Shown: positions 1 to 64,000 of the stretch, piece by piece
Position numbering within the stretch: the first letter of the stretch is position 1
Layout of the letters: each line of letters starts with the position of its first letter
NCBI GenBank assembly: GCA_001817915.1
Contig: MHJJ01000014.1
Location: forward strand, 3,695 to 67,694
Source: Candidatus Harrisonbacteria bacterium RIFCSPLOWO2_01_FULL_44_18
GTDB lineage: Bacteria > Patescibacteriota > Minisyncoccia > UBA6257 > WO2-44-18
Direction of reading: 5' to 3'
Length of the DNA stretch: 64,000 nt
Position numbers and translations under genes: made by a program
The notes under the pieces: model-generated
Databases searched by the model: none
Told to the model about the DNA's origin: nothing
The model's input: only the letters and a program-made list of their open reading frames with translations

Positions 1-136
1 TGGCGTAGAAGGCGCTAATGATGACGAAAGCCGCCAATGACGACTGAAGAATAATTTTGGATTTGCCTTTTGTTATTTTTAATAATATTCGCGGCGCGGG
101 ATTGTCGTCAGGGACTTCTTTTTTTTGTAACTTCAA
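1..136 (-). CDS. partial CDS (N-terminus only, runs off window start): hypothetical membrane protein
   Basis: Minus-strand frame is open from a possible TTG (134-136) preceded by AAGGAA. It translates to KLQKKEVPDDNPAPRILLKITKGKSKIILQSSLAAFVIISAFYA, which has a hydrophobic stretch. Too short to appear in the ORF track. Confidence 0.3.
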   Translation of the reverse strand, partial: MKLQKKEVPDDNPAPRILLKITKGKSKIILQSSLAAFVIISAFYA

Positions 137-185
137 AAAATTTCCTTTATTCGAAGGGGCTTTGATGTCAACTATGAGCGGCTCG

Positions 186-1337
186 TTATTTTTTGATAAT
201 TTCATTGAATAGTTTTAGAGTTTGGCGCGCCGTGTTCGGCCAATTAAATTTTTGAACATTCCGCAAGCCGGCTTCCTGAAGTCTTTTTTTGAGAGCGGGG
301 TTATCTAAAATTTTTTTAACGGCTTCCGTTAATTCTTCAACCCGCCAGGGGTCTATTAAAATAGCCGATTGACCCAAGATTTCCGGAAGGGAAGCGCGAT
401 CGGCCGCGATTACCGGACAGCCACAGGCCTGAGCTTCAAGCGGCGGGAAGCCGAATCCTTCAAAAAAAGAAGGATAGATAAACACCTCAGCTAAATTATA
501 TAGCAAAACTCGATCTTCGCCGGAAACCGGACCAAAAAGCGCGATATCTTTACCGTAAGACGATTTGCCGATTTCGTTGGCGATGTTTTGATAAAGCCAA
601 CCCGGCCGGCCGGCCAAAATAAGTTTTAAATCTTTGAAACGCGGATTGCTTTTTAGGGCGTTAAAAGCGCGAATGATAGCCGGGATATTTTTTCTCGGTT
701 CCAATGTGCCTAAATATAAAATAAAAGGCGAATCTAGCTTGTGTTTGCCGCGAAAATCTTTTAGGCGCCGATCATCAGCCGACATTTTTTTAAATTGATC
801 ATCAACGCCCGAATAGATGACCGAAATTTTTTCTTCGGGTACGGCCAGCAAGTTTACGAGGTCTGATTTTGTAAATTCGGAAACAGCGATTATTTTTGCC
901 GCTTCCTGGGCTTGCTTTTTGTAATTCTGGAGCCAATGCCAAAATTTTTGTTTTTGGGAAAAGAAATACGGATGGCGCAAAAAAGAAAGATCGTGGAAGG
1001 TAATGACGCGGGGCGTTTCCGTCTTGGCCAATATGTTAAAATGCGGGCTAAAAATTAAATCGGCCTCGATAAAACGATCAAGTTTAGGCCAGGAAAGAAA
1101 GCGGCTTGAAACTTCAAAAATTTTATTCGGAATTTTCCAATCGATAATTTTTAGAGATTGGTAATTGGTAATTGGTAATTGGTAATTTAACGGTTGCTTA
1201 CGTAGGCCGCTGTAAAACAAAAAATAGCGATTAGCCGAATCAACGGCCAAAAGCGTTTTTAATAAATTACGGGCGTATTCTTCAATCCCAGAAAGACCCC
1301 CGCGCGTTAATACCCGCGCGTCAAAGATTATTTTCAT
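186..1337 (-). CDS. glycosyltransferase, GT4 (GT-B fold) family
   Basis: 383 aa. C-terminal PSFFEGFGFPPLEAQACGCPVIA is typical of GT1/GT4 enzymes. Carries a heptamer-repeat insert (ITNYQLPITNYQ). Confidence 0.85.
   Translation of the reverse strand: MKIIFDARVLTRGGLSGIEEYARNLLKTLLAVDSANRYFLFYSGLRKQPLNYQLPITNYQSLKIIDWKIPNKIFEVSSRFLSWPKLDRFIEADLIFSPHFNILAKTETPRVITFHDLSFLRHPYFFSQKQKFWHWLQNYKKQAQEAAKIIAVSEFTKSDLVNLLAVPEEKISVIYSGVDDQFKKMSADDRRLKDFRGKHKLDSPFILYLGTLEPRKNIPAIIRAFNALKSNPRFKDLKLILAGRPGWLYQNIANEIGKSSYGKDIALFGPVSGEDRVLLYNLAEVFIYPSFFEGFGFPPLEAQACGCPVIAADRASLPEILGQSAILIDPWRVEELTEAVKKILDNPALKKRLQEAGLRNVQKFNWPNTARQTLKLFNEIIKK
1160..1187. repeat. heptanucleotide tandem repeat GGTAATT x4 (AATTACC on the coding strand) inside the glycosyltransferase CDS
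   Basis: Read directly: ggtaattggtaattggtaattggtaatt. The same AATTACY heptamer family occurs in leuS at 17049-17076. Confidence 0.9.
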
Positions 1338-1411
1338 ACAATCAATTTTTACTGTATGCTATATTTAGCGATTTGACAAAATAAGTCAGAGACTTTTCAA
1401 GGAGAAAAAAG

Positions 1412-2218
1412 ATGGTCGTTGACGGACGGGCGATAGCGCGAAAGATAATCAAAAGACTGCGCGCTCAAAAAACTCCGGCTAAAACTTTGGTGGCTTTGAT
1501 AGTTGACGGCGCCAGTTCGGCGGAGAAGTTTCTTGTTCAAAAGGAAAAAATCGCGAAAAAGCTCGGAGTGAATTTCAAAATCTGCCGATTTTCCGCTTTG
1601 ACGGCAACCACAGAATCAATTTTGAAATCACTGCGGGATTATTGCGGATCGGAAAATGTCGGCGGCGTGATCATCGAACGGCCATTGCCCGTTTTCATTG
1701 ACGTCAGAATGCTATTGAAAGAAATTACGCCCGCCAAAAATGTGGAAGCAGTTAATGAATTGGCGTTGCTCGTTGAGCCGGCGACCAAAACTTTTTTTAC
1801 CATTTTGAGCGAAATTAAACGCGATCTTGCCGGGCAAAATATCGCGGCGATTGGGAGAAGCGAAACCGTCGCCCTTCCCATCGGCAGATTTTTGAATAAA
1901 GAGAGAGAAAGATTGAAGTACCAATCCTTTACAATTATTCCGGCCAGGGAACTTTATAAACGCGCCTGGACAGAATGCTTGAAAAGCGCGGATATCGTTG
2001 TCGCGGCCGCCCGCATCCCCAATTTGATTACCGAAGAAAAAATAAAAGAAGGAGTGGTAGTCATCGACTTCGGTAAAAATGTTGATTTTGAAAACTGTAA
2101 AAATAGGGCATCTTTCATCACTCCGCCTCACGGAGGCGTTGGCCCGATTCTCGTAGCGCACGTATTTTCTAACTTCTACGCTCTGAATGGATCAACCCCT
2201 TTTTCTCTAATTTGTTAG
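1412..2218 (+). CDS. folD: bifunctional methylenetetrahydrofolate dehydrogenase/cyclohydrolase FolD-like
   Basis: 268 aa. Has an N-terminal DGRAIARKI start, GRSETVALPIG (the GRSxxVGxP-like NADP site) and C-terminal PPHGGVGPILVA, all typical of FolD. Confidence 0.8.
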   Translation: MVVDGRAIARKIIKRLRAQKTPAKTLVALIVDGASSAEKFLVQKEKIAKKLGVNFKICRFSALTATTESILKSLRDYCGSENVGGVIIERPLPVFIDVRMLLKEITPAKNVEAVNELALLVEPATKTFFTILSEIKRDLAGQNIAAIGRSETVALPIGRFLNKERERLKYQSFTIIPARELYKRAWTECLKSADIVVAAARIPNLITEEKIKEGVVVIDFGKNVDFENCKNRASFITPPHGGVGPILVAHVFSNFYALNGSTPFSLIC

Positions 2219-2246
2219 CGCCCCGATTAATCGCCGGGGCGTTTTA
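2219..2246 (+). terminator. intrinsic terminator after folD
   Basis: Stem cgccccg / cggggcg followed by tttt. Confidence 0.7.
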
Positions 2247-2291
2247 TAATTTCTGCCAGAATAACAGCCCATTAGTATTTTATTGATCCCG

Positions 2292-2323
2292 TACTTCTAT
2301 TTCACAATCGGAATATAGAAGTA
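2292..2323. repeat. hairpin repeat family tacttctatttcacaatcgNNNNatagaagta (copy 1)
   Basis: 9-bp arms tacttctat / atagaagta. A near-identical copy lies at 54723-54754. Confidence 0.8.
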
Positions 2324-2456
2324 TTAACTTGAACGGTTATACGCCCCCTTGTAGCCAGTTTATTTTTATAGTAGGATATATCTATTGTTATATTGTATGG
2401 TTTGACGCGGCTCACCATAAAATGGCACGAATGGTAATCATCATGCGAAAAATCTT

Positions 2457-2846
2457 ATGATTGATTCTGAAACTAACAAAAAAATAAAGCCGGGCGCCGT
2501 GGTGCGTGTTTGGGAGAAAATACTCGCCGAGGGCGGGTCTTCGCCCGACGCCTCGTCAAAGGCAAGCGCGTCTCGGGAGCGCGCTTCTAGTGGAAAAGAA
2601 AGCGATAAATTCCGCTTTAGCAAGTTTGAAGGCCTTGTTTTGGCAAGAAAGCACGGCAATGAGTCCGGAGCCAGTTTTATTGTTCGCGCCACCGTTGCCG
2701 GCGTGGGCGTTGAAAAAGTTTATCCTATTCATTCGCCAATGATTGAAAAAGCGGAAATTATCAGTTCGCCTAAAAAAGTGCGCCGCGCCAAACTTTATTA
2801 CGTTCGCGGACTTTCTAAAAAAGAAACACGCCAGAAATTGGGATAA
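2457..2846 (+). CDS. rplS: 50S ribosomal protein L19
   Basis: The C-terminal part FEGLVLARKHGNESGASFIVRATVAGVGVEKVYPIHSPMIEKAEII..VRRAKLYYVR matches the L19 signature. Carries a Ser/Ala-rich insert of about 22 aa after EG. Confidence 0.9.
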   Translation: MIDSETNKKIKPGAVVRVWEKILAEGGSSPDASSKASASRERASSGKESDKFRFSKFEGLVLARKHGNESGASFIVRATVAGVGVEKVYPIHSPMIEKAEIISSPKKVRRAKLYYVRGLSKKETRQKLG

Positions 2847-2876
2847 TGATTGAAAAACGGGATATTTTTAAATCCT

Positions 2877-2958
2877 GCCCAGGTGGAGGAATCGGCAGAC
2901 TCACTACTTTGAGGTGGTAGCGCCGTAAGGCATGCGGGTTCGAATCCCGCCCTGGGCA
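2877..2958 (+). tRNA. tRNA-Leu(GAG)
   Basis: Manual cloverleaf: acceptor GCCCAGG/CCTGGGC, anticodon stem CTACT/GGTAG, loop TTGAGGT, long variable arm, T-arm GGGTTCGAATCCC. No encoded CCA. Confidence 0.85.
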
Positions 2959-2959
2959 C

Positions 2960-2987
2960 TTGACAAATTCTGTGGATATGCTATAAC
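2960..2987 (+). promoter_or_regulatory. sigma70-like promoter TTGACA-16-TATAAC (TGC-extended -10)
   Basis: cTTGACAaattctgtggatatgcTATAAC begins 2 nt after tRNA-Leu. It has the same architecture as the promoters at 13983 and 22190. Confidence 0.6.
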
Positions 2988-3079
2988 AGGGTTATACTTG
3001 AGTTGGGCGAGCTTATCGTGAGCTCGCTTGATAGCTCAAGGAATCAGTTCTTTGGCAAGGTTTTTGAGTAGGAGGCGCT

Positions 3080-3427
3080 ATGAGTGCTCTCACGATCGTT
3101 CTGGCGGCCAGCATTGTCATCATGGTTTTCGCGGCGGCCCTGATCTACAAGAGCAGGAAGTCCGGGAATCGCAGCGGCCTCGCGTCGGCGGATCAGCCCG
3201 CGCGTCCTCGCCCGAAGGTTCGGTTCGGCCAGTTCGAGACCGACCAACGGGTGGCCGTGCGTGGCATCGATCTCTTCGGGCGAGTCGAAGATCGCATGAT
3301 CGGCATGGGCAGGATCGTCGGCTTTGCCAATGGTGGCCGGGCGGTTCTTCAGATGGACAACCATCGGCCCGGCGTGTTCGTACGGCGAGTCATGCGCCGC
3401 CTCCGTTCGCTTGAGGTGCCTCGCTAG
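3080..3427 (+). CDS. hypothetical single-pass membrane protein encoded in a GC-rich island
   Basis: 115 aa. AGGAGG lies 6 nt upstream. N-terminal TM segment LTIVLAASIVIMVFAAALIY. Third codon positions are about 80% G/C in this frame, which favours it over the antisense ORF in the same register. Confidence 0.65.
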   Translation: MSALTIVLAASIVIMVFAAALIYKSRKSGNRSGLASADQPARPRPKVRFGQFETDQRVAVRGIDLFGRVEDRMIGMGRIVGFANGGRAVLQMDNHRPGVFVRRVMRRLRSLEVPR

Positions 3428-3543
3428 TATCTCGGTTCGACGGTAGAAGATCGTGGTTTCCGCTACGGTCGCAGTAACTTCCGTAGCGGACTCCTCGGCC
3501 TTCTGAAAAGGCCGACCACCACTCTCTCGGTTCGTCAGCGGAC

Positions 3544-3583
3544 GGCCGCCCAAGGTAACCCCTTGAGGCGGCCATTTTTTTTT
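3544..3583 (+). terminator. intrinsic terminator closing the GC-rich island
   Basis: Stem ggccgcc / ggcggcc followed by a T9 run. Two more hairpins lie upstream (ccgctacgg/ccgtagcgg at 3461-3491; tcggcc/ggccga). Confidence 0.75.
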
Positions 3584-3603
3584 GATAAAATCATATTACC
3601 GAT

Positions 3604-4119
3604 ATGTATGAATGTTGCACTGAAGCGATAGTTTTAGATAAAGAAGATTTAGGCGAGGCGGACGCCCGAGTTTTTTTATTTACAAAATCGTTAGGTAAAG
3701 TTGTGGCGAAAGTTAAAAGCGCGAAAAAAATAACTTCAAAACTATCTTCGCATTTGGAACCGCTGAATTTAATAACCGTCCGGCTGGTGGAAAAGAACGG
3801 TTTTCAAGTGGTAGATGTTTTATCGAATCGGAAACTCCCGCAATCAGAGCTTCATATTTTAAATATGGTTAATCAGCTAAGCGCCGAGAATCAGCAAGAT
3901 CTTGAACTTTGGTCGGTTTTGACCGGCAGCATTGATTTAAGGCCGGTTGATTTTCAGAAACAAATTTTGAGCGCCTTGGGCTTTGATCCGAAATTCGCGA
4001 GTTGTCAAAATTGCGACAGACCCAGACCAGATTATTTTTCTTTGCTTGATACGAGTTACTTATGCCAAATTTGCGCGTTAAAATCAGGGGTTAGACAAAA
4101 TTGTTTTAAATTAAATTAG
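3604..4119 (+). CDS. recO: DNA repair protein RecO (short form)
   Basis: 171 aa. N-terminal OB-like EAIVLDKEDLGEADARVFLFTK and C-terminal Cys pairs CQNC..CQIC are typical of RecO. Confidence 0.7.
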   Translation: MYECCTEAIVLDKEDLGEADARVFLFTKSLGKVVAKVKSAKKITSKLSSHLEPLNLITVRLVEKNGFQVVDVLSNRKLPQSELHILNMVNQLSAENQQDLELWSVLTGSIDLRPVDFQKQILSALGFDPKFASCQNCDRPRPDYFSLLDTSYLCQICALKSGVRQNCFKLN

Positions 4120-4121
4120 TT

Positions 4122-5840
4122 ATGCTAACGAAACTTTATTGGATTTTAGCAATTGTTTTAATTTTGCTTATCGGTTTAGCCGGATTTTTTTGGTTTCAAT
4201 CCCGTTCAAATCAAGGCTTGGATTTGCAAATTAACGCTCCCGACGAAGTTTTAATTGGAGTGCCTTTTGATTTGGAAATCAACGTAACCAACGATTCCGG
4301 CGGCATTTTAAAAGACAGCAAACTTTCATTGGCCATTCCCGAAGATGTCGTGTTTGTGGGAAGCGCCGTCGGTAAAACCGTGGAATATAAAACATTGGGC
4401 AATTTGGGCGTCGGCAATTTGACCAAAGAAAGTTTTAAACTGATGGCGTTGGGCGAGGAGAATAGCTTGAGGCAAATCGAAGCCACCCTTAGTTATTTGC
4501 CGACTTCTTTGGGATCGCGATTTGAAATCGTAAAAAAAATTGATTTGGAAGCGGGCCAATTCGGCTTAGTTGTTGATTTAACGGCGCCGGAAAAAGTTTT
4601 CAGCGGCGAAGATTTTGAGATCGCCGCTTCTTATAAAAATGTTTCCGGCATTGATCTTTCGGGCCTTATCCTTAAAATGGAATATCCGCCGACGTTTAAT
4701 TTTATAGAATCTTCCTTGGAGCCGGACGCCGGGAACAATGTTTGGAATTTGGGAGATTTGCGGCGAGGTTCGGAAATGGAATTTAAAATAAAAGGAAACC
4801 TTATCGGCCCGGACGATTCATTTTTTGATTTAAGAGCCAGCCTAGAGGCCAATTTTTTGGGTAAAACCTATGTCATCAGCGGTAAATCGGCCAACGTCTC
4901 TATTTCGCCGTCGCCGCTCTCTTTGCGAATTTTCCTAAACGAGGATCCTGATTATGTTGCCGGGCCGGGCGATGTTTTAAATTATTCTCTGGCCTACGCC
5001 AACAACACCGACGTCGCGCTGCGGGACGTTGTTATTGAAGCGAAATTAATCGGTGAAATGTTTGACCTAAAAACTTTAAATACTAACGGAATTACCCGTT
5101 CCGGTGAAAACGCGCTGGTTTGGAACGCGTCAAATTTGCCCGAGCTGGCAGTTTTACCGGTCGGCGCTTCCGGGACAGTGAATTTTCAGACAAAAGTCGC
5201 GAACAGCTACCCCATAAAAAGATTGAGCGATAAAAATTTTGTTCTAAAAGCGGAAGCTCAAATTGAGTCGCCGACTGTGCCGTATTTTGTGGGAGCGCGG
5301 AAAACAGTCGGTCTGGCAAAGCTGGAAACTAAAGTTGCCGGGCAAATAAAAGTTGATACCAAAGTGTATTTTCGAGACGCGGCTTCAGGAATTTTGAATA
5401 AAGGGCCGATGCCTCTTAAAGCGGGGCAACCGACTCAATTTACCGCGCATTGGTTTATTACTAATTTTGGAACAGACGTCAGCGGCGTGGAAGTCAGAGC
5501 ATTTTTGGAAGGAAATGTTAGAATGATAGCAGATAAAACAAAGAGCAATAGCGGCGCTCTTCCGGTTTATAACGAAAGAACGCAGGAAGTGGTTTGGCTG
5601 ATAGATCGGATTCCGGCTACTAAAGGAGTAATCGGCGACCCCCTTGAGGCGATTTTTCAAATTGAGGCAATGCCTTCCGCTAATTTGGCCGGGACTTATA
5701 TGCCGCTTATAAAAAATAGCTCAATAACCGCCACGGACGATTTTACCGGATTAAAATTAAGCGGTTCGGATTTAGCCGCGACCACCGCGCTGCCGGACGA
5801 TCCGACAGTCGGTCCGCAAGGCGGCATCGTTAAGAATTAG
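4122..5840 (+). CDS. hypothetical membrane-anchored surface protein with repeated beta-rich segments
   Basis: 572 aa with an N-terminal TM segment (LYWILAIVLILLIGLAGFFWF). Long ORF, no domain I can name confidently. Confidence 0.6.
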   Translation: MLTKLYWILAIVLILLIGLAGFFWFQSRSNQGLDLQINAPDEVLIGVPFDLEINVTNDSGGILKDSKLSLAIPEDVVFVGSAVGKTVEYKTLGNLGVGNLTKESFKLMALGEENSLRQIEATLSYLPTSLGSRFEIVKKIDLEAGQFGLVVDLTAPEKVFSGEDFEIAASYKNVSGIDLSGLILKMEYPPTFNFIESSLEPDAGNNVWNLGDLRRGSEMEFKIKGNLIGPDDSFFDLRASLEANFLGKTYVISGKSANVSISPSPLSLRIFLNEDPDYVAGPGDVLNYSLAYANNTDVALRDVVIEAKLIGEMFDLKTLNTNGITRSGENALVWNASNLPELAVLPVGASGTVNFQTKVANSYPIKRLSDKNFVLKAEAQIESPTVPYFVGARKTVGLAKLETKVAGQIKVDTKVYFRDAASGILNKGPMPLKAGQPTQFTAHWFITNFGTDVSGVEVRAFLEGNVRMIADKTKSNSGALPVYNERTQEVVWLIDRIPATKGVIGDPLEAIFQIEAMPSANLAGTYMPLIKNSSITATDDFTGLKLSGSDLAATTALPDDPTVGPQGGIVKN

Positions 5841-5971
5841 GATTTTCCGTCAGAGGCGGATTCGCCTTCGGCGGAGGAATACAGAATTTAGGATTTAGGT
5901 ATAGGATTGGATAAATTCTACTTCCCTAAATTCTAAATTCTATATCCTATATTCTATTTTCAAAATCAACT

Positions 5972-7420
5972 ATGGATTTAATGGAAAAAATAGTTAATTT
6001 GTGCAAGCGTCGGGGTTTTATTTTTCCCGGCTCGGAAATTTACGGCGGTCTTGCCAACTCTTGGGATTACGGCCCACTTGGAGTTGAATTAAAAAATAAT
6101 ATCAAAAATGAATGGTGGAAAAGATTTGTGCGTCAGCGGACCGATATTGTCGGCATTGACGCCGCTTTAATGATGAATCCGAAAGTATGGGAAGCAAGCG
6201 GCCATCTCAAAGAATTTTCTGATCCGTTGGTGGAGTGCAAGAGTTGCCATAAGAGATTTAGGGTTGATGAATATGGAGACGAAGGAATGAAGGCGAAAAA
6301 AGAAAACCTTCCTGGTTTTTCTAACAAATCTCACCTTCTTAGTGTTAGAAGCAAAAATGATATTGCTTGTAAAAATTGTGGTTTAAAAGGAACACTTACT
6401 GATTTTCGTATGTTTAATTTAATGTTTAAAACTTTCCTCGGTCCTTCGGAAGACAGCGCCAGCGTCGTATATCTGCGTCCGGAAACGGCGCAGGCGATGT
6501 TTGTGGATTTTAAGCAGGTTTTGGAAACTGTCCGCAAGCGCGTGCCTTTCGGCATAGCTCAAGTCGGCAAAGCGTTTCGCAATGAGATAACGCCCGGCAA
6601 TTTTATTTTCCGTACGCGGGAATTTGAGCAAATGGAAATAGAATATTTTATCCGTCCGCCAGCCGGCGAAGAGTGGAAAAAGTATTTTGATATGTGGCTG
6701 GAAGAGATGAAAAATTGGTTAGTAAATTTAGGTGTTGATTTGAAGAAAATCCATTTTCGGGAAATCCCCGAGGAAGAACGAGCCCATTATTCAAAGCGCA
6801 CCGTGGACATTGACTATGAATTTCCGTTTGGCCAAAGCGAACTTTATGGTTTGGCGTATCGCGGCGATTTTGATTTGAAGAATCATATGGAAAAAAGCGG
6901 TCAGGATTTGCGATATACCGACCCGGATACCGGCGAAAAATTTGTGCCGCATGTTATTGAGCCGACTTGGGGAGTAGATAGATCAGTTTTAGTCGCGATG
7001 CTTGAGGCGTATCGCGAAGAGATAGTCGCGGACTCACGCGGACTGGACGCAGACTCGCGCGGAAAGAGAAGTAATGAGGAAGAAACGCGGGTAGTTATGA
7101 AGTTTCCGAAATGGCTCGCGCCGATAAAAGTCGCGATACTTCCGTTGTCCAAAAAGGAAGAGTTAATAAAAATCGCCAAGCCGCTATACGAACAGTTGGC
7201 TAAAAAATTCGTTTGCGAATATGACGAAACGCAGAGTATCGGCAGACGTTATCGCCGCCAAGACGAAATCGGCACGCCCTATTGCGTTACCGTTGATTTT
7301 GAAACAATAAATGATAAAGCGGTAACTATTCGCGATCGCGATACCATGAAACAGGAAAGAGTCGAGATTTCCGCTCTATCTAAAGTCTTAGAACAATCTA
7401 TTGGTTTCGGGAATCAATAG
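5972..7420 (+). CDS. glyQS: glycine--tRNA ligase (dimeric class II type)
   Basis: 482 aa. KRRGFIFPGSEIYGG..WDYGPLG and FRNEITPGNFIFRTREFEQMEIEYF are GlyRS signatures. Contains the insert ADSRGLDADSRGK. Confidence 0.92.
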   Translation: MDLMEKIVNLCKRRGFIFPGSEIYGGLANSWDYGPLGVELKNNIKNEWWKRFVRQRTDIVGIDAALMMNPKVWEASGHLKEFSDPLVECKSCHKRFRVDEYGDEGMKAKKENLPGFSNKSHLLSVRSKNDIACKNCGLKGTLTDFRMFNLMFKTFLGPSEDSASVVYLRPETAQAMFVDFKQVLETVRKRVPFGIAQVGKAFRNEITPGNFIFRTREFEQMEIEYFIRPPAGEEWKKYFDMWLEEMKNWLVNLGVDLKKIHFREIPEEERAHYSKRTVDIDYEFPFGQSELYGLAYRGDFDLKNHMEKSGQDLRYTDPDTGEKFVPHVIEPTWGVDRSVLVAMLEAYREEIVADSRGLDADSRGKRSNEEETRVVMKFPKWLAPIKVAILPLSKKEELIKIAKPLYEQLAKKFVCEYDETQSIGRRYRRQDEIGTPYCVTVDFETINDKAVTIRDRDTMKQERVEISALSKVLEQSIGFGNQ

Positions 7421-7433
7421 ATTAGAATCCAAA

Positions 7434-8717
7434 ATGGCAAATTTTAAAAAAACAATTCTCAAAAATGGGCTTAGGATAGTTTTGGCGCCCCAGGCCGACA
7501 GTTTAACGGTTACGGTTTTAGTTTTGGTTGCCACCGGTTCAAAGTATGAAACCAAAGAGATCAACGGCATTTCTCATTTTTTAGAGCACCTTTGTTTTAA
7601 GGGCACGAAAAAGCGGCCAACGGCATTGGCCATCACTTCCGAACTTGACGGCATTGGCTCCGAGTACAACGCTTTTACCGGCGAAGAATACACCGGTTAT
7701 CACGCCAAAGTTGAAGCTCGGCATACCGATAAAATTCTGGACATCATTTCGGATCTTTACGTGAATCCGATTTTTGATCCGGCGGAAATTGAAAAAGAAA
7801 AAGGCGTTATCATTGAAGAACTTAATATGTATGAAGACCTGCCGATGCGCAAAGTTCAGGAAGTTTTTACAGAATTGCTTTACGGCGATCAGCCAGCCGG
7901 CTGGCCAATCGGCGGCCGCAAAGAAATTATTCAAAAGATCGCCCACGACGACATTATCAAATATCGTTCTCGGCACTATGTCGCTAATTCGACAGCCGTG
8001 ATAGTCAGCGGCGGCTTTTCCGCCAAAGGCGGAGAAAAATTGCTGGTTTCAAAAATCGAAAAATCTTTTAAAAACGTACTTATAGGAAAAAAGGGAACTA
8101 AAATAAAAACTCAAATTAACCAAACTAGGCCGGCTGTTTCAATTCAGTATAAGGAATCGGATCAAGCTCATTTAGTTTTGGGTTGCCACGCGTATGATAT
8201 TTTTGATAGGCGCCGTCATGCCTTGATGCTTTTGGCGGATATTTTAGGCGGCGGGATGAGTTCTCGTTTGTTTCAAAGAGTCAGAGAACAAATGGGCGCG
8301 GCTTATTATGTAAAAGCCGATCCGGAATTGCATACCGATCACGGGTATTTCGCGGTTTCCGCCGGAGTGGATAATCAAAAATTATTGCCGGTTATTAAAG
8401 CAATTTTGGAGGAACTGGCAAAGATCGGCCAAGGTTTAATTTCTGATAAAGAATTAAAACGAGCCAAAGACCATTTAAGCGGGGGATTGATAATCGGTTT
8501 GGAGACATCGGACGCGCTGGCGATGTTTTATGGCGGTCAGGAGATTTTTAAACGTGAGTTGATGACTCCGCGGGAATTGTTGAAAAAGATTGATTCCGTC
8601 GCGAAAAAAGAAGTAGTGGCCGCAGCCAAAGACATTTTCCAAAACTCAAAATTGAATTTGGCGCTTATCGGCCCTCACAAGAATTCTAAAGACATTGAAA
8701 AAATTTTGAGATTTTAA
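7434..8717 (+). CDS. M16 family zinc peptidase (insulinase-like)
   Basis: Inverted zinc motif HFLEHLCFKG (HxxEH). Start moved to MANFKK, because the longer ORF overlaps the end of glyQS. Confidence 0.85.
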   Translation: MANFKKTILKNGLRIVLAPQADSLTVTVLVLVATGSKYETKEINGISHFLEHLCFKGTKKRPTALAITSELDGIGSEYNAFTGEEYTGYHAKVEARHTDKILDIISDLYVNPIFDPAEIEKEKGVIIEELNMYEDLPMRKVQEVFTELLYGDQPAGWPIGGRKEIIQKIAHDDIIKYRSRHYVANSTAVIVSGGFSAKGGEKLLVSKIEKSFKNVLIGKKGTKIKTQINQTRPAVSIQYKESDQAHLVLGCHAYDIFDRRRHALMLLADILGGGMSSRLFQRVREQMGAAYYVKADPELHTDHGYFAVSAGVDNQKLLPVIKAILEELAKIGQGLISDKELKRAKDHLSGGLIIGLETSDALAMFYGGQEIFKRELMTPRELLKKIDSVAKKEVVAAAKDIFQNSKLNLALIGPHKNSKDIEKILRF

Positions 8718-8822
8718 GCCGTGAAATTCAATTTGACTTATTTGTCGTGGTAAGCTATTCTTTATCGTAACAATTGTCGCCTTTTCGCGGTTCTCTTAAG
8801 TAGAGGACGGTATAAAATAAAA

Positions 8823-9848
8823 ATGGATTTTAAAAATTTCGACATTACTTGGGGAGGCCTTTGGCGGGTCTTTTTTATGGTTCTTTTGGTTTGGGCTTTG
8901 TTTATGGCTCGCGACGTTGTCATAGTTTTATTGCTGGCCATAGTTATTTCTTCCGCCCTTGATCCAATCGTGACATTTTTGCAAAAAAAGAAGATCCCGA
9001 GAATTTTGGGAGCGCTGGCGATTTTTATTTTAGTAATTTTCATTCTGGCGTTAATTTTCTACACCATCATTCCAATCGCCCTTTTTGAATTCAATAATTT
9101 ATTGGGCAGTCTTAGCCAAAGAACGGATTCGGTTTTTGAATTCGTTAAAGCCCCCGAGATTTTAGCTACTATCAATACCAGCCTGGAGAGATTGACCGAT
9201 ATCTTGCTAAGCGGCAGCGCTTCCGTCGTTGATATCGCCAGTAAATTTTTGGGAGGATTGGTTTTGCTGATTTCTGTTTTTGTTCTTTCTTTTTATCTTA
9301 CGGTTGACAAAGACGGCGTAGAAAGATTTCTCATCGCGGTTTTGCCAACGGCCTCCGAGTCCAAATTTTTGGATATTTACGCGCAAACTAAAAAGAAAAT
9401 CGGCGATTGGCTGAAGGGGCAAATATTTTTGAGTCTAACTATGGGCGTCGTGGTATTCGCGGGCTTGAAATTGCTGGGCGTAAAGTACAGTTTAGTTTTG
9501 GCTATCTTGGCCGGCGTTTTAGAACTTATTCCGTACGTCGGCCCTATTTTTAGCGGCACGGTCGCGGTTTTGATCGGTTTGACCGATTCATTTGCTTTAG
9601 GTCTTTATGTTCTTTTATTATTCATTGTTATTCAGCAACTTGAAGGCCATGTTTTAGTGCCGGCGGTTACCCGTTTCACCACCAACCTTAATCCCGTCGT
9701 GGTGTTGGTTAGTTTGATGATCGGCGCGAAAATTTTCGGTTTTGTCGGAGTTATTTTAGCCGTGCCATTGGCAGTAATGGCGCAGGAATTTATTGAGGAG
9801 TTGTCTCAGTCAAAGCAGCGCCGCCGAGACTCAAAACTCATTAGATGA
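8823..9848 (+). CDS. AI-2E family transporter (PerM/UPF0118-like permease)
   Basis: 341 aa polytopic membrane protein. ELIPYVGPI and QQLEGHVLVP are motifs typical of the family. Confidence 0.75.
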   Translation: MDFKNFDITWGGLWRVFFMVLLVWALFMARDVVIVLLLAIVISSALDPIVTFLQKKKIPRILGALAIFILVIFILALIFYTIIPIALFEFNNLLGSLSQRTDSVFEFVKAPEILATINTSLERLTDILLSGSASVVDIASKFLGGLVLLISVFVLSFYLTVDKDGVERFLIAVLPTASESKFLDIYAQTKKKIGDWLKGQIFLSLTMGVVVFAGLKLLGVKYSLVLAILAGVLELIPYVGPIFSGTVAVLIGLTDSFALGLYVLLLFIVIQQLEGHVLVPAVTRFTTNLNPVVVLVSLMIGAKIFGFVGVILAVPLAVMAQEFIEELSQSKQRRRDSKLIR

Positions 9849-11344
9849 AAAAGTTTTATATTACCACTTCCATTGTTTATGTAAACGCGCCTCCGCATGT
9901 CGGTTTCGCGTTAGAATCCATTCAGGCGGATGTGTTAGCTCGGTATCATCGCCAAAAAGGCGATGAGGTTTTTTTTCTGACCGGCGCGGACGAGCATGGC
10001 GCTAAAATTGCGAGAGCCGCCGAGGCAGTCGGTAAAGATTTTCAGTTATTTGTTGACGAAATTGCCGCGAAAGTTAAAAAACTTAAAGACGTCCTGAATT
10101 TATCCTGGGACGATTTTATAAGGACCACTGATAAAAAACGCCATTGGCCCGGCGCTCAAAAATTATGGCGCGACATGGCCGCGGCCGGAGATCTTTATCG
10201 TAGAAAATATCGCGGCCTATATTGCGTTGGACACGAGGCGTTTGTTACCGAAAAAGATTTAATTGACGGCAAATGCCGAGATCATCAGAAGGAGCCGGAA
10301 GTTATTGAAGAGGAAAACTGGTTTTTTCGGTTATCAAAATATCAAAAGAAAATAGAATCAAGCATCAAGAAAAATAAATTAAGAATAATTCCGGAAGGGC
10401 GAAGAACGGAGGTTTTGTCTTTCATTAAAGAAGGCTTGGAGGATGTCAGCTTTTCTCGGCCGCGAAAAGATTTGTCTTGGGGTATCTCCGTGCCGGATGA
10501 CGAAACTAGCACGATGTATGTTTGGTGCGACGCTTTGGCGAATTATATTTCCGCCATCGGCTATGGCCAACAAAAAAGTTCTCCGCCGAAGGCGGATCCG
10601 CCTCAGGCGGAAAAGTTCACGAAATGGTGGCCTGCCGACATTCATTTAATTGGAAAAGATATTTTAAGATTTCACGCTTTGCTTTGGCCGGCGATGCTTC
10701 TTTCGGCAAAATTGCCGCTTCCTAAAAATATCTTTGTTCATGGGCATTTAACCGTTGATGGGCAAAAAATGTCCAAGAGCGTCGGCAATGTAGTAGATCC
10801 ATTTGAATTAGTCGCGAAGTATGGCATTGATCCGGCGCGCTATTATCTTTTGCGTGAGATTCCCAGCGGAGAAGACGGCGATTTTAGCTATAAAAAGCTT
10901 AAAGAAAGATACAACGGCGATTTAGCTAATGGCCTTGGGAATTTTGCCGCGCGCGTTTTAACTTTGGCGGAGAAATTGGGGGAGATAAAAGTTGATTTAA
11001 AAAGCGATGTTGATAAAGCAGTGGCTAAAAAAATCAAGGCGGTTCAAAAGAAAGTTGATGAAAAAATCACCGAATTCAAACTGCACGAGGCTTTAGCGGA
11101 AATTTGGGATTTGATCGCTTTTGGGGATAAATATGTTAATGAGAAAAAACCGTGGAACGCGTCGCTTAGCGTGAATGAAAAAGCGCGAACCATTTTTAAT
11201 TTAATCGCGATCTTGGATAATGTGGCGGCAATGCTATCGCCGTTTTTGCCGGAAACTTCTAAAAAAATTACCGAGAGCATTCATTGGTTATCAAAAAATA
11301 CTTTGAAAATTAAAAAATCCGCGATGCTTTTTCCGCGGATTTAA
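9845..11344 (+). CDS. metG: methionine--tRNA ligase
   Basis: 499 aa. The YVNAPPHVGFA (HIGH-like) and KMSKSVGN motifs are present. ATGA overlap with the upstream gene. Contains the palindrome-encoded insert SPPKADPPQAEK. Confidence 0.92.
   Translation: MKKFYITTSIVYVNAPPHVGFALESIQADVLARYHRQKGDEVFFLTGADEHGAKIARAAEAVGKDFQLFVDEIAAKVKKLKDVLNLSWDDFIRTTDKKRHWPGAQKLWRDMAAAGDLYRRKYRGLYCVGHEAFVTEKDLIDGKCRDHQKEPEVIEEENWFFRLSKYQKKIESSIKKNKLRIIPEGRRTEVLSFIKEGLEDVSFSRPRKDLSWGISVPDDETSTMYVWCDALANYISAIGYGQQKSSPPKADPPQAEKFTKWWPADIHLIGKDILRFHALLWPAMLLSAKLPLPKNIFVHGHLTVDGQKMSKSVGNVVDPFELVAKYGIDPARYYLLREIPSGEDGDFSYKKLKERYNGDLANGLGNFAARVLTLAEKLGEIKVDLKSDVDKAVAKKIKAVQKKVDEKITEFKLHEALAEIWDLIAFGDKYVNEKKPWNASLSVNEKARTIFNLIAILDNVAAMLSPFLPETSKKITESIHWLSKNTLKIKKSAMLFPRI
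10581..10614. repeat. small GC-rich palindromic element (ccgccgaaggcggatccgcctcaggcgg) in frame in metG
   Basis: Related copies occur at 5851-5877 (intergenic) and 25713-25744 (downstream of tRNA-Ser). Confidence 0.75.
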
Positions 11345-11374
11345 TCTATTGCTTCCGGGAAGCAATAGATGGAA

Positions 11375-12031
11375 TCATTCTTCGCCGTTTTTAATAATTT
11401 CAATCAATTCCTCCAGCGAATCAATGATAAAGTCCGGATTGGCGGACATGATGTGCTGTTTTGAATTATATCCCCACGTGCAGCCGACGGTTACAATGCC
11501 TACTTTTTTAGCCGCCAGCATTCCATCAAAGGTGTCATCGGCATAAAAAGAATTTCCAGCCTCAACTTTGAAAAATTCCAATGTTTCTCTTAGGGCGTTT
11601 TCTTTCGGCCAGGCTCCGCCGCGCACGCGGTCAATCAAAGGCAGTAATTTTAATTCAGTTAATCTGCTATTAAGAATCGCGGGCACTTCAGCGCTTACTA
11701 TCGCGGTCAGTATTCGAAGATTTTTGCATTCTAATAACACTTTTTCCGCCGCATCATTTAGAACTGCCCCCTGCCAATGTTGCAGGAAAAATCGTTTTCT
11801 GATTTCATTTAACTTATCATGCGTGATTTCGGGCGGGATGCCGTATTTTCTGTAAAATTCAATGAAATTAGCGCTGATCTCGTCTCTGTAAGTTTCTTCC
11901 GGAGGCGGCGGTAAACTAAACCTTCTAAAAATTTCAACTGCCGAGTTGTAGCTTAGAGTAAAGCTATCAAACAGCGTCCCGTCCCAATCAAACATCGCCA
12001 ATCGCAAGTCAGTTAGTCGCGGATGAGTCAC
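11375..12031 (-). CDS. HAD superfamily hydrolase (phosphatase-like)
   Basis: 218 aa with the motif I sequence MFDWDGTLFDS (DxDGT) and a C-terminal ADDTFDG. Confidence 0.8.
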   Translation of the reverse strand: MTHPRLTDLRLAMFDWDGTLFDSFTLSYNSAVEIFRRFSLPPPPEETYRDEISANFIEFYRKYGIPPEITHDKLNEIRKRFFLQHWQGAVLNDAAEKVLLECKNLRILTAIVSAEVPAILNSRLTELKLLPLIDRVRGGAWPKENALRETLEFFKVEAGNSFYADDTFDGMLAAKKVGIVTVGCTWGYNSKQHIMSANPDFIIDSLEELIEIIKNGEE

Positions 12032-12129
12032 CGGTTTTTCTCCTCGCAGTTTTTGAGTTAGTTCTCAAAGAGCTTTAACACATTATCAGTTAATGACTTA
12101 AGCGTCAATTTGCTATATTCTAAAATCTT

Positions 12130-13155
12130 ATGATACTTATTGATTCTCATACCCATATCCAATTTCCGGTTTATGATAATGATCGGGAGGCGGTTATTGA
12201 ACGCGCGAGAAACGCGGGGGTTTACCCCCACACCAAACGAGCATTGGCGTTAGAAGAAAATGATGCTCGTTATGGTGTGGGGGTAAAAATGATTTGCGTC
12301 GGCACTCAAGCATCAACTTCTGAATCGGCAATTAAGCTCGCGGAAAAATATCCAGAGGATGTTTGGGCGACAATCGGCTACCATCCCAATCATGTTGTGC
12401 CAGCGCAACATGCGCAGACTTTGCGGACTGGACGCAGACTTGCGCAGACAAATTGGTATCATGATCAGAAGGAGCAGAAATCGGCAAATCCGCCGCGATT
12501 TAATATTGAAGAACTGCGCAGGCTTGCTCAGCATCCGAAAGTCGTGGCGATCGGGGAGTGCGGTTTGGATTACTACCGACTAGCCGCTAGCGATTTGCCA
12601 CTAGCCACTAGGGTTAAAGAAAAACAGAAAGAAATTTTTTTGCAGCAAGTCGAACTTGCGCAGGAATTAAATAAAGCATTGATGATCCATTGCCGGCCAT
12701 CCAAAGGCACCAACGACGCCTACGAAGATTTGCTGAAGATTTTACAGGAGATTAAATTTTCTCAGAATGTAATTATTCATTTTTATGTTGGTTCTGTTGA
12801 AATGGCACGAAAATTTTTAGATGCCGGATTTTACCCCCACACCAAACGAGCATTATCGGGGGGCGTCAATGGCGCGAATGCTCGTTATGGTGCGGGGGTT
12901 TATTTTACCTTCGGTGGCGTGATTACATTTTCACGCGACTATGACGAAATTATAAAATACATTCCTCTGGATCGAATTCTTCTGGAAACCGACGCGCCCT
13001 ATGTCGCGCCGGAACCGTATCGCGGCCGCCGCAACGAACCGGCATACATCGTGGAAACCGCTAAAAAACTAGCGGAAGTTAAAAATGTAAGCTTTGAAAA
13101 AGTGGCTGAAATAACTACCAAAACTGCTGGACAGATTTTTAAGTTGCCATTATAA
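12130..13155 (+). CDS. tatD: TatD family metal-dependent hydrolase/DNase with three repeat-derived inserts
   Basis: Begins LIDSHTHIQF and contains GECGLDY, ALMIHCR and ETDAPY motifs. At 341 aa it is larger than a typical TatD, owing to inserts at 12221-12287, 12411-12449 and 12830-12902. Confidence 0.88.
   Translation: MILIDSHTHIQFPVYDNDREAVIERARNAGVYPHTKRALALEENDARYGVGVKMICVGTQASTSESAIKLAEKYPEDVWATIGYHPNHVVPAQHAQTLRTGRRLAQTNWYHDQKEQKSANPPRFNIEELRRLAQHPKVVAIGECGLDYYRLAASDLPLATRVKEKQKEIFLQQVELAQELNKALMIHCRPSKGTNDAYEDLLKILQEIKFSQNVIIHFYVGSVEMARKFLDAGFYPHTKRALSGGVNGANARYGAGVYFTFGGVITFSRDYDEIIKYIPLDRILLETDAPYVAPEPYRGRRNEPAYIVETAKKLAEVKNVSFEKVAEITTKTAGQIFKLPL
12221..12287. repeat. palindromic element family A, copy 1 (in frame in tatD)
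   Basis: Arms tttacccccacaccaaacgagcat / atgctcgttatggtgtgggggtaaa. Encodes YPHTKRALALEENDARYGVGV. Confidence 0.9.
12830..12902. repeat. palindromic element family A, copy 2 (in frame in tatD)
   Basis: Arms tttacccccacaccaaacgagcat / atgctcgttatggtgcgggggttta. Encodes YPHTKRALSGGVNGANARYGAGV. Confidence 0.9.
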
Positions 13156-13182
13156 TCATAATTGGCTTTTTGAGAGGAGAAT

Positions 13183-13575
13183 ATGCGAAAGTACGCCGCA
13201 TTGTTGATGATGGTATCAGCGTTGGGGTTTGGTATTTTGGCATTGTTATCTTTGGCTGGCATCGCGTTATGCGTCACTAAAGGATTGCCAAGAGAGAGTT
13301 TATGGTTCGCGTTGGCTGCATATTTCCCGATATCCGTAGGCGGATTCTTTGTCGTTTTGTTTTTTATATTTATCCTGGCTATGGAAAGCAATGATAATGT
13401 TCTTTTCGGCGCGGCGATTTTTTTAGGCTCTGTTTTTAGCATGTGCGTGACAGTAATTGCTACTGTCTCTGGCGTCCCGATGTTATTATTACCTGCCGCT
13501 ATTGGATGGGGATACGCCGTTGTAACTGTAATAACAGTCATGATACGGCGAAAACATAAAACAAAAGGGAATTAA
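13183..13575 (+). CDS. hypothetical polytopic membrane protein
   Basis: 130 aa with about 4 hydrophobic segments. GAGGAG lies upstream of the ATG. Confidence 0.55.
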   Translation: MRKYAALLMMVSALGFGILALLSLAGIALCVTKGLPRESLWFALAAYFPISVGGFFVVLFFIFILAMESNDNVLFGAAIFLGSVFSMCVTVIATVSGVPMLLLPAAIGWGYAVVTVITVMIRRKHKTKGN

Positions 13576-13619
13576 GCGACGCGCTGCGCTTCATTAAAAG
13601 AGAATTAAAAGAAGCCAAG

Positions 13620-13646
13620 GGCCGATAAAAATCGGCCTTTTGTTTT
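13620..13646 (+). terminator. intrinsic terminator
   Basis: Stem ggccgat / atcggcc with an aaaa loop, then ttttgtttt. A second palindrome (tacctttcaataat/attattgaaaggta) follows. Confidence 0.7.
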
Positions 13647-13798
13647 ACCTTTCAATAATGTAAATTATTGAAAGGTAAAACATTTTTAAAAGATCGTTGA
13701 AAAAAAGCTTGAGATTAATTACTGCGCAACAAATAACACAACAAACAACATCCTTACAAACTTGAGAATGTAAGGATGTTGTGTGGTAAGTGCGGTAA

Positions 13799-13954
13799 GC
13801 TCTGAATTACGAAACTCAGTTTTCCGTCATTGCGAGGAGGCTTTGCGACGCGGCAATCATACGTTGCTATCTGTATAAATGAATAAATAATAAAGTAAGA
13901 TTGCTTCGCGAATCCTCGCAATGACGATAGTTTGATAGTTTCGTAATTCAGAGC
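13799..13954. repeat. compound nested palindrome N1
   Basis: Outer perfect 18-bp arms gctctgaattacgaaact / agtttcgtaattcagagc. Inner perfect 14-bp arms cgtcattgcgagga / tcctcgcaatgacg. Confidence 0.85.
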
Positions 13955-13982
13955 GGTAAGCGTGTTGTGCCAAAAAATTTGC

Positions 13983-14010
13983 TTGACAAATTTTATAGGT
14001 TTGCTATTAT
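13983..14010 (+). promoter_or_regulatory. sigma70-like promoter TTGACA-16-TATTAT
   Basis: cTTGACAaattttataggtttgcTATTAT shares the cTTGACAAATT...TGCTAT pattern with 2960 and 22190. Confidence 0.55.
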
Positions 14011-14061
14011 ATGGGAAGTTCGTTGATTGCTTTTCGAGGGCCATTTTCAGAAGGAGGAGCG

Positions 14062-14652
14062 ATGGAAGCGATGAGTAAGAACCATTGCTGTCTTTGTCAT
14101 AGTAATCCCGCCGAGGGTTTTTGCGTCTGTGATTGCAAGGAGCTGGCGAAGAACGCGCAGGCTGCGCCGGTTGCTTCGCCTGCGAATGCCGTTGCGGTTA
14201 TGCCCGATTTTCGGTTCAGCGTTCTTGAGCAAGCGCTTTTCCCGGTAATTGGTCTTTGGAATATTTTGGTGGGTTTAGTGAGAGGGATTTCCATAGCCTT
14301 GGGGTGTGCGGTAGTTTTGGGTTTGTGTACTTGGGTAATGCCAACTGCCGCGCGTAAGGGTTGTGTCGTTGACCACGCTAGTGCCAGCACGGACTGGAGT
14401 GCCATTTTTTTGGTTGGTTTATTGTTTTATCCGCTCTTTATTGTACTGGTTGTGTTCTTGGTTTTGTCTATTGGCGCGGCAATCGTGAGCGGTGATTGGG
14501 CTGGTTCAACGAAATGGGAGCAAAGCTACGACTATCTATTTAGCTACATTCAGCCCTTTTTAATTCCTCTTGCCGTTACCAACGCCTTGAGTCTCCTCTA
14601 CGAAATCGGCCGCACTAAGAGGAAGTTCGCTCAAGCGCCGATCAAGGTCTAA
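14062..14652 (+). CDS. hypothetical membrane protein with a Cys-rich N-terminus
   Basis: Start chosen at MEAMSKNH, behind AAGGAGGAG. Contains CCLCHSNPAEGFCVCDC followed by about 4 TM segments. Confidence 0.55.
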   Translation: MEAMSKNHCCLCHSNPAEGFCVCDCKELAKNAQAAPVASPANAVAVMPDFRFSVLEQALFPVIGLWNILVGLVRGISIALGCAVVLGLCTWVMPTAARKGCVVDHASASTDWSAIFLVGLLFYPLFIVLVVFLVLSIGAAIVSGDWAGSTKWEQSYDYLFSYIQPFLIPLAVTNALSLLYEIGRTKRKFAQAPIKV

Positions 14653-14670
14653 AGCGCCTAAAGCAAATAC

Positions 14671-14695
14671 ACCCCGATGAGATGTCGGGGTTTTT
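14671..14695 (+). terminator. intrinsic terminator
   Basis: Stem accccgat / gtcggggt followed by ttttt. Confidence 0.75.
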
Positions 14696-14703
14696 GATTT
14701 CTT

Positions 14704-14745
14704 GATTTCGGGAATCGATAGATACTTCTATCGATTCCCGAAATC
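14704..14745. repeat. palindrome of the gatttcgggaatc family
   Basis: Sequence gatttcgggaatcgatagatacttctatcgattcccgaaatc. More arms lie at 14773-14811 and 37541-37598. Confidence 0.85.
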
Positions 14746-14832
14746 GCCAAGTTAATTCAAATCCAAAAAGCCGATTCCCGAAATCACGCCGAACTATTGA
14801 TTTCGGGAATCATAAAAGCCTATAATTTCTAT

Positions 14833-17385
14833 ATGCTGAAGTATAATTTTCGTAAAATAGAAAAAAAGTGGCAAGCCGTCTGGAAGCGCAATAAGTATAA
14901 GGTCTGGCGCGCCGCGGATTTTTCTAAAAATCAAAACCCAAAAGCTAAAAGCTATGTATTGGATATGTTTCCCTATCCCTCCGGCGAAGGACTGCATGTC
15001 GGCCATGTTGAGGGTTATACCGCTTCGGATATCTACGCGCGTTTTTTAAGAATGAACGGCCGTAATGTTTTGCATCCGATGGGATGGGACGCCTTTGGTT
15101 TACCTGCGGAAAATTACGCGATTAAGACAAAAACTCATCCCAGCTTGGTGGTAAAAAAGAATGTAAGGCGATTTAAAGCCCAATTAGACAGCTTGGGATT
15201 CAGCTACGATTGGCAAAGAGAAATTAATACCACCGACCCCGGATATTATAAATGGACGCAGTGGATTTTTCTGCAGATGTTCAAAAACGGCCTTGCTTAT
15301 GAAGCAGAGATGCCGGTTAATTGGTGTCCCTCTTGTAAAACCGTATTAGCCAATGAAGAGGTGATTGACGGCCATTGCGAACGTTGTGACAGCCTCGCAG
15401 AAAGAAAAAGTTTGAAACAATGGATTTTAAAAATTACCGATTACGCCGAGCGTCTGCTGAAGGATCTAGACGGGTTGGATTGGCCGGAGCGAGTAAAAGA
15501 AATGCAAAGAAATTGGATTGGCCGGTCAGAGGGGGTGATCATTAAGTTTCAAGTTTCAAGTTTAAAGTTTCCAATCGAAGTTTTTACGACTCGGCCGGAT
15601 ACTTTGGCCGGCGCCACTTATCTGGTTTTAGCGCCGGAACATCCGCTTATCAAAGACTTACAGCGCAAAATTAGGAATCCTAACGAGGTGACGCGTTATG
15701 TTGAGCAGGCGAGCCATAAATCAGAGCGCGAGCGACTGGCGGAAGTAAAAGAGAAAACCGGAGTCGAGCTTAAGGGCATTAAAGCCGTTAATCCTTTGAC
15801 CAACGAACAAATTCCGATTTGGGTCGCTGATTATGTTTTGGTCCATTATGGCACGGGCGCGATTATGGCAGTGCCGGCCCATGATCAAAGAGACTTTGAA
15901 TTTGCTCAGAAATTTGAGTTGCCGATAAAGATTGTTATTTGCCCGAATTATCCGGAACCCGTTTGCCCGATTTTAGAAAAAGCTTATGAAGGCGATGGAT
16001 ATTTGGTTGGTTCGGGCGAATTTGACGGCCTGCCTAATAACGAAGCTAAAAAAACGATTCTTGAATCGTTGATAAAAAAAGACTTGGCGAAAAAGACTGT
16101 TAATTACAAATTGCGGGATTGGGTTTTTTCCCGTCAGCGTTATTGGGGCGAGCCGATACCTTTGGTTTTTTGTAAAAATTGTAAAAAACAAGTGGAGAAT
16201 TTTAAATCTCAAAACCAAAATTATTCTTTTGATAAATTTAGTTTGGGAGAATTGTTAAATCCCGGTTGGACGGTCATTCCTGATTCAGAATTACCGGTCA
16301 AGTTGCCCAATGTTAAAAATTATCAGCCAACCGGCAAGGCCGAGTCGCCTTTGGCTGGCATTGAAAAATGGACCAAGACGAGTTGTCCCAGATGCGGCGG
16401 GTTAGCTACGCGAGAAACTAATACTATGCCGCAATGGGCGGGGTCTAATTGGTATTATTTGCGATATTTAGATCCCAAGAATAAAGAAGAATTAGTTGAT
16501 CACGACAAAGAAAAATACTGGATGGGAGTGGACTTATACATCGGTGGCGTAGAGCACGCGGTGTTGCATTTGTTGTACGCCCGCTTTTGGCATAAGTTTT
16601 TGTATGATATCGGCATAGTTTCCACCAAAGAACCTTTTGGCAAATTAATTAATCAAGGTTTAATTTTGGGGCCGGATGGCCAGAAAATGTCAAAATCGCG
16701 CGGCAATGTGGCAAATCCCGACGAAATAGTTTCTAAATTTGGCGCGGATTCTTTGCGGCTTTATGAAATGTTTATGGGGCCGTTGGAGGAGGCAAAACCG
16801 TGGGATTCCCGCGGGATCGTGGGAATGCACCGTTTTTTACAAAGAACGTGGAAGTTATTCACGAAACCGGGAATTGAAAAAAATCCGCGTAAATCTGCTT
16901 CTACCGACGCAGAATCCGCGTCAATCCGCGTAGCGAAGCTGTTACACAAAACTATCAAGAAAGTTACCGAAGATGTCAAAAATTTCCGGTTTAATACCGC
17001 TATCAGCGCGCTGATGATTTTAGTTAACGAAATGGAAAAGAATCCTCAATTACTAATTACTAATTACCAATTACTAATAAAATTGTTGTTTCCTTTCGCG
17101 CCGCATTTAGCTCAAGAACTTTGGCAAAAACTAGGAAATAAGAGTTTATTGGATTACGAGCCTTGGCCGGTCTGGGATGAAAAATTAATCCAAGAAGAAG
17201 AGTTTGAGTTAATTATTCAAATCAACGGCAAAATGCGGGGTAAAATTATGACTCAAAAGGGAATTGTCGAAGAAGACGCGAAAAAACTTGCATTCAGCCA
17301 AAATGTTATTAAGAAATGGATCGGCGGCAAAAAAATCAAAAAAACTATTTTCGTGAAAGATAGGTTGATAAATTTTATTGTTTGA
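14833..17385 (+). CDS. leuS: leucine--tRNA ligase
   Basis: FPYPSGEGLHVGH and KMSKSRGN motifs plus a CP1 editing region. Start moved to MLKYNFRKIEKKW. Inserts at 16884-16933 and 17049-17076. Confidence 0.93.
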   Translation: MLKYNFRKIEKKWQAVWKRNKYKVWRAADFSKNQNPKAKSYVLDMFPYPSGEGLHVGHVEGYTASDIYARFLRMNGRNVLHPMGWDAFGLPAENYAIKTKTHPSLVVKKNVRRFKAQLDSLGFSYDWQREINTTDPGYYKWTQWIFLQMFKNGLAYEAEMPVNWCPSCKTVLANEEVIDGHCERCDSLAERKSLKQWILKITDYAERLLKDLDGLDWPERVKEMQRNWIGRSEGVIIKFQVSSLKFPIEVFTTRPDTLAGATYLVLAPEHPLIKDLQRKIRNPNEVTRYVEQASHKSERERLAEVKEKTGVELKGIKAVNPLTNEQIPIWVADYVLVHYGTGAIMAVPAHDQRDFEFAQKFELPIKIVICPNYPEPVCPILEKAYEGDGYLVGSGEFDGLPNNEAKKTILESLIKKDLAKKTVNYKLRDWVFSRQRYWGEPIPLVFCKNCKKQVENFKSQNQNYSFDKFSLGELLNPGWTVIPDSELPVKLPNVKNYQPTGKAESPLAGIEKWTKTSCPRCGGLATRETNTMPQWAGSNWYYLRYLDPKNKEELVDHDKEKYWMGVDLYIGGVEHAVLHLLYARFWHKFLYDIGIVSTKEPFGKLINQGLILGPDGQKMSKSRGNVANPDEIVSKFGADSLRLYEMFMGPLEEAKPWDSRGIVGMHRFLQRTWKLFTKPGIEKNPRKSASTDAESASIRVAKLLHKTIKKVTEDVKNFRFNTAISALMILVNEMEKNPQLLITNYQLLIKLLFPFAPHLAQELWQKLGNKSLLDYEPWPVWDEKLIQEEEFELIIQINGKMRGKIMTQKGIVEEDAKKLAFSQNVIKKWIGGKKIKKTIFVKDRLINFIV
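17049..17076. repeat. heptanucleotide tandem repeat AATTACY x4 inside leuS
   Basis: aattactaattactaattaccaattact encodes LLITNYQLLI. Confidence 0.85.
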
Positions 17386-17400
17386 AGATAAGATGAGAGC

Positions 17401-19206
17401 ATGTGCGGAATTGCCGGTTATATAGGCAAAAAAGAGGGGTTGCCGATTGTATTCGGGACTTTGCGGAAATTAGAGTACAGGGGCTACGACTCGGCAGGCG
17501 TAGCTTATTTTGTTAAAAGACGAAAGTCTGGGGTCAAGGGCGTGAAGGTTGTAAAGACTGTTGGGAAATTAGATAATTTAGAGCAAGCTATTTTTGATAA
17601 AAAGTCTTCATTGGCCGCGGCCGCTATCGGACATACGAGATGGGCTACCCATGGGCCTCCCAATGAAATTAACGCTCATCCCCACTGGGACTGCAAAAAA
17701 GAAATTTTTCTCGTTCATAACGGCATCATTGAAAATTATAAAGAATTAAAAGAAGAATTATTAAAAGCGGGGCATCATTTCCGTTCACAAACCGATACTG
17801 AAGTGGCAGTTCATTTGATTGAAGAATATGGTTTTGAGAAAGCTCTTAAGAAAATAGTTGGAGCTTATGCGTTTGCCATAATTTATAGAAAAGAACCAAA
17901 CAAGATTTATTTTGCTCGCCTGGGAAGTCCATTGGTAGTGGGAGTGGGACAGGAAGAGTATTATTTAGCTTCAGATCCAACGGCATTAGCTGGCTTAGTA
18001 AAGCGAGTTATCTATTTAAAGGATGGGCAAAGAGGGGTTTTGAGTCTCGGCGGATTTAAAATCGGTCCGACTAGACCAAAAGTCGAGCCGCTCGATATTG
18101 ATCCGGAACAGGCCAGAAAAGGCGACTTTCCGCATTTTATGCTCAAGGAAATTTTCGAGGGTCCGGAGGTGGTTAGATCGGCTTTGCGCGGCAGGCTTTT
18201 CCCCGAAAGGAATTTAGTGAAACTCGGCGGCCTAGAAAGCGCGGCGGATAAATTAAAAAAGATTAGACGGTTGGAAATTATTTCATGCGGCACCTCTTAT
18301 TATTCGGGCCTAGCCGGCGAACTGCTGTTTGAAGAGCTGTCTGAATTGCCGGCTGAAATACACCTTGCTTCCGAGTATCGATATCGGAAAGATCCAACCC
18401 AAAAGAGAGCCGCCTGTGTATTTATTTCGCAATCCGGCGAAACCGCCGACACTTTAGCGGCCCTAAAAAAAGCCGGCAGTCGCGGATATTTAACATTGGG
18501 GGTAGTAAATGCCGTCGGCTCAAGCATTGCTCGCGCTACCGAGGCCGGCGTGTACAATCATGCCGGACCGGAAATCGGGGTTGCTTCCACCAAAGCTTTT
18601 TTATCGCAACTCAGCGTTTTGGCGCTTATGTCTTTGTTTTTGTCAAAAAATAAGAAAAGCAAAACGGCTAAAGAAGTAATGAGAGAACTTTCCGCGATTC
18701 CCGGTAAAATTAAATTAATTTTGGCGCAAAGCGATAAAATAAAAGAGCTGGCTAAAAAATATTTAAAATATAAAAACTTTCTATACTTGGGAAGAGGATA
18801 TAATTACCCGACAGCGTTGGAAGGCGCGTTGAAAATAAAAGAAATCGCTTATGTTCATGCCGAAGGATACGCCGGCGGCGAAATGAAACACGGCCCCATC
18901 GCGCTGGTAGATAAAAATTTCCCAATCGTTGCCATCGTCACTCAAAATGGCGTTTATGAAAAAATGATTTCTAACCTGGAAGAAATCAAAGCTCGCGGCG
19001 GCCCCATTTTGGCGATCGCCACCGTCGGGGATAAAAACATCGGCAAGCTGGCTGACGATGTTTTTTATGTTCCAAAAACCGTTAGGCAACTTGAGCCGAT
19101 GTTGAATGTCGTGCCGCTGCAGCTTTTCGCTTATTACTTTGGCGCGCTGAAAGGTTATGATGTAGATAAGCCAAGAAATTTAGCAAAAAGTGTTACAGTA
19201 GAATAA
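17401..19206 (+). CDS. glmS: glutamine--fructose-6-phosphate aminotransferase
   Basis: 601 aa. Begins MCGIAGYIG (N-terminal Cys nucleophile), has two SIS domains, and ends KSVTVE. Confidence 0.93.
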   Translation: MCGIAGYIGKKEGLPIVFGTLRKLEYRGYDSAGVAYFVKRRKSGVKGVKVVKTVGKLDNLEQAIFDKKSSLAAAAIGHTRWATHGPPNEINAHPHWDCKKEIFLVHNGIIENYKELKEELLKAGHHFRSQTDTEVAVHLIEEYGFEKALKKIVGAYAFAIIYRKEPNKIYFARLGSPLVVGVGQEEYYLASDPTALAGLVKRVIYLKDGQRGVLSLGGFKIGPTRPKVEPLDIDPEQARKGDFPHFMLKEIFEGPEVVRSALRGRLFPERNLVKLGGLESAADKLKKIRRLEIISCGTSYYSGLAGELLFEELSELPAEIHLASEYRYRKDPTQKRAACVFISQSGETADTLAALKKAGSRGYLTLGVVNAVGSSIARATEAGVYNHAGPEIGVASTKAFLSQLSVLALMSLFLSKNKKSKTAKEVMRELSAIPGKIKLILAQSDKIKELAKKYLKYKNFLYLGRGYNYPTALEGALKIKEIAYVHAEGYAGGEMKHGPIALVDKNFPIVAIVTQNGVYEKMISNLEEIKARGGPILAIATVGDKNIGKLADDVFYVPKTVRQLEPMLNVVPLQLFAYYFGALKGYDVDKPRNLAKSVTVE

Positions 19207-19212
19207 AGGGCT

Positions 19213-19433
19213 TTGTCTGAAATTTCGAGCCGCAAGCGATGAAATTTCAGGAACAAAACCTTTACCCCCTCACTCATTCTAGTAAAGATATGGCAATAGC
19301 GCCCAATCAGAGACGTAAGTCGGCTTCGCCTCTACTGATTCTGAAATACCGCAATCGTTGCTGGAATGAGTGAGGGGGTGCTCGATTTTGTGGCTAAATT
19401 TTCATCGCCACAAACGGGCTCGAAAATTTAGAC
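19213..19433. repeat. compound nested palindrome N2
   Basis: Outer arms tgtctgaaatttcgagcc / ggctcgaaaatttagaca. Perfect 15-bp inner arms ccccctcactcattc / gaatgagtgaggggg. Confidence 0.85.
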
Positions 19434-19442
19434 AAAATCGGC

Positions 19443-20303
19443 ATGCATAAATTCATCGGTCTAATTTTATTAGTTGTCATAATTGGCTTTGTTTTTTTCG
19501 CGTACAATAAATTGCCGCAGTATTTTGGACGGGATTCTGATAAGAGCGATACGCAAAAGCCGCCGGCTTTTCAGTCAAAGATTAAGCCGGCGCCGGTAAT
19601 TGTCCGTCAGGAAAAAAGCGCCATCTCTGCCGTCGGAACCGTTGTTTCTAATTTAGAAAAAGTGAAAATTTCAGGAATCAGGCCGGCTAGCAGCGGGAGG
19701 AATTACAGCGAAATATCGCTTTCGGCTAATCTTCAAGAAGGAGAAAAAATTAATATTACCGGCTGGCAGATTAAAAGCAATAAAGCATATTTTTTTGTTC
19801 CCAGGGGAGCGGAAATTTATGAACCCGGCGGCTTGTCCGCCCCGAGTGATATTTATTTGCGCCGCGGCGATAAAGCGCGATTATATTCCAACACTAGCCG
19901 AGTGGGTCTCAATTTCAAGTTGAATAAGTGTATTGGTTATTTGGAAACCGCGGGATCGTTTACGCCGTCGCTTCCAAAAAATTGTCCGCGCGCCAATCGT
20001 TCAGAGATTGTCGGTTTTTCCGGCGCTTGCCAGGATTATAGTTTAAGTTTGCGGACTTGCGCGCCGGCTAACGATAATCCGCCGGTTCCTTATAACGATC
20101 AGCCGTGCAGAGATTTCTTAAAAACATTTACTTATCTGGGATGCTTTGAACGATATCAAGATGACGCGGATTTTCTTTCTCGGGAATGGTGGATTTGGCT
20201 GGGCGATTCTTTCGGCAATCAAGCGGATATTTTAGATCCTCGCCACGATCAAGTGCGGCTTTATGATGATAAAGGAAATTTGGTAGACGAGTATACTTAT
20301 TAA
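19443..20303 (+). CDS. hypothetical membrane-anchored protein (possible lamin-tail-like domain)
   Basis: 286 aa with an N-terminal TM segment. The segment EISLSANLQEGEKINITGWQIKS loosely resembles LTD domains; this domain call is weak. Confidence 0.55.
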   Translation: MHKFIGLILLVVIIGFVFFAYNKLPQYFGRDSDKSDTQKPPAFQSKIKPAPVIVRQEKSAISAVGTVVSNLEKVKISGIRPASSGRNYSEISLSANLQEGEKINITGWQIKSNKAYFFVPRGAEIYEPGGLSAPSDIYLRRGDKARLYSNTSRVGLNFKLNKCIGYLETAGSFTPSLPKNCPRANRSEIVGFSGACQDYSLSLRTCAPANDNPPVPYNDQPCRDFLKTFTYLGCFERYQDDADFLSREWWIWLGDSFGNQADILDPRHDQVRLYDDKGNLVDEYTY

Positions 20304-20339
20304 TTTAGTGACATGTTTCATGTGACATGTGCCAGGGTT

Positions 20340-21392
20340 CTATTTTCTCTCGCTTAATATCGCTTTCGCTTCGAATTCTTTGCCTTGTCTCAAGACTTTT
20401 AGTTTTAATACATCGCCGACTTCAAGATTTTCCAGGAAATCCTGAATCGTCTTTTGAGTAGAGATTTTTTCGCCGTTGCATTCCAGAACAATATCTTTTT
20501 CTTTTATGCCTGATTTATCCGCCGGACTATTGTGGATAATGGCGGATGAATGAGGGCCGTGGCTGATAACCAAAGCGCCATAGCCAACCGGCAGATTTAA
20601 TTTTTCCTTAAGATCTTCATCAATGGTAATATAGCGAAGACCAAGAAGCGGCCGGCGGATTCGCCCATGTTCCTTTAGGTCATGAAGGTCTCTTTTTACG
20701 GTATTGATCGGAATAGCAAAGCCGAGATTTTGAGCGCCGAAGACGATAGCCGCGTTGATGCCGATTGCTTCGCCGTCCAGATTAACTAACGGACCGCCGG
20801 AATTCCCCGGATTGATGGCCGCGTCGGTTTGGATCAAGCCGCGCAATTCCTGAAGCGGCTGTTTTGGGCCGATTGCCGCTTGGATTGATCGGGAGAGTCC
20901 GGAAATGATGCCGGCTGAAACTGTATTTTTAAAAAGACCAAGGGCGTTGCCGATAGCCAAAACGGTTTCGCCTAACTCCACCTTCGAAGAATCGCCTAAT
21001 TTAACTATTGGAAGTTTATTGGCCGGCGGATTGATTTTGATGATTGCTACGTCATCGATTGGGTCGCGCGCCAGAATTTGCGCCTTATATTTTTTGTCGT
21101 CATTGGTGATTACGGCATACTCCGCCTCGCCGTCCGAGATGACATGTTTGTTAGTAACAATAATTCCATTGGCATCAACAATAAATCCCGAGCCGCCGCC
21201 GATTTTGACCATCCCGCGCGCGTCAATCATTTCCTCGGGAATTTGAAGATGAGGATCGCCGGAAGGAAATAGCGGCAACAATTCCGGAGGTATTTCTTTT
21301 TCTATCGCCTCAAGACTTTTTGAAATTACAATCGAAACTACCGACGGCATCACTTTTTTAATTGTTTTAGTAAGAGGGGATTTTTCAGCCAT
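20340..21392 (-). CDS. htrA: HtrA/DegP-family serine protease with PDZ domain
   Basis: 350 aa. TNKHV (His), DDVAIIK (Asp) and GNSGGPLVN (Ser) form the catalytic triad. A C-terminal PDZ-like region is present. Confidence 0.88.
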   Translation of the reverse strand: MAEKSPLTKTIKKVMPSVVSIVISKSLEAIEKEIPPELLPLFPSGDPHLQIPEEMIDARGMVKIGGGSGFIVDANGIIVTNKHVISDGEAEYAVITNDDKKYKAQILARDPIDDVAIIKINPPANKLPIVKLGDSSKVELGETVLAIGNALGLFKNTVSAGIISGLSRSIQAAIGPKQPLQELRGLIQTDAAINPGNSGGPLVNLDGEAIGINAAIVFGAQNLGFAIPINTVKRDLHDLKEHGRIRRPLLGLRYITIDEDLKEKLNLPVGYGALVISHGPHSSAIIHNSPADKSGIKEKDIVLECNGEKISTQKTIQDFLENLEVGDVLKLKVLRQGKEFEAKAILSERK

Positions 21393-21424
21393 GTAATAAA
21401 TTATACCATTTCTATATAAAAATT

Positions 21425-21667
21425 TGGACCTAGCCAGAATCCCCTGCCTGCCGGCAGGCAGGGAACTGGCGTTTCCTCATTGTCCCGACAGCAAAGGTGG
21501 ACCCAAGGAGATTCGAACTCCTGACCTCCACATTGCAAATGTGGCGCTCTAGCCAACTGAGCTATGGGCCCACCTTTACTGTCGTGGATCCTCGACTTCA
21601 TTTTATTATATTTTTTAAAAAAGTGCGTCGGGACAAATGAGGTGTTCTGCCACTGAACTATAGGCCC
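21425..21667 (-). pseudogene. interrupted Ala-type tRNA gene (host of the nested tRNA-Ala; also has a T-loop palindrome)
   Basis: Minus strand reads GGGCCTA-TA-GTTC-AGTGGCA-GAAC-A-CCTCA-TTTG, then a 151-nt insert, then CAA-TGAGG-AAAC-GCCAG-TTC, then a 21-22-nt palindrome, then GATT-CTGGC-TAGGTCC-A. G3:U70 is present. Confidence 0.6.
21498..21571 (-). tRNA. tRNA-Ala(UGC)
   Basis: GGGCCCA-TA-GCTC-AGTTGGCTA-GAGC-G-CCACA-TTTGCAA-TGTGG-AGGTC-AGGAG-TTCGAAT-CTCCT-TGGGTCC-A, with G3:U70. Confidence 0.9.
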
Positions 21668-21735
21668 GCCCACTTGATTTATATTATTCGATTGTTTGGA
21701 TTTTCGCCAGACTTTGTTTGCCAATAAAATCTAAC

Positions 21736-21766
21736 GGTTCAACGCGTTGAACCATTAGAGTTTTTT
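21736..21766. terminator. palindromic hairpin ggttcaacgcgttgaacc with a T-run (possible bidirectional terminator)
   Basis: Perfect 18-bp palindrome, followed by tttttt on the plus strand. Confidence 0.4.
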
Positions 21767-21890
21767 GATTCCTCAACATAATATTTATATTTCTAAACTA
21801 GTTATGCGCGGCATAAAGGAACCGGCGTCAAATACTTCGGGCTTCGGCGAGGCGAAGCTTGCTTACGCTAAAGCTTTGACGAAGCGAATG

Positions 21891-21977
21891 CGGAGACGGG
21901 AGGATTCGAACCTCCGATGCCCTTTCGGGCATACCGCATTTCGAGTGCGGCCCATTCAACCACTCTGGCACGTCTCC
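21891..21977 (-). tRNA. tRNA-Ser(CGA)
   Basis: GGAGACG...CCGCA-CTCGAAA-TGCGG, long variable arm TATGCCCGAAAGGGCATC, GGAGG-TTCGAAT-CCTCC-CGTCTCC-G. Confidence 0.9.
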
Positions 21978-21979
21978 AA

Positions 21980-22159
21980 TGCCCTCGGGAAGAATCGAAC
22001 CTCCATCCGCGCGTTAGGAGTGCGCTGTTCCCCGCCTGCCATCGCTTGTGCCCCCAGAAAGAATCGAACTCTCATCTTTCCCTTAGGACGGGATTGCTCG
22101 GTCCATTGAGCTATGGGGGCTCAGGCCATGGCGGGCAGTATCCATTGAACTACGAGGGC
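21980..22159 (-). pseudogene. interrupted tRNA-Arg(CCU)-like gene (host of the nested tRNA-Arg)
   Basis: GCCCTCG-TA-GTTC-AATGGATA, then a 108-nt insert (22031-22138), then GAAC-A-GCGCA-CTCCTAA-CGCGC-GGAT-GGAGG-TTCGATT-CTTCC-CGAGGGC-A. Confidence 0.6.
22049..22120 (-). tRNA. tRNA-Arg(CCU)
   Basis: GCCCCCA-TA-GCTC-AATGGACC-GAGC-A-ATCCC-GTCCTAA-GGGAA-AGAT-GAGAG-TTCGATT-CTTTC-TGGGGGC-A. Confidence 0.85.
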
Positions 22160-22167
22160 ACGCAATT

Positions 22168-22196
22168 ATTATATTCGATCTTCGGCAACTTGACAA
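22168..22196 (-). promoter_or_regulatory. sigma70-like promoter TTGTCA-17-TATAAT driving the minus-strand tRNA cluster
   Basis: Minus strand reads TTGTCAagttgccgaagatcgaaTATAAT and ends 8 nt before the first tRNA nucleotide (22159). Its -35 overlaps the plus-strand -35. Confidence 0.6.
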
Positions 22197-22217
22197 ATTA
22201 TGTAGACCTGCTATAAT
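22190..22217 (+). promoter_or_regulatory. sigma70-like promoter TTGACA-16-TATAAT for the 3D-domain gene
   Basis: cTTGACAaattatgtagacctgcTATAAT. Confidence 0.65.
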
Positions 22218-22258
22218 TTGGTTAAAGTGCGATAGTTCCCCGAAGGGGGATTTTTTTT

Positions 22259-22720
22259 ATGAATAAGAACATAGGCATCATATTCATTTTCGCCTTGACT
22301 CTGCCGACAACTTTCGCGGGGCAGCTTTATATTGTCGCCCCAGTCTTTGGTGAAGAAACTAACATTTTGGACATTCTTAGCAATCAAATAGCCGTTAGTT
22401 CTCTTTCGGGCGACATGCCGTTTTTTAATAATTCGGCGAGGATGAACGTTGTTGTCACCGGTTATTCTTCCACTCATGATCAAACAGACAGCACCCCGTT
22501 TATTACTGCTTCAGGGAAGCGGGTGCGGGACGGAATTATCGCCGCTAATTTTTTGAAGTTTGGCGCTCGGATTCAGATTCCGGAAATCTTCGGCGACAAG
22601 ATTTTTGTTGTTGAAGATCGGATGGCTCGCCGGTTTTCTGATCGGGTTGATATTTGGTTTCCGGACAGGGCGACGGCTTTAAAATTCGGGAAAAAAGAAG
22701 TGGAGATTGTTATACTCTAA
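22259..22720 (+). CDS. 3D domain-containing protein (RlpA/MltA-like DPBB fold), secreted
   Basis: 153 aa with a signal-like N-terminus. VVVTGYSSTHDQTDSTPFITASGKRVRDGIIAAN and VEDRMARRFSDRVDIWF are typical of 3D domains. Confidence 0.75.
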   Translation: MNKNIGIIFIFALTLPTTFAGQLYIVAPVFGEETNILDILSNQIAVSSLSGDMPFFNNSARMNVVVTGYSSTHDQTDSTPFITASGKRVRDGIIAANFLKFGARIQIPEIFGDKIFVVEDRMARRFSDRVDIWFPDRATALKFGKKEVEIVIL

Positions 22721-22735
22721 ATCAGAACCCATTAA

Positions 22736-22759
22736 AAATTCCTCCTAGGGGAGGAATTT
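22736..22759. terminator. bidirectional hairpin between convergent genes
   Basis: aaattcctcc tagg ggaggaattt. Confidence 0.6.
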
Positions 22760-22772
22760 AGAAATGGAGGAA

Positions 22773-23402
22773 TTAGAAATGGAAGGCGGCACCGGTTAAC
22801 AAGAAGAATAAGCCATTTATGGCAAAAGAAATAATCGGACTTAAAAACGGCAAAAGGATTATGACAATCAGCAGGCCGAACATGCCAAGACGGTCAAAGT
22901 TTTGTTGCTGGTGAGGCGAAAGGTTTAAAATTGTCCCCAATAGCTTGGATCCGTCCAAAGGGGGAATGGGTATCAAATTAAACAGGCCGAGGATTAAATT
23001 AATAAAGACCATTAAAGCTAGCAGGGATGTTGCAAGTTCGCCGACGGAAAATAAGAGTAAAAGTCGTAAAATCAATCCGAAGACAATTGCCAAAAGGAAA
23101 TTAGTAGCCACTCCGGCAAATGATACCCAGAACATTCCTTTGCGATAACTGAAAAATCTGCTCGGGTCTATTGGCACCGGTTTTGCTCCGCCGAGAATAA
23201 AAGGCGAGCCCATCAGTATTAGCGCGGCAGGAAGCAAAAGCGACATTAAAGGGTCAATGTGAGGAATCGGATTAAGCGTAAGCCGCCCGGCCAACTTTGC
23301 GGTAGGATCGCCAAATTTCAGCGCCATCCAGCCGTGAGCTATTTCATGTAGAATTGCCGAAAATATGAGGATTGCCAAGACCGTAATCCACCAGACCAGC
23401 AT
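22773..23402 (-). CDS. site-2 protease family (M50) membrane metalloprotease
   Basis: HEIAHGWMA (HExxH) sits in the first TM region; the protein is polytopic. Start moved to MLVWWITV behind AGGAGG; the longer ORF runs into palindrome N3. Confidence 0.8.
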   Translation of the reverse strand: MLVWWITVLAILIFSAILHEIAHGWMALKFGDPTAKLAGRLTLNPIPHIDPLMSLLLPAALILMGSPFILGGAKPVPIDPSRFFSYRKGMFWVSFAGVATNFLLAIVFGLILRLLLLFSVGELATSLLALMVFINLILGLFNLIPIPPLDGSKLLGTILNLSPHQQQNFDRLGMFGLLIVIILLPFLSPIISFAINGLFFLLTGAAFHF

Positions 23403-23404
23403 GA

Positions 23405-23631
23405 GCCACCTCCTTTCATATAAATCTCTGTCTGACTTCCGATGTCCCCAATATTGATAATTTTCCGAAGGGCAATCGGCTGGAAGCCGATCGGACATCG
23501 GAAGTCTCAATATTAGGACATCCGATATCCGTCCCGATGTTCATCGGGATCGCCTGCGGCGAGAATATAATATTTGGGATATCGGATGTCTGCCAGCAGC
23601 GCGACCGAGAGCTTATATGAAAGGAGGTGGC
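23405..23631. repeat. compound nested palindrome N3
   Basis: Perfect 18-bp outer arms gccacctcctttcatata / tatatgaaaggaggtggc. Inner pairs are gacttccgatgtcc/ggacatcggaagtc, catccgatatcc/ggatatcggatg and cccgatg/catcggg. Confidence 0.9.
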
Positions 23632-23761
23632 CGCGCCTCCTCAATTTTCAATGAACCGCAATGTAAGTTAAATTATTGTATAGAATGGTTTCGATGTCAA
23701 AATCAGATAGGTTGTCGCGATTATTGCATATCAGACTTGGATTTATTAAATTATATATTAC

Positions 23762-23835
23762 GGGCCTATAGTGAAGCGGTATCACGGATCCATGGCATGG
23801 ATCAAGTCGGGGTTCGACTCCCCGTAGGTCCACCA
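23762..23835 (+). tRNA. tRNA-Ala(GGC), CCA encoded
   Basis: GGGCCTA-TA-GTGA-AGCGGTA-TCAC-G-GATCC-ATGGCAT-GGATC-AAGT-CGGGG-TTCGACT-CCCCG-TAGGTCC-ACCA, with G3:U70. Confidence 0.9.
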
Positions 23836-23981
23836 GACAGGAAATTGCAAGCGAGGCGACTGCCCCTGTTTTAGGCAGGCACATTTGGCGGGTTTTTATA
23901 TACTAGAGAAACGGGCGCGTTGACTACGCGTCACGGCTTCATATATTATATTTCTGTACGTTGAAAGGGGGTAAGCCGGCT

Positions 23982-24464
23982 ATGATCAAAGTCGCGCTTT
24001 TTAATGAAATTTCCCATGAATTAGGCAATACTCTTCTTGTGGATGTCACAAGCAGGATCGTTGAAAGGATTAATAATCTTTTGAGGCAGTTGTCAGTCAA
24101 CGCTCCATATTGGACTATCGGATGTTTCGCGGAGTTTTTGCGGCAGTCCAATAATCATTTAGTTGTTGCTATTGATGGCAAAATTATTGCTGGTATGGGA
24201 ACGGTTATTTTGAGCTATTCTTTAATGGGCCGTCACGCGAGGATCGAGGATGTGATTGTAGATAAACCATATCTCGGTAAGGGTTTGGGTCGAAAAATTG
24301 TCGAGGAATTAATCAGAATCGCCAACAAGGAAGGAGCAAGATGGATTGATTTAACCAGCAATTCTTCGCGAGTCGGGGCACTGAAGCTTTATAGAAGCTT
24401 GGGATTTAAGGATGTGGCGACAAATTGTTTGCGGCTGGCTTTGGGAGAGCAGGATTCGAGCTAG
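23982..24464 (+). CDS. GNAT family N-acetyltransferase
   Basis: The segment IEDVIVDKPYLGKGLGRKIVEELI is the acetyl-CoA binding motif (Q/RxxGxG/A). Start chosen at MIKVALF. The last codons lie in an arm of N4. Confidence 0.8.
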   Translation: MIKVALFNEISHELGNTLLVDVTSRIVERINNLLRQLSVNAPYWTIGCFAEFLRQSNNHLVVAIDGKIIAGMGTVILSYSLMGRHARIEDVIVDKPYLGKGLGRKIVEELIRIANKEGARWIDLTSNSSRVGALKLYRSLGFKDVATNCLRLALGEQDSS

Positions 24465-24713
24465 CATCAATTTAGTGAGCCAATTCCCGCCCATCTTCTT
24501 TGTTACTCGTCGCTTATGTGCCTATTGGCACACTACGCTCCTCGCGCCTTGAATCTGGACAGGAATTGGCTCACCCGAAGGGAAGAGAGAATTTGAGCCA
24601 AGTTCGAGGAACGACGAGGAGGTTGTGCTGGTAAGCACATCGACGAGGAGTGACAAAGAAATTGGCTCAAATTCTCTCTTCTAAATTTGACGCCAGTTCG
24701 AATCCTGCTCTCC
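24444..24713. repeat. compound nested palindrome N4
   Basis: Outer arms ggagagcaggattcgagctagcatcaatttag / ctaaatttgacgccagttcgaatcctgctctcc. Inner arms tgagccaattcc/ggaattggctca and aagagagaatttgagccaa/ttggctcaaattctctctt. Shares about 60 nt with 48682-48751. Confidence 0.9.
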
Positions 24714-24737
24714 TAGAGAAATAACCGCGGTTTCAAA

Positions 24738-24761
24738 AAATTCCCTCGAATGAGGGAATTT
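24738..24761. terminator. hairpin aaattccctc gaat gagggaattt
   Basis: Lies just 3' of the minus-strand ORF 24760-25464, overlapping its stop codon. Its sequence is similar to the hairpin at 22736. Confidence 0.5.
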
Positions 24762-25464
24762 AAATTGGATTTTGAATAATGTCGGGGATCATTGATGGAA
24801 CCAGTCCCAAGCGGTTACGCGCGGAACGGGGATCGCAAAACATGATCATAATCTTGTTTGTTCTGAAATGAACGTATGCTTGATATTGAGATAGATCGCC
24901 GTCGCCATTATCGGCGCACCAAATCGCCTGTTCATTAAAAATAAGTTTTTTTCTAAGCAAGCGGCGGATCAGCCAAGTGTAGACGTAGACTACGGCCCTT
25001 TCCCGAATTTGCGTTTCTCCAGTGAAGCGTTCTTCTTGATCGAAAAAACTTTTCCGCAAACTGCCGCTTAGAATCGCCTTTCTTAGCAAATACCACTTGA
25101 GTTCGCAGGTCTCGCGCTTCACGAAATCCATTTTTGTAATATCTGCCGCCTCTTCGCTTAAAATCGAGTTTTTCGCCTGGACAAATTTTACCCCCGGAAT
25201 TTTACCGCATAGAAATATAATCCTATTTATTGTGAGCGGGCGATTGGCGCCGTCTTGAGTTAGGCCCGGGAAGAGCACATAGTCGTCTTTACATTCTATG
25301 AGTTTAGCCGGAGAAAAGGGGATGACATCCAGACGCGTTTTTTCTGGAATAGATAATTTTGTTTTCCAAATCTCGCAGACTTCCATATAATCCATAAAAT
25401 TGTTTCCCATTATTTTTCGAGCGCCCCAGCGGGAGGTTCCATCATCTGTCATTTCGCGCCTCAT
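24760..25464 (-). CDS. hypothetical protein, no recognisable family
   Basis: 234-aa ORF. The start may instead be the second ATG (25452), which sits behind GAGG. No motif recognised. Confidence 0.5.
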   Translation of the reverse strand: MRREMTDDGTSRWGARKIMGNNFMDYMEVCEIWKTKLSIPEKTRLDVIPFSPAKLIECKDDYVLFPGLTQDGANRPLTINRIIFLCGKIPGVKFVQAKNSILSEEAADITKMDFVKRETCELKWYLLRKAILSGSLRKSFFDQEERFTGETQIRERAVVYVYTWLIRRLLRKKLIFNEQAIWCADNGDGDLSQYQAYVHFRTNKIMIMFCDPRSARNRLGLVPSMIPDIIQNPI

Positions 25465-25559
25465 TGAATTTTTTGATGAACTGCTTAAACTATAAAGATT
25501 AGTGAAAAATTAGTCAATTAGGGGTAAAATATTTTTAAATTGCCCTAAGAAATAAATTT

Positions 25560-25595
25560 GGAAGCGTTGCAGAGTGGACGAATGCACCATTTGGC
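25560..25595 (+). pseudogene. orphan 5' half of a Ser-type tRNA
   Basis: GGAAGCG-TT-GCAGAGTGGACGAATGC-A-CCATT... has the acceptor 5' strand and a D-arm very like that of the neighbouring tRNA-Ser. I found no matching 3' half. Confidence 0.5.
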
Positions 25596-25607
25596 TCTAT
25601 TCAAAGC

Positions 25608-25694
25608 GGAGGGTTGGCAGAGTGGTCTAACGCGCCGCACTTGAAATGCGGTTTCCCGGAAACGGGATCACAGGTTCGAATCCTGTACCCTCCG
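25608..25694 (+). tRNA. tRNA-Ser(UGA)
   Basis: GGAGGGT-TG-GCAGAGTGGTCTAACGC-G-CCGCA-CTTGAAA-TGCGG, variable arm TTTCCCGGAAACGGGATC, ACAGG-TTCGAAT-CCTGT-ACCCTCC-G. Confidence 0.9.
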
Positions 25695-25765
25695 CTTTGA
25701 ATAGAAACTTGTCCTCCGAAGGAGGATCCGCCTCCGGTGGAAAATGCGGTATCGCAACCAAAAAG

Positions 25766-25790
25766 AAAAACTCCGCGTTGCGGAGTTTTT
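25766..25790. terminator. bidirectional intrinsic terminator
   Basis: aaaaactccgc gtt gcggagttttt, between tRNA-Ser (+) and tdk (-). Confidence 0.8.
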
Positions 25791-26400
25791 ATAATGAGGG
25801 TTTTCCGGGCAATTCATGGCATTTGTAACAACGGACTTCGTAAGTTTCTTTGCCGCCGACCCGGATCAAAGGAGCATGGTAAGCCGCCGGTTTTCCTCTG
25901 ATTAGCCGTTGTGGTAATCTTGCCGGTTTTTTACAGCGGCCGCAGTGGGCGGCATCGCGCCTATCAATGCCGTCAGCCAAGGCCATCAAAAGAGGAGTTG
26001 AACCAAAGGGTTCGCCACGAAAATCCAGATCAAGGCCGGCCGCGATGACATCGTATCCCGCGGCGCAAATTTCACTTACCACCAGGTGTAAATTCGATGC
26101 CGCTGAAAAAAATTGAACTTCGTCCATGGCCGCCACATTAAAATGGCGCGTTCGTCCTAAAATTCGCAGCATTTTTTCCGGCTTATCAGTCTCAATTTCA
26201 TGAGCCGCCATTTTATTGCCATCGGCGCTTTCGATAAAACCTCGTTGACTGCGGGTGTCAATGCTGGGCTTAAACACAATCACTTTTCGCCCGCCATATT
26301 CCCTAAGCCGTTTAATTCGGCGAATAAGCTCATCGGTTTTTCCCGAAAACATTGTGCCGGTGATCACTGTCAACTTTCCTCTTGTGATTTTTTTGTTCAT
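25789..26400 (-). CDS. tdk: thymidine kinase
   Basis: P-loop GTMFSGKTDELIRR and C-terminal zinc ligands CGRC...CYKCH. Start moved to MNKKITRG behind GGGGAG; the 94-codon upstream extension lies in palindrome N5. Confidence 0.88.
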   Translation of the reverse strand: MNKKITRGKLTVITGTMFSGKTDELIRRIKRLREYGGRKVIVFKPSIDTRSQRGFIESADGNKMAAHEIETDKPEKMLRILGRTRHFNVAAMDEVQFFSAASNLHLVVSEICAAGYDVIAAGLDLDFRGEPFGSTPLLMALADGIDRRDAAHCGRCKKPARLPQRLIRGKPAAYHAPLIRVGGKETYEVRCYKCHELPGKPSL

Positions 26401-26440
26401 CGTCTCCCCTCGGAATTTTTCTATCAAGCAGCTGATGTCC

Positions 26441-26715
26441 AGAACCCATCTCAATAATAATCCCCAAACGCGTTCTTGGCTAGGGCCTGTCTGAGTGCGA
26501 GGCTTTCCGACGCAGGCGTACCTGAAAGGTACGTCGAGGAGGAATAACGAAGCAATCGGACAGGATAGCCAGAACCCGAAGGGATATGGCTCTTTTTGTC
26601 CATCGCGGCGTTGTCTCCTTTTCATCGTATTCTTTGAGTACGACTTCGTCGTCGCGCCTTGCGCTGAATGAAAAGAGTTCACATCGCGTTAGGAATTATT
26701 ATTGAGATGGGTTCT
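26441..26715. repeat. compound nested palindrome N5
   Basis: Perfect 21-bp outer arms agaacccatctcaataataat / attattattgagatgggttct, with several inner hairpins (cgtacctgaaaggtacg and others). Confidence 0.9.
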
Positions 26716-26754
26716 CGTATATAATAAAGGTAAAATAATACGCAATTTTAATAA

Positions 26755-29373
26755 ATGATTACCAAAGAAACTTTGCGAAAATCTTTTTGGGCTTTGCCGG
26801 TTCACGAGGCGCTTGACGCGCTTGAAACTACTGCCAGCGGGTTGATGCGGGATGAAGCAGAAGAGCGTCTTAGGGTTTTCGGGAAAAACGTTTTAGCCAA
26901 AAGGATAAGAATAACTAAATTAAAAATTCTTGTCAGGCAGTTCGGAAGCCCGCTGATTTTTCTTTTGTTAATTGCCGGCGGCGTTACTTTGTTTTTGAAG
27001 GATTTTAAGGATGCCGGATTTATTCTTGCCGCCGCTTTAATAAACGCGATTTTGGGATTTTATCAAGAAAGCAAAGCCGAGACGGCGTTGGCGCATTTAA
27101 GAACTTACATCAGAGAACGCAATCGCGTATTTAGAGATAATCACGAGATAGAAGTTGATTCCAGCGAATTAGCGCCGGGAGACGTCATCCATTTATCTCA
27201 AGGGGATCGGATACCCGCGGACTGCCGATTAATTTATGTCAACGATTTTGCCGTTGATCAAGCGATTTTAACCGGCGAATCCCTGCCGGTTTCTAAAGAT
27301 ATCAAGCCCGCCAGTTTTCAGGCAGTCCTCGCGGATCAGAATTCAATGGTCTTTAGCGGCACGGTGGCGGTACAGGGGTTTGCCAATGCCGTTGTTTCCG
27401 CTACCGGCAAATACACCGAATTGGGGAAAATCGCCGCTCTAGTCGCGAGGCCGGAAAAGGAACGCACTCCTCTTCGCGAGGCAATAAATAAATTCAGTAT
27501 TAAGGCCAGCATTATTTTGATCGGATTAACGGCCCTGATTTTTTCGCTCGGCGTTTTGACGGGAAGTTCATTGCTGGATATGTTTTTGATTTCGGTGGCG
27601 ATCGTAGTTTCGGCGATACCGGAAGGATTGCCAATCGCGATGACCGTCATTTTGGCGGTAGGCGTGCAAAGATTGGCGTGGAAAAAAGGAATTGTCCGCA
27701 AATTGCTCGCGGCGGAAACAATGGGCAGCACCTCGGTAATTTTGACTGATAAGACCGGCACCTTGACTGAAGCCAAGATGGAACTTTCGGAAATAAAAGT
27801 TTATAAGGAGGACCGCGCGGAAGAGCGGAAAGAAACGATATTAAAACTCGCCATCCTTAATAGCGACGTGGTGATAGAAAATCCCGGCGATTCGCCTTTT
27901 GACTGGGAAATTATTGGCCGGCCGCTGGAGGTGGCGATTGTCAGATCGGCGGCCAAATTTGATATTTTGGCGCCGGATGTTCGTAAGAAAATGAAAGCCG
28001 TCGATTATCTTCCATTTAGTTCCGTAAATAAATTTTCGGCAAACGTTATTCAGCAAGGTTCGAAATATTTACTTAGCGTGTTCGGCGCGCCGGAAATTTT
28101 ATTAAAATTTTCTAATTTGCCCGATAATTCGCGCCGCCAAATTCATAGAGATGTCGACAAGGTCGCCTATGGCGGCGCGAGAGTTTTAGCAGTCGCGACA
28201 AAAGAATTATCGGGCATTGAAGGAGTTTCGCTTCGCCAGAAAGAAATTTTTAAAGATTTGGATTTTTTGGGAACAATGTCTTTTAGGGACCCGATTCGCA
28301 AAGAAGTCAGAGACGCGGTTAATCGGGTCGCTCAAGCCGGTGTCCGCACTTTAATTGTCACGGGAGATCATCGCGGCACCGCGGAGTTTGTAGCTAAAGA
28401 AGTCGGCATTTCTATTGATGGCGATAGTGTCATTGACGGCGCTGAACTTGACGCGCTGAACGATGAAGATCTTAAAAATAGACTTCCGAATTTAAGGATT
28501 GTTTCGCGGGTAAGTCCGGAAGGAAAATTGAGGATAGTTAAAGCGCTTCAGGGGATAGGGGAGATTGTGGCAATGACCGGCGACGGCGTGAATGACGCCC
28601 CAAGTTTAAAGGAAGCTGATATCGGCGTTAGCATGGGTTCGGGCACCGATGTTGCTAAAGATGTATCGGATTTAGTTTTGCTTGACGATAATTTTGAAAC
28701 CATCGTGGAAGCCGTGGCTGAGGGCCGAAGGATTATACAAAATATCAGAAAAGTAATCGTTTATCTGCTTTCAAATGCTTTGGACGGATTGATTTTAATT
28801 GGCGGGTCCTTGCTTATCGGCTTGAGCTTGCCGTTGAACGCGCTGCAGATTCTTTGGGTTAATTTTTTTACCGATAGTTTTCCGGCAATCGCCTTGGCTT
28901 TTGAAAAAAAGATTGACCATTGGGTTGATCGTCCCGCGCCAATCCATAAAGGATTGCTTGACTCGGAAATGAGATTTTTGATTCAAGTGATCGGAGCGCT
29001 CACGAGTGTTTTGCTTTTGGTTTTATACGTTGGCTTGCTTTATTTGGGTATTGAAGAAAAATTGGTTCACACTTTTATCTTTGCCGCCTTTGGGACATAC
29101 AGTTTGTTTTTGGTTTTCGCGGTTCGAAGTTTGAGACGGAGTATTTTCACTTATAATCCTTTTTCAAACCCCGCGCTTTTGGGAAGCGTGATTTTAGGAT
29201 TGGGATTAATGGCGATCGCGATTTACGTTCCTTTTCTCCAAAAATTATTCGGCACCATGCCCTTGCCGTTAAACTGGCTCTGGGGCATCGTGGGTTTGGG
29301 AATTTTGAATGTCTTCGCGATTGAGTTTGGAAAGTGGGTTTTTAGAAAAAAACAACTAACAACTAACAACTAA
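26755..29373 (+). CDS. cation-transporting P-type ATPase (type II, Ca2+/Mg2+-like)
   Basis: 872 aa. The DKTGTLT phosphorylation site, TGES, TGDGVNDAPSLK and about 10 TM segments are present. Confidence 0.9.
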   Translation: MITKETLRKSFWALPVHEALDALETTASGLMRDEAEERLRVFGKNVLAKRIRITKLKILVRQFGSPLIFLLLIAGGVTLFLKDFKDAGFILAAALINAILGFYQESKAETALAHLRTYIRERNRVFRDNHEIEVDSSELAPGDVIHLSQGDRIPADCRLIYVNDFAVDQAILTGESLPVSKDIKPASFQAVLADQNSMVFSGTVAVQGFANAVVSATGKYTELGKIAALVARPEKERTPLREAINKFSIKASIILIGLTALIFSLGVLTGSSLLDMFLISVAIVVSAIPEGLPIAMTVILAVGVQRLAWKKGIVRKLLAAETMGSTSVILTDKTGTLTEAKMELSEIKVYKEDRAEERKETILKLAILNSDVVIENPGDSPFDWEIIGRPLEVAIVRSAAKFDILAPDVRKKMKAVDYLPFSSVNKFSANVIQQGSKYLLSVFGAPEILLKFSNLPDNSRRQIHRDVDKVAYGGARVLAVATKELSGIEGVSLRQKEIFKDLDFLGTMSFRDPIRKEVRDAVNRVAQAGVRTLIVTGDHRGTAEFVAKEVGISIDGDSVIDGAELDALNDEDLKNRLPNLRIVSRVSPEGKLRIVKALQGIGEIVAMTGDGVNDAPSLKEADIGVSMGSGTDVAKDVSDLVLLDDNFETIVEAVAEGRRIIQNIRKVIVYLLSNALDGLILIGGSLLIGLSLPLNALQILWVNFFTDSFPAIALAFEKKIDHWVDRPAPIHKGLLDSEMRFLIQVIGALTSVLLLVLYVGLLYLGIEEKLVHTFIFAAFGTYSLFLVFAVRSLRRSIFTYNPFSNPALLGSVILGLGLMAIAIYVPFLQKLFGTMPLPLNWLWGIVGLGILNVFAIEFGKWVFRKKQLTTNN

Positions 29374-29457
29374 CAACTAACAACTAACAACTAACAACTA
29401 ACAACTAACAACTAACAACTAACAACTAACAACTAACAACTAACAACTAACAACTAA
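29353..29457. repeat. heptanucleotide tandem repeat (CAACTAA)x15
   Basis: 105 bp of perfect repeat. It overlaps the last 21 nt of the ATPase CDS and abuts the stop codon of comF. Confidence 0.95.
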
Positions 29458-30167
29458 ACCTTGGCTATTACCAGTCCGATGACTCTTGCCGCGCCGGCTT
29501 TTCGTAAAATTTTTACTGCTTCGTTCATAGTACTGCCGGAAGTAAATACGTCATCGATCGGGATTATCTTTTTGCCCTTAATCAACTCCGGATTTTTTAC
29601 CGCGAAGCATCCGGCAATGTTCTCTTGCCTTTTTTCTAATCCTTTTATTTCCGGCTGGGGCTTAGTATTTTTTATTCTGATTAAATTGCCGGTCATCAAT
29701 TTCACGCCAAGGGTTTTGCTGATTTCTTCGGCAATGGCTTCAGATTGATTAAACCCGCGCCCCCTTTCTCGAGAAGGATGAAGCGGGATCGGGATAATCA
29801 AACTTGCGGGACTTATTGGCCTTATAGGCCCTATGTAGGCCAGCAGGATTTTCGCCAGCGGTTTGGCGGCGCATTTTTGTTTTTTGTACTTGAGCCGCCA
29901 AATCAGTTTTTTTACTTTTTCATCGTCATAGGACGTTGCCGCGCCCAATAAGTAGGAGTCTTTTTTGTGGCAGACTTTTTTATTGTCGGCTAATCTTGCC
30001 CGACAGATCGAGCAATACAACGCGGTATTTATAGGAATAGAATTAAAACAAGAAGCGCAGATATATTCTTCCTTTTCGGTTTTTTGAAGAGCTTTTTCGC
30101 AAATCAAACAAATCGGCGGGGAGAGAATATCCAAAACAGCGCCTTTTAATCTTATTAAGTAATTCAT
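29454..30167 (-). CDS. comF: ComF family protein (phosphoribosyltransferase domain, ComFC-like)
   Basis: 237 aa. N-terminal Cys pairs (CLIC..CASC, CSIC) and the PRTase motif IIPIDDVFTSGSTMNEA. Confidence 0.8.
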   Translation of the reverse strand: MNYLIRLKGAVLDILSPPICLICEKALQKTEKEEYICASCFNSIPINTALYCSICRARLADNKKVCHKKDSYLLGAATSYDDEKVKKLIWRLKYKKQKCAAKPLAKILLAYIGPIRPISPASLIIPIPLHPSRERGRGFNQSEAIAEEISKTLGVKLMTGNLIRIKNTKPQPEIKGLEKRQENIAGCFAVKNPELIKGKKIIPIDDVFTSGSTMNEAVKILRKAGAARVIGLVIAKV

Positions 30168-30169
30168 AA

Positions 30170-30329
30170 GACCTCTTGCTTAATAATTTTTCGTTACGAA
30201 ATGGATAAATTTGAGGCGAAACAAAGCGAAAATTTCGAGGCATATACAAGAGTATCTGTCGAGAAATTTTCGCAAAGTTGTAGCCCAAATTTATACATTG
30301 CAGTAGAAAAGGTTATTACGCAAGAGGTC
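30170..30329. repeat. compound nested palindrome N6
   Basis: Outer arms gacctcttgc / gcaagaggtc. Inner arms gcgaaaatttcgag / tcgagaaattttcgc. Confidence 0.75.
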
Positions 30330-30390
30330 TATATTCTGGTATACTAAAGCTAGATTGTCGTTAAGGCAAATTCACTGAACTAAGAACTAA

Positions 30391-31470
30391 ATGGCTTTCG
30401 ATTTTTTTAAATCTTTACTCGGCGCCCAAAATTATTTGGCGGTTGATATCGGCACTACTTCGATAAAGGTTTTAGAATTTTCAAAAAAATCCAACGGCCG
30501 GCCGGCTCTTCGCAATTACGGATTTTTGGAAACCTACGGCTATCTGGAAAGATTTAATGAAGCCCTTCAAACCAGTAGTTTGAAAATGCTTGATGTGGAG
30601 GCGGCGAAGTATTTAAAAATAGTTTTGGATCGCGCCGGAATCAAGTCGCGGTCGGCGGTCGCGTCCATACCCGCCTTTATGGCCTTTACCACTTTAATCG
30701 AACTGCCAATGATGAGCGAAGCTGAAACTTCGCAGACAATGGATTTTCAGGCAAAACAGTATATTCCCATCCCGGTAAAAGCGGCCGCGATTGATTGGAT
30801 AAAGATAGGCGAACGCGAGGACGAAGAGGGGCGAAAGAGACAGCAAGTTTTTTTGATTTCCGTTCCAAAGGAACAAATTGAAAAATATCAAAAGATTTTC
30901 CGGCTAGCCGGTTTGAAATTAGCCGCTTTGGAAATCGAGGGTTTGAGTCTTGCTCGAGCGCTTAGCCGAGGCATTAAAGAGCCGGTTTTGATTGTTGATA
31001 TCGGCGCTCGTTCAACCAGCCTGACCGTCGGAGTAGACGGGCTTTTGAGATTCGCCGGTCAAACCGATTTTGCCGGCGGCTCCTTGACTCAAGCAGTGGC
31101 TTCGGGTTTGGGCATCGCCGCCCGACGAGCTGAAGAATTGAAGTGGCGGAAGGGCTTAATCGCCACCGGCGGCGAGCAAGAGTTATCCACACTGATGCTA
31201 CCGTTTTTAGATGTTATAATTAATGAGGCGAAAAGAGTCAAGCAGAATTACGAAACCAGTTATCAGAATAAGATAGCCGCGGTTATTTTGGCGGGAGGCG
31301 GGGCAAATTTGTTGGGTATAGAGAAATATTTTGGTCAACAGATAGAACTGCCGGCATCTTTAGCCGCTCCCTTCAAAGAGATTGACTATCCGCCGGAGAT
31401 TGCCTCGTTAATCAAAGATTTGGGACCGGCATTTTCAGCCGCGATAGGACTAGGGATGAAAGGGCTATAA
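30391..31470 (+). CDS. pilM: type IV pilus assembly protein PilM (actin-like ATPase fold)
   Basis: 359 aa. Has the YLAVDIGTTSIKVLEF start, and sits first in a pilMNO-pilB-pilT-pilC context. Confidence 0.85.
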   Translation: MAFDFFKSLLGAQNYLAVDIGTTSIKVLEFSKKSNGRPALRNYGFLETYGYLERFNEALQTSSLKMLDVEAAKYLKIVLDRAGIKSRSAVASIPAFMAFTTLIELPMMSEAETSQTMDFQAKQYIPIPVKAAAIDWIKIGEREDEEGRKRQQVFLISVPKEQIEKYQKIFRLAGLKLAALEIEGLSLARALSRGIKEPVLIVDIGARSTSLTVGVDGLLRFAGQTDFAGGSLTQAVASGLGIAARRAEELKWRKGLIATGGEQELSTLMLPFLDVIINEAKRVKQNYETSYQNKIAAVILAGGGANLLGIEKYFGQQIELPASLAAPFKEIDYPPEIASLIKDLGPAFSAAIGLGMKGL

Positions 31471-31612
31471 CGAAGTAATCGCGAACAACGCGAATCTATG
31501 CAAAATAATGCTAATAATTTATTCGCGTTATTTCGAATCAGATTAGCATTATTCGCGATTACTCCGATTCGTGTTATTTTGAAACAAATTAGCATTATTC
31601 GCGATTACTCCG
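31471..31612. repeat. pilus-operon junction repeat, copy 1 (stop of pilM to start of pilN)
   Basis: Starts cgaagtaatcgcgaacaacgcgaa immediately after the TAA and ends attagcattattcgcgattactccg immediately before the ATG. Confidence 0.9.
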
Positions 31613-32146
31613 ATGAATCAAAATCTTGTTGATAAATTTGAAACGGAAAGATTGCCGACCGGGTGGCCATGGCGGTTATTTTTGTTCAGTTTTTTGCTTT
31701 TCGCGGCGACGGTCGTCAGTTATTTTGGTTTGTCATTGGGCTATAAGCCGTTTTTAAACAGGCAAATTGCCGGAAAGGAAGCGGAAGTTAATCAATTGGC
31801 GGCGGCCGTTCCCGAAGCCGAGCAGGAAAATTTTATTAGATTTTATTCTCAATTGGCGAATTTGGAGAAAGTCTTAAACAACCATGTTGTTTCTTCCGCC
31901 CTCTTTCCATTTTTAGAAAGAAATACCAACGTCCAGATATATTACAATATCTTGGATTTCAGCGCTTCGGAGAAGAGATTGACTTTGGATGGCGTTGCTC
32001 AAAACTACGATATTTTAGCGCAGCAGCTCGAGGCTTTCACTCAAGCTAAAGAGGTTGAGCGGTTTTTAATCAATGAATCGCAATTAAGCGAAGGAAAAAT
32101 AAGATTTCGGGTATCGCTATTTTTAGCGCCGCAAGTATTGAGATAA
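31613..32146 (+). CDS. pilN: PilN-like type IV pilus assembly protein
   Basis: 177 aa with a single N-terminal TM segment, located after pilM. Confidence 0.6.
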   Translation: MNQNLVDKFETERLPTGWPWRLFLFSFLLFAATVVSYFGLSLGYKPFLNRQIAGKEAEVNQLAAAVPEAEQENFIRFYSQLANLEKVLNNHVVSSALFPFLERNTNVQIYYNILDFSASEKRLTLDGVAQNYDILAQQLEAFTQAKEVERFLINESQLSEGKIRFRVSLFLAPQVLR

Positions 32147-32147
32147 A

Positions 32148-32717
32148 ATGAAGGCTTCAACTAAAAGAATTTTCAGTTTGTTGGGAATCGCCGCTTTGTT
32201 GGTGGCGACATTGGCGGTTTACGCGAGTTTAATCAGGCCTGAATATGAAATTGTGGCCCAGCTTCGCGGCGTTCTTTCGGCAAAGACCAAATTGCTTGAA
32301 GAACAGGGGCGGGTAATCGCTCAAGTTCAGGATTTGATCGCGCAGTATCAAGGCGCGGCTCAGCTTCAGGAAACTATTTCTCTGGCATTGCCAACGGATG
32401 AAGCAACGGCCTCTATTTTCCAGCAAGTTAACGCCATTGCCAGAGCGAACGGCCAGTCCACTCAGGCTTTTGGTTTAACGGCTTTGGCCATTAAGCCGGC
32501 GTCCAGCGACGCGCCCGGATCCAAAGGATTGGGGACGCTGCGGCTGAACTTCCGCCTTTTGGGTAATTACGGAGGATTTAAGGGATTCTTAAAAGCTCTT
32601 GAGACCAATGTCCGAGTTATGGATTTAGCCGGTTTGAAAATGGAACAGGCCGGTCGCCCCAATCAAGATTTATATTTTTATAATTTAGTGGTCGATACAT
32701 ACTATCAATCACATTAG
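32148..32717 (+). CDS. pilO: PilO-like type IV pilus assembly protein
   Basis: 189 aa with an N-terminal TM segment and a coiled-coil-like segment. The call rests on position. Confidence 0.6.
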   Translation: MKASTKRIFSLLGIAALLVATLAVYASLIRPEYEIVAQLRGVLSAKTKLLEEQGRVIAQVQDLIAQYQGAAQLQETISLALPTDEATASIFQQVNAIARANGQSTQAFGLTALAIKPASSDAPGSKGLGTLRLNFRLLGNYGGFKGFLKALETNVRVMDLAGLKMEQAGRPNQDLYFYNLVVDTYYQSH

Positions 32718-32832
32718 TCTGTTATCGCGAGGCATTTATGCCGAGCTAGTTACCAGTTACCAATTACTTCGTGGAATCGCCGTGTAATCAGTAACTTGCT
32801 CAACATAAAGGTTTCGCGACACAGTTCAAAGT

Positions 32833-33123
32833 ATGGCCATACTTGTCAGCGAGCAAAAAAAACCGATTAACTGGTTCGCCATAATTTTTGTGGTGATTTT
32901 AATCGCGCTAGTCGCGGGCGGCGCCTACTATTTGTTTTTTGCTCCGACGCCGGGTATTGAAATAATCGTGCCTCCATCGCTTCAATCCGTTACTAAAATT
33001 TCCCAGGTTGAATTCGACCCGGCCGCCGTAGTTAACAGCCGGGCATTCAAAGTTTTGCGTTCTTATACCGGCTTGCCAAGTGTCGGAACGTTGGGAAGAG
33101 GTAATCCGTTTATTGGTTTTTAA
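32833..33123 (+). CDS. hypothetical single-pass membrane protein in the pilus operon
   Basis: 96 aa with TM segment WFAIIFVVILIALVAGGAYYLFF. Confidence 0.5.
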   Translation: MAILVSEQKKPINWFAIIFVVILIALVAGGAYYLFFAPTPGIEIIVPPSLQSVTKISQVEFDPAAVVNSRAFKVLRSYTGLPSVGTLGRGNPFIGF

Positions 33124-33223
33124 TAATTGTATAGACCGATGCTAAAAATGCGAAATAAATGCGAATTATGCGAAGTATAAAGTTTTTTCGCAACATTCGC
33201 ATCATCAATTTCGCATCGGTAAC

Positions 33224-34957
33224 ATGAAAGATCAAGACCTCTTAAAATCTTTAATCGAAGCCGGTTTTTTAACTTCCGATCAGGAAGATAAGATTTCCAA
33301 AGAATCAGCCGTTCTTCATAAAAGCGCCGAAGATATTATTTACGGCCGGCATTTGGTTGATGAAGCCGAGGTGGCGAAAATAAAAAGCCGGCTGTTGGGC
33401 GTTCCTTATAAAAAAGTTGATGTTGATGAGCTAGGCGACGAGCTTTTGGGTTTAATCCCGGAAGAAACCGCCCGGACTTATAAAGTTTTTCCGATTTCTC
33501 GGACAAAAGATTTGCTGGTGGTAGGGATGCTTCATCCGGACGATCCGAAGGCCCAAGAAGCCCTTCGTTTTATCGCTAAACAATCGCGCGTCAGTCTCGG
33601 GATTTATTTGGTGACGCCCTCCGACGTGGAATTAGTTTCGCGAAAATACGCTCCTTATAAAAGCGAGGTTCAGGCCGCGCTGCAGTCTTTAAATATAAAA
33701 CCCGGCCAAGGCGTTTCTTCTTTTCAGAGAGTGATAAAACTGGAAGAAGCGGCCGCCGCCGCCGAAGAGGCGCCGGTTATTAGAATTGTAGCTTCGACTC
33801 TGCGCGAAGCGGTTAACGCCAACGCTTCCGACATTCACATTGAGCCGCAGCGCGCTCGGTTAAGAATCAGATTTCGGCTCGATGGCGATCTGCAGGAGGT
33901 TTCTTCTTTGCCCATAGAACTTCATCAGCCCATAATTTCCCGAATTAAAATTTTATCCAGTTTGAAAATTGATGAAACGCGCGTTCCTCAAGACGGGCGT
34001 TTTAGGACTGTTATTTATGACCGCGAGATAGATTTTCGCGTTTCCACTTTTCCGACGCCGGCCGGCGAAAAAGCGGCTCTGCGGGTTCTTGACCCGACTA
34101 TCGGTTTGCGAAGTCTTGATGATTTGGGTTTGATCGGAAGAAATTTAGACATCGCTAAGGAAGCAATTGAAAAACCTTACGGCATGGTCTTGATTACCGG
34201 TCCGACCGGATCCGGCAAAACAACAACGCTTTACGCTTTGATGCAGGTTCTTAATAAAGAAAGCGTCAATGTCGTGAGCCTTGAAGACCCGGTGGAATAT
34301 ACGATTGACGGCGTCAATCAATCGCAGGTTCGTCCGGAGATCGGCTATGATTTTGCCTCGGGCCTGCGCCAGATTTTGCGCCAAGATCCGGACATTATGA
34401 TGGTCGGCGAGATTCGCGACAGCGAAACCGCCGCTTTGGCGATTCACGCGGCTCTGACGGGGCACATCGTGCTTTCAACTTTGCATACCAATAATGCCGT
34501 CGCCGTTATTCCGCGCTTAACAGATATGAAAGTCGAGCCGTTTTTATTGCCGAGTTCTTTAAATTTAATGATATCTCAACGTTTGGTTTCTCGGCTTTGC
34601 CAGCGCTGTAAAAAAGCCGAGGATCCCTCGCCGAAAATTCTGGAAGAAATTAAAAAAGAAATTGAGAAACTTCCGGCCGTTGTCAGGGTCAAGTACCGGG
34701 AACCGTATAAAATTCATCATTCGCCGGGATGCAAGTTCTGCAATAACAAGGGGTTTGTCGGCCGAATAGCCCTGTTTGAAGTTCTTCAGATGACTCCGGA
34801 ATTGGCGGAGATAATAGCCGCCGGGATCAATGAGGCAAAAATTTTAGCCGAAGCCAAGCGGCAAGGGATGATTAGTTTGCGCCAGGACGGCGTGGTAAAA
34901 GCGCTAGACGGTTTGGTGAGCGTGGAAGAAGTATTAAGAGAAACAGAAGAACTGTGA
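33224..34957 (+). CDS. pilB: type IV pilus assembly ATPase PilB (GspE family)
   Basis: 577 aa. Walker A GPTGSGKTTT, the Asp box, a His box and a tetracysteine motif (CQRC..CKFC) are present. Confidence 0.92.
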   Translation: MKDQDLLKSLIEAGFLTSDQEDKISKESAVLHKSAEDIIYGRHLVDEAEVAKIKSRLLGVPYKKVDVDELGDELLGLIPEETARTYKVFPISRTKDLLVVGMLHPDDPKAQEALRFIAKQSRVSLGIYLVTPSDVELVSRKYAPYKSEVQAALQSLNIKPGQGVSSFQRVIKLEEAAAAAEEAPVIRIVASTLREAVNANASDIHIEPQRARLRIRFRLDGDLQEVSSLPIELHQPIISRIKILSSLKIDETRVPQDGRFRTVIYDREIDFRVSTFPTPAGEKAALRVLDPTIGLRSLDDLGLIGRNLDIAKEAIEKPYGMVLITGPTGSGKTTTLYALMQVLNKESVNVVSLEDPVEYTIDGVNQSQVRPEIGYDFASGLRQILRQDPDIMMVGEIRDSETAALAIHAALTGHIVLSTLHTNNAVAVIPRLTDMKVEPFLLPSSLNLMISQRLVSRLCQRCKKAEDPSPKILEEIKKEIEKLPAVVRVKYREPYKIHHSPGCKFCNNKGFVGRIALFEVLQMTPELAEIIAAGINEAKILAEAKRQGMISLRQDGVVKALDGLVSVEEVLRETEEL

Positions 34958-34966
34958 TATAATTAA

Positions 34967-35108
34967 CGAAGTAATCGCGAACAACGCGAACCTATGCAAA
35001 ATAATGCTAATAATTTATTCGCGTTATTTCGAATCAAATTAGCATTATTCACGATTACTCCGATTCGTGTTATTTTGAAACAAATTAGCATTATTCGCGA
35101 TTACTCCG
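34967..35108. repeat. pilus-operon junction repeat, copy 2 (pilB to pilT)
   Basis: More than 90% identical to copy 1 by eye and ends directly at the pilT ATG. Confidence 0.9.
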
Positions 35109-36182
35109 ATGGACGATTACAAACAAAAACTAGATGAATTACTGTTGACTACGGCGAAACAGAACGCTTCGGATCTTCATTTGGCCGTCGGTCGCCGTCC
35201 GACTTTAAGGATTGACGGCGCTTTAGTGCCTTTGCAAAAAGAGACGATATTAACTCCCGAGTCAGCCGAGGGTTTGATCAGCGCCTTTTTAACGCCGGAG
35301 CAAAAGGAAGAATTTCTAAAAAATAAGGAGCACGATCTTTCCTATTCTTTTGAAGACAAAGCCCGGTTTCGCGTCAATGTTTTTTATCAGCGGGGATTTA
35401 TGGCCGCCGCTTTGCGCTTGATACCGGCTCAAATAAGGACAGTCGAAGAACTTAATTTGCCGCCAGTCTTGCACGATTTTACCCGTCTTTCTCAAGGTTT
35501 TGTTTTACTTGTCGGTCCGGCCGGCCACGGCAAATCTACAACGATGGCCGCGCTGGCGGATGAAATCAATCATCAGCGCACCGCTCATATCATTAGCATT
35601 GAAGATCCCATTGAGTATTTATTTTCTCAAGATCGGAGCATTATTTCTCAAAGAGAGGTGAGAAATGATACGCCGGATTTTCACAAAGCGCTCCGTTCTG
35701 TTTTAAGACAAGACCCGGATGTGGTGATAATCGGCGAAATGCGCGACCCGGAGTCAATCTCAACGGCGCTGACGGCCGCCGAAACCGGCCACTTGGTTTT
35801 TTCAACGCTTCATACCAATTCCGCCTCCCAAACGATAGATAGAATTATTGATAGTTTTCCGCCCGCCCAACAGAGCCAGATTACATCTCAATTATCCGCC
35901 ACATTAGTCGGCATTGTTTCTCAACGTTTAATTCCGCGGGTTGACGGCGGCCGTATGCCGGCTTGCGAAGTAATGCTCGTTAATTCGGCGATCAGAAATT
36001 TGATCCGCGAGAGAAAGGCGTATCAAATTGATTTGGTGATTGAAACCAGCATGCAGGAAGGAATGTTAACTCTTAACCGTTCTTTAATCGGTTTGGTGAA
36101 AAAGAGGCAGATTTCAATTGAAAACGCGGAGCTTTATTCATTGAACCCGAGCGAGTTGAGGATATTATTGGAGAGAACATAA
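35109..36182 (+). CDS. pilT: twitching-motility / retraction ATPase PilT
   Basis: 357 aa. Walker A GPAGHGKST and ASDLHL motifs are present. PilT-size hexameric ATPase. Confidence 0.9.
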   Translation: MDDYKQKLDELLLTTAKQNASDLHLAVGRRPTLRIDGALVPLQKETILTPESAEGLISAFLTPEQKEEFLKNKEHDLSYSFEDKARFRVNVFYQRGFMAAALRLIPAQIRTVEELNLPPVLHDFTRLSQGFVLLVGPAGHGKSTTMAALADEINHQRTAHIISIEDPIEYLFSQDRSIISQREVRNDTPDFHKALRSVLRQDPDVVIIGEMRDPESISTALTAAETGHLVFSTLHTNSASQTIDRIIDSFPPAQQSQITSQLSATLVGIVSQRLIPRVDGGRMPACEVMLVNSAIRNLIRERKAYQIDLVIETSMQEGMLTLNRSLIGLVKKRQISIENAELYSLNPSELRILLERT

Positions 36183-36331
36183 CGAAGTAATCGCGAACAA
36201 CGCGAACCTATGCAAAATAATGCGAATACTGTTAACGGAGCAATCGCTAATAATGCGAATTTTGGCAAAATAATGCTAATAATTTATTCGCGTTATTTTG
36301 AATCAGATTAGCATTATTAGCGATTACTTCG
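36183..36331. repeat. pilus-operon junction repeat, copy 3 (pilT to pilC)
   Basis: Has the same termini as copies 1 and 2, with a different internal segment. Confidence 0.9.
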
Positions 36332-37540
36332 ATGAAATATAGATACAGCGCCAGAACTAAAGTTGGGGATTTGCAGGTGGGATTTGTCGAGGCCGTTAAT
36401 CGCGACGCCGCGGCCAATATTTTAATTAGCCACGATCTTTTTGTTTTGAGTTTGGAATCGGCGGAGGCGTCAAGGTGGTTTGGCTGGATTTTGGGTTTTT
36501 TCCGACGAGTAAAAAAGATTGACCTGATGATTTTTACCCGCCAATTCGCCACCATGCTTGAAGCAAAAATTCCCTTAGGCGATTCCCTGAAAAGTCTTTA
36601 CGCTCAAACTAAGAATGTCGCTTTGAAAGAAACAATTTTTGAAATTTCTTCGGATATTGACGCCGGCCTTTCGCTTTCTCAATCTTTAAGCCGCCACGCC
36701 AATATCTTTTCGGAATTTTACATTAATTTGGTGCAGGCTTCGGAAGTGACCGGCCGCATTGAAGAGGCGGTTGGTTTTTTGGCAGACTATCTAGACAAGG
36801 AAATCTCTTTATTGGGACGCGTCCGCAGCGCCCTTATCTATCCGGTTTTTGTTATCGGCTTATTCATAGTCGTGGTTGGCGTTATGGTCGGCACGGTCTT
36901 CCCTCAGCTTTTGCCGATTTTTGAGGAGTCGGCGGCGGAGCTGCCTTTAATCACCAGCCTGCTTTTAAATTCCGGAAATTTCATCGCTGATTGGTGGTTG
37001 GCGATTCTGGTTATTCTGGCAATTCTTATCACTGTTTTGGTTGATTATTTCCGCACCGAAGAGGGCAGAATTATTCAGGATCAGTTGCTTATTAACACAC
37101 CGGTTGTGGGAGGCTTATTTAGAAAAATGTATGTCGCGAGATTCGCGGAGGCGGTCAGCGTTTTAATAAAAGGAGGAATTCCGATTGCTCAAGCAATGGA
37201 AATAAGCAGTCATACTGTTGGAAGTTTTGTTTATCGCGAGGCATTGCATGAGGTGGCGGAAGCTATCCGCGGGGGCGAGTTGCTGTCGCAAGCCTTGTCG
37301 CGCGACACGAATTATTTTCCGCCGATCGTCAGCCAAATGGTGGCGGTAGGCGAACGCACCGGCAAGCTGGACGAGATGTTTGGACGCGTAGCCAAATTTT
37401 ATACGCGCGAGGTTGATGCCACAGTGGGTAATTTAGTAGAATTAGTTCAGCCGACTCTTATGGTGGTTATCGGCTTAGGAGTGGGATTGCTTTTTGCGGC
37501 TGTATTGTTACCGATTTACAATTTGGCAGCAACATTTTAG
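36332..37540 (+). CDS. pilC: type IV pilus platform protein PilC (GspF family)
   Basis: 402 aa with two GspF-type repeats and 3-4 TM segments. Confidence 0.9.
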   Translation: MKYRYSARTKVGDLQVGFVEAVNRDAAANILISHDLFVLSLESAEASRWFGWILGFFRRVKKIDLMIFTRQFATMLEAKIPLGDSLKSLYAQTKNVALKETIFEISSDIDAGLSLSQSLSRHANIFSEFYINLVQASEVTGRIEEAVGFLADYLDKEISLLGRVRSALIYPVFVIGLFIVVVGVMVGTVFPQLLPIFEESAAELPLITSLLLNSGNFIADWWLAILVILAILITVLVDYFRTEEGRIIQDQLLINTPVVGGLFRKMYVARFAEAVSVLIKGGIPIAQAMEISSHTVGSFVYREALHEVAEAIRGGELLSQALSRDTNYFPPIVSQMVAVGERTGKLDEMFGRVAKFYTREVDATVGNLVELVQPTLMVVIGLGVGLLFAAVLLPIYNLAATF

Positions 37541-37640
37541 GATTTCGATTCCCGAAACCGATAGTGGATTTCGGGAATCCAGCGGATTCCCGAAATCCCA
37601 AATTTAGGACTTATTATTGAAATATGCTATACTTAAATAT

Positions 37641-38111
37641 ATGAAAAAGGGTTTTACTTTAATTGAAGTTTTAATCGTTGTTTCCATCATTGGACTTTTG
37701 GCTTCGGTGATTTTGGTCGGCTTAGGCGGCTTTCGAGCGCGCGGCCGAGACGCTCGCCGAGTGGCGGATTTAAGACAAGCCCAGAATGGTTTGGAACTTT
37801 ATTACACTAAATTTGGCGTTTACCCTGATTCAACTACTTGGCAGACATTGGGCGGCGCCTTAATTAGCGCGGGAATCGGAGTTAATGCCGTTCCTAACGA
37901 TCCTACTGCCAACTGGAATTATGGGTATTGCCGCTTCAATACCGACAGTTATGTGGTGGCGGCTTATTCGGAAGACATCGGCAATCCAAATTTGAAGCAA
38001 TATCCGCAAGCCACGACTTTTCCTTGCGATCCCGTTCTTTCCGGAACTCCGGGAAATCCCAGCTGCAGCAAAGAAGGCACAGTCACCAATAAATTTTGCT
38101 TAATATTTTAA
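37641..38111 (+). CDS. type IV pilin (major pilin candidate)
   Basis: Prepilin signal MKKG/FTLIEVLIVVSIIGLLA with Glu5. Start moved to MKKGFTLIE. Confidence 0.85.
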   Translation: MKKGFTLIEVLIVVSIIGLLASVILVGLGGFRARGRDARRVADLRQAQNGLELYYTKFGVYPDSTTWQTLGGALISAGIGVNAVPNDPTANWNYGYCRFNTDSYVVAAYSEDIGNPNLKQYPQATTFPCDPVLSGTPGNPSCSKEGTVTNKFCLIF

Positions 38112-39010
38112 TAATTCAATCCGTTTTGCCATCTGTTTTTTTATTTGTTTTTGGCCTTGGCATCGGTAGTTTTTTGAATGTTGTGGTTTTGCGTTACCAA
38201 GTTAACCAGCGGCTTTTTGATTTTAAAATCATTGGCGGCCGCTCTTACTGCCCGTTTTGTCAAAAAAAATTATCTTGGTATGAGTTAATCCCGCTGGCGA
38301 GTTTTTTGATTCAAAAAGGCCGCTGCCGGAGTTGCGGTCAGAAGATCTCTTGGCAATATCCGCTGGTTGAATTAGCAACCGGTTTGGCTTTCGCGTTTAT
38401 TCCAAATTATCTATACAAATTCTACGGCGTAGCAACAACGCTTTTAGCCAATCAAACAATAGCTTGGTATTATCTCTTGTTGGTAATCTGGATTTTAGCG
38501 GCCTTGGCTTTAATTTTGCTTTCGGTAATTGATTTCCGGCTTTCGATAATTCCCGATCAGATAAATTTATTCTTGGGTCTTTTGGGAATCGCGTCCATTT
38601 TTATAAAAGATCTTTTTGATAAATTCGGCCTGTTGGAAGGGTCGTTTCTAAAAAATTACGCTTTATTTTTCGGATTACGGGATAATATCTGGCTCAATCA
38701 TTTGTTTGCCGCGTTTTTGGCGGCGGCGATTTTTGGCGCGATAATTTTTTTGAGCCGCGGACGAGGAATGGGGATGGGGGATTTAAAATTAGGAACGGCG
38801 CTTGGCTTGTTGTTGGGCTGGCCGGATATTTTATTGGCGTTGATTCTGGCGTTTGTTATCGGCGGAATTTTTGGCGCGGCTCTGATTTTGACTCGCAAAA
38901 AAACTATGAAAAGCAGTATTCCATTCGGCCCATTTATAGTTGCGGGCGTTTTTTTGGCAATCTTTTTCGGCCATCAAATTCTGGAATGGTACCTACATTT
39001 ATTGAATTGA
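38096..39010 (+). CDS. pilD: prepilin peptidase (A24 family) PilD
   Basis: 304 aa polytopic protein with Cys pairs CPFC..CRSC and a GMGMGDLKL aspartyl motif. Confidence 0.88.
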   Translation: MLNILIIQSVLPSVFLFVFGLGIGSFLNVVVLRYQVNQRLFDFKIIGGRSYCPFCQKKLSWYELIPLASFLIQKGRCRSCGQKISWQYPLVELATGLAFAFIPNYLYKFYGVATTLLANQTIAWYYLLLVIWILAALALILLSVIDFRLSIIPDQINLFLGLLGIASIFIKDLFDKFGLLEGSFLKNYALFFGLRDNIWLNHLFAAFLAAAIFGAIIFLSRGRGMGMGDLKLGTALGLLLGWPDILLALILAFVIGGIFGAALILTRKKTMKSSIPFGPFIVAGVFLAIFFGHQILEWYLHLLN

Positions 39011-39331
39011 TTTTGGGTTTGATTTTTGATGATTGAATGCGGGGTGTTTATTTCTGTTCACTACTATCTCATAAGATAGTGATAAGATAGCGATGCTTAG
39101 AGTATTTGTTTATGCTTACCACTATCTCGCGAGATAGTGGTGGGTGTGAAATACCATGATTTCACGTAATGGTCATATACGATTACCGCGAAAAATCCAC
39201 AGCCAACATTAGGTAAATTCGGTTTCGGCTATGACTGCGATGTCAAATCTTGTCGACAAAATCGCCAAGAGCAATATGGTTCCGAGCGACCCCGCGCAAT
39301 AATAGGCGGCGATGCGGAATCTAACGCCAAT

Positions 39332-39361
39332 CAAGCGCTTGTGGAAACACAAGCGCTTTTT
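39332..39361 (+). terminator. intrinsic terminator in the pilD to minor-pilin gap
   Basis: Stem aagcgcttgtg / cacaagcgctt followed by ttttt. Confidence 0.7.
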
Positions 39362-39399
39362 ATTTGTTTAGTCGCGTGAATTCAGTTAAAATTATAGTA

Positions 39400-39915
39400 A
39401 TGTCTCAAAAAACTTCCGCAGGCTTCACAATTCTTGAAATGCTGGTGATTGTCAGCGTGATGGCTTTGCTTTCGGCGATGCTTTTGGTTTATAACCGCTC
39501 CGGCGAAAAACAGATTTCTTTATTTAAAGAACAAGCCAAAGTGATAAGCGTGATTTTGCGAAGCAAAGCTCTTGCGATTCAGACATTTCAGCAAGCAACG
39601 CCGGGCTGCGGATACGGCGTTCATTTTGAAGCCGGAAAGTATTGGATTTTCCGCGATCTGCCCGATCCGACAACCGGATGCAGCGGCAGTGACAGAAAAT
39701 ATTCCGGTTCGGCCGAGAATTTTGAAGTATTTACGCTGGAGTCCGGACTTTATTTTTCCGAACTGACGCTTTCCGATATTCTTTTTGTGCCGCCAGACCC
39801 GCGAGTATTTTTAAATCCGGATCAAGCCGAAGCAACTATAACCCTTTCCACATCAGATAACGCTTCCCAAGTGAATATAAAAATCAATGACGCCGGACAA
39901 GTTACAACGCAATAA
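39400..39915 (+). CDS. minor pilin / pseudopilin
   Basis: MSQKTSAG/FTILEMLVIVSVMALL prepilin motif. Confidence 0.75.
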   Translation: MSQKTSAGFTILEMLVIVSVMALLSAMLLVYNRSGEKQISLFKEQAKVISVILRSKALAIQTFQQATPGCGYGVHFEAGKYWIFRDLPDPTTGCSGSDRKYSGSAENFEVFTLESGLYFSELTLSDILFVPPDPRVFLNPDQAEATITLSTSDNASQVNIKINDAGQVTTQ

Positions 39916-40387
39916 CGGCCAGGTGATGGTTGAGGCGATGTTGGCGATTACCATCGCGGTTATCGGGCTTTTGGGGATTTTTTCTTTGGTGTCCAGATCG
40001 TTGAGTCTCAACAGGGTAGTGTTAGACAGATACATCGGAACTTATTTGGCGGCGGAAGGAATTGAAATCGTGAAAAATATGATTGACGCCAATGTTATTC
40101 AGGCCAAGCCCTGGAATGTTGATCTCGCGTCCGGCAGTTACGAAGTTGATTATAATGATTCAACATTACAGCCGGGCAGCAATCGATTTATTTCGCACGA
40201 TTCGGCTAGCGGTTTTTATAGCTATGATTCCGGCGAGCCAACCCGCTTTAAGCGGTCTGTGACCATTGAATATCCGGGCGCGGGCGCGGGCGAGAAAATG
40301 AAAGTTAATTCAGTCGTCAAATGGACCACTCGCGGCGGCGGCAATTTCGAAGTTAATCTTGAAGATCATTTTTTTAACTGGCGATAG
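39887..40387 (+). CDS. minor pilin-like protein
   Basis: Leader ..QRNNG/QVMVEAMLAITIAVIG with Glu5. Overlaps the upstream gene by 29 nt. Confidence 0.6.
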   Translation: MTPDKLQRNNGQVMVEAMLAITIAVIGLLGIFSLVSRSLSLNRVVLDRYIGTYLAAEGIEIVKNMIDANVIQAKPWNVDLASGSYEVDYNDSTLQPGSNRFISHDSASGFYSYDSGEPTRFKRSVTIEYPGAGAGEKMKVNSVVKWTTRGGGNFEVNLEDHFFNWR

Positions 40388-40444
40388 TATAAGCAGAAAT
40401 ACGCGGATTTATGCAAAAATTAGAAGCGGATACACGCAGAAAAT

Positions 40445-40945
40445 ATGGCAACTAAAAGAAGCGGTTTTACGGTGGTTGAGCTACTCGTGGCAATGACGGT
40501 GTTTGCCGTTGTCATTACGATTGCCACCGGCAGTTTTATTCGGGCTTTAAGAACCCAGCAAGGAACGGCGGCTTTAATCGCGGTTAATGACAATGCCAAT
40601 TTGACTTTAGAACAAATGGCCCGAGAAATTAGAACCGGGCAGAATTTTACTTCGCCAAATCCGCAGCAGCTTGATTTTACCAGCGCCTTAGCGCATCAAA
40701 TTACCTACCGACTGGATTTGATCAATCAAGCGATTGAACGGACAGACAACGGCGTAGCGCGTCCGATTACCGCCAGCAATGTCAAAGTTAAAAAACTATC
40801 TTTTGTTTTGATCGGCGATCAACTTACCGATGGCCGGCCGCCGCGAGTGACGATTACGCTCACGGTCGGAACTGACGCGCGCAATCTTCAAGATGTTACT
40901 GCCACGCTTCAAACAACCGTTAGTTCCAGAATACTCGATGGATAA
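40445..40945 (+). CDS. minor pilin / pseudopilin
   Basis: MATKRSG/FTVVELLVAMTVFAVV prepilin motif. Confidence 0.75.
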   Translation: MATKRSGFTVVELLVAMTVFAVVITIATGSFIRALRTQQGTAALIAVNDNANLTLEQMAREIRTGQNFTSPNPQQLDFTSALAHQITYRLDLINQAIERTDNGVARPITASNVKVKKLSFVLIGDQLTDGRPPRVTITLTVGTDARNLQDVTATLQTTVSSRILDG

Positions 40946-40972
40946 ATCGAATGTGTTATAATAAAAATAACG

Positions 40973-43489
40973 ATGGATAAATGGCTTAAATTATTATCTA
41001 TAGTTTTAATTATTGCCGTTTCGGTTTATTTGATTTCGGCTAAAACCGCGCAAGCGGCTTCTTTCCTGCAAATCATTGCCGGAGTATTCGCGGTTGTTTT
41101 TTCCGTGGCTCTTATCGCGCTTACCGGCGGCCTTGGGGCCGCGGCGGTATGCACTGTTACTTGTGGCGTTGTCGGAGGTTTCGCGTCCGGCGCGGTAGGC
41201 ACCGGCATTGTTGGCGCGGTTAACGCCGGCGCTATCGCTTGCGCCACCGGTTTGATTTGTTCAAGCGGAACAGCCGGGCCGGTCGCGGTTTATGCGCCGC
41301 AAACCGACGAAACCTGCGCTTATCAAGTTAATGTTGCTTTTTATAATACCGATCCTAAACTGCCGGATGATGAATCAGCTCAAGTGGCCATTTACCGTAT
41401 AGATGGGATAAGCACGGAAACATATATTCATGAGTATCATAAAGTTGCTTGGTTGTTAGGCGCTCCGGAAAAAACAGGACCGGGTTTATACAGCTATAGA
41501 TGGGGTGATGGATATTATTCTTACGCCGAATCCGGCCAACTTGGGCTTAATGCCGTAAGCGATTTTTACGGATCTCTTGGCAAAGACTATTACGATCATC
41601 CATGGACTTATAGTCCTTCAGCCAGCCCTCTGGCTATAGTCCCTTATAATAATATCTGTGACGATCAAGGAATGTGCCGATTTATAGACGCCAATCCTCC
41701 GTCCAATCAGTACGTGATTTATATGGCGAAATTGATGAGGAATTATACTCAAGGTGTCGTTAAGGAGTCGGGCGGATTAAAATTTTATAATCCGGATTCG
41801 TCTCTTGCAGATGCAATCGCGGCTGTGCCCGCTAACGCTCAACATAAGACCGCCACCTCTGAAGTTTTTTCCAAGCCGAGCGGTGTTGGAGGAGGGCCTG
41901 GATTTGGAGGAGCAGGGCAGCAGCCGATGCTTCTTTATAAACTATCAGACCCAGCCGGCAAAATAACAAGTAAATTCTTATCGGCAAAACCCGGGGAGCA
42001 AGCGACATTAACAACCGTAACTTATGACAGCGACGATCGTCCGACAAATGTAAATCTCGGCTCGGCGCTTTACTTTTTCGCGATTAAGGGGACGCCTGAT
42101 CCGACATTGTGCGCCATTACGATTACGGGGACGCCGCCTACGACGCCAACCTCCGCGCCGTTTTCCGTTGATTGTTCGGTTTCGCCTTCCAGCGCGGTTG
42201 TTAATCAAAATGTAAATTGGTCAGCTTCGGCTTCCGGAGGAAGCGCTCCTTATGCTTATTCATGGTCAGGCACGGATGGACTTTCCAGTAATTATTCTTC
42301 ATTTAATGTTTCTTATGCCGGTGAAGGCAGTAAAACCGCTTCCGTTACTGCTAATTCGTCAGATGGACAAACGGCGACAGCGAATTGCGGCAGTGTGGCG
42401 ATAGTCCCGGCGCTTTCGGCGAGTTGTTCGGTTTCTCCGACAACGGCAGTGGTTAATCAGTCGGTAACTTGGGACGCGACCGCGTCCGGCGGCGCCGGGT
42501 CTTATGTTTATAGTTGGTCAGGCACCGACGGATTAACCGGCAATAATTCTTTGGTTACGACATCGTATTCAACCTCCGGATTAAAAACCGGAAGCGTGAC
42601 CGTGGGTTCTGGCGGGCAAACCGTAACTGTTAATTGCGCCGGCGGGCCGGGAGGCGGAGTACAGGTGTTTCCGGCGCAGTTGATTGTGGCGCCGCCATCG
42701 GCCACTGTGGATATCAATGAAACGTTACAATTTAACGCGATATACGAACTGGGATCATTTGATTCTCAAGTGGTGACTGCGTCGGCGAATTGGTCTTCAG
42801 ATAATTCGGGCATCGCGGCAGTCAATAATTCCGGTCAAAGGGGCTTAGCTACTGGCGTTTCCGGCGGTTCGGCAAACATCACCGCGAATTATACCGACGC
42901 TTTTGGCAATACTTTTTCAGCCGCTTCCAACATTACCGTGCCTCCCGCGCCTACGGTCAACGTAACTCCGGTGCCTACGGGAGGAGGCGGAGCCGGCGGG
43001 GGAGCAGGCGAATATTGCGGTTCGGTAACGCTTTCTATTGATGTTTCAAATGCGGCTACTTATGACATTCTCCGAAACGGCGTACAAATCGCGTCTGATC
43101 TTTCTCCGTCGCAAACATCTTATACTGATACCAATGTCGCGTTGCACTCCAGTTATCAATATCAAGTCATTGCCGAAAGACCGACAGTTTCCACCGTTTC
43201 CGCGCCGGTTAACGTGTATACCAATTGCCTTCCTCAATGTAGTTTCAGCGCCCAGCCGGCCAGTATTGTAAAATTTGACGATACGGATCTTATTTGGGAT
43301 TGTCAGTACGCGAGCGCTTGTTCGATTTCGCCGACAGTAGGGCCGGTTTCTCCGACCAGCGGCACCAGTAAAGTTTTTCCGGAGAGCGCGATAACTTATA
43401 CGCTGTCCTGCAGCAATGCTGACGGCGCGCGAAATTGGCCAGCCACGGTTAATGTCACCGAACCGGCGATTATTGAAGTAATCCCATAG
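40973..43489 (+). CDS. large secreted repeat protein in the pilus operon (putative pilus-associated adhesin)
   Basis: 838 aa. Signal-like N-terminus ending AQA, then a Gly/Ala/Cys-rich hydrophobic stretch. Two paralogous ~80-aa repeats (CSVSP..VVNQ.V.W.A.ASGG...Y.YSWSGTDGL) and a Big_2-like segment. The function is inferred from context only. Confidence 0.6.
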   Translation: MDKWLKLLSIVLIIAVSVYLISAKTAQAASFLQIIAGVFAVVFSVALIALTGGLGAAAVCTVTCGVVGGFASGAVGTGIVGAVNAGAIACATGLICSSGTAGPVAVYAPQTDETCAYQVNVAFYNTDPKLPDDESAQVAIYRIDGISTETYIHEYHKVAWLLGAPEKTGPGLYSYRWGDGYYSYAESGQLGLNAVSDFYGSLGKDYYDHPWTYSPSASPLAIVPYNNICDDQGMCRFIDANPPSNQYVIYMAKLMRNYTQGVVKESGGLKFYNPDSSLADAIAAVPANAQHKTATSEVFSKPSGVGGGPGFGGAGQQPMLLYKLSDPAGKITSKFLSAKPGEQATLTTVTYDSDDRPTNVNLGSALYFFAIKGTPDPTLCAITITGTPPTTPTSAPFSVDCSVSPSSAVVNQNVNWSASASGGSAPYAYSWSGTDGLSSNYSSFNVSYAGEGSKTASVTANSSDGQTATANCGSVAIVPALSASCSVSPTTAVVNQSVTWDATASGGAGSYVYSWSGTDGLTGNNSLVTTSYSTSGLKTGSVTVGSGGQTVTVNCAGGPGGGVQVFPAQLIVAPPSATVDINETLQFNAIYELGSFDSQVVTASANWSSDNSGIAAVNNSGQRGLATGVSGGSANITANYTDAFGNTFSAASNITVPPAPTVNVTPVPTGGGGAGGGAGEYCGSVTLSIDVSNAATYDILRNGVQIASDLSPSQTSYTDTNVALHSSYQYQVIAERPTVSTVSAPVNVYTNCLPQCSFSAQPASIVKFDDTDLIWDCQYASACSISPTVGPVSPTSGTSKVFPESAITYTLSCSNADGARNWPATVNVTEPAIIEVIP

Positions 43490-43543
43490 GCGGAAGCGCG
43501 CTATTCGGATGCATAAGGTCGAAAAAATGTTATAATTTTAATT

Positions 43544-43843
43544 ATGGAAGATAAATTTCAGCTTTATAGAAAATGGTTTTGGGTCGGGATTGCTGTCGGG
43601 GCCTTGAATATGCTGTTGGGGATAATATACGGGATAGCCGTTTGGACGGAGCCGCCCGGGCATCGCAAGGAAGGAGTAATAATTATTTTTTGGTCAGTTC
43701 TGGCGTTTCTATTCCTGTATTATGTTGTCGGTCCTTGGTTGGCTGAATTGGGAGTTTTGCCGAATTTAGTTCTTGTCCCGGAACAAGTCGGTCAGCAACC
43801 CGGAGTCGTGCCGACATTGCCTACTTTGCCAGCCGCGCAATAG
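43544..43843 (+). CDS. hypothetical membrane protein
   Basis: 99 aa with 2 TM segments. Confidence 0.5.
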   Translation: MEDKFQLYRKWFWVGIAVGALNMLLGIIYGIAVWTEPPGHRKEGVIIIFWSVLAFLFLYYVVGPWLAELGVLPNLVLVPEQVGQQPGVVPTLPTLPAAQ

Positions 43844-43847
43844 AGTT

Positions 43848-44225
43848 ATGAATAGGGGGCAAGTTATGTTAATGACGGTGCTGGTTTTGAGCGGCACTAT
43901 TTTAGTAGCCACCACAATCGCGGGGCTTCTAATGCTTTATCAAATCAGGCAATCGGTTAATGTCAGCCAATCGGCGCAGGCGATTTTTGCCGCCGATGCC
44001 GGTTTGGAATGGGAATTGTACCGACATTACAGGGATCCCGTCTATCAGAGGCCCAGCTTGACTAACGGAGCTGATTTTACAACGACTTTAATTCCTGACG
44101 GCATTCCTTCATTAGCCAATGTTTCGGTAAAATCTGTCGGAAAGGCGGGCGCGACTGGTCAAACAGCCAGAGCTTTTCAGCTTTTATTTTCGGCATTTCC
44201 GGCTACTACGCCGCCGACGCCTTAG
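43848..44225 (+). CDS. PilX-like minor pilin candidate
   Basis: MNRG/QVMLMTVLVLSGTILVATTIAG has a hydrophobic N-terminus but no Glu5. Start chosen inside the longer ORF. Confidence 0.5.
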   Translation: MNRGQVMLMTVLVLSGTILVATTIAGLLMLYQIRQSVNVSQSAQAIFAADAGLEWELYRHYRDPVYQRPSLTNGADFTTTLIPDGIPSLANVSVKSVGKAGATGQTARAFQLLFSAFPATTPPTP

Positions 44226-44263
44226 TCGCCGAGCTATCGCATTATCTAGATTCATAATTTTCC

Positions 44264-44433
44264 GTTCTCACCAGATATTTTTCTCTTGCCCTCGCGACCT
44301 GCTTCGCGCGTTTAACGCCGCTATTTCCGGCCCTCCCGACGCGTATCGGGAGAAGGACGTTTCGCTCCCGAAAATAGCGGCTACGCGCTCGCGGTATCCC
44401 GCTCGGGTCGCGTTCAGAAAATCTGGTGGGAAC
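44264..44433. repeat. compound nested palindrome N7
   Basis: Arms gttctcaccagat../..atctggtgggaac, gccgctattt/aaatagcggc and ctcccga/tcgggag. Confidence 0.75.
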
Positions 44434-44467
44434 TAACCACTCCACGTTTTATCCATAAACCTGCTAA

Positions 44468-46531
<2,064 letters not shown>

Positions 46532-46581
46532 TTACAACCGGGTATATTTATTTAGTTCATTGAAATCTTTTAGGAGCTACC

Positions 46582-46932
46582 GTGCGCATTGTAGGTCTAG
46601 GCAGACGGGCTTTGTTTCTTATCCCTTCAGTAAAAGTTTATAATCCGAAACATTCTAAGACTCGTCAAAGTATTGCCAAGACAATTCATAATTTCTTATT
46701 GGCGACATTCGGGGGTTATACTTGCGCCTCCGGAAATATTTACGGCTATTATAGTTCAGAGGCCGCGGAGTATGACGAATTGCGGGAGTTTCGAGTAGGA
46801 TTTAAAGAAGACGAAAAGAAAACAAAAGTTCCGCTTCTTCAAGAGTTTCTTGCAAAAATTTGTGAAGATATTGGCGAAGAGTGTATTTATTTGGAGTGCG
46901 GCGAAGACGCGATGTTGGTTTATCCGAGGTGA
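46582..46932 (+). CDS. hypothetical protein (first gene of an orphan pair)
   Basis: 116 aa with a GTG start behind AGGAG. No recognisable family. Confidence 0.45.
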   Translation: MRIVGLGRRALFLIPSVKVYNPKHSKTRQSIAKTIHNFLLATFGGYTCASGNIYGYYSSEAAEYDELREFRVGFKEDEKKTKVPLLQEFLAKICEDIGEECIYLECGEDAMLVYPR

Positions 46933-46934
46933 CT

Positions 46935-47378
46935 ATGGCTTTCTTGATTCAGTTTCAGCGTCGGGCGATTGAAAGCTTGAAATCGCATCTTTTTCGGCCG
47001 CGGCACGCGATTGAAGATATTCATCACTTGCGGTCAGTTATTTCGGGCAATTTCACCTGTGACGGAGTATCGCTTGACATACTGGGCGTGAGCAAGGGAG
47101 TCGGTACCTGCTCGGATATTCACGGAATGGATGTTTTGGTTTTGGGATGGAGTAAAAGTCATAGATGCCGCGCGGCCAACGAGATATCGCTTGAGAAGAT
47201 CAAGCGTTGCGCTTACGCGGTTCTATTGCGCCAAGCAACCGAAGAGGAAGCGAAAAGCCAGCATTTTGCTCCCGATGTCGCTGTTTTATGCGTTGAATTA
47301 TTGAGAATAACAGATATCGCGTCCGACTATACCAATTTTCAATCAACCGGCCTTTACGCTTGCTATGCCGCGATATAG
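46935..47378 (+). CDS. hypothetical protein (second gene of an orphan pair)
   Basis: 147 aa. The ATG lies 2 nt after the upstream stop and behind GAGGTG. No recognisable family. Confidence 0.45.
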   Translation: MAFLIQFQRRAIESLKSHLFRPRHAIEDIHHLRSVISGNFTCDGVSLDILGVSKGVGTCSDIHGMDVLVLGWSKSHRCRAANEISLEKIKRCAYAVLLRQATEEEAKSQHFAPDVAVLCVELLRITDIASDYTNFQSTGLYACYAAI

Positions 47379-47385
47379 TTTTTGC

Positions 47386-47447
47386 TAAACCCCCACACCA
47401 AATGAGTTTCAAGATTCTATAAAAACTCGTTATGGTGTGGGGGTAAA
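47386..47447. repeat. palindromic element family A, copy 3 (intergenic)
   Basis: taaacccccacaccaaatgagttt...aaactcgttatggtgtgggggtaaa has the same arms as the two tatD inserts. Confidence 0.9.
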
Positions 47448-47468
47448 CCCGCCTTCGAGCGGGTTTTA
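47446..47468 (+). terminator. intrinsic terminator
   Basis: Stem aacccgc / gcgggtt followed by tttt. Confidence 0.65.
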
Positions 47469-47509
47469 TTATTATTGACTAGTATCGCGGCTGGGAGTAT
47501 TTTTAAGAC

Positions 47510-48664
47510 ATGTTTATCACTTCGGAATCAGTTACCGAAGGCCATCCCGACAAGATGGCCGATCAGATTTCCGATGCCATTTTAGACGAAGTTTTAAGGC
47601 GCGACCCTTATGGCCGCGTGGCTGTTGAAACTCTTCTTACTAAAAATTTAGCGGTTATTGCCGGCGAGGTGACCACGCGCCATCGTTTTGACGCTGAAAA
47701 AATCGCGCGCAAAGTTATCAAAGAAATTGGCTATATCGATTCTGCCTATGGTTTTGATTCCAAGACTTCAAAAGTCCAAGTATTTTTAAATCAGCAATCG
47801 CCGGATATTGCTCAAGGAGTAAGTCAATATCGCGAGGAAAAACCGGAAAGCGTGGGCGCCGGCGATCAGGGCATTATGTATGGCTATGCCACGAATGAGA
47901 CGCCGGCTCTAATGCCGCTGCCGATTTTTTTAGCCCATAATTTAACTCGCCGTTTAGCCGAGGTTAGAAAAAAGGGAATTTTGAAATATTTAAGGCCAGA
48001 TGGTAAGGCGCAGGTAACAATTGAATATCAAAACGGCCGGCCCCGGCGAGCGCATACGATCTTGATCTCAACTCAGCACGCGCCGGAAGTGAAGCACGAG
48101 CAGATTAAAAAAGATGTTATCAATAAAGTAGTGGGCGCGGTTTTGTCAAAGAAATTAGTTGATAAAAATACGCGATTTTTGGTTAATCCGACCGGCCGTT
48201 TCGTAATCGGCGGGCCGGAAGGGGACACCGGTCTTACGGGGCGAAAAATAATCGTTGATACTTATGGTGGAGTTGCTTCTCATGGCGGCGGCGCTTTTTC
48301 CGGCAAGGATCCGACAAAAGTTGATCGCTCCGCCGCTTACGCCGCGCGATGGGTGGCTAAAAATATCATTGCCGCCGGTTTAGCCGATAAAGTCCAAACG
48401 CAAGTGGCTTATGCCATTGGCATTCCAGAGCCGTTGGCGGTGAATATTGATACTTTTGGCACGGGTAAAATACCAGACGAGAAATTGTCCGGAGTTGTCG
48501 CCGAAGTTTTTGATTTGCGCCCCGGAATGATTATTAAAAACCTGCGGCTCCGCCGGCCAATTTATCGCCAAGTGGCCGCTTATGGACATTTTGGAAGAAT
48601 TGATCTTGATTTACCCTGGGAAAAAACCGATAAAGTAGGGGAGCTGAAAAGACGGTTAAAGTAG
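47510..48664 (+). CDS. metK: S-adenosylmethionine synthetase
   Basis: 384 aa with the [30 protein letters not shown] and GGGAFSGKD motifs. Confidence 0.95.
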
Positions 48665-48681
48665 CGTCAATCCCGCGCCTA

Positions 48682-48751
48682 GGAGAGCAGGATTCGAACT
48701 AGCGTCAAATTTAGAAGAGAGAATTTGAGCCAAGTTCGAATCCTGCTCTCC
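48682..48751. repeat. 19-bp-stem hairpin related to N4 (probable metK terminator)
   Basis: Stem ggagagcaggattcgaact / agttcgaatcctgctctcc. The loop shares sequence with 24444-24713. Confidence 0.85.
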
Positions 48752-48810
48752 TATTATCCGCCTAAATGGCGGATTTTTGTTTTTGAATAAACAAGTTATA
48801 ATTAAACTTA

Positions 48811-49110
48811 ATGGCTGAAATTAACAAAAAATCCTTGGAGCATTTGGCCGATTTGGCGCGGTTGGAGCTTTCCGGAAAAGAAAGCGAGAGTTTTTTAGTT
48901 GATCTGCAAAAAATTCTTGATCATTTTAATGAATTGCAAGAACTAAACACCGAAGAGGTTCAGCCGATGACTGGAGGGACAATGTCTAAAAATGTTATGC
49001 GCGAAGACGAAATTTTTAAAGAAGACCATTACACTGATGCCGGAAAGTTGGCCGAGCAATTTCCTGAACGCCAAGACGGGTTTTTGAAAATACCCCCGGT
49101 GTTTGAATAA
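48811..49110 (+). CDS. gatC: Asp/Glu-tRNA(Asn/Gln) amidotransferase subunit C
   Basis: 99 aa. Contains LADLARLELSGKE...LQKILDHFNEL, typical of GatC, and sits upstream of gatA. Confidence 0.85.
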   Translation: MAEINKKSLEHLADLARLELSGKESESFLVDLQKILDHFNELQELNTEEVQPMTGGTMSKNVMREDEIFKEDHYTDAGKLAEQFPERQDGFLKIPPVFE

Positions 49111-49196
49111 ACTCCACCAATATGACTAATCAAGCACCAATATGCCAATATGCGAATTCGTATATTCGCGCTATATTCGTATATTAGTGAAGTTTT
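49111..49196. repeat. stop-to-start junction repeat (actccaccaatat family), copy 1
   Basis: Shares actccaccaatat..ctaatcaagcaccaatat...attcgtatattcgcgctatattcg with 63817-63893. Confidence 0.85.
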
Positions 49197-50672
49197 ATGC
49201 ACTTACACGATTTAACAATCAAAAAGTTCCACGAAGGTTTACTAAAAAAAGATTTTTCCGCGCTGGAAATAACGAAGGAATTTTTTGATTACATTGAAGT
49301 TAAGGATAAAGAAATTGGGGCTTATCTTTCCTTGGCCAAAGACGAAGCATTTTTGCGGGCCGAAAAAGCAGATTTAAAAATTGCCAAAGACGAACCGATG
49401 GACGCGCTGAGCGGGGTGCCGCTCGCGATCAAAGACAATATTTTGATTGATGGCCAGCCGGCTACTGCCGCATCTAAAATTTTGGAAAATTATAAGGCGG
49501 TTTATGACGCAACGGTAATTAAGAAATTAAAAGCCGTTGGAGCGGTTTTCCTTGGCAAAACTAATATGGACGAGTTTGCCATGGGTTCTTCGACAGAAAA
49601 TTCCGGATTTAAATTAACTAAGAATCCTTATGATTTGGAACGAGTTCCGGGAGGGTCTTCCGGCGGTTCGGCAGCCGCGGTTGCCGCCCATATGGCAGTG
49701 GCCGCCTTTGGTTCTGATACCGGCGGTTCAATTCGACAGCCAGCCAGTTTCTGCGGTGTTGTCGGATTAAAGCCGACTTATGGAGCGGTTTCTCGACATG
49801 GATTGATCGCGATGGCTTCAAGCTTGGATCAGATCGGCCCTTTTACGAAAACCGTTGAAGACGCGGCGATTTTATTTAAAACTATTGCCGGAAAAGATCA
49901 GTTTGATTCTACCAGCGTTGAAACAAATTATAATGATGAATTATTAAATCCAAAGCTTGAAGATGTTAAAAAACTGACCGTCGGTCTGCCGGAAGAATAT
50001 TTTATAAGCGGCGTTGAGCCAGGCGTCATTAAAGCAGTTGAATCGGCAATCAATCAATTCAAAAGTTTGGGGATTAATTTTAAAAAAATCAGTTTGCCGC
50101 ACACCAAATACGCCTTATCTTGCTACTATATCATTATGCCCGCGGAAGTTAGCGCCAATTTAGCTCGTTTTGATGGTATAAGATATTCCAAAATCCAAAA
50201 TCCAAAATCCAAAATCCAAAACTTGCTGGAATTGTATAAAAGACAGCGCAGCGAAGGATTCGGGCCGGAAGTGAAGCGAAGAATTATTCTGGGAACTTTT
50301 GTTTTATCATCCGGATATTACGATGCTTACTATGCCAAAGCGCAGAAGGCGCGCGCGCTGATCAAAAAAGATTTTGATGAAGCATTCAAAGAAGTAGATG
50401 TTATTCTTACTCCGGTCGCGCCAACGCCGGCATTCAAATTCGGAGAAAAAACCAGCGACCCATTGGCGATGTACCTTTCTGACATATTTACCATTCCAGT
50501 CAATCTTGCTGGCTTACCCGCTATTTCGATACCAGTGAAACAAGCGACAAGCGACATGTCGCGCGTCACAAGTCATAAGCCACTGCCTATCGGTTTTCAA
50601 TTGATTGGCAAACATTGGCGAGAGGCCGATATTTTGGGGATGGGGATGTTTTATGAAAGATTACAAATTTAA
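49197..50672 (+). CDS. gatA: Asp/Glu-tRNA(Asn/Gln) amidotransferase subunit A
   Basis: 491 aa with the amidase signature GGSSGGSAAAVAA..GSDTGGSIRQPA. Inserts at 50187-50221 and 50544-50570. Confidence 0.93.
   Translation: MHLHDLTIKKFHEGLLKKDFSALEITKEFFDYIEVKDKEIGAYLSLAKDEAFLRAEKADLKIAKDEPMDALSGVPLAIKDNILIDGQPATAASKILENYKAVYDATVIKKLKAVGAVFLGKTNMDEFAMGSSTENSGFKLTKNPYDLERVPGGSSGGSAAAVAAHMAVAAFGSDTGGSIRQPASFCGVVGLKPTYGAVSRHGLIAMASSLDQIGPFTKTVEDAAILFKTIAGKDQFDSTSVETNYNDELLNPKLEDVKKLTVGLPEEYFISGVEPGVIKAVESAINQFKSLGINFKKISLPHTKYALSCYYIIMPAEVSANLARFDGIRYSKIQNPKSKIQNLLELYKRQRSEGFGPEVKRRIILGTFVLSSGYYDAYYAKAQKARALIKKDFDEAFKEVDVILTPVAPTPAFKFGEKTSDPLAMYLSDIFTIPVNLAGLPAISIPVKQATSDMSRVTSHKPLPIGFQLIGKHWREADILGMGMFYERLQI
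50187..50221. repeat. heptanucleotide tandem repeat TCCAAAA x5 inside gatA
   Basis: Read directly; encodes SKIQNPKSKIQN. The same heptamer occurs x4 in pheT. Confidence 0.95.
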
Positions 50673-50688
50673 TTAAATTTGTAAAAAT

Positions 50689-51219
50689 ATGACAAACAAA
50701 GTTATTCAATTTTCAATTCAAGCCAGCGGGATTATTGGGAATTTTTTAGATGAAAATCTTCTCTGGCTGCGGATCGTTTCGTTTATTATTTCCGGCCTGC
50801 TTTTGTGGGGAATTATTTATTGTATTTTAGGCAGCAGTTATCTTAAAACTAAAACCGATCAGTGGATGGATTTTTTGGGAGTGGGAGACGTAGGCCGCCG
50901 CAGGCAGTTGCGCGGATGGAGACAAATTAAAAAGCGATTGAAAACCGACGAAATGACAAATTGGAAATTAGCGATAGCAGAAGCGGATAAAATTCTAGAC
51001 GAGATTTTTAAAATGAGCGGTCTGCGCGGGGAAACGACGGAAGATCGTTTTAAGCAAGTCGCGCCAACCCAACTTTCTAACATTGAAGAGATTATGCAAG
51101 CTCATAAATTGCGCGATCGGGTTATGCGCGAGCCGGATTTTGTTATTAGTCAGGAGGAAGCTGGAGCCGCCATTGCTATTTATCAAAAAGCTTTCAAGAA
51201 ACTTGGTTTGCTTGACTAA
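50689..51219 (+). CDS. hypothetical membrane protein
   Basis: 176 aa with one TM segment (WLRIVSFIISGLLLWGIIYCIL). Confidence 0.55.
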   Translation: MTNKVIQFSIQASGIIGNFLDENLLWLRIVSFIISGLLLWGIIYCILGSSYLKTKTDQWMDFLGVGDVGRRRQLRGWRQIKKRLKTDEMTNWKLAIAEADKILDEIFKMSGLRGETTEDRFKQVAPTQLSNIEEIMQAHKLRDRVMREPDFVISQEEAGAAIAIYQKAFKKLGLLD

Positions 51220-51296
51220 TATATAATAATTCCGCTAAAATTTCTAAAGTTCCTTAGTTCCTTGCGTCAAAGATTTATATAAAGGGAGGTGGCAGG

Positions 51297-51557
51297 ATGG
51301 CCGAGGACAGACCAGTGAATGTTGGTGTTACTATTATGGTTTTTTGTCAATTTAAGGGAAAACTTGCTCGCGCCTTTGTGTCCGAGGAAACGCATACGAG
51401 ATTAAGAAAGATAATTAATTATGGCCGGTTTGACGGCCGGAAAGAATGGAGTTTGGTAGGGATTTTGCGAAGGGCATTTACGTTATATGGCATTTCTGAA
51501 AACGCGATCAAAAAATATCTTGATGAGCTTGAAAGGAAGATAAGAGACGATAAATGA
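51297..51557 (+). CDS. hypothetical small protein
   Basis: 86 aa with a strong RBS, AAGGGAGGTGGCAGG-ATG. A terminator hairpin (cacccTAACgggtg + T-run) follows at about 51588-51610. Confidence 0.5.
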   Translation: MAEDRPVNVGVTIMVFCQFKGKLARAFVSEETHTRLRKIINYGRFDGRKEWSLVGILRRAFTLYGISENAIKKYLDELERKIRDDK

Positions 51558-51623
51558 GCGATGAACAGGGCCCAGCCGTAATTTCAAAACACCCTAACGG
51601 GTGCTTTTTGTTTCAGCAGTCTG

Positions 51624-51698
51624 CGCGGGCGGCCGGATTTGAACCGGTGACCTTCCGCGTGACAGGCGGACGCTCTAACCAGACTGAGCTACGCCCGC
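51624..51698 (-). tRNA. tRNA-Asp(GUC)
   Basis: GCGGGCG-TA-GCTC-AGTCTGGTTA-GAGC-G-TCCGC-CTGTCAC-GCGGA-AGGTC-ACCGG-TTCAAAT-CCGGC-CGCCCGC-G. Flanked by an 11-bp inverted repeat. Confidence 0.88.
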
Positions 51699-51728
51699 GC
51701 AGATTGCTGGAATACCTTTGTTAATATA

Positions 51729-53078
51729 CTATTTTTTAATTTGTTTTACAATTTTTTTGAATTTTCTTCCGCGATCTTTATAATCTTTGAACATGTCAAA
51801 ACTGGCGGCGCCGGGAGAAAAGACGATAGTAACTGGCAATCGGTAATCGGCAATTAGAGACTTCGCAGTTTTATATGCAATTTTAATAGCAGATTCTAAA
51901 TTGCCGCCTTTTCTAATTACTATTTTCTGGTTACTAATTACTGAGGCTATTTTATTTTTATTTTCGCCAAAAAGCATAACAGCTTTGACATTGCAGGCTT
52001 TTTTAATGGCATCGGCAAGAGGTTTATAATTGAGATTTTTATCTTTTCCGCCGGCAATCAAAATGGTTAATTGGTTTGTTGATTGGCTGGTTATTTGGTT
52101 ATTAGAAAAGGAAAGAACGGCGGCGGCGGAAGTTTGCGGATTGGTGCTCGCGGAATCATTGTAAAAATCTATTCTAGAATTCATTCCAACGTTCTTAAGA
52201 ACGTTGGAATGAATTTTTATACCGCGGACGAATTCCAGCCGATGCTCTATTCCTTTAAATTCCGCGATTGTTTTATCAATGATATGGTCGGGACAGTCCA
52301 GATTTTGGGCGATTGCTTTTGCCATCGCGGCGTTTTTTTGATTATGATCGCCCGGGATTTGCAGACCGGGTAGGCCAATGTTTTCCGGAGAAACGGGGAT
52401 TTTTCGAGCAGGCGATTGATCGGCAATCCATTTTGAAAACTTGTTATCAGAGGAATAAAATATCTTATCTTGTTTTGAATTCTGAAAACGGCCGATGTTA
52501 GCTTTGGCATTAATATATTCTTTGAAATTTTTGTGACTATCTAGGTGATCGGGGAAAATATCTAAAATCGCCGCCAATCGCGGAGATTTCGCGAGGTCTT
52601 GGAGTTGAAAACTAGAGAGTTCCAGAATAACCATTGTTCGAGAATCAATTTTTGGCAATATTTCCAGCGCCGACTTGCCGATATTTCCAGCCAAGGCCGC
52701 CTTAAATCCGGAGTTTTTGAGAATTTGATAAAGCAATGTGGCAGTTGTGCCCTTCCCCTTGGTGCCCGTTATTCCGATGACGATTTGTCCGTGATGTCCG
52801 TGTTCAGTCCGCGTGGTTCCGTGAAGTTGTTCAAAGAACAACTTAGTGGCGCTGGAGAAACGAATCCCTTTTTTGATGGCGCGCTGAATCTGCGGTAAAT
52901 TGTACGGCACTCCCGGCGAGCGAAAAACAACATCAAACTTGTCGAGATTTTTTAAATAATTTTTGTCCCGTTTTTGATCCAGAATTTCAATTTTTGCTCC
53001 GCCATAAATCGGCGAGCGTTTCAAGAATTTGAGCGTTGATTTTCCTTCTATTCCAAAGCCCAGAATCGCGATCTTCAT
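51729..53078 (-). CDS. murD: UDP-N-acetylmuramoylalanine--D-glutamate ligase
   Basis: 449 aa with the Mur ligase P-loop GITGTKGKGTTATLL. Contains a 36-bp perfect palindrome in frame. Confidence 0.88.
   Translation of the reverse strand: MKIAILGFGIEGKSTLKFLKRSPIYGGAKIEILDQKRDKNYLKNLDKFDVVFRSPGVPYNLPQIQRAIKKGIRFSSATKLFFEQLHGTTRTEHGHHGQIVIGITGTKGKGTTATLLYQILKNSGFKAALAGNIGKSALEILPKIDSRTMVILELSSFQLQDLAKSPRLAAILDIFPDHLDSHKNFKEYINAKANIGRFQNSKQDKIFYSSDNKFSKWIADQSPARKIPVSPENIGLPGLQIPGDHNQKNAAMAKAIAQNLDCPDHIIDKTIAEFKGIEHRLEFVRGIKIHSNVLKNVGMNSRIDFYNDSASTNPQTSAAAVLSFSNNQITSQSTNQLTILIAGGKDKNLNYKPLADAIKKACNVKAVMLFGENKNKIASVISNQKIVIRKGGNLESAIKIAYKTAKSLIADYRLPVTIVFSPGAASFDMFKDYKDRGRKFKKIVKQIKK
52179..52214. 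repeat. 36-bp perfect palindrome inside murD
   Basis: attcattccaacgttctt|aagaacgttggaatgaat is 12 codons and encodes IHSNVLKNVGMN. A diverged copy lies at about 54665-54700. Confidence 0.95.
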
Positions 53079-53131
53079 ATTTACACAATATACAAAAAAC
53101 TCGCCCGTGGCGAGTTAGAGATAGCTAGAAT

Positions 53132-53566
53132 CTAGATAATTCTTTTTACTAAAACCACCGGATGTTTTGTTCCGGGAACGGGTTTTATTTCTACGCCTCT
53201 TTTGCTTGAACAATGAGTCATGTGCCTGTTTCCGATATATATTGCCACGTGGCCAATCAGCAATTCCCGATTGTCTAGAATAACTGTCCGAGGTCTGTGT
53301 CCTTTGAAAAACAATAAATCGCCGATTTCCCAAAGTTCGGGATTGCCAACCGCGACTTCTTTTCCGCAAAGTGCCTGAAGATTGGAACTGCGCGCCAGAT
53401 TGATTCCGAATTTTCCAAATATATATTTTACGAACAAGGAGCAATCGAAATAATTTGGCGTATCCTCGTTTTTCGCGCCGTATTTATAAGGCCTACCTAA
53501 CAGCTTAACTGATTCCAGGATTATTTTTTTCTGGATATTTCGTTTCGGCTTTTCGCTGGGCGTCAC
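53132..53566 (-). CDS. NlpC/P60 (C40) family peptidoglycan peptidase
   Basis: 144 aa. The nucleophile context is YFDCSLFVKYIF, followed by IGHVAIYIG..H. Confidence 0.8.
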   Translation of the reverse strand: MTPSEKPKRNIQKKIILESVKLLGRPYKYGAKNEDTPNYFDCSLFVKYIFGKFGINLARSSNLQALCGKEVAVGNPELWEIGDLLFFKGHRPRTVILDNRELLIGHVAIYIGNRHMTHCSSKRGVEIKPVPGTKHPVVLVKRII

Positions 53567-53616
53567 CGGTGCCTCTTTAAAGGGCTAATTATCATTTTAT
53601 CGAGACCCCATAAGGC

Positions 53617-53646
53617 TTGTCAATCGCAAGGATAGTTTGATATAAT
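53617..53646 (+). promoter_or_regulatory. sigma70-like promoter TTGTCA-18-TATAAT for the tRNA-fMet/Met cluster
   Basis: TTGTCAatcgcaaggatagtttgaTATAAT ends 5 nt before the tRNA 5' end. Confidence 0.6.
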
Positions 53647-53651
53647 ATTCT

Positions 53652-53723
53652 CGCGGGGTAGAGAAGTAGTATCTCGCAAGGCCCATAACCTTGAGATCGT
53701 TGGTGCAATTCCAACCCCCGCAA
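53652..53723 (+). tRNA. initiator tRNA-fMet(CAU)
   Basis: CGCGGGG...CCCCGCA-A with the C1:A72 mismatch and loop CCCATAA. The D-loop (AGTAGTA) and T-loop (TGCAATT) are atypical. Confidence 0.8.
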
Positions 53724-53742
53724 CAAAATTTTTACTTTAATT

Positions 53743-53809
53743 GCCGGCGTAGCTCAGCGGCACCCCGCACTAAAACAAGTTTAGTACGGGGCAAGGAGCG
53801 AGCCAAGAT
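53743..53809 (+). pseudogene. orphan tRNA 5' half with a hairpin inserted in the D-loop
   Basis: GCCGGCG-TA-GCTC-AGCGGCA, then hairpin ccccgcactaaa/tttagtacgggg, then CAAG-GAGC-G-AGCCA... No 3' half was found downstream. Confidence 0.45.
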
Positions 53810-53884
53810 GGCTGGGTAGCTCAGTGGTAGAGCAGGCGTTTCATAAGCGCCAGGTCGCGAGTTCGATCCTCGCCCCAGCCACCA
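53810..53884 (+). tRNA. tRNA-Met(CAU) elongator type (or Ile2, if the anticodon is modified), CCA encoded
   Basis: GGCTGGG-TA-GCTC-AGTGGTA-GAGC-A-GGCGT-TTCATAA-GCGCC-AGGTC-GCGAG-TTCGATC-CTCGC-CCCAGCC-ACCA. Confidence 0.88.
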
Positions 53885-53966
53885 AAATTTGTGATGCCCC
53901 CTTGTTTTATTGCTGTCAGTCTACTAATCTAAGTCCGTACTTTGAAAAGTCATTTTTGGAGGGAAC

Positions 53967-54317
53967 GTGGCGGAGCAATTGGTGTGGGTAGGATTTACGG
54001 CCATCCTTTTTCTTGTCGGACTTTGTGTATTGGGCGCCATTTTGTCAATTGAGAAAAAGTCAAAGCGATACGCATCTTTGGCCGCCCTTTATTTTTTTGT
54101 TTGCGGTATGGTATGCGTTTTCGCGGGATTAGTAACTGCGATGCCCTGGTTTAAATTTTTTATGATGTTGGCGGCCGGGTGTAATCTTATTTGGGGGATA
54201 GAATATGTGCGGCAATATCATAAGGAAAGTAAAAAGGCTTCGCTACCATGTCCCGAGGAAAACCGCGAAAAGCAAAAGACGAATCAGGGCGCGGAGCATT
54301 TTGATAGATACGCGTAA
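53967..54317 (+). CDS. hypothetical membrane protein
   Basis: 116 aa with a GTG start behind GGAGGG and 3 TM segments. Confidence 0.5.
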   Translation: MAEQLVWVGFTAILFLVGLCVLGAILSIEKKSKRYASLAALYFFVCGMVCVFAGLVTAMPWFKFFMMLAAGCNLIWGIEYVRQYHKESKKASLPCPEENREKQKTNQGAEHFDRYA

Positions 54318-54356
54318 GCTTGGAAAGGAGGTGGGATCATAACAGCCACGACTGCT

Positions 54357-54542
54357 ATGGCCGTTTCAGTTGCAGTGATTCTCGTTATATCTATCGCGGC
54401 AACCTTACTTTTCAGACATAGTCGCAGATTACACCTTTTTTGCGGTGTTCGGGATTTGATGTTTGCCGGTTTGTCTTTTCTGTCATTCGCGATTCATAAT
54501 TTTCACTGGCTTTGGTCTTGGGTCCCTTTATATTTTTTTTGA
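54357..54542 (+). CDS. hypothetical small membrane protein
   Basis: 61 aa with 2 TM segments. AAAGGAGGTGGG lies upstream, with a spacing of about 20 nt. Confidence 0.4.
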   Translation: MAVSVAVILVISIAATLLFRHSRRLHLFCGVRDLMFAGLSFLSFAIHNFHWLWSWVPLYFF

Positions 54543-54625
54543 TATCAGGCTTACTGCAGTTGCGTAAAGGAATGGAATCTCCACCAGTATGCGCAGTATG
54601 CAAAGAGTGCACCGACGGTAAAATT

Positions 54626-54649
54626 AATCCCCCTAATTAGGGGGATTTT
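54626..54649 (+). terminator. intrinsic terminator
   Basis: Perfect palindrome aatccccctaattagggggatt followed by a T-run. Confidence 0.75.
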
Positions 54650-54831
54650 ATAATTTTGGAAAATGACTTCGGTGTTTATTCCAATGTTCTTAAGAACTTG
54701 AGAATAACCTTTAATTTCTATATACTTCTATTTCACAATCGAGACATAGAAGTACAGCTTATAATATAAAGAAAAATAATTTATCATCAGAAGAATTCGT
54801 ATTTTCCTCCAAAAATGTTAAAATAATAAGC

Positions 54832-55977
54832 ATGGATATTCAAGATTTACGACATTCTTTTCATCACGAGATCAAAGGCGTTAAAGACGCAAAAACCCTT
54901 GAGGGGTTTAGAATAAAGTATTTAGGGCGCAAAGACGGCGAGCTTACTAAAATTTTGCGTTCACTGAAAGATTTGCCGTTGGCAAAAAAGAGAAAAATTG
55001 GTCCTGCCGCCAATAATTTGCGAAAGGAAATCGAAGTCGCTTTAGAAGCAAAACTTAAGGAGCTACAAACTACAAACTACAAACTACAAACTAGAATTGA
55101 TGTTACTATGCCCGGCAAAAAGATTCCGGTCGGGCATCTTCACCCGCTGACTTTGATGGAAAATAGAATTCGGGAAATTTTCCGCGGTTTGAATTTTTCC
55201 GTTGTTGAAGGCCCGGAGATAGAAACCGAACATTATAATTTTGACGCTTTAAATATTCCGGCTAATCATCCAGCTAGGGATATGTGGGACACCTTTTGGT
55301 TAAAACTTTCTGCCAACGGCGGAAAGTTCGCCCAACCAGATTTGCGAAGCAAATCTGGTTTAGGGCTAAAAACGCAGACTAACGCAGAAAAAATTCCGCG
55401 TGAGTCCGCGTCAAGTCCGCGTGTGTCTGCGCTGTTAAGAACTCACACCAGTCCGATGCAGATTCGTTATATGGAAACGCATCGGCCGCCGTTTCAGATA
55501 ATTGTGCCCGGACGAGTATTTCGTTATGAGGCTACTGACGCTTCCCACGAAATCAATTTTCATCAAGTTGAGGGTTTGATGGTCGGAGAAAATATCAATC
55601 TGGCTAATTTTAAATATATTATTGAGGAATTTTTCCGCCAGCTTTTCGGCGCCGGCACGCATATCCGTTTTCGCCCAAGTTATTTTCCGTTTGTCGAACC
55701 CGGTTTGGAAATAGACATTCTCCTTGACAGGAGCGCAGAAGAACGCGGACTATACGCAGACCAACGTGGAAAAAGTCTGCGTGAATCCGCGTGGTTGGAG
55801 GTGATGGGCGCGGGAATGGTGCATCCCAATGTTTTTCGAGCCGTTGGTTATGATTCCAGAAAGGTCCAGGGTTTTGCTTTCGGTTTGGGCATAGAAAGGC
55901 TGGCGATGATTAAATATAAGATCCCCGATATACGATTGTTCTACTCGGGAGACCTGCGTTTCATTAACCAGTTTTGA
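54832..55977 (+). CDS. pheS: phenylalanine--tRNA ligase alpha subunit
   Basis: 381 aa. Class II motifs include HPARDMWDTF, LLRTHTSPMQIR and FPFVEPGLEID..GAGMVHPNV. Three repeat-derived inserts. Confidence 0.93.
   Translation: MDIQDLRHSFHHEIKGVKDAKTLEGFRIKYLGRKDGELTKILRSLKDLPLAKKRKIGPAANNLRKEIEVALEAKLKELQTTNYKLQTRIDVTMPGKKIPVGHLHPLTLMENRIREIFRGLNFSVVEGPEIETEHYNFDALNIPANHPARDMWDTFWLKLSANGGKFAQPDLRSKSGLGLKTQTNAEKIPRESASSPRVSALLRTHTSPMQIRYMETHRPPFQIIVPGRVFRYEATDASHEINFHQVEGLMVGENINLANFKYIIEEFFRQLFGAGTHIRFRPSYFPFVEPGLEIDILLDRSAEERGLYADQRGKSLRESAWLEVMGAGMVHPNVFRAVGYDSRKVQGFAFGLGIERLAMIKYKIPDIRLFYSGDLRFINQF
55063..55090. repeat. heptanucleotide tandem repeat CTACAAA x4 inside pheS
   Basis: ctacaaactacaaactacaaactacaaa encodes LQTTNYKLQT. 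Confidence 0.9.
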
Positions 55978-56084
55978 TGAATGCCACGATGAATTATGAG
56001 GCACGAATTATGAATTATGCAGCATGAATTTTAGCCGAAGGCCATCCTTGATTCATAATTCCTAATTCATAATTCAACAAAACA

Positions 56085-58055
56085 ATGAAATTTTCCTACA
56101 CATTATTAAAAAAACTGGCGCCCGTTATAAAAAGCTCCGAGCAACTGATGGAAGCCTTAGCTTTTCATGCTTTTGAAGTTGAAAAAGTTGATGGCGATGT
56201 TATAGACATCGTCATTCCTGCTAATCGTTATTCTGATGCCGCCTCGCATTATGGGATGGCCGTGGTAGTGTCGGCAATTTTAGGCAAAAAAACGCCAGAA
56301 TTAAAACTGCCGGCGCTAAAGTCTAAAGCGCAAAGTTTAAACTTCAAAGTTGGCATTGATTCCAAAAAGCTTTGTCCGCGTTACAGCGGACTTTATGCCG
56401 AGATTAACAAGATTGGTAAATCTCCCGAGTGGATGCAAAAAATTTTAATTTCCTGCGGTTTGCGTCCAATTAACAACATCGTTGACGTGATGAATTATGT
56501 GATGCTGGAAATAGGACAACCATTACACGCTTTCGATTTTGACGAAATAGAAAGCGTGAAATCCAAAATCCAAAATCCAAAATCCAAAAATATTGTCGTT
56601 AGATTAGCAAAAGAAGGCGAAAAAATTGAAACAATTGATGGTGGCAAATATGACCTCGATGTAAATGATTTAGTAATAGCGGATGAAAAAGGGGCATTAG
56701 CGATTGCCGGGGTAAAAGGCGGAAAGCGCGCCGAGGTTTCTTTAAAAACTAAACGTATTATTGTTGAGGCGGCGAATTTCGATTCGGTTAGCGTTTACAA
56801 AACTTCTCGGCGGCTCAATTTATTCACTGATGCTTCGGCGCGCTTTTCTCATGGACTAGCACCCGTGTTAGTTGAAAAGGGGATTAAGAGAGCGGCTCAG
56901 CTTTTGAAAGAAGTTTGCGGCGCCAGATTGGGCGATTGGCTCGATGTGAACTATGTGAAGCCGAGTAAAACGATTATCAAGTTTGACGTGGAAAGATTTA
57001 ATAAGTTGACCGGACTTAGTTTAAGCGAAAAAGCGTGTTTGGAATATCTTAAAAAATTAGGATTTCAAGCAAGGGGCAAATTTATTGAGCCGCCGGCTGA
57101 ACGGACCGACATTTTGATTTTCGAGGATTTAGCCGAGGAAATTGTTAATCTTTATGGGTATGACCGGTTGCTTTCGGTTGTCCCGCGCGCGCTCTTGAGC
57201 CCTTCTGGAGCGGAAGATCAAATAGTTCTTAAAGATAAAATCAGAAGCATTCTAACCGGCTTTGGCTTGAGTGAAGTTTATAATTATTCTTTCATCGGAG
57301 AGCCTGATCCGAATCTACAAAATAAATTTTCATTGGTGGAGCTGGTAAATCCAATTGCCGATGATAAGAAATACCTGCGGCCCAGTTTATTTCCTCACTT
57401 GACTAGAAATATCGAAGAGAATTTTCGGTTTTACGATGAAGTAAGGATTTTTGAAATCGGTCGCGTTTTTGCGAAGGCAAGCGGCAAGAACGGTATAGCA
57501 AGCGGCATTAATGAGCAATTGAGTTTGGGGATCGCATTGGGGCTTAAAAAAGGCGCGCCATTTTTGGAGTTGAAAGGAATTGTTGAACAAATGCTCGGAC
57601 AAGCGGGCTTAGTTGATTATTTTACAAAAGAAGACGGCGAAGGTCGTTTACGGCTTGAATCCGATCATCGCACGCTCGGGTATTTAATTGCCAAAGACAA
57701 TAAAGCCCTTGCGGAAATTAATCTTGATGAATTGCTTCAATTGGTGGTCGGCGAAAAAGAATATAGGCCATTGCCGAAATATCCATCGGCGACGCGCGAT
57801 CTTTCATTTATGGTTGACGCTGAAGCGAGAGTAGCCGCGATTCAAAATATTATTGAAAATACCAGCCATTTACTCGATGACGCCGACTTATTGGATTGGT
57901 ACGAAGACCCGAAACTTGGCCCGAATAGAAAAAGTCTTACTTTTCGATTAGTTTTCCAAGCCGAAGATCGAACTTTAACCGATGAGGAAGTCGATCAAGA
58001 GTTAGGCAAAATTGTAGCCAGTTTGAAGGAGAAGTTTGATGTAGAATTAAGATAA
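56085..58055 (+). CDS. pheT: phenylalanine--tRNA ligase beta subunit (short form)
   Basis: 656 aa with B3/4, B5, core and C-terminal FDX-ACB-like regions. Directly follows pheS. Confidence 0.9.
   Translation: MKFSYTLLKKLAPVIKSSEQLMEALAFHAFEVEKVDGDVIDIVIPANRYSDAASHYGMAVVVSAILGKKTPELKLPALKSKAQSLNFKVGIDSKKLCPRYSGLYAEINKIGKSPEWMQKILISCGLRPINNIVDVMNYVMLEIGQPLHAFDFDEIESVKSKIQNPKSKNIVVRLAKEGEKIETIDGGKYDLDVNDLVIADEKGALAIAGVKGGKRAEVSLKTKRIIVEAANFDSVSVYKTSRRLNLFTDASARFSHGLAPVLVEKGIKRAAQLLKEVCGARLGDWLDVNYVKPSKTIIKFDVERFNKLTGLSLSEKACLEYLKKLGFQARGKFIEPPAERTDILIFEDLAEEIVNLYGYDRLLSVVPRALLSPSGAEDQIVLKDKIRSILTGFGLSEVYNYSFIGEPDPNLQNKFSLVELVNPIADDKKYLRPSLFPHLTRNIEENFRFYDEVRIFEIGRVFAKASGKNGIASGINEQLSLGIALGLKKGAPFLELKGIVEQMLGQAGLVDYFTKEDGEGRLRLESDHRTLGYLIAKDNKALAEINLDELLQLVVGEKEYRPLPKYPSATRDLSFMVDAEARVAAIQNIIENTSHLLDDADLLDWYEDPKLGPNRKSLTFRLVFQAEDRTLTDEEVDQELGKIVASLKEKFDVELR
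56562..56589. repeat. heptanucleotide tandem repeat TCCAAAA x4 inside pheT
   Basis: tccaaaatccaaaatccaaaatccaaaa encodes SKIQNPKSK. Confidence 0.95.
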
Positions 58056-59104
58056 TGAAAACATTACGACTAGTTTTACTTCTGGTGTCAGTTGGCATAC
58101 TGGCTTTGGCTGGGGGAGTGTTCGCGCGGTATGGCTATGAAAAGGTTTCGGTGGCGCGCGCGCAAAAGATAGTTCAAAAATCAACCGAGCGTTTGTCGGA
58201 AATTAAGTCTTTTGAATACTCGGCTAAAGCAAAAATTGAGCAAGCTGGGCCCCCGCTTCCTGGGACTTCGGCAGTAATCGCGATAGACGGCGTTTCGGAT
58301 TTTAGTAGCGCGCAGAATCCAAAAAGCCGTTCTCTCTTGACTGTAATGCCCGAAAGTTTTCAGACGACCCTTTTGCCAAAAGACGCAGTTATAAGTTTAG
58401 AAACTAGACATTTGGGGAAAATTTATTATTTGAGACTAGCAATATCACCAGAGCTACTTCCCTTCTTACCACTCCAACTTCCCAAAGATTGGATTAAAAT
58501 TGATTTCGAAGAAGCGCGAAAATCACTTTTACCAAGTTTACCGGGCGTCCCGAAGGGCGCGGAGCAGGTGCGATTGTCCGAAGAGCAAAAAGCTAAACTT
58601 AAAGAGATTATTATCAAAGCCAAGCTTTTAAAGATAACGGCGGTTTTGCCCGGCGAAAAATTGGACGACATAGACACCTACCGCTATGGATTTGTAATAG
58701 ACAAAAACGCCCTTATAGATTTTGCCTGGCAGTTAATAGCATTACAGTTAGAGCTTATGCAGCAAATACAACCAGATCAGCCGGTTGATAAAGAAGCCCT
58801 GGGAAAAGCCAATGCCGATTTTAGAAAAAAGCTGGAAGAGCAGTTAGCGCTAATTGTAATGCCTAAAGGTGAAATATGGATAAGCAAAGCTGATCTTTTG
58901 CCCCGCAAAATATCTTTAGTTTGGGAGCCGACATTTCTTGGACAGACTACACCGACCGGTAAACTGGGCATAGAATTTATCTTTAAAAGTTTTAACCAAC
59001 CCGTAGAAGTACAAATTCCTTTTCCGACGAAATCACTTGAAGAAGTTATGGGGGCGCTTTTTGGCGATTTCTTTGGAGGTATTCCAGCCCCATTAGTAAA
59101 ATAG
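58055..59104 (+). CDS. hypothetical membrane-anchored protein
   Basis: 349 aa with an N-terminal TM segment. ATGA overlap with the pheT stop. Confidence 0.6.
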   Translation: MKTLRLVLLLVSVGILALAGGVFARYGYEKVSVARAQKIVQKSTERLSEIKSFEYSAKAKIEQAGPPLPGTSAVIAIDGVSDFSSAQNPKSRSLLTVMPESFQTTLLPKDAVISLETRHLGKIYYLRLAISPELLPFLPLQLPKDWIKIDFEEARKSLLPSLPGVPKGAEQVRLSEEQKAKLKEIIIKAKLLKITAVLPGEKLDDIDTYRYGFVIDKNALIDFAWQLIALQLELMQQIQPDQPVDKEALGKANADFRKKLEEQLALIVMPKGEIWISKADLLPRKISLVWEPTFLGQTTPTGKLGIEFIFKSFNQPVEVQIPFPTKSLEEVMGALFGDFFGGIPAPLVK

Positions 59105-59157
59105 TCCATAGTTTGTAAACTAATTTTGACATAGAATTGCGACAGAGAGTTGTCGTT

Positions 59158-59216
59158 TCCCAATATCCTTGAGTTGTCATCGAGTTGCCATCTCCCAATA
59201 TCCTTGAGTTGTCATC
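59158..59216. repeat. 24-bp direct repeat x2 (tcccaatatccttgagttgtcatc), 11-bp spacer
   Basis: Copies at 59158-59181 and 59193-59216. The spacer gagttgccatc resembles the end of the repeat. Confidence 0.9.
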
Positions 59217-59251
59217 TCCCGTTATGCGCGCTATAGCGCGCATAACGGGAG
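59214..59251 (+). terminator. 38-bp perfect palindrome plus T-run (terminator-like)
   Basis: tctcccgttatgcgcgcta|tagcgcgcataacgggaga followed by tttt. A second hairpin (gccgcca/tggcggc + tttt) lies at about 59271-59294. Confidence 0.65.
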
Positions 59252-59303
59252 ATTTTAAGTAAATTAATTTAGCCGCCAATTCTGGCGGCTTTTGCGTTAA
59301 TCA

Positions 59304-59549
59304 TCATTCGCGTTCATCATCGGATTTTTCTTGTTCTTCGGGATCAATTCCAATTAGTTCAAACTTCCTTTTTTCAAGCTTTTCCAGCGCCTCAATCAAC
59401 GGCATATCCATTTGTAAAAATCCTTTTTCAATGTGCCCTGCGCAGATTTTAAGAAATCTATCAATCCATAAGGCTTCATGGAGGGCGTCTACCGCTTTTT
59501 CTTCTTCTTGCTTAAAAAATTCATCCGCTTCGCGATCTATGTTGCCCAT
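59304..59549 (-). CDS. hypothetical acidic small protein
   Basis: 81 aa. RBS GGAGGTGGCAG sits before the ATG. Confidence 0.5.
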   Translation of the reverse strand: MGNIDREADEFFKQEEEKAVDALHEALWIDRFLKICAGHIEKGFLQMDMPLIEALEKLEKRKFELIGIDPEEQEKSDDERE

Positions 59550-59688
59550 CTGCCACCTCCTTTCTATACCTATAGTCTAGTTTAATCCATTATAACTCAT
59601 AAAATCAAACGGAATTAAAATCTTGCATTATTGCGTTAATTATGTAAAATTATCACAGTTCTTTACAACCACAATTTAGAGGTCAACG

Positions 59689-59949
59689 ATGCATTTCAAA
59701 ACCGCGTGTCTGCTGGCAGTCGGCCTTATGGACGTTGTTACTTTTAGCTGGGCGATACATATTCATAGAACCGAACTCCATTCTTTCAAAGAAGATTTGT
59801 TATTCGGCGCCGCCGCGTTTTTTGCCCTGTTATTTTTCGCGATTATGTCCAGCCATAGATGTTGTAGGTCAAGGTGGAGGTCAAGCAAGAATACAGAGAA
59901 TACAATCGGCCGCGACGAGTTTTGCCGCGTGGAGAGTAAATATGGCTAA
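59689..59949 (+). CDS. hypothetical small membrane protein
   Basis: 86 aa with 2 TM segments. Confidence 0.4.
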   Translation: MHFKTACLLAVGLMDVVTFSWAIHIHRTELHSFKEDLLFGAAAFFALLFFAIMSSHRCCRSRWRSSKNTENTIGRDEFCRVESKYG

Positions 59950-60232
59950 GAGATCAGGTGGTCAAAGGCTTTGTTTGCGTTGCGGCAAAGCAAAAGTCGC
60001 TTCTTGCAGAATTACTCGTGACCTCTGTTTGGAAATTGAATTGATTTTAAGGCGAGATCCTCAGTTGCCGCAGAGAGTCAAGAGATCATTGAACGAGATA
60101 GATAAAAGATTTTATTGGACTCTTAAAAATGGTGTTTTATACCCCTCCGAGAAGCTGGCAAAAAGAGGCGAAAAACCTCACAAATTGCTTAGCGGCGGCC
60201 GCGCTTCCAAGAAAAGATCGCCAAAACACTAG
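59942..60232 (+). CDS. hypothetical basic protein with a CxxC pair
   Basis: 96 aa beginning MAKRSGGQRLCLRCGKAKVASC. Start chosen inside the longer ORF 59735-60232. Confidence 0.4.
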   Translation: MAKRSGGQRLCLRCGKAKVASCRITRDLCLEIELILRRDPQLPQRVKRSLNEIDKRFYWTLKNGVLYPSEKLAKRGEKPHKLLSGGRASKKRSPKH

Positions 60233-60319
60233 CCAGCCAAATCAGGTTGGTTTTTTATTTGTTTTTGACGATGAAATTTGCTATAATTAAATAGTCTTAA
60301 AAGAGGTCTATTTATTAAA

Positions 60320-63300
60320 ATGGCTAAAACAAAAGCAAAAAAAGCGAGTAAAAATGAGGAGAAACAGCCTTCTTATACTGCCAAAGACATTTATGTTTTG
60401 GAAGGATTGGAGCCGGTTCGAAAGCGGCCGGGGATGTATATTGGCACAACTGATGTTGCTGGCCTACACCACCTAATTTATGAAGTCGTTGATAATTCAA
60501 TTGACGAGGCGATGGCCGGATACGCGAAAAATATTCAAGTTGAGTTTTTGCCGGGCAATCGGATAGCGGTAACCGATGATGGCCGCGGCATTCCGGTAGA
60601 GATTCATAAACAAACCAAAAAATCCGCGCTTGAAACCGTGATGACAACTTTGCATGCCGGAGGGAAATTTGGCGGCGAATCTTATAAAGTCTCCGGCGGC
60701 TTGCATGGCGTCGGCGTTTCGGTAGTTTGCGCCCTCTCAAAGTGGATGAAAGCGGAGGTTTGCCGCGATAAAGGACTTTATGTTCAAGAATATGAGCGCG
60801 GTAAACCGCAATATAAAGTTAAAAAAATAGCAAAGTGCGATAGTACCGGCACTAAAGTAACTTTTGAGCCGGATCCGGAAATTTTTAAAACGATTGAATT
60901 CGACCGCAAGCGCGTCTTGGATCATTTGCGCCAGCAAGCTTTTCTTACTAAAGGCGCAAGAATCGAAGTCATCGATATTCGCGAAAAAACGCCTTTTTAC
61001 CACGCCTTCTATTTTGACGGCGGACTTTTATCATTTATCAAATTTCTTAACCGCAGCGAAAAACCGCTGCAAGAGACGCCTTTTTACATTAATAAAACCT
61101 CGGAGGGCGTGGAGGTTGAGGCGGTTTTTACTTATAATAACGAATTGGAAATTCAGGAATTGAGCTTTGCCAATAATATTTATACTCCTGATGGCGGGAT
61201 GCATTTGACCGGTTTTCGTTCGGCCTTAACCCGCACTTTAAATGATTATGCTCGCGGCAACGATTATGTTAAAAAAGATGAAGATAATTTGACTGGTGAT
61301 GATGTGAGGGAGGGTCTTGTTGCCATTGTTTCGGTGAAAATTCGCGAGCCGCAATTTGAAGGCCAGACTAAGGCAAGGTTAGGAAATTCTGAAGCCAGGA
61401 CGGCGGTTGAGGGCGTTATCGGTGAAGCGCTTAAGGAATTTTTGGAAAGAAATTCTGTCGATGCCAGGCGTATCATGGAAAAATGCCTGTTGGCCGCTAA
61501 GGCCAGGAAAGCGGCTAAAGCGGCGAAAGAAACCGTGCTACGCAAGGGGATTTTAGAAGGATTAACTCTGCCCGGAAAATTAGCCGATTGTAGTTCAAGA
61601 AACCCCGAAGAATCGGAGTTGTTTATCGTGGAAGGAGATAGCGCCGGTGGGTGTTTTTTCGGTGAAACAAAAGTAGCTTTATTAGATGGAAGGAATATCT
61701 CGTTTAAAGATTTAGTTGAGGAAGAAAAAAAAGGAAAGAAAAATTTTTGTTATACCATAAAAAAAGATGGCCATATTGGCGTTGCTCCTATTTTAAATCC
61801 AAGAATAACCAGGCAGAATGCTAAAGTGGCTAAGGTTATTTTGGATAATGGTCAAGAAATTATATGTACGCCAGGTCATAAGTTTATGCTTAGAGATGGC
61901 ACTTTTAGAGAGGCCAAAGATTTAAATTGCAGAGATTCTTTAATGCCTTTATATCGAAAAAAATCGGAGATTGGAGGGCGAATAACAATTGATGGGTATG
62001 AAATGGTCTACAATCCTAAAGAAAATTTTTGGAGGTTTACTCATGTTTTATCAGATGGGCTTAATTTAGAAAATAAAACGTATTTTGAAACTAATGGACC
62101 ACAAAGGCACCATAAAGATTTTAATAAATTAAATAATAATCCGAATAATATTACCCGACTATCCAAAGAAGATCATTTTAGAATCCATCAAGAAATTGCC
62201 CTGACCGTATTGAGAAGCCCAGAGGTTTTAGAAAAATTAAGGAAAATAAGGCAATCCCCCGAATATAGAAATAGGATAAGCAAAAAAATGCGCGAGCCCA
62301 GAATGAGAGCCATACTTAGCGAAAGAGCCAAAAAACAATGGGAAAACGAGAATTATAAAAAATTTATGGCTCAGAAGTTTTTAGGATTTTATAAAAATAA
62401 TGAGGAATACAGAAATAAAAATAAAAAATTACTGTACAAAAGCCAGATGGAGTATTGGAACAACGAAGACAACAGAAAGAAACAAGCCGAAAGGGTTAGA
62501 AATTATTTCCATAAAAATTTAGTCATAAGGTCTTGGCTTTCTCAAATCGCGAAACAGCAGTGGGATGATTCAGCTCTAATAAAATGGAGGGCGAACAAAA
62601 CCAAAGAACAATGGACTCAAGCATTTAGAATTAAAAGGAGCATGGCTTATAGCAAGACATATAAAGAGAAGGCCCTGAAATTGCTAAAAGAACTTTTTGA
62701 TGGAAATGGGAAAATTGAAAAAGGAGAATATACACGGGAAAGACTTATTAGAAAAGACAAATCTATCCTTAGATATGAAACCATTTGTGAAAGATTTTTT
62801 GATAGTGATGAAAATAAATTGAAAGAAGCCGTAATAAATTACAATCATAAAATTAAAGCAGTGATTCCATTAGAAGAAAAGATGGACGTATACGATATAG
62901 AGGTTCCCAATACTCACAATTTTGCTCTTGCTTCTGGAGTTTTTGTTCATAATAGTAGTAAGCAAGGACGTGACCGGCGAACTCAAGCAATTCTTCCGCT
63001 TAAGGGCAAGATTTTGAATGTGGAAAAATCAAGGATTGATAAAATGCTTTTGAACAAAGAGATTAAAGCGTTAGTGGTTGCCATAGGAACGGCGATAGCC
63101 GAGTCGTTCGATATCAATAAATTGCGCTACCATAAAGTGATTTTAATGACTGACGCCGATGTTGACGGATCGCATATCCGGACTTTGCTTTTGACTCTTT
63201 TTTATCGCTACTTTCCCCAAATTATTGACGAAGGCCATCTTTACATCGCCCAACCCCCGCTTTATCGCGTTCAAAAAGGCAAAGAAATAAGCTATATTTA

Positions 63301-63553
63301 CAGAGAAGAAGAAAGAGAAAAATTACCGAAAGAGGGGATTAATTTACAGCGCTATAAAGGTCTTGGCGAAATGAATCCGGAACAGCTTTGGGAAACGACC
63401 ATGGATCCGGCCAAAAGAGCATTGAGGATAGTGAAGGTGGATGATGTCGAAGAGGCTGATAGAATGTTTGATGTTTTGATGGGTGAAGACGTTGAGCCGA
63501 GGAAAAATTTTATACAAGCCCACGCTCTTTCAGTTAAAAACTTCGATATATAA
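60320..63553 (+). CDS. gyrB: DNA gyrase subunit B, interrupted by an intein
   Basis: 1077 aa. The exteins total 643 aa and carry the GLHHLIYEVVDNSIDEA, EGDSAGG / S-KQGRDR, PLKGKILNVEK and LMTDADVDGSHI motifs. Confidence 0.95.
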   Translation: MAKTKAKKASKNEEKQPSYTAKDIYVLEGLEPVRKRPGMYIGTTDVAGLHHLIYEVVDNSIDEAMAGYAKNIQVEFLPGNRIAVTDDGRGIPVEIHKQTKKSALETVMTTLHAGGKFGGESYKVSGGLHGVGVSVVCALSKWMKAEVCRDKGLYVQEYERGKPQYKVKKIAKCDSTGTKVTFEPDPEIFKTIEFDRKRVLDHLRQQAFLTKGARIEVIDIREKTPFYHAFYFDGGLLSFIKFLNRSEKPLQETPFYINKTSEGVEVEAVFTYNNELEIQELSFANNIYTPDGGMHLTGFRSALTRTLNDYARGNDYVKKDEDNLTGDDVREGLVAIVSVKIREPQFEGQTKARLGNSEARTAVEGVIGEALKEFLERNSVDARRIMEKCLLAAKARKAAKAAKETVLRKGILEGLTLPGKLADCSSRNPEESELFIVEGDSAGGCFFGETKVALLDGRNISFKDLVEEEKKGKKNFCYTIKKDGHIGVAPILNPRITRQNAKVAKVILDNGQEIICTPGHKFMLRDGTFREAKDLNCRDSLMPLYRKKSEIGGRITIDGYEMVYNPKENFWRFTHVLSDGLNLENKTYFETNGPQRHHKDFNKLNNNPNNITRLSKEDHFRIHQEIALTVLRSPEVLEKLRKIRQSPEYRNRISKKMREPRMRAILSERAKKQWENENYKKFMAQKFLGFYKNNEEYRNKNKKLLYKSQMEYWNNEDNRKKQAERVRNYFHKNLVIRSWLSQIAKQQWDDSALIKWRANKTKEQWTQAFRIKRSMAYSKTYKEKALKLLKELFDGNGKIEKGEYTRERLIRKDKSILRYETICERFFDSDENKLKEAVINYNHKIKAVIPLEEKMDVYDIEVPNTHNFALASGVFVHNSSKQGRDRRTQAILPLKGKILNVEKSRIDKMLLNKEIKALVVAIGTAIAESFDINKLRYHKVILMTDADVDGSHIRTLLLTLFYRYFPQIIDEGHLYIAQPPLYRVQKGKEISYIYREEEREKLPKEGINLQRYKGLGEMNPEQLWETTMDPAKRALRIVKVDDVEEADRMFDVLMGEDVEPRKNFIQAHALSVKNFDI
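61652..62953 (+). mobile_element. GyrB intein (434 aa) with an HNH-type endonuclease motif
   Basis: Starts at Cys (CFFGETKVALLDG), has block B TPGHKF, and ends VFVHN followed by Ser. Inserted within EGDSAGG|SxKQGRDR. The internal segment HHKDFNKLNNNPNNITRLSKEDHFRIH looks HNH-like. Confidence 0.88.
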
Positions 63554-63630
63554 GAACGGAGAGGTTAGATGCGACAGATGGGGGTTGGGGGTTGACAATT
63601 CATCAAAAATTTACTAAAATATAAAATAAT

Positions 63631-63816
63631 ATGTTAGCTAAATTTCAGGCGTTCCTACAAGAATCGAAACAAGAATTTAAGAGAATCAACTGGCCGGATT
63701 TTCAGGAAACCAGGCGTTTAACTTTAATCGTTATAGGGTTGTCGCTCGGGGTAGCAATTTTTCTGGGCTTGCTGGATTTTATATTCAGCAGTTTATTGCA
63801 GAAATTGATTTTATAA
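63631..63816 (+). CDS. secE: preprotein translocase subunit SecE
   Basis: 61 aa. Contains EFKRINWPDFQETRRLTLIVIGLSLGVAIFLGLLD, a single TM segment, and sits upstream of nusG. Confidence 0.85.
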   Translation: MLAKFQAFLQESKQEFKRINWPDFQETRRLTLIVIGLSLGVAIFLGLLDFIFSSLLQKLIL

Positions 63817-63893
63817 CTCCACCAATATACTAATCAAGCACCAATATACAAATTCGTATATTCGCGCTATATTCGCCATATTGGCGAAGTAAC
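63817..63893. repeat. stop-to-start junction repeat (actccaccaatat family), copy 2
   Basis: Begins right after the secE TAA and ends right before the nusG ATG. Shares long blocks with 49111-49196. Confidence 0.85.
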
Positions 63894-64000
63894 ATGAAGA
63901 CTGAAGAAAAAAAATTAACTAGACATTGGTATGCCATTCATACTTATTCCGGATATGAAGACGCAGTGTCTCGTTATTTAAAACAAAGGGTTGAGTCGTT
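63894..64000 (+). CDS. nusG: transcription antitermination factor NusG (5' partial, runs off window end)
   Basis: MKTEEKKLTRHWYAIHTYSGYEDAVSRYLKQRVE is a typical NusG NGN start. Conserved secE-nusG synteny. Confidence 0.85.
   Translation, partial: MKTEEKKLTRHWYAIHTYSGYEDAVSRYLKQRVES

Follow-up and report, generated by a model that had tools for sequence, protein, structure and literature searches.

The gyrB gene of Candidatus Harrisonbacteria very probably encodes a bifunctional class-1 intein that carries an HNH homing endonuclease and is orthologous to the Ssp GyrB type of cyanobacteria. In the window (the whole stretch of 64,000 nucleotides that was analyzed), the last large open reading frame (60320..63553, forward strand) encodes a GyrB of 1077 amino acids. 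This protein is interrupted in frame by 434 amino acids (nt 61652-62953, precursor residues 445-878), which start with CFFGETKV at residue 445, end with VFVHN at residue 878, and lie between FIVEGDSAGG and SSKQGRDRRTQA. The N-extein (60320..61651, forward strand; amino acids 1-444) comprises the ATPase and transducer domains, matched by Pfam HATPase_c and DNA_gyraseB, together with the start of the Toprim domain, and ends in EGDSAGG at the junction. The C-extein (62954..63553, forward strand) opens with the +1 Ser in SSKQGRDR and continues through the remaining Toprim domain (Pfam Toprim, precursor residues 880-978) and the GyrB C-terminal domain (DNA_gyraseB_C, 1005-1066) to the stop codon. 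All four Pfam domains are present on the exteins, and the Toprim match (profile positions 14-95) picks up directly after the insert, from profile position 14. When the insert is removed, a full GyrB of 643 amino acids remains and the EGDSAGG-S junction is restored. The original prediction of a 434-residue insertion at 61652-62953, splitting the EGDSAGG-S motif of an otherwise normal 643-residue GyrB, agrees with the sequence in its coordinates, its strings, and the exact length of the exteins. The protein corresponds to OGY63121.1 / OGY65198.1, [quoted passage not shown]; the public record gives only the name "DNA gyrase subunit B", with no mention of an intein. Pfam scans of nine other large open reading frames of the window and of the small one after gyrB (SecE) found no further intein.

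Profile matches and conserved residues identify the insertion as a canonical class-1 intein that splits the EGDSAGG-S motif of the Toprim domain. Searched against intein profiles, residues 445-878 scored above the cutoffs of the curated Pfam and NCBIfam models: Intein_splicing (PF14890; E = 1.3e-19, 71 bits vs. a cutoff of 35.8), the N-terminal model TIGR01445 (NCBIfam intein_Nterm; 39.1 bits vs. 24.5), and the C-terminal model TIGR01443 (NCBIfam intein_Cterm; 30.7 bits vs. 15.6). The insert has the HINT fold, whose N-terminal half (intein residues 1-104; 61652..61963, forward strand) contains block A with Cys1 and block B with T73-P-G-H76. The C-terminal half (residues 399-434; 62846..62953, forward strand), recognized by TIGR01443 and by residue conservation, contains block F (DVYDIEVPNTHNFA) and block G (VFVHN). 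The class-1 splicing residues C1, T73..H76, D415, H422, and H433-N434 are present, as is the +1 Ser (S879 of the precursor). Among 104 distinct full-length relatives that are only 45-60% identical, the splicing and HNH residues overall are kept in 102-104. The block A nucleophile C1 (precursor C445), H76 of the block B TxxH motif, D415, H433, and N434 are each kept in 104/104, and T73 in 103/104. The canonical blocks that had been claimed for the insert (Cys1, TPGHKF, and a +1 Ser) are thus borne out both by profiles and by conservation.

These residues suggest a standard splicing route. The two HINT halves (residues 1-104 and 399-434) would fold together once the precursor has been translated, Cys1 would undergo an N-S acyl shift, the +1 Ser would carry out trans-esterification, and Asn434 would cyclize with help from His433. 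A closing O-N shift would then join EGDSAGG to SSKQGRDR and release a normal GyrB of 643 amino acids. Ssp GyrB inteins in natural, mini, and split forms splice in E. coli (PMC3620165).

By its motifs and predicted fold, the endonuclease region of the GyrB intein is of the HNH type and not of the LAGLIDADG type. At the center of the insert is a beta-hairpin with an HH..NNNP.N..H..H core (intein residues 105-189; 61964..62218, forward strand). The HNH string HHKDFNKLNNNPNNITRLSKEDHFRIH occupies intein residues 153-179 (nt 62108-62188, forward strand) and supplies the motif residues H153, H154, D156, N161, N162, N163, P164, N166, H175, and H179. In the predicted structure, strands at 151-154 and 167-170 are followed by a helix at 172-187, forming a beta-beta-alpha unit. 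H153 and H154 are kept in 104/104 relatives and H175 and H179 in 103/104. N161-N166 are also invariant among the relatives, but this is in part a selection effect: a pattern over these positions ([ND]KxNNNPxN[IL]) was used to retrieve the genome loci, so that only the His positions are unbiased in the genome-locus subset.

Comparisons with known families place this core among HNH endonucleases. The PHROG 7545 profile "HNH endonuclease" matches intein residues 107-192 (E = 4.3e-9), and Pfam HNH_3 (PF13392) matches 17/20 relatives (best E = 1.5e-5), with precomputed PF13392 carried by two relatives (P0086 and P0092). Against HNH_3, the window intein by itself falls far short, reaching 11-12 bits vs. 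a gathering score of 24.8 (E = 0.17-0.28). A Foldseek search of viral predicted structures (BFVD) returned a "Hint domain-containing protein" of Bacillus phage SP-15 and an intein-bearing terminase as top matches, along with dozens of phage proteins labeled "HNH endonuclease", "homing endonuclease", or "NUMOD4". At E <= 10, a PDB search with a 20-sequence central-domain profile gave no match; a PDB sequence search with the whole intein gave weak HINT matches alone. The insert contains no LAGLIDADG motif, and no LAGLIDADG Pfam family matches the window intein or 20 relatives at E <= 10. The predicted H-N-H pattern in a central region free of LAGLIDADG motifs thus stands on both counts: we looked for a degenerate LAGLIDADG domain lacking an HNH fold, and found silent LAGLIDADG profiles, conserved histidines, and a predicted beta-beta-alpha unit.

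Once excised, the 434-residue protein would be a homing endonuclease of the I-HmuI / HNH_3 type that acts as a monomer. Its nuclease core would combine the beta-hairpin with an HNH beta-beta-alpha-metal site and use one metal ion for DNA hydrolysis. In this site, H154 probably serves as the general base, H153/D156 and H175/H179 as metal ligands, and N166 as a brace for the hairpin.

The helical repeat arm that follows the nuclease core is the sole undescribed part of the GyrB intein. Intein residues 190-345 (156 amino acids; 62219..62686, forward strand) are predicted to form a basic array of about nine short alpha-helices, which we propose as a DNA-binding arm on the basis of structural models, repeat score, charge, and tryptophan conservation. 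The array is present in all full-length GyrB copies inspected. It contains 42 Lys + Arg vs. 17 Asp + Glu, giving a net charge of +25 and a pI of 10.3, and the mean net charge of the arm over 20 relatives is +15. Self-comparison of a profile built from the family alignment revealed a quasi-repeat, LS..AK.QW.[DN], of about 35-39 amino acids at intein residues 222, 261, 296, and 313, with a top score of 32.4; shuffling the columns gave maxima of 15.8 +/- 3.1 and never more than 27.2 in 50 shuffles. In relatives, the tryptophans of the repeat (W230, W269, W304, W312, and W321) are near-invariant. The repeat is visible only by this profile method, as self-BLAST of residues 180-345 produced no off-diagonal alignment. 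The Lys/Trp-rich quasi-repeats reported in the original prediction are therefore real, and their composition makes it plausible that they bind DNA. The suggested NUMOD comparison came back empty, with no Pfam match to NUMOD1, NUMOD3, or NUMOD4 at E <= 10 for the window intein and 20 relatives, and structural matches to phage proteins labeled NUMOD4 are weak (E ~0.06, BFVD). More generally, the helical region has no Pfam match and no PDB-sequence match.

Structural models are consistent with an extended arm. The domain model has a pTM of 0.39 despite a pLDDT of 92.5, which we read as an elongated shape; in the full-length model, pLDDT drops to 53-70 near residues 270-330. An elongated, basic, multi-helix arm on an HNH core matches descriptions of how phage HNH and GIY-YIG homing endonucleases are built (PMC3943268). 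Beyond the array, a C-terminal helical sub-domain of the insert (residues 346-398; 62687..62845, forward strand) has three short helices (357-367, 375-383, and 387-395) and may be a helix-turn-helix. The array and this C-terminal module would lie along and read the intein-less gyrB site, GTGGAAGGAGATAGCGCCGGTGGG^AGTAGTAAGCAAGGACGTGACCGG. A more speculative proposal, to which we give well under even odds, is that residues 190-345 form a structurally distinct, modular, repeat-based DNA-reading arm in which each LS..AK.QW unit of about 35-39 amino acids contacts successive turns of the gyrB target. If so, the repeat arm would represent a new class of DNA-binding modules associated with nucleases and might be of some use in engineering.

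A less favored possibility, to which we assign a small but real chance, is that the intein splices while its HNH domain has decayed into an inactive remnant, retained only for the sake of folding at a late stage of the homing cycle. Dead endonucleases are found in many inteins, and both the weak match of the window copy to Pfam HNH_3 (E = 0.28) and the low pLDDT near residues 270-330 of the full-length model would fit such decay. However, the insert is at full family length (434 amino acids; relatives' inteins are mostly 429-435), and all putative catalytic residues are intact and shared by 103-104 of the 104 relatives, which span many phyla. Moreover, identity to relatives over the entire central region is about 50%, little below the 61% of the N-terminal HINT half, as would be expected if purifying selection acts on the module as a whole. 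The low GC content at third codon positions (GC3 0.28 in the intein vs. 0.42-0.44 in the exteins) also speaks against decay, suggesting an element that is not fully ameliorated to its host.

The window intein is an ordinary member of its family, because the HNH-type GyrB intein allele to which it belongs is long known and very widespread. A collection of 5.8 billion proteins yielded 690 matches to the intein, and among the best 120 of these, all but a few unnamed fragments have gyrase-B domains or the name gyrase B; several are already titled "intein-containing DNA gyrase subunit B". The top matches span the whole intein at 45-60% identity and come from Patescibacteria, DPANN and methanogen archaea, Chloroflexota, Cyanobacteria, Omnitrophota, and Campylobacterales. 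A scan with a central-domain alignment, run on one genome per species, located this endonuclease module in at least 499 genomes, a count that is a lower bound. Among the best 80 of these loci, where a script read the N-terminal junction in 72 and the C-terminal junction in 50, all readable junctions follow [E]G[DEAP]SAGG/C...HN/S[AS][KR] in gyrB (slashes mark the intein ends). Complete inteins in this set are 431-435 amino acids long, with one mis-parsed exception. Among viral sequences, tblastn with the central domain gave no match in GenBank phage records and one full-length gyrB copy among IMG/VR viral contigs. The HNH-type GyrB intein is among the most widely spread intein alleles, occurring in both bacterial and archaeal phyla, with all the junctions that were read at one site. 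The discovery value of the window copy is small.

We presume that this family is that of the GyrB intein of Synechocystis sp. PCC 6803 (Ssp GyrB, 435 amino acids). The Synechocystis GyrB intein is reportedly the first HNH intein described, by Dalgaard et al. in 1997. Full-text literature searches for GyrB, intein, and HNH found no paper stating the link explicitly, and an Ssp GyrB peptide string had no match in a literature text search. In a sequence comparison, an Ssp GyrB mini-intein, used as an approximate query, matches the window intein in register at 67% in its N part (105 amino acids) and 72% in its C part (43 amino acids). Its best matches are cyanobacterial members of the family, with 74% for the N part and 84% for the C part, the latter falling on positions 393-435 of an intein of 435 amino acids. 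Like the window intein, cyanobacterial GyrB inteins occupy the EGDSAGG-S site of the same host protein, as is evident from the loci of Microcystis, Richelia, Rivularia, and Dactylococcopsis, all four of which are among the best 80 genome loci. The Ssp GyrB type also shares the length (435 vs. 434 amino acids) and the layout of HINT halves around an HNH and helical insert, and the central regions of the cyanobacterial loci are 48-49% identical to that of the window. In contrast to Ssp GyrB, the window intein resides in a patescibacterium (Ca. Harrisonbacteria) and not in a cyanobacterium, its sequence has diverged by 40-55%, and it has SS at +1/+2, positions at which SA is the usual pair in relatives. 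We know of no report of endonuclease activity for any GyrB intein.

The nucleotide composition of the intein echoes that of its relatives. The GC content is 32.5% in the intein vs. 43.9% in the exteins, which could be taken as a sign of recent arrival in the Harrisonbacteria genome. We reject this explanation, since intein GC is below extein GC in 77/77 homologous loci (mean -7.4 points) and follows host GC across loci (r = 0.87), so that low GC is not specific to recent transfer. Low GC is instead a family-wide trait of a horizontally moving, partly ameliorated element. Under the homing model, the endonuclease would cut or nick the empty gyrB allele, and recombinational repair from an intein-bearing copy would then spread the intein horizontally.

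An alternative that we consider very improbable is that the insertion is no selfish homing element but either a domain that GyrB retains permanently without splicing or a regulatory switch that splices conditionally. Conditional splicing has been suggested for inteins that interrupt replication and repair proteins, and the element is fixed at one site across a very wide range of lineages. Nonetheless, none of the splicing nucleophiles or assisting residues has been lost, and an unspliced precursor should be inactive because the insert splits the catalytic Toprim motif. Horizontal homing is in keeping with the low GC and with the patchy occurrence of the element in bacteria, archaea, and one viral contig. 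Finally, the presumed relative Ssp GyrB splices constitutively in E. coli (PMC3620165).

Comparison with other homing systems separates the GyrB intein from each of them in part. LAGLIDADG inteins (PI-SceI, PI-PfuI, and Mxe/Mtu GyrA-type) have a different endonuclease fold, and the window intein has neither the motif nor a profile match. Although LAGLIDADG enzymes are by far the commonest intein endonucleases, a cryptic or degenerate one with an H-N-H pattern by coincidence is extremely improbable given the conserved residues and fold. I-HmuI (PDB 1U3E), which nicks one DNA strand, is free-standing and intron-encoded, whereas the window enzyme is embedded in an intein; the two are 16% identical, and I-HmuI lacks the 150-residue Trp/Lys helical repeat array. 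Unlike phage enzymes of the HNH_3 / NUMOD4 type, the window intein has no Pfam match to NUMOD1, NUMOD3, or NUMOD4. The HNH inteins found in phage proteins (RtcB-like, terminase, and others) resemble it in plan, having homologous HINT halves with a shared GYE.VYNP..W.FTH / HH.DFNK.NNNP.N core between them, and the NCBIfam model NF052663 "RtcB_rel_intein2" matches the window intein at 148 bits. They differ from it in host genes, in insertion sites, and in their shorter or different helical regions. On IMG/VR contigs, dozens of related HINT + HNH inteins interrupt proteins other than GyrB, among them RtcB-like ones and large phage proteins. The tblastn matches there usually end near residue 115-185 of the 299-residue central-domain query, and in this comparison the full Trp-repeat array is seen in GyrB copies only.

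Host genes other than gyrB on IMG/VR viral contigs (L082–L127) carry inteins whose HINT halves, the N- and C-terminal splicing parts, are homologous to those of the GyrB intein (61652–62953, 434 aa), and the same HNH core, GYE.VYNP..W.FTH / HH.DFNK.NNNP.N, is common to both. These include RtcB-like host proteins with the signature VGVDIGC...HNCGM (e.g., L085, L086, L087, L095, L103, L104, and L106) and phage proteins with reading frames of 1000–1650 aa (e.g., L082, L084, L088, L091–L093, L111, and L112). The helical regions of these viral-contig inteins are shorter than, or unlike, that of the GyrB intein. Because homologous splicing halves and the same HNH core recur in non-gyrB genes of viral contigs, this combination of intein and HNH endonuclease belongs to a lineage occupying many host genes, for which phages may be a route of circulation.

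The sole full-length GyrB-type intein copy on a contig classed as viral in IMG/VR is L081 (IMGVR_UViG_3300033145_001746, 98.9 kb; match at 3001–3891), where an intein of 46% identity lies inside a GyrB-like ORF of 1073 aa. This copy could belong to a phage-encoded gyrase, or the contig could be cellular and mis-binned. Among gyrB loci in other genomes, stop-to-stop frames of 1245–1806 aa in L006, L039, L040, L031, L052, L056, L059, and L069, compared with approximately 1075–1100 aa for a gyrB frame with one intein, suggest that these eight contain further inteins at other gyrB sites.

Intein GC content is lower than that of its own exteins in 77/77 homologous loci (mean difference −7.4 points), and across these loci host GC and intein GC are correlated (r = 0.87). 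Within the window's gyrB, GC3 is 0.28 in the intein vs. 0.43 in the exteins (60320–61651 and 62954–63553).

The exact window protein (60320–63553, + strand) is on public record for Ca. Harrisonbacteria as OGY63121.1 / OGY65198.1, named only "DNA gyrase subunit B" with the intein unmentioned. Many database homologues are represented by partial gene calls labeled "toprim domain-containing protein", "ATP-binding protein", or "hypothetical protein".

Elsewhere in the window, Pfam searches (E ≤ 0.001) returned no family for the ORFs at 4122–5840 (+, 572 aa) and 58055–59104 (+, 349 aa), the latter lying immediately downstream of pheT with a start codon that overlaps the pheT stop codon. The window's nine tRNA genes include a cluster of three at 21498–22120 (−) and a cluster of two at 53652–53881 (+), and its remaining content is ordinary housekeeping (leuS, glmS, P-type ATPase, ligA, pilB-like, pheT, and secE).
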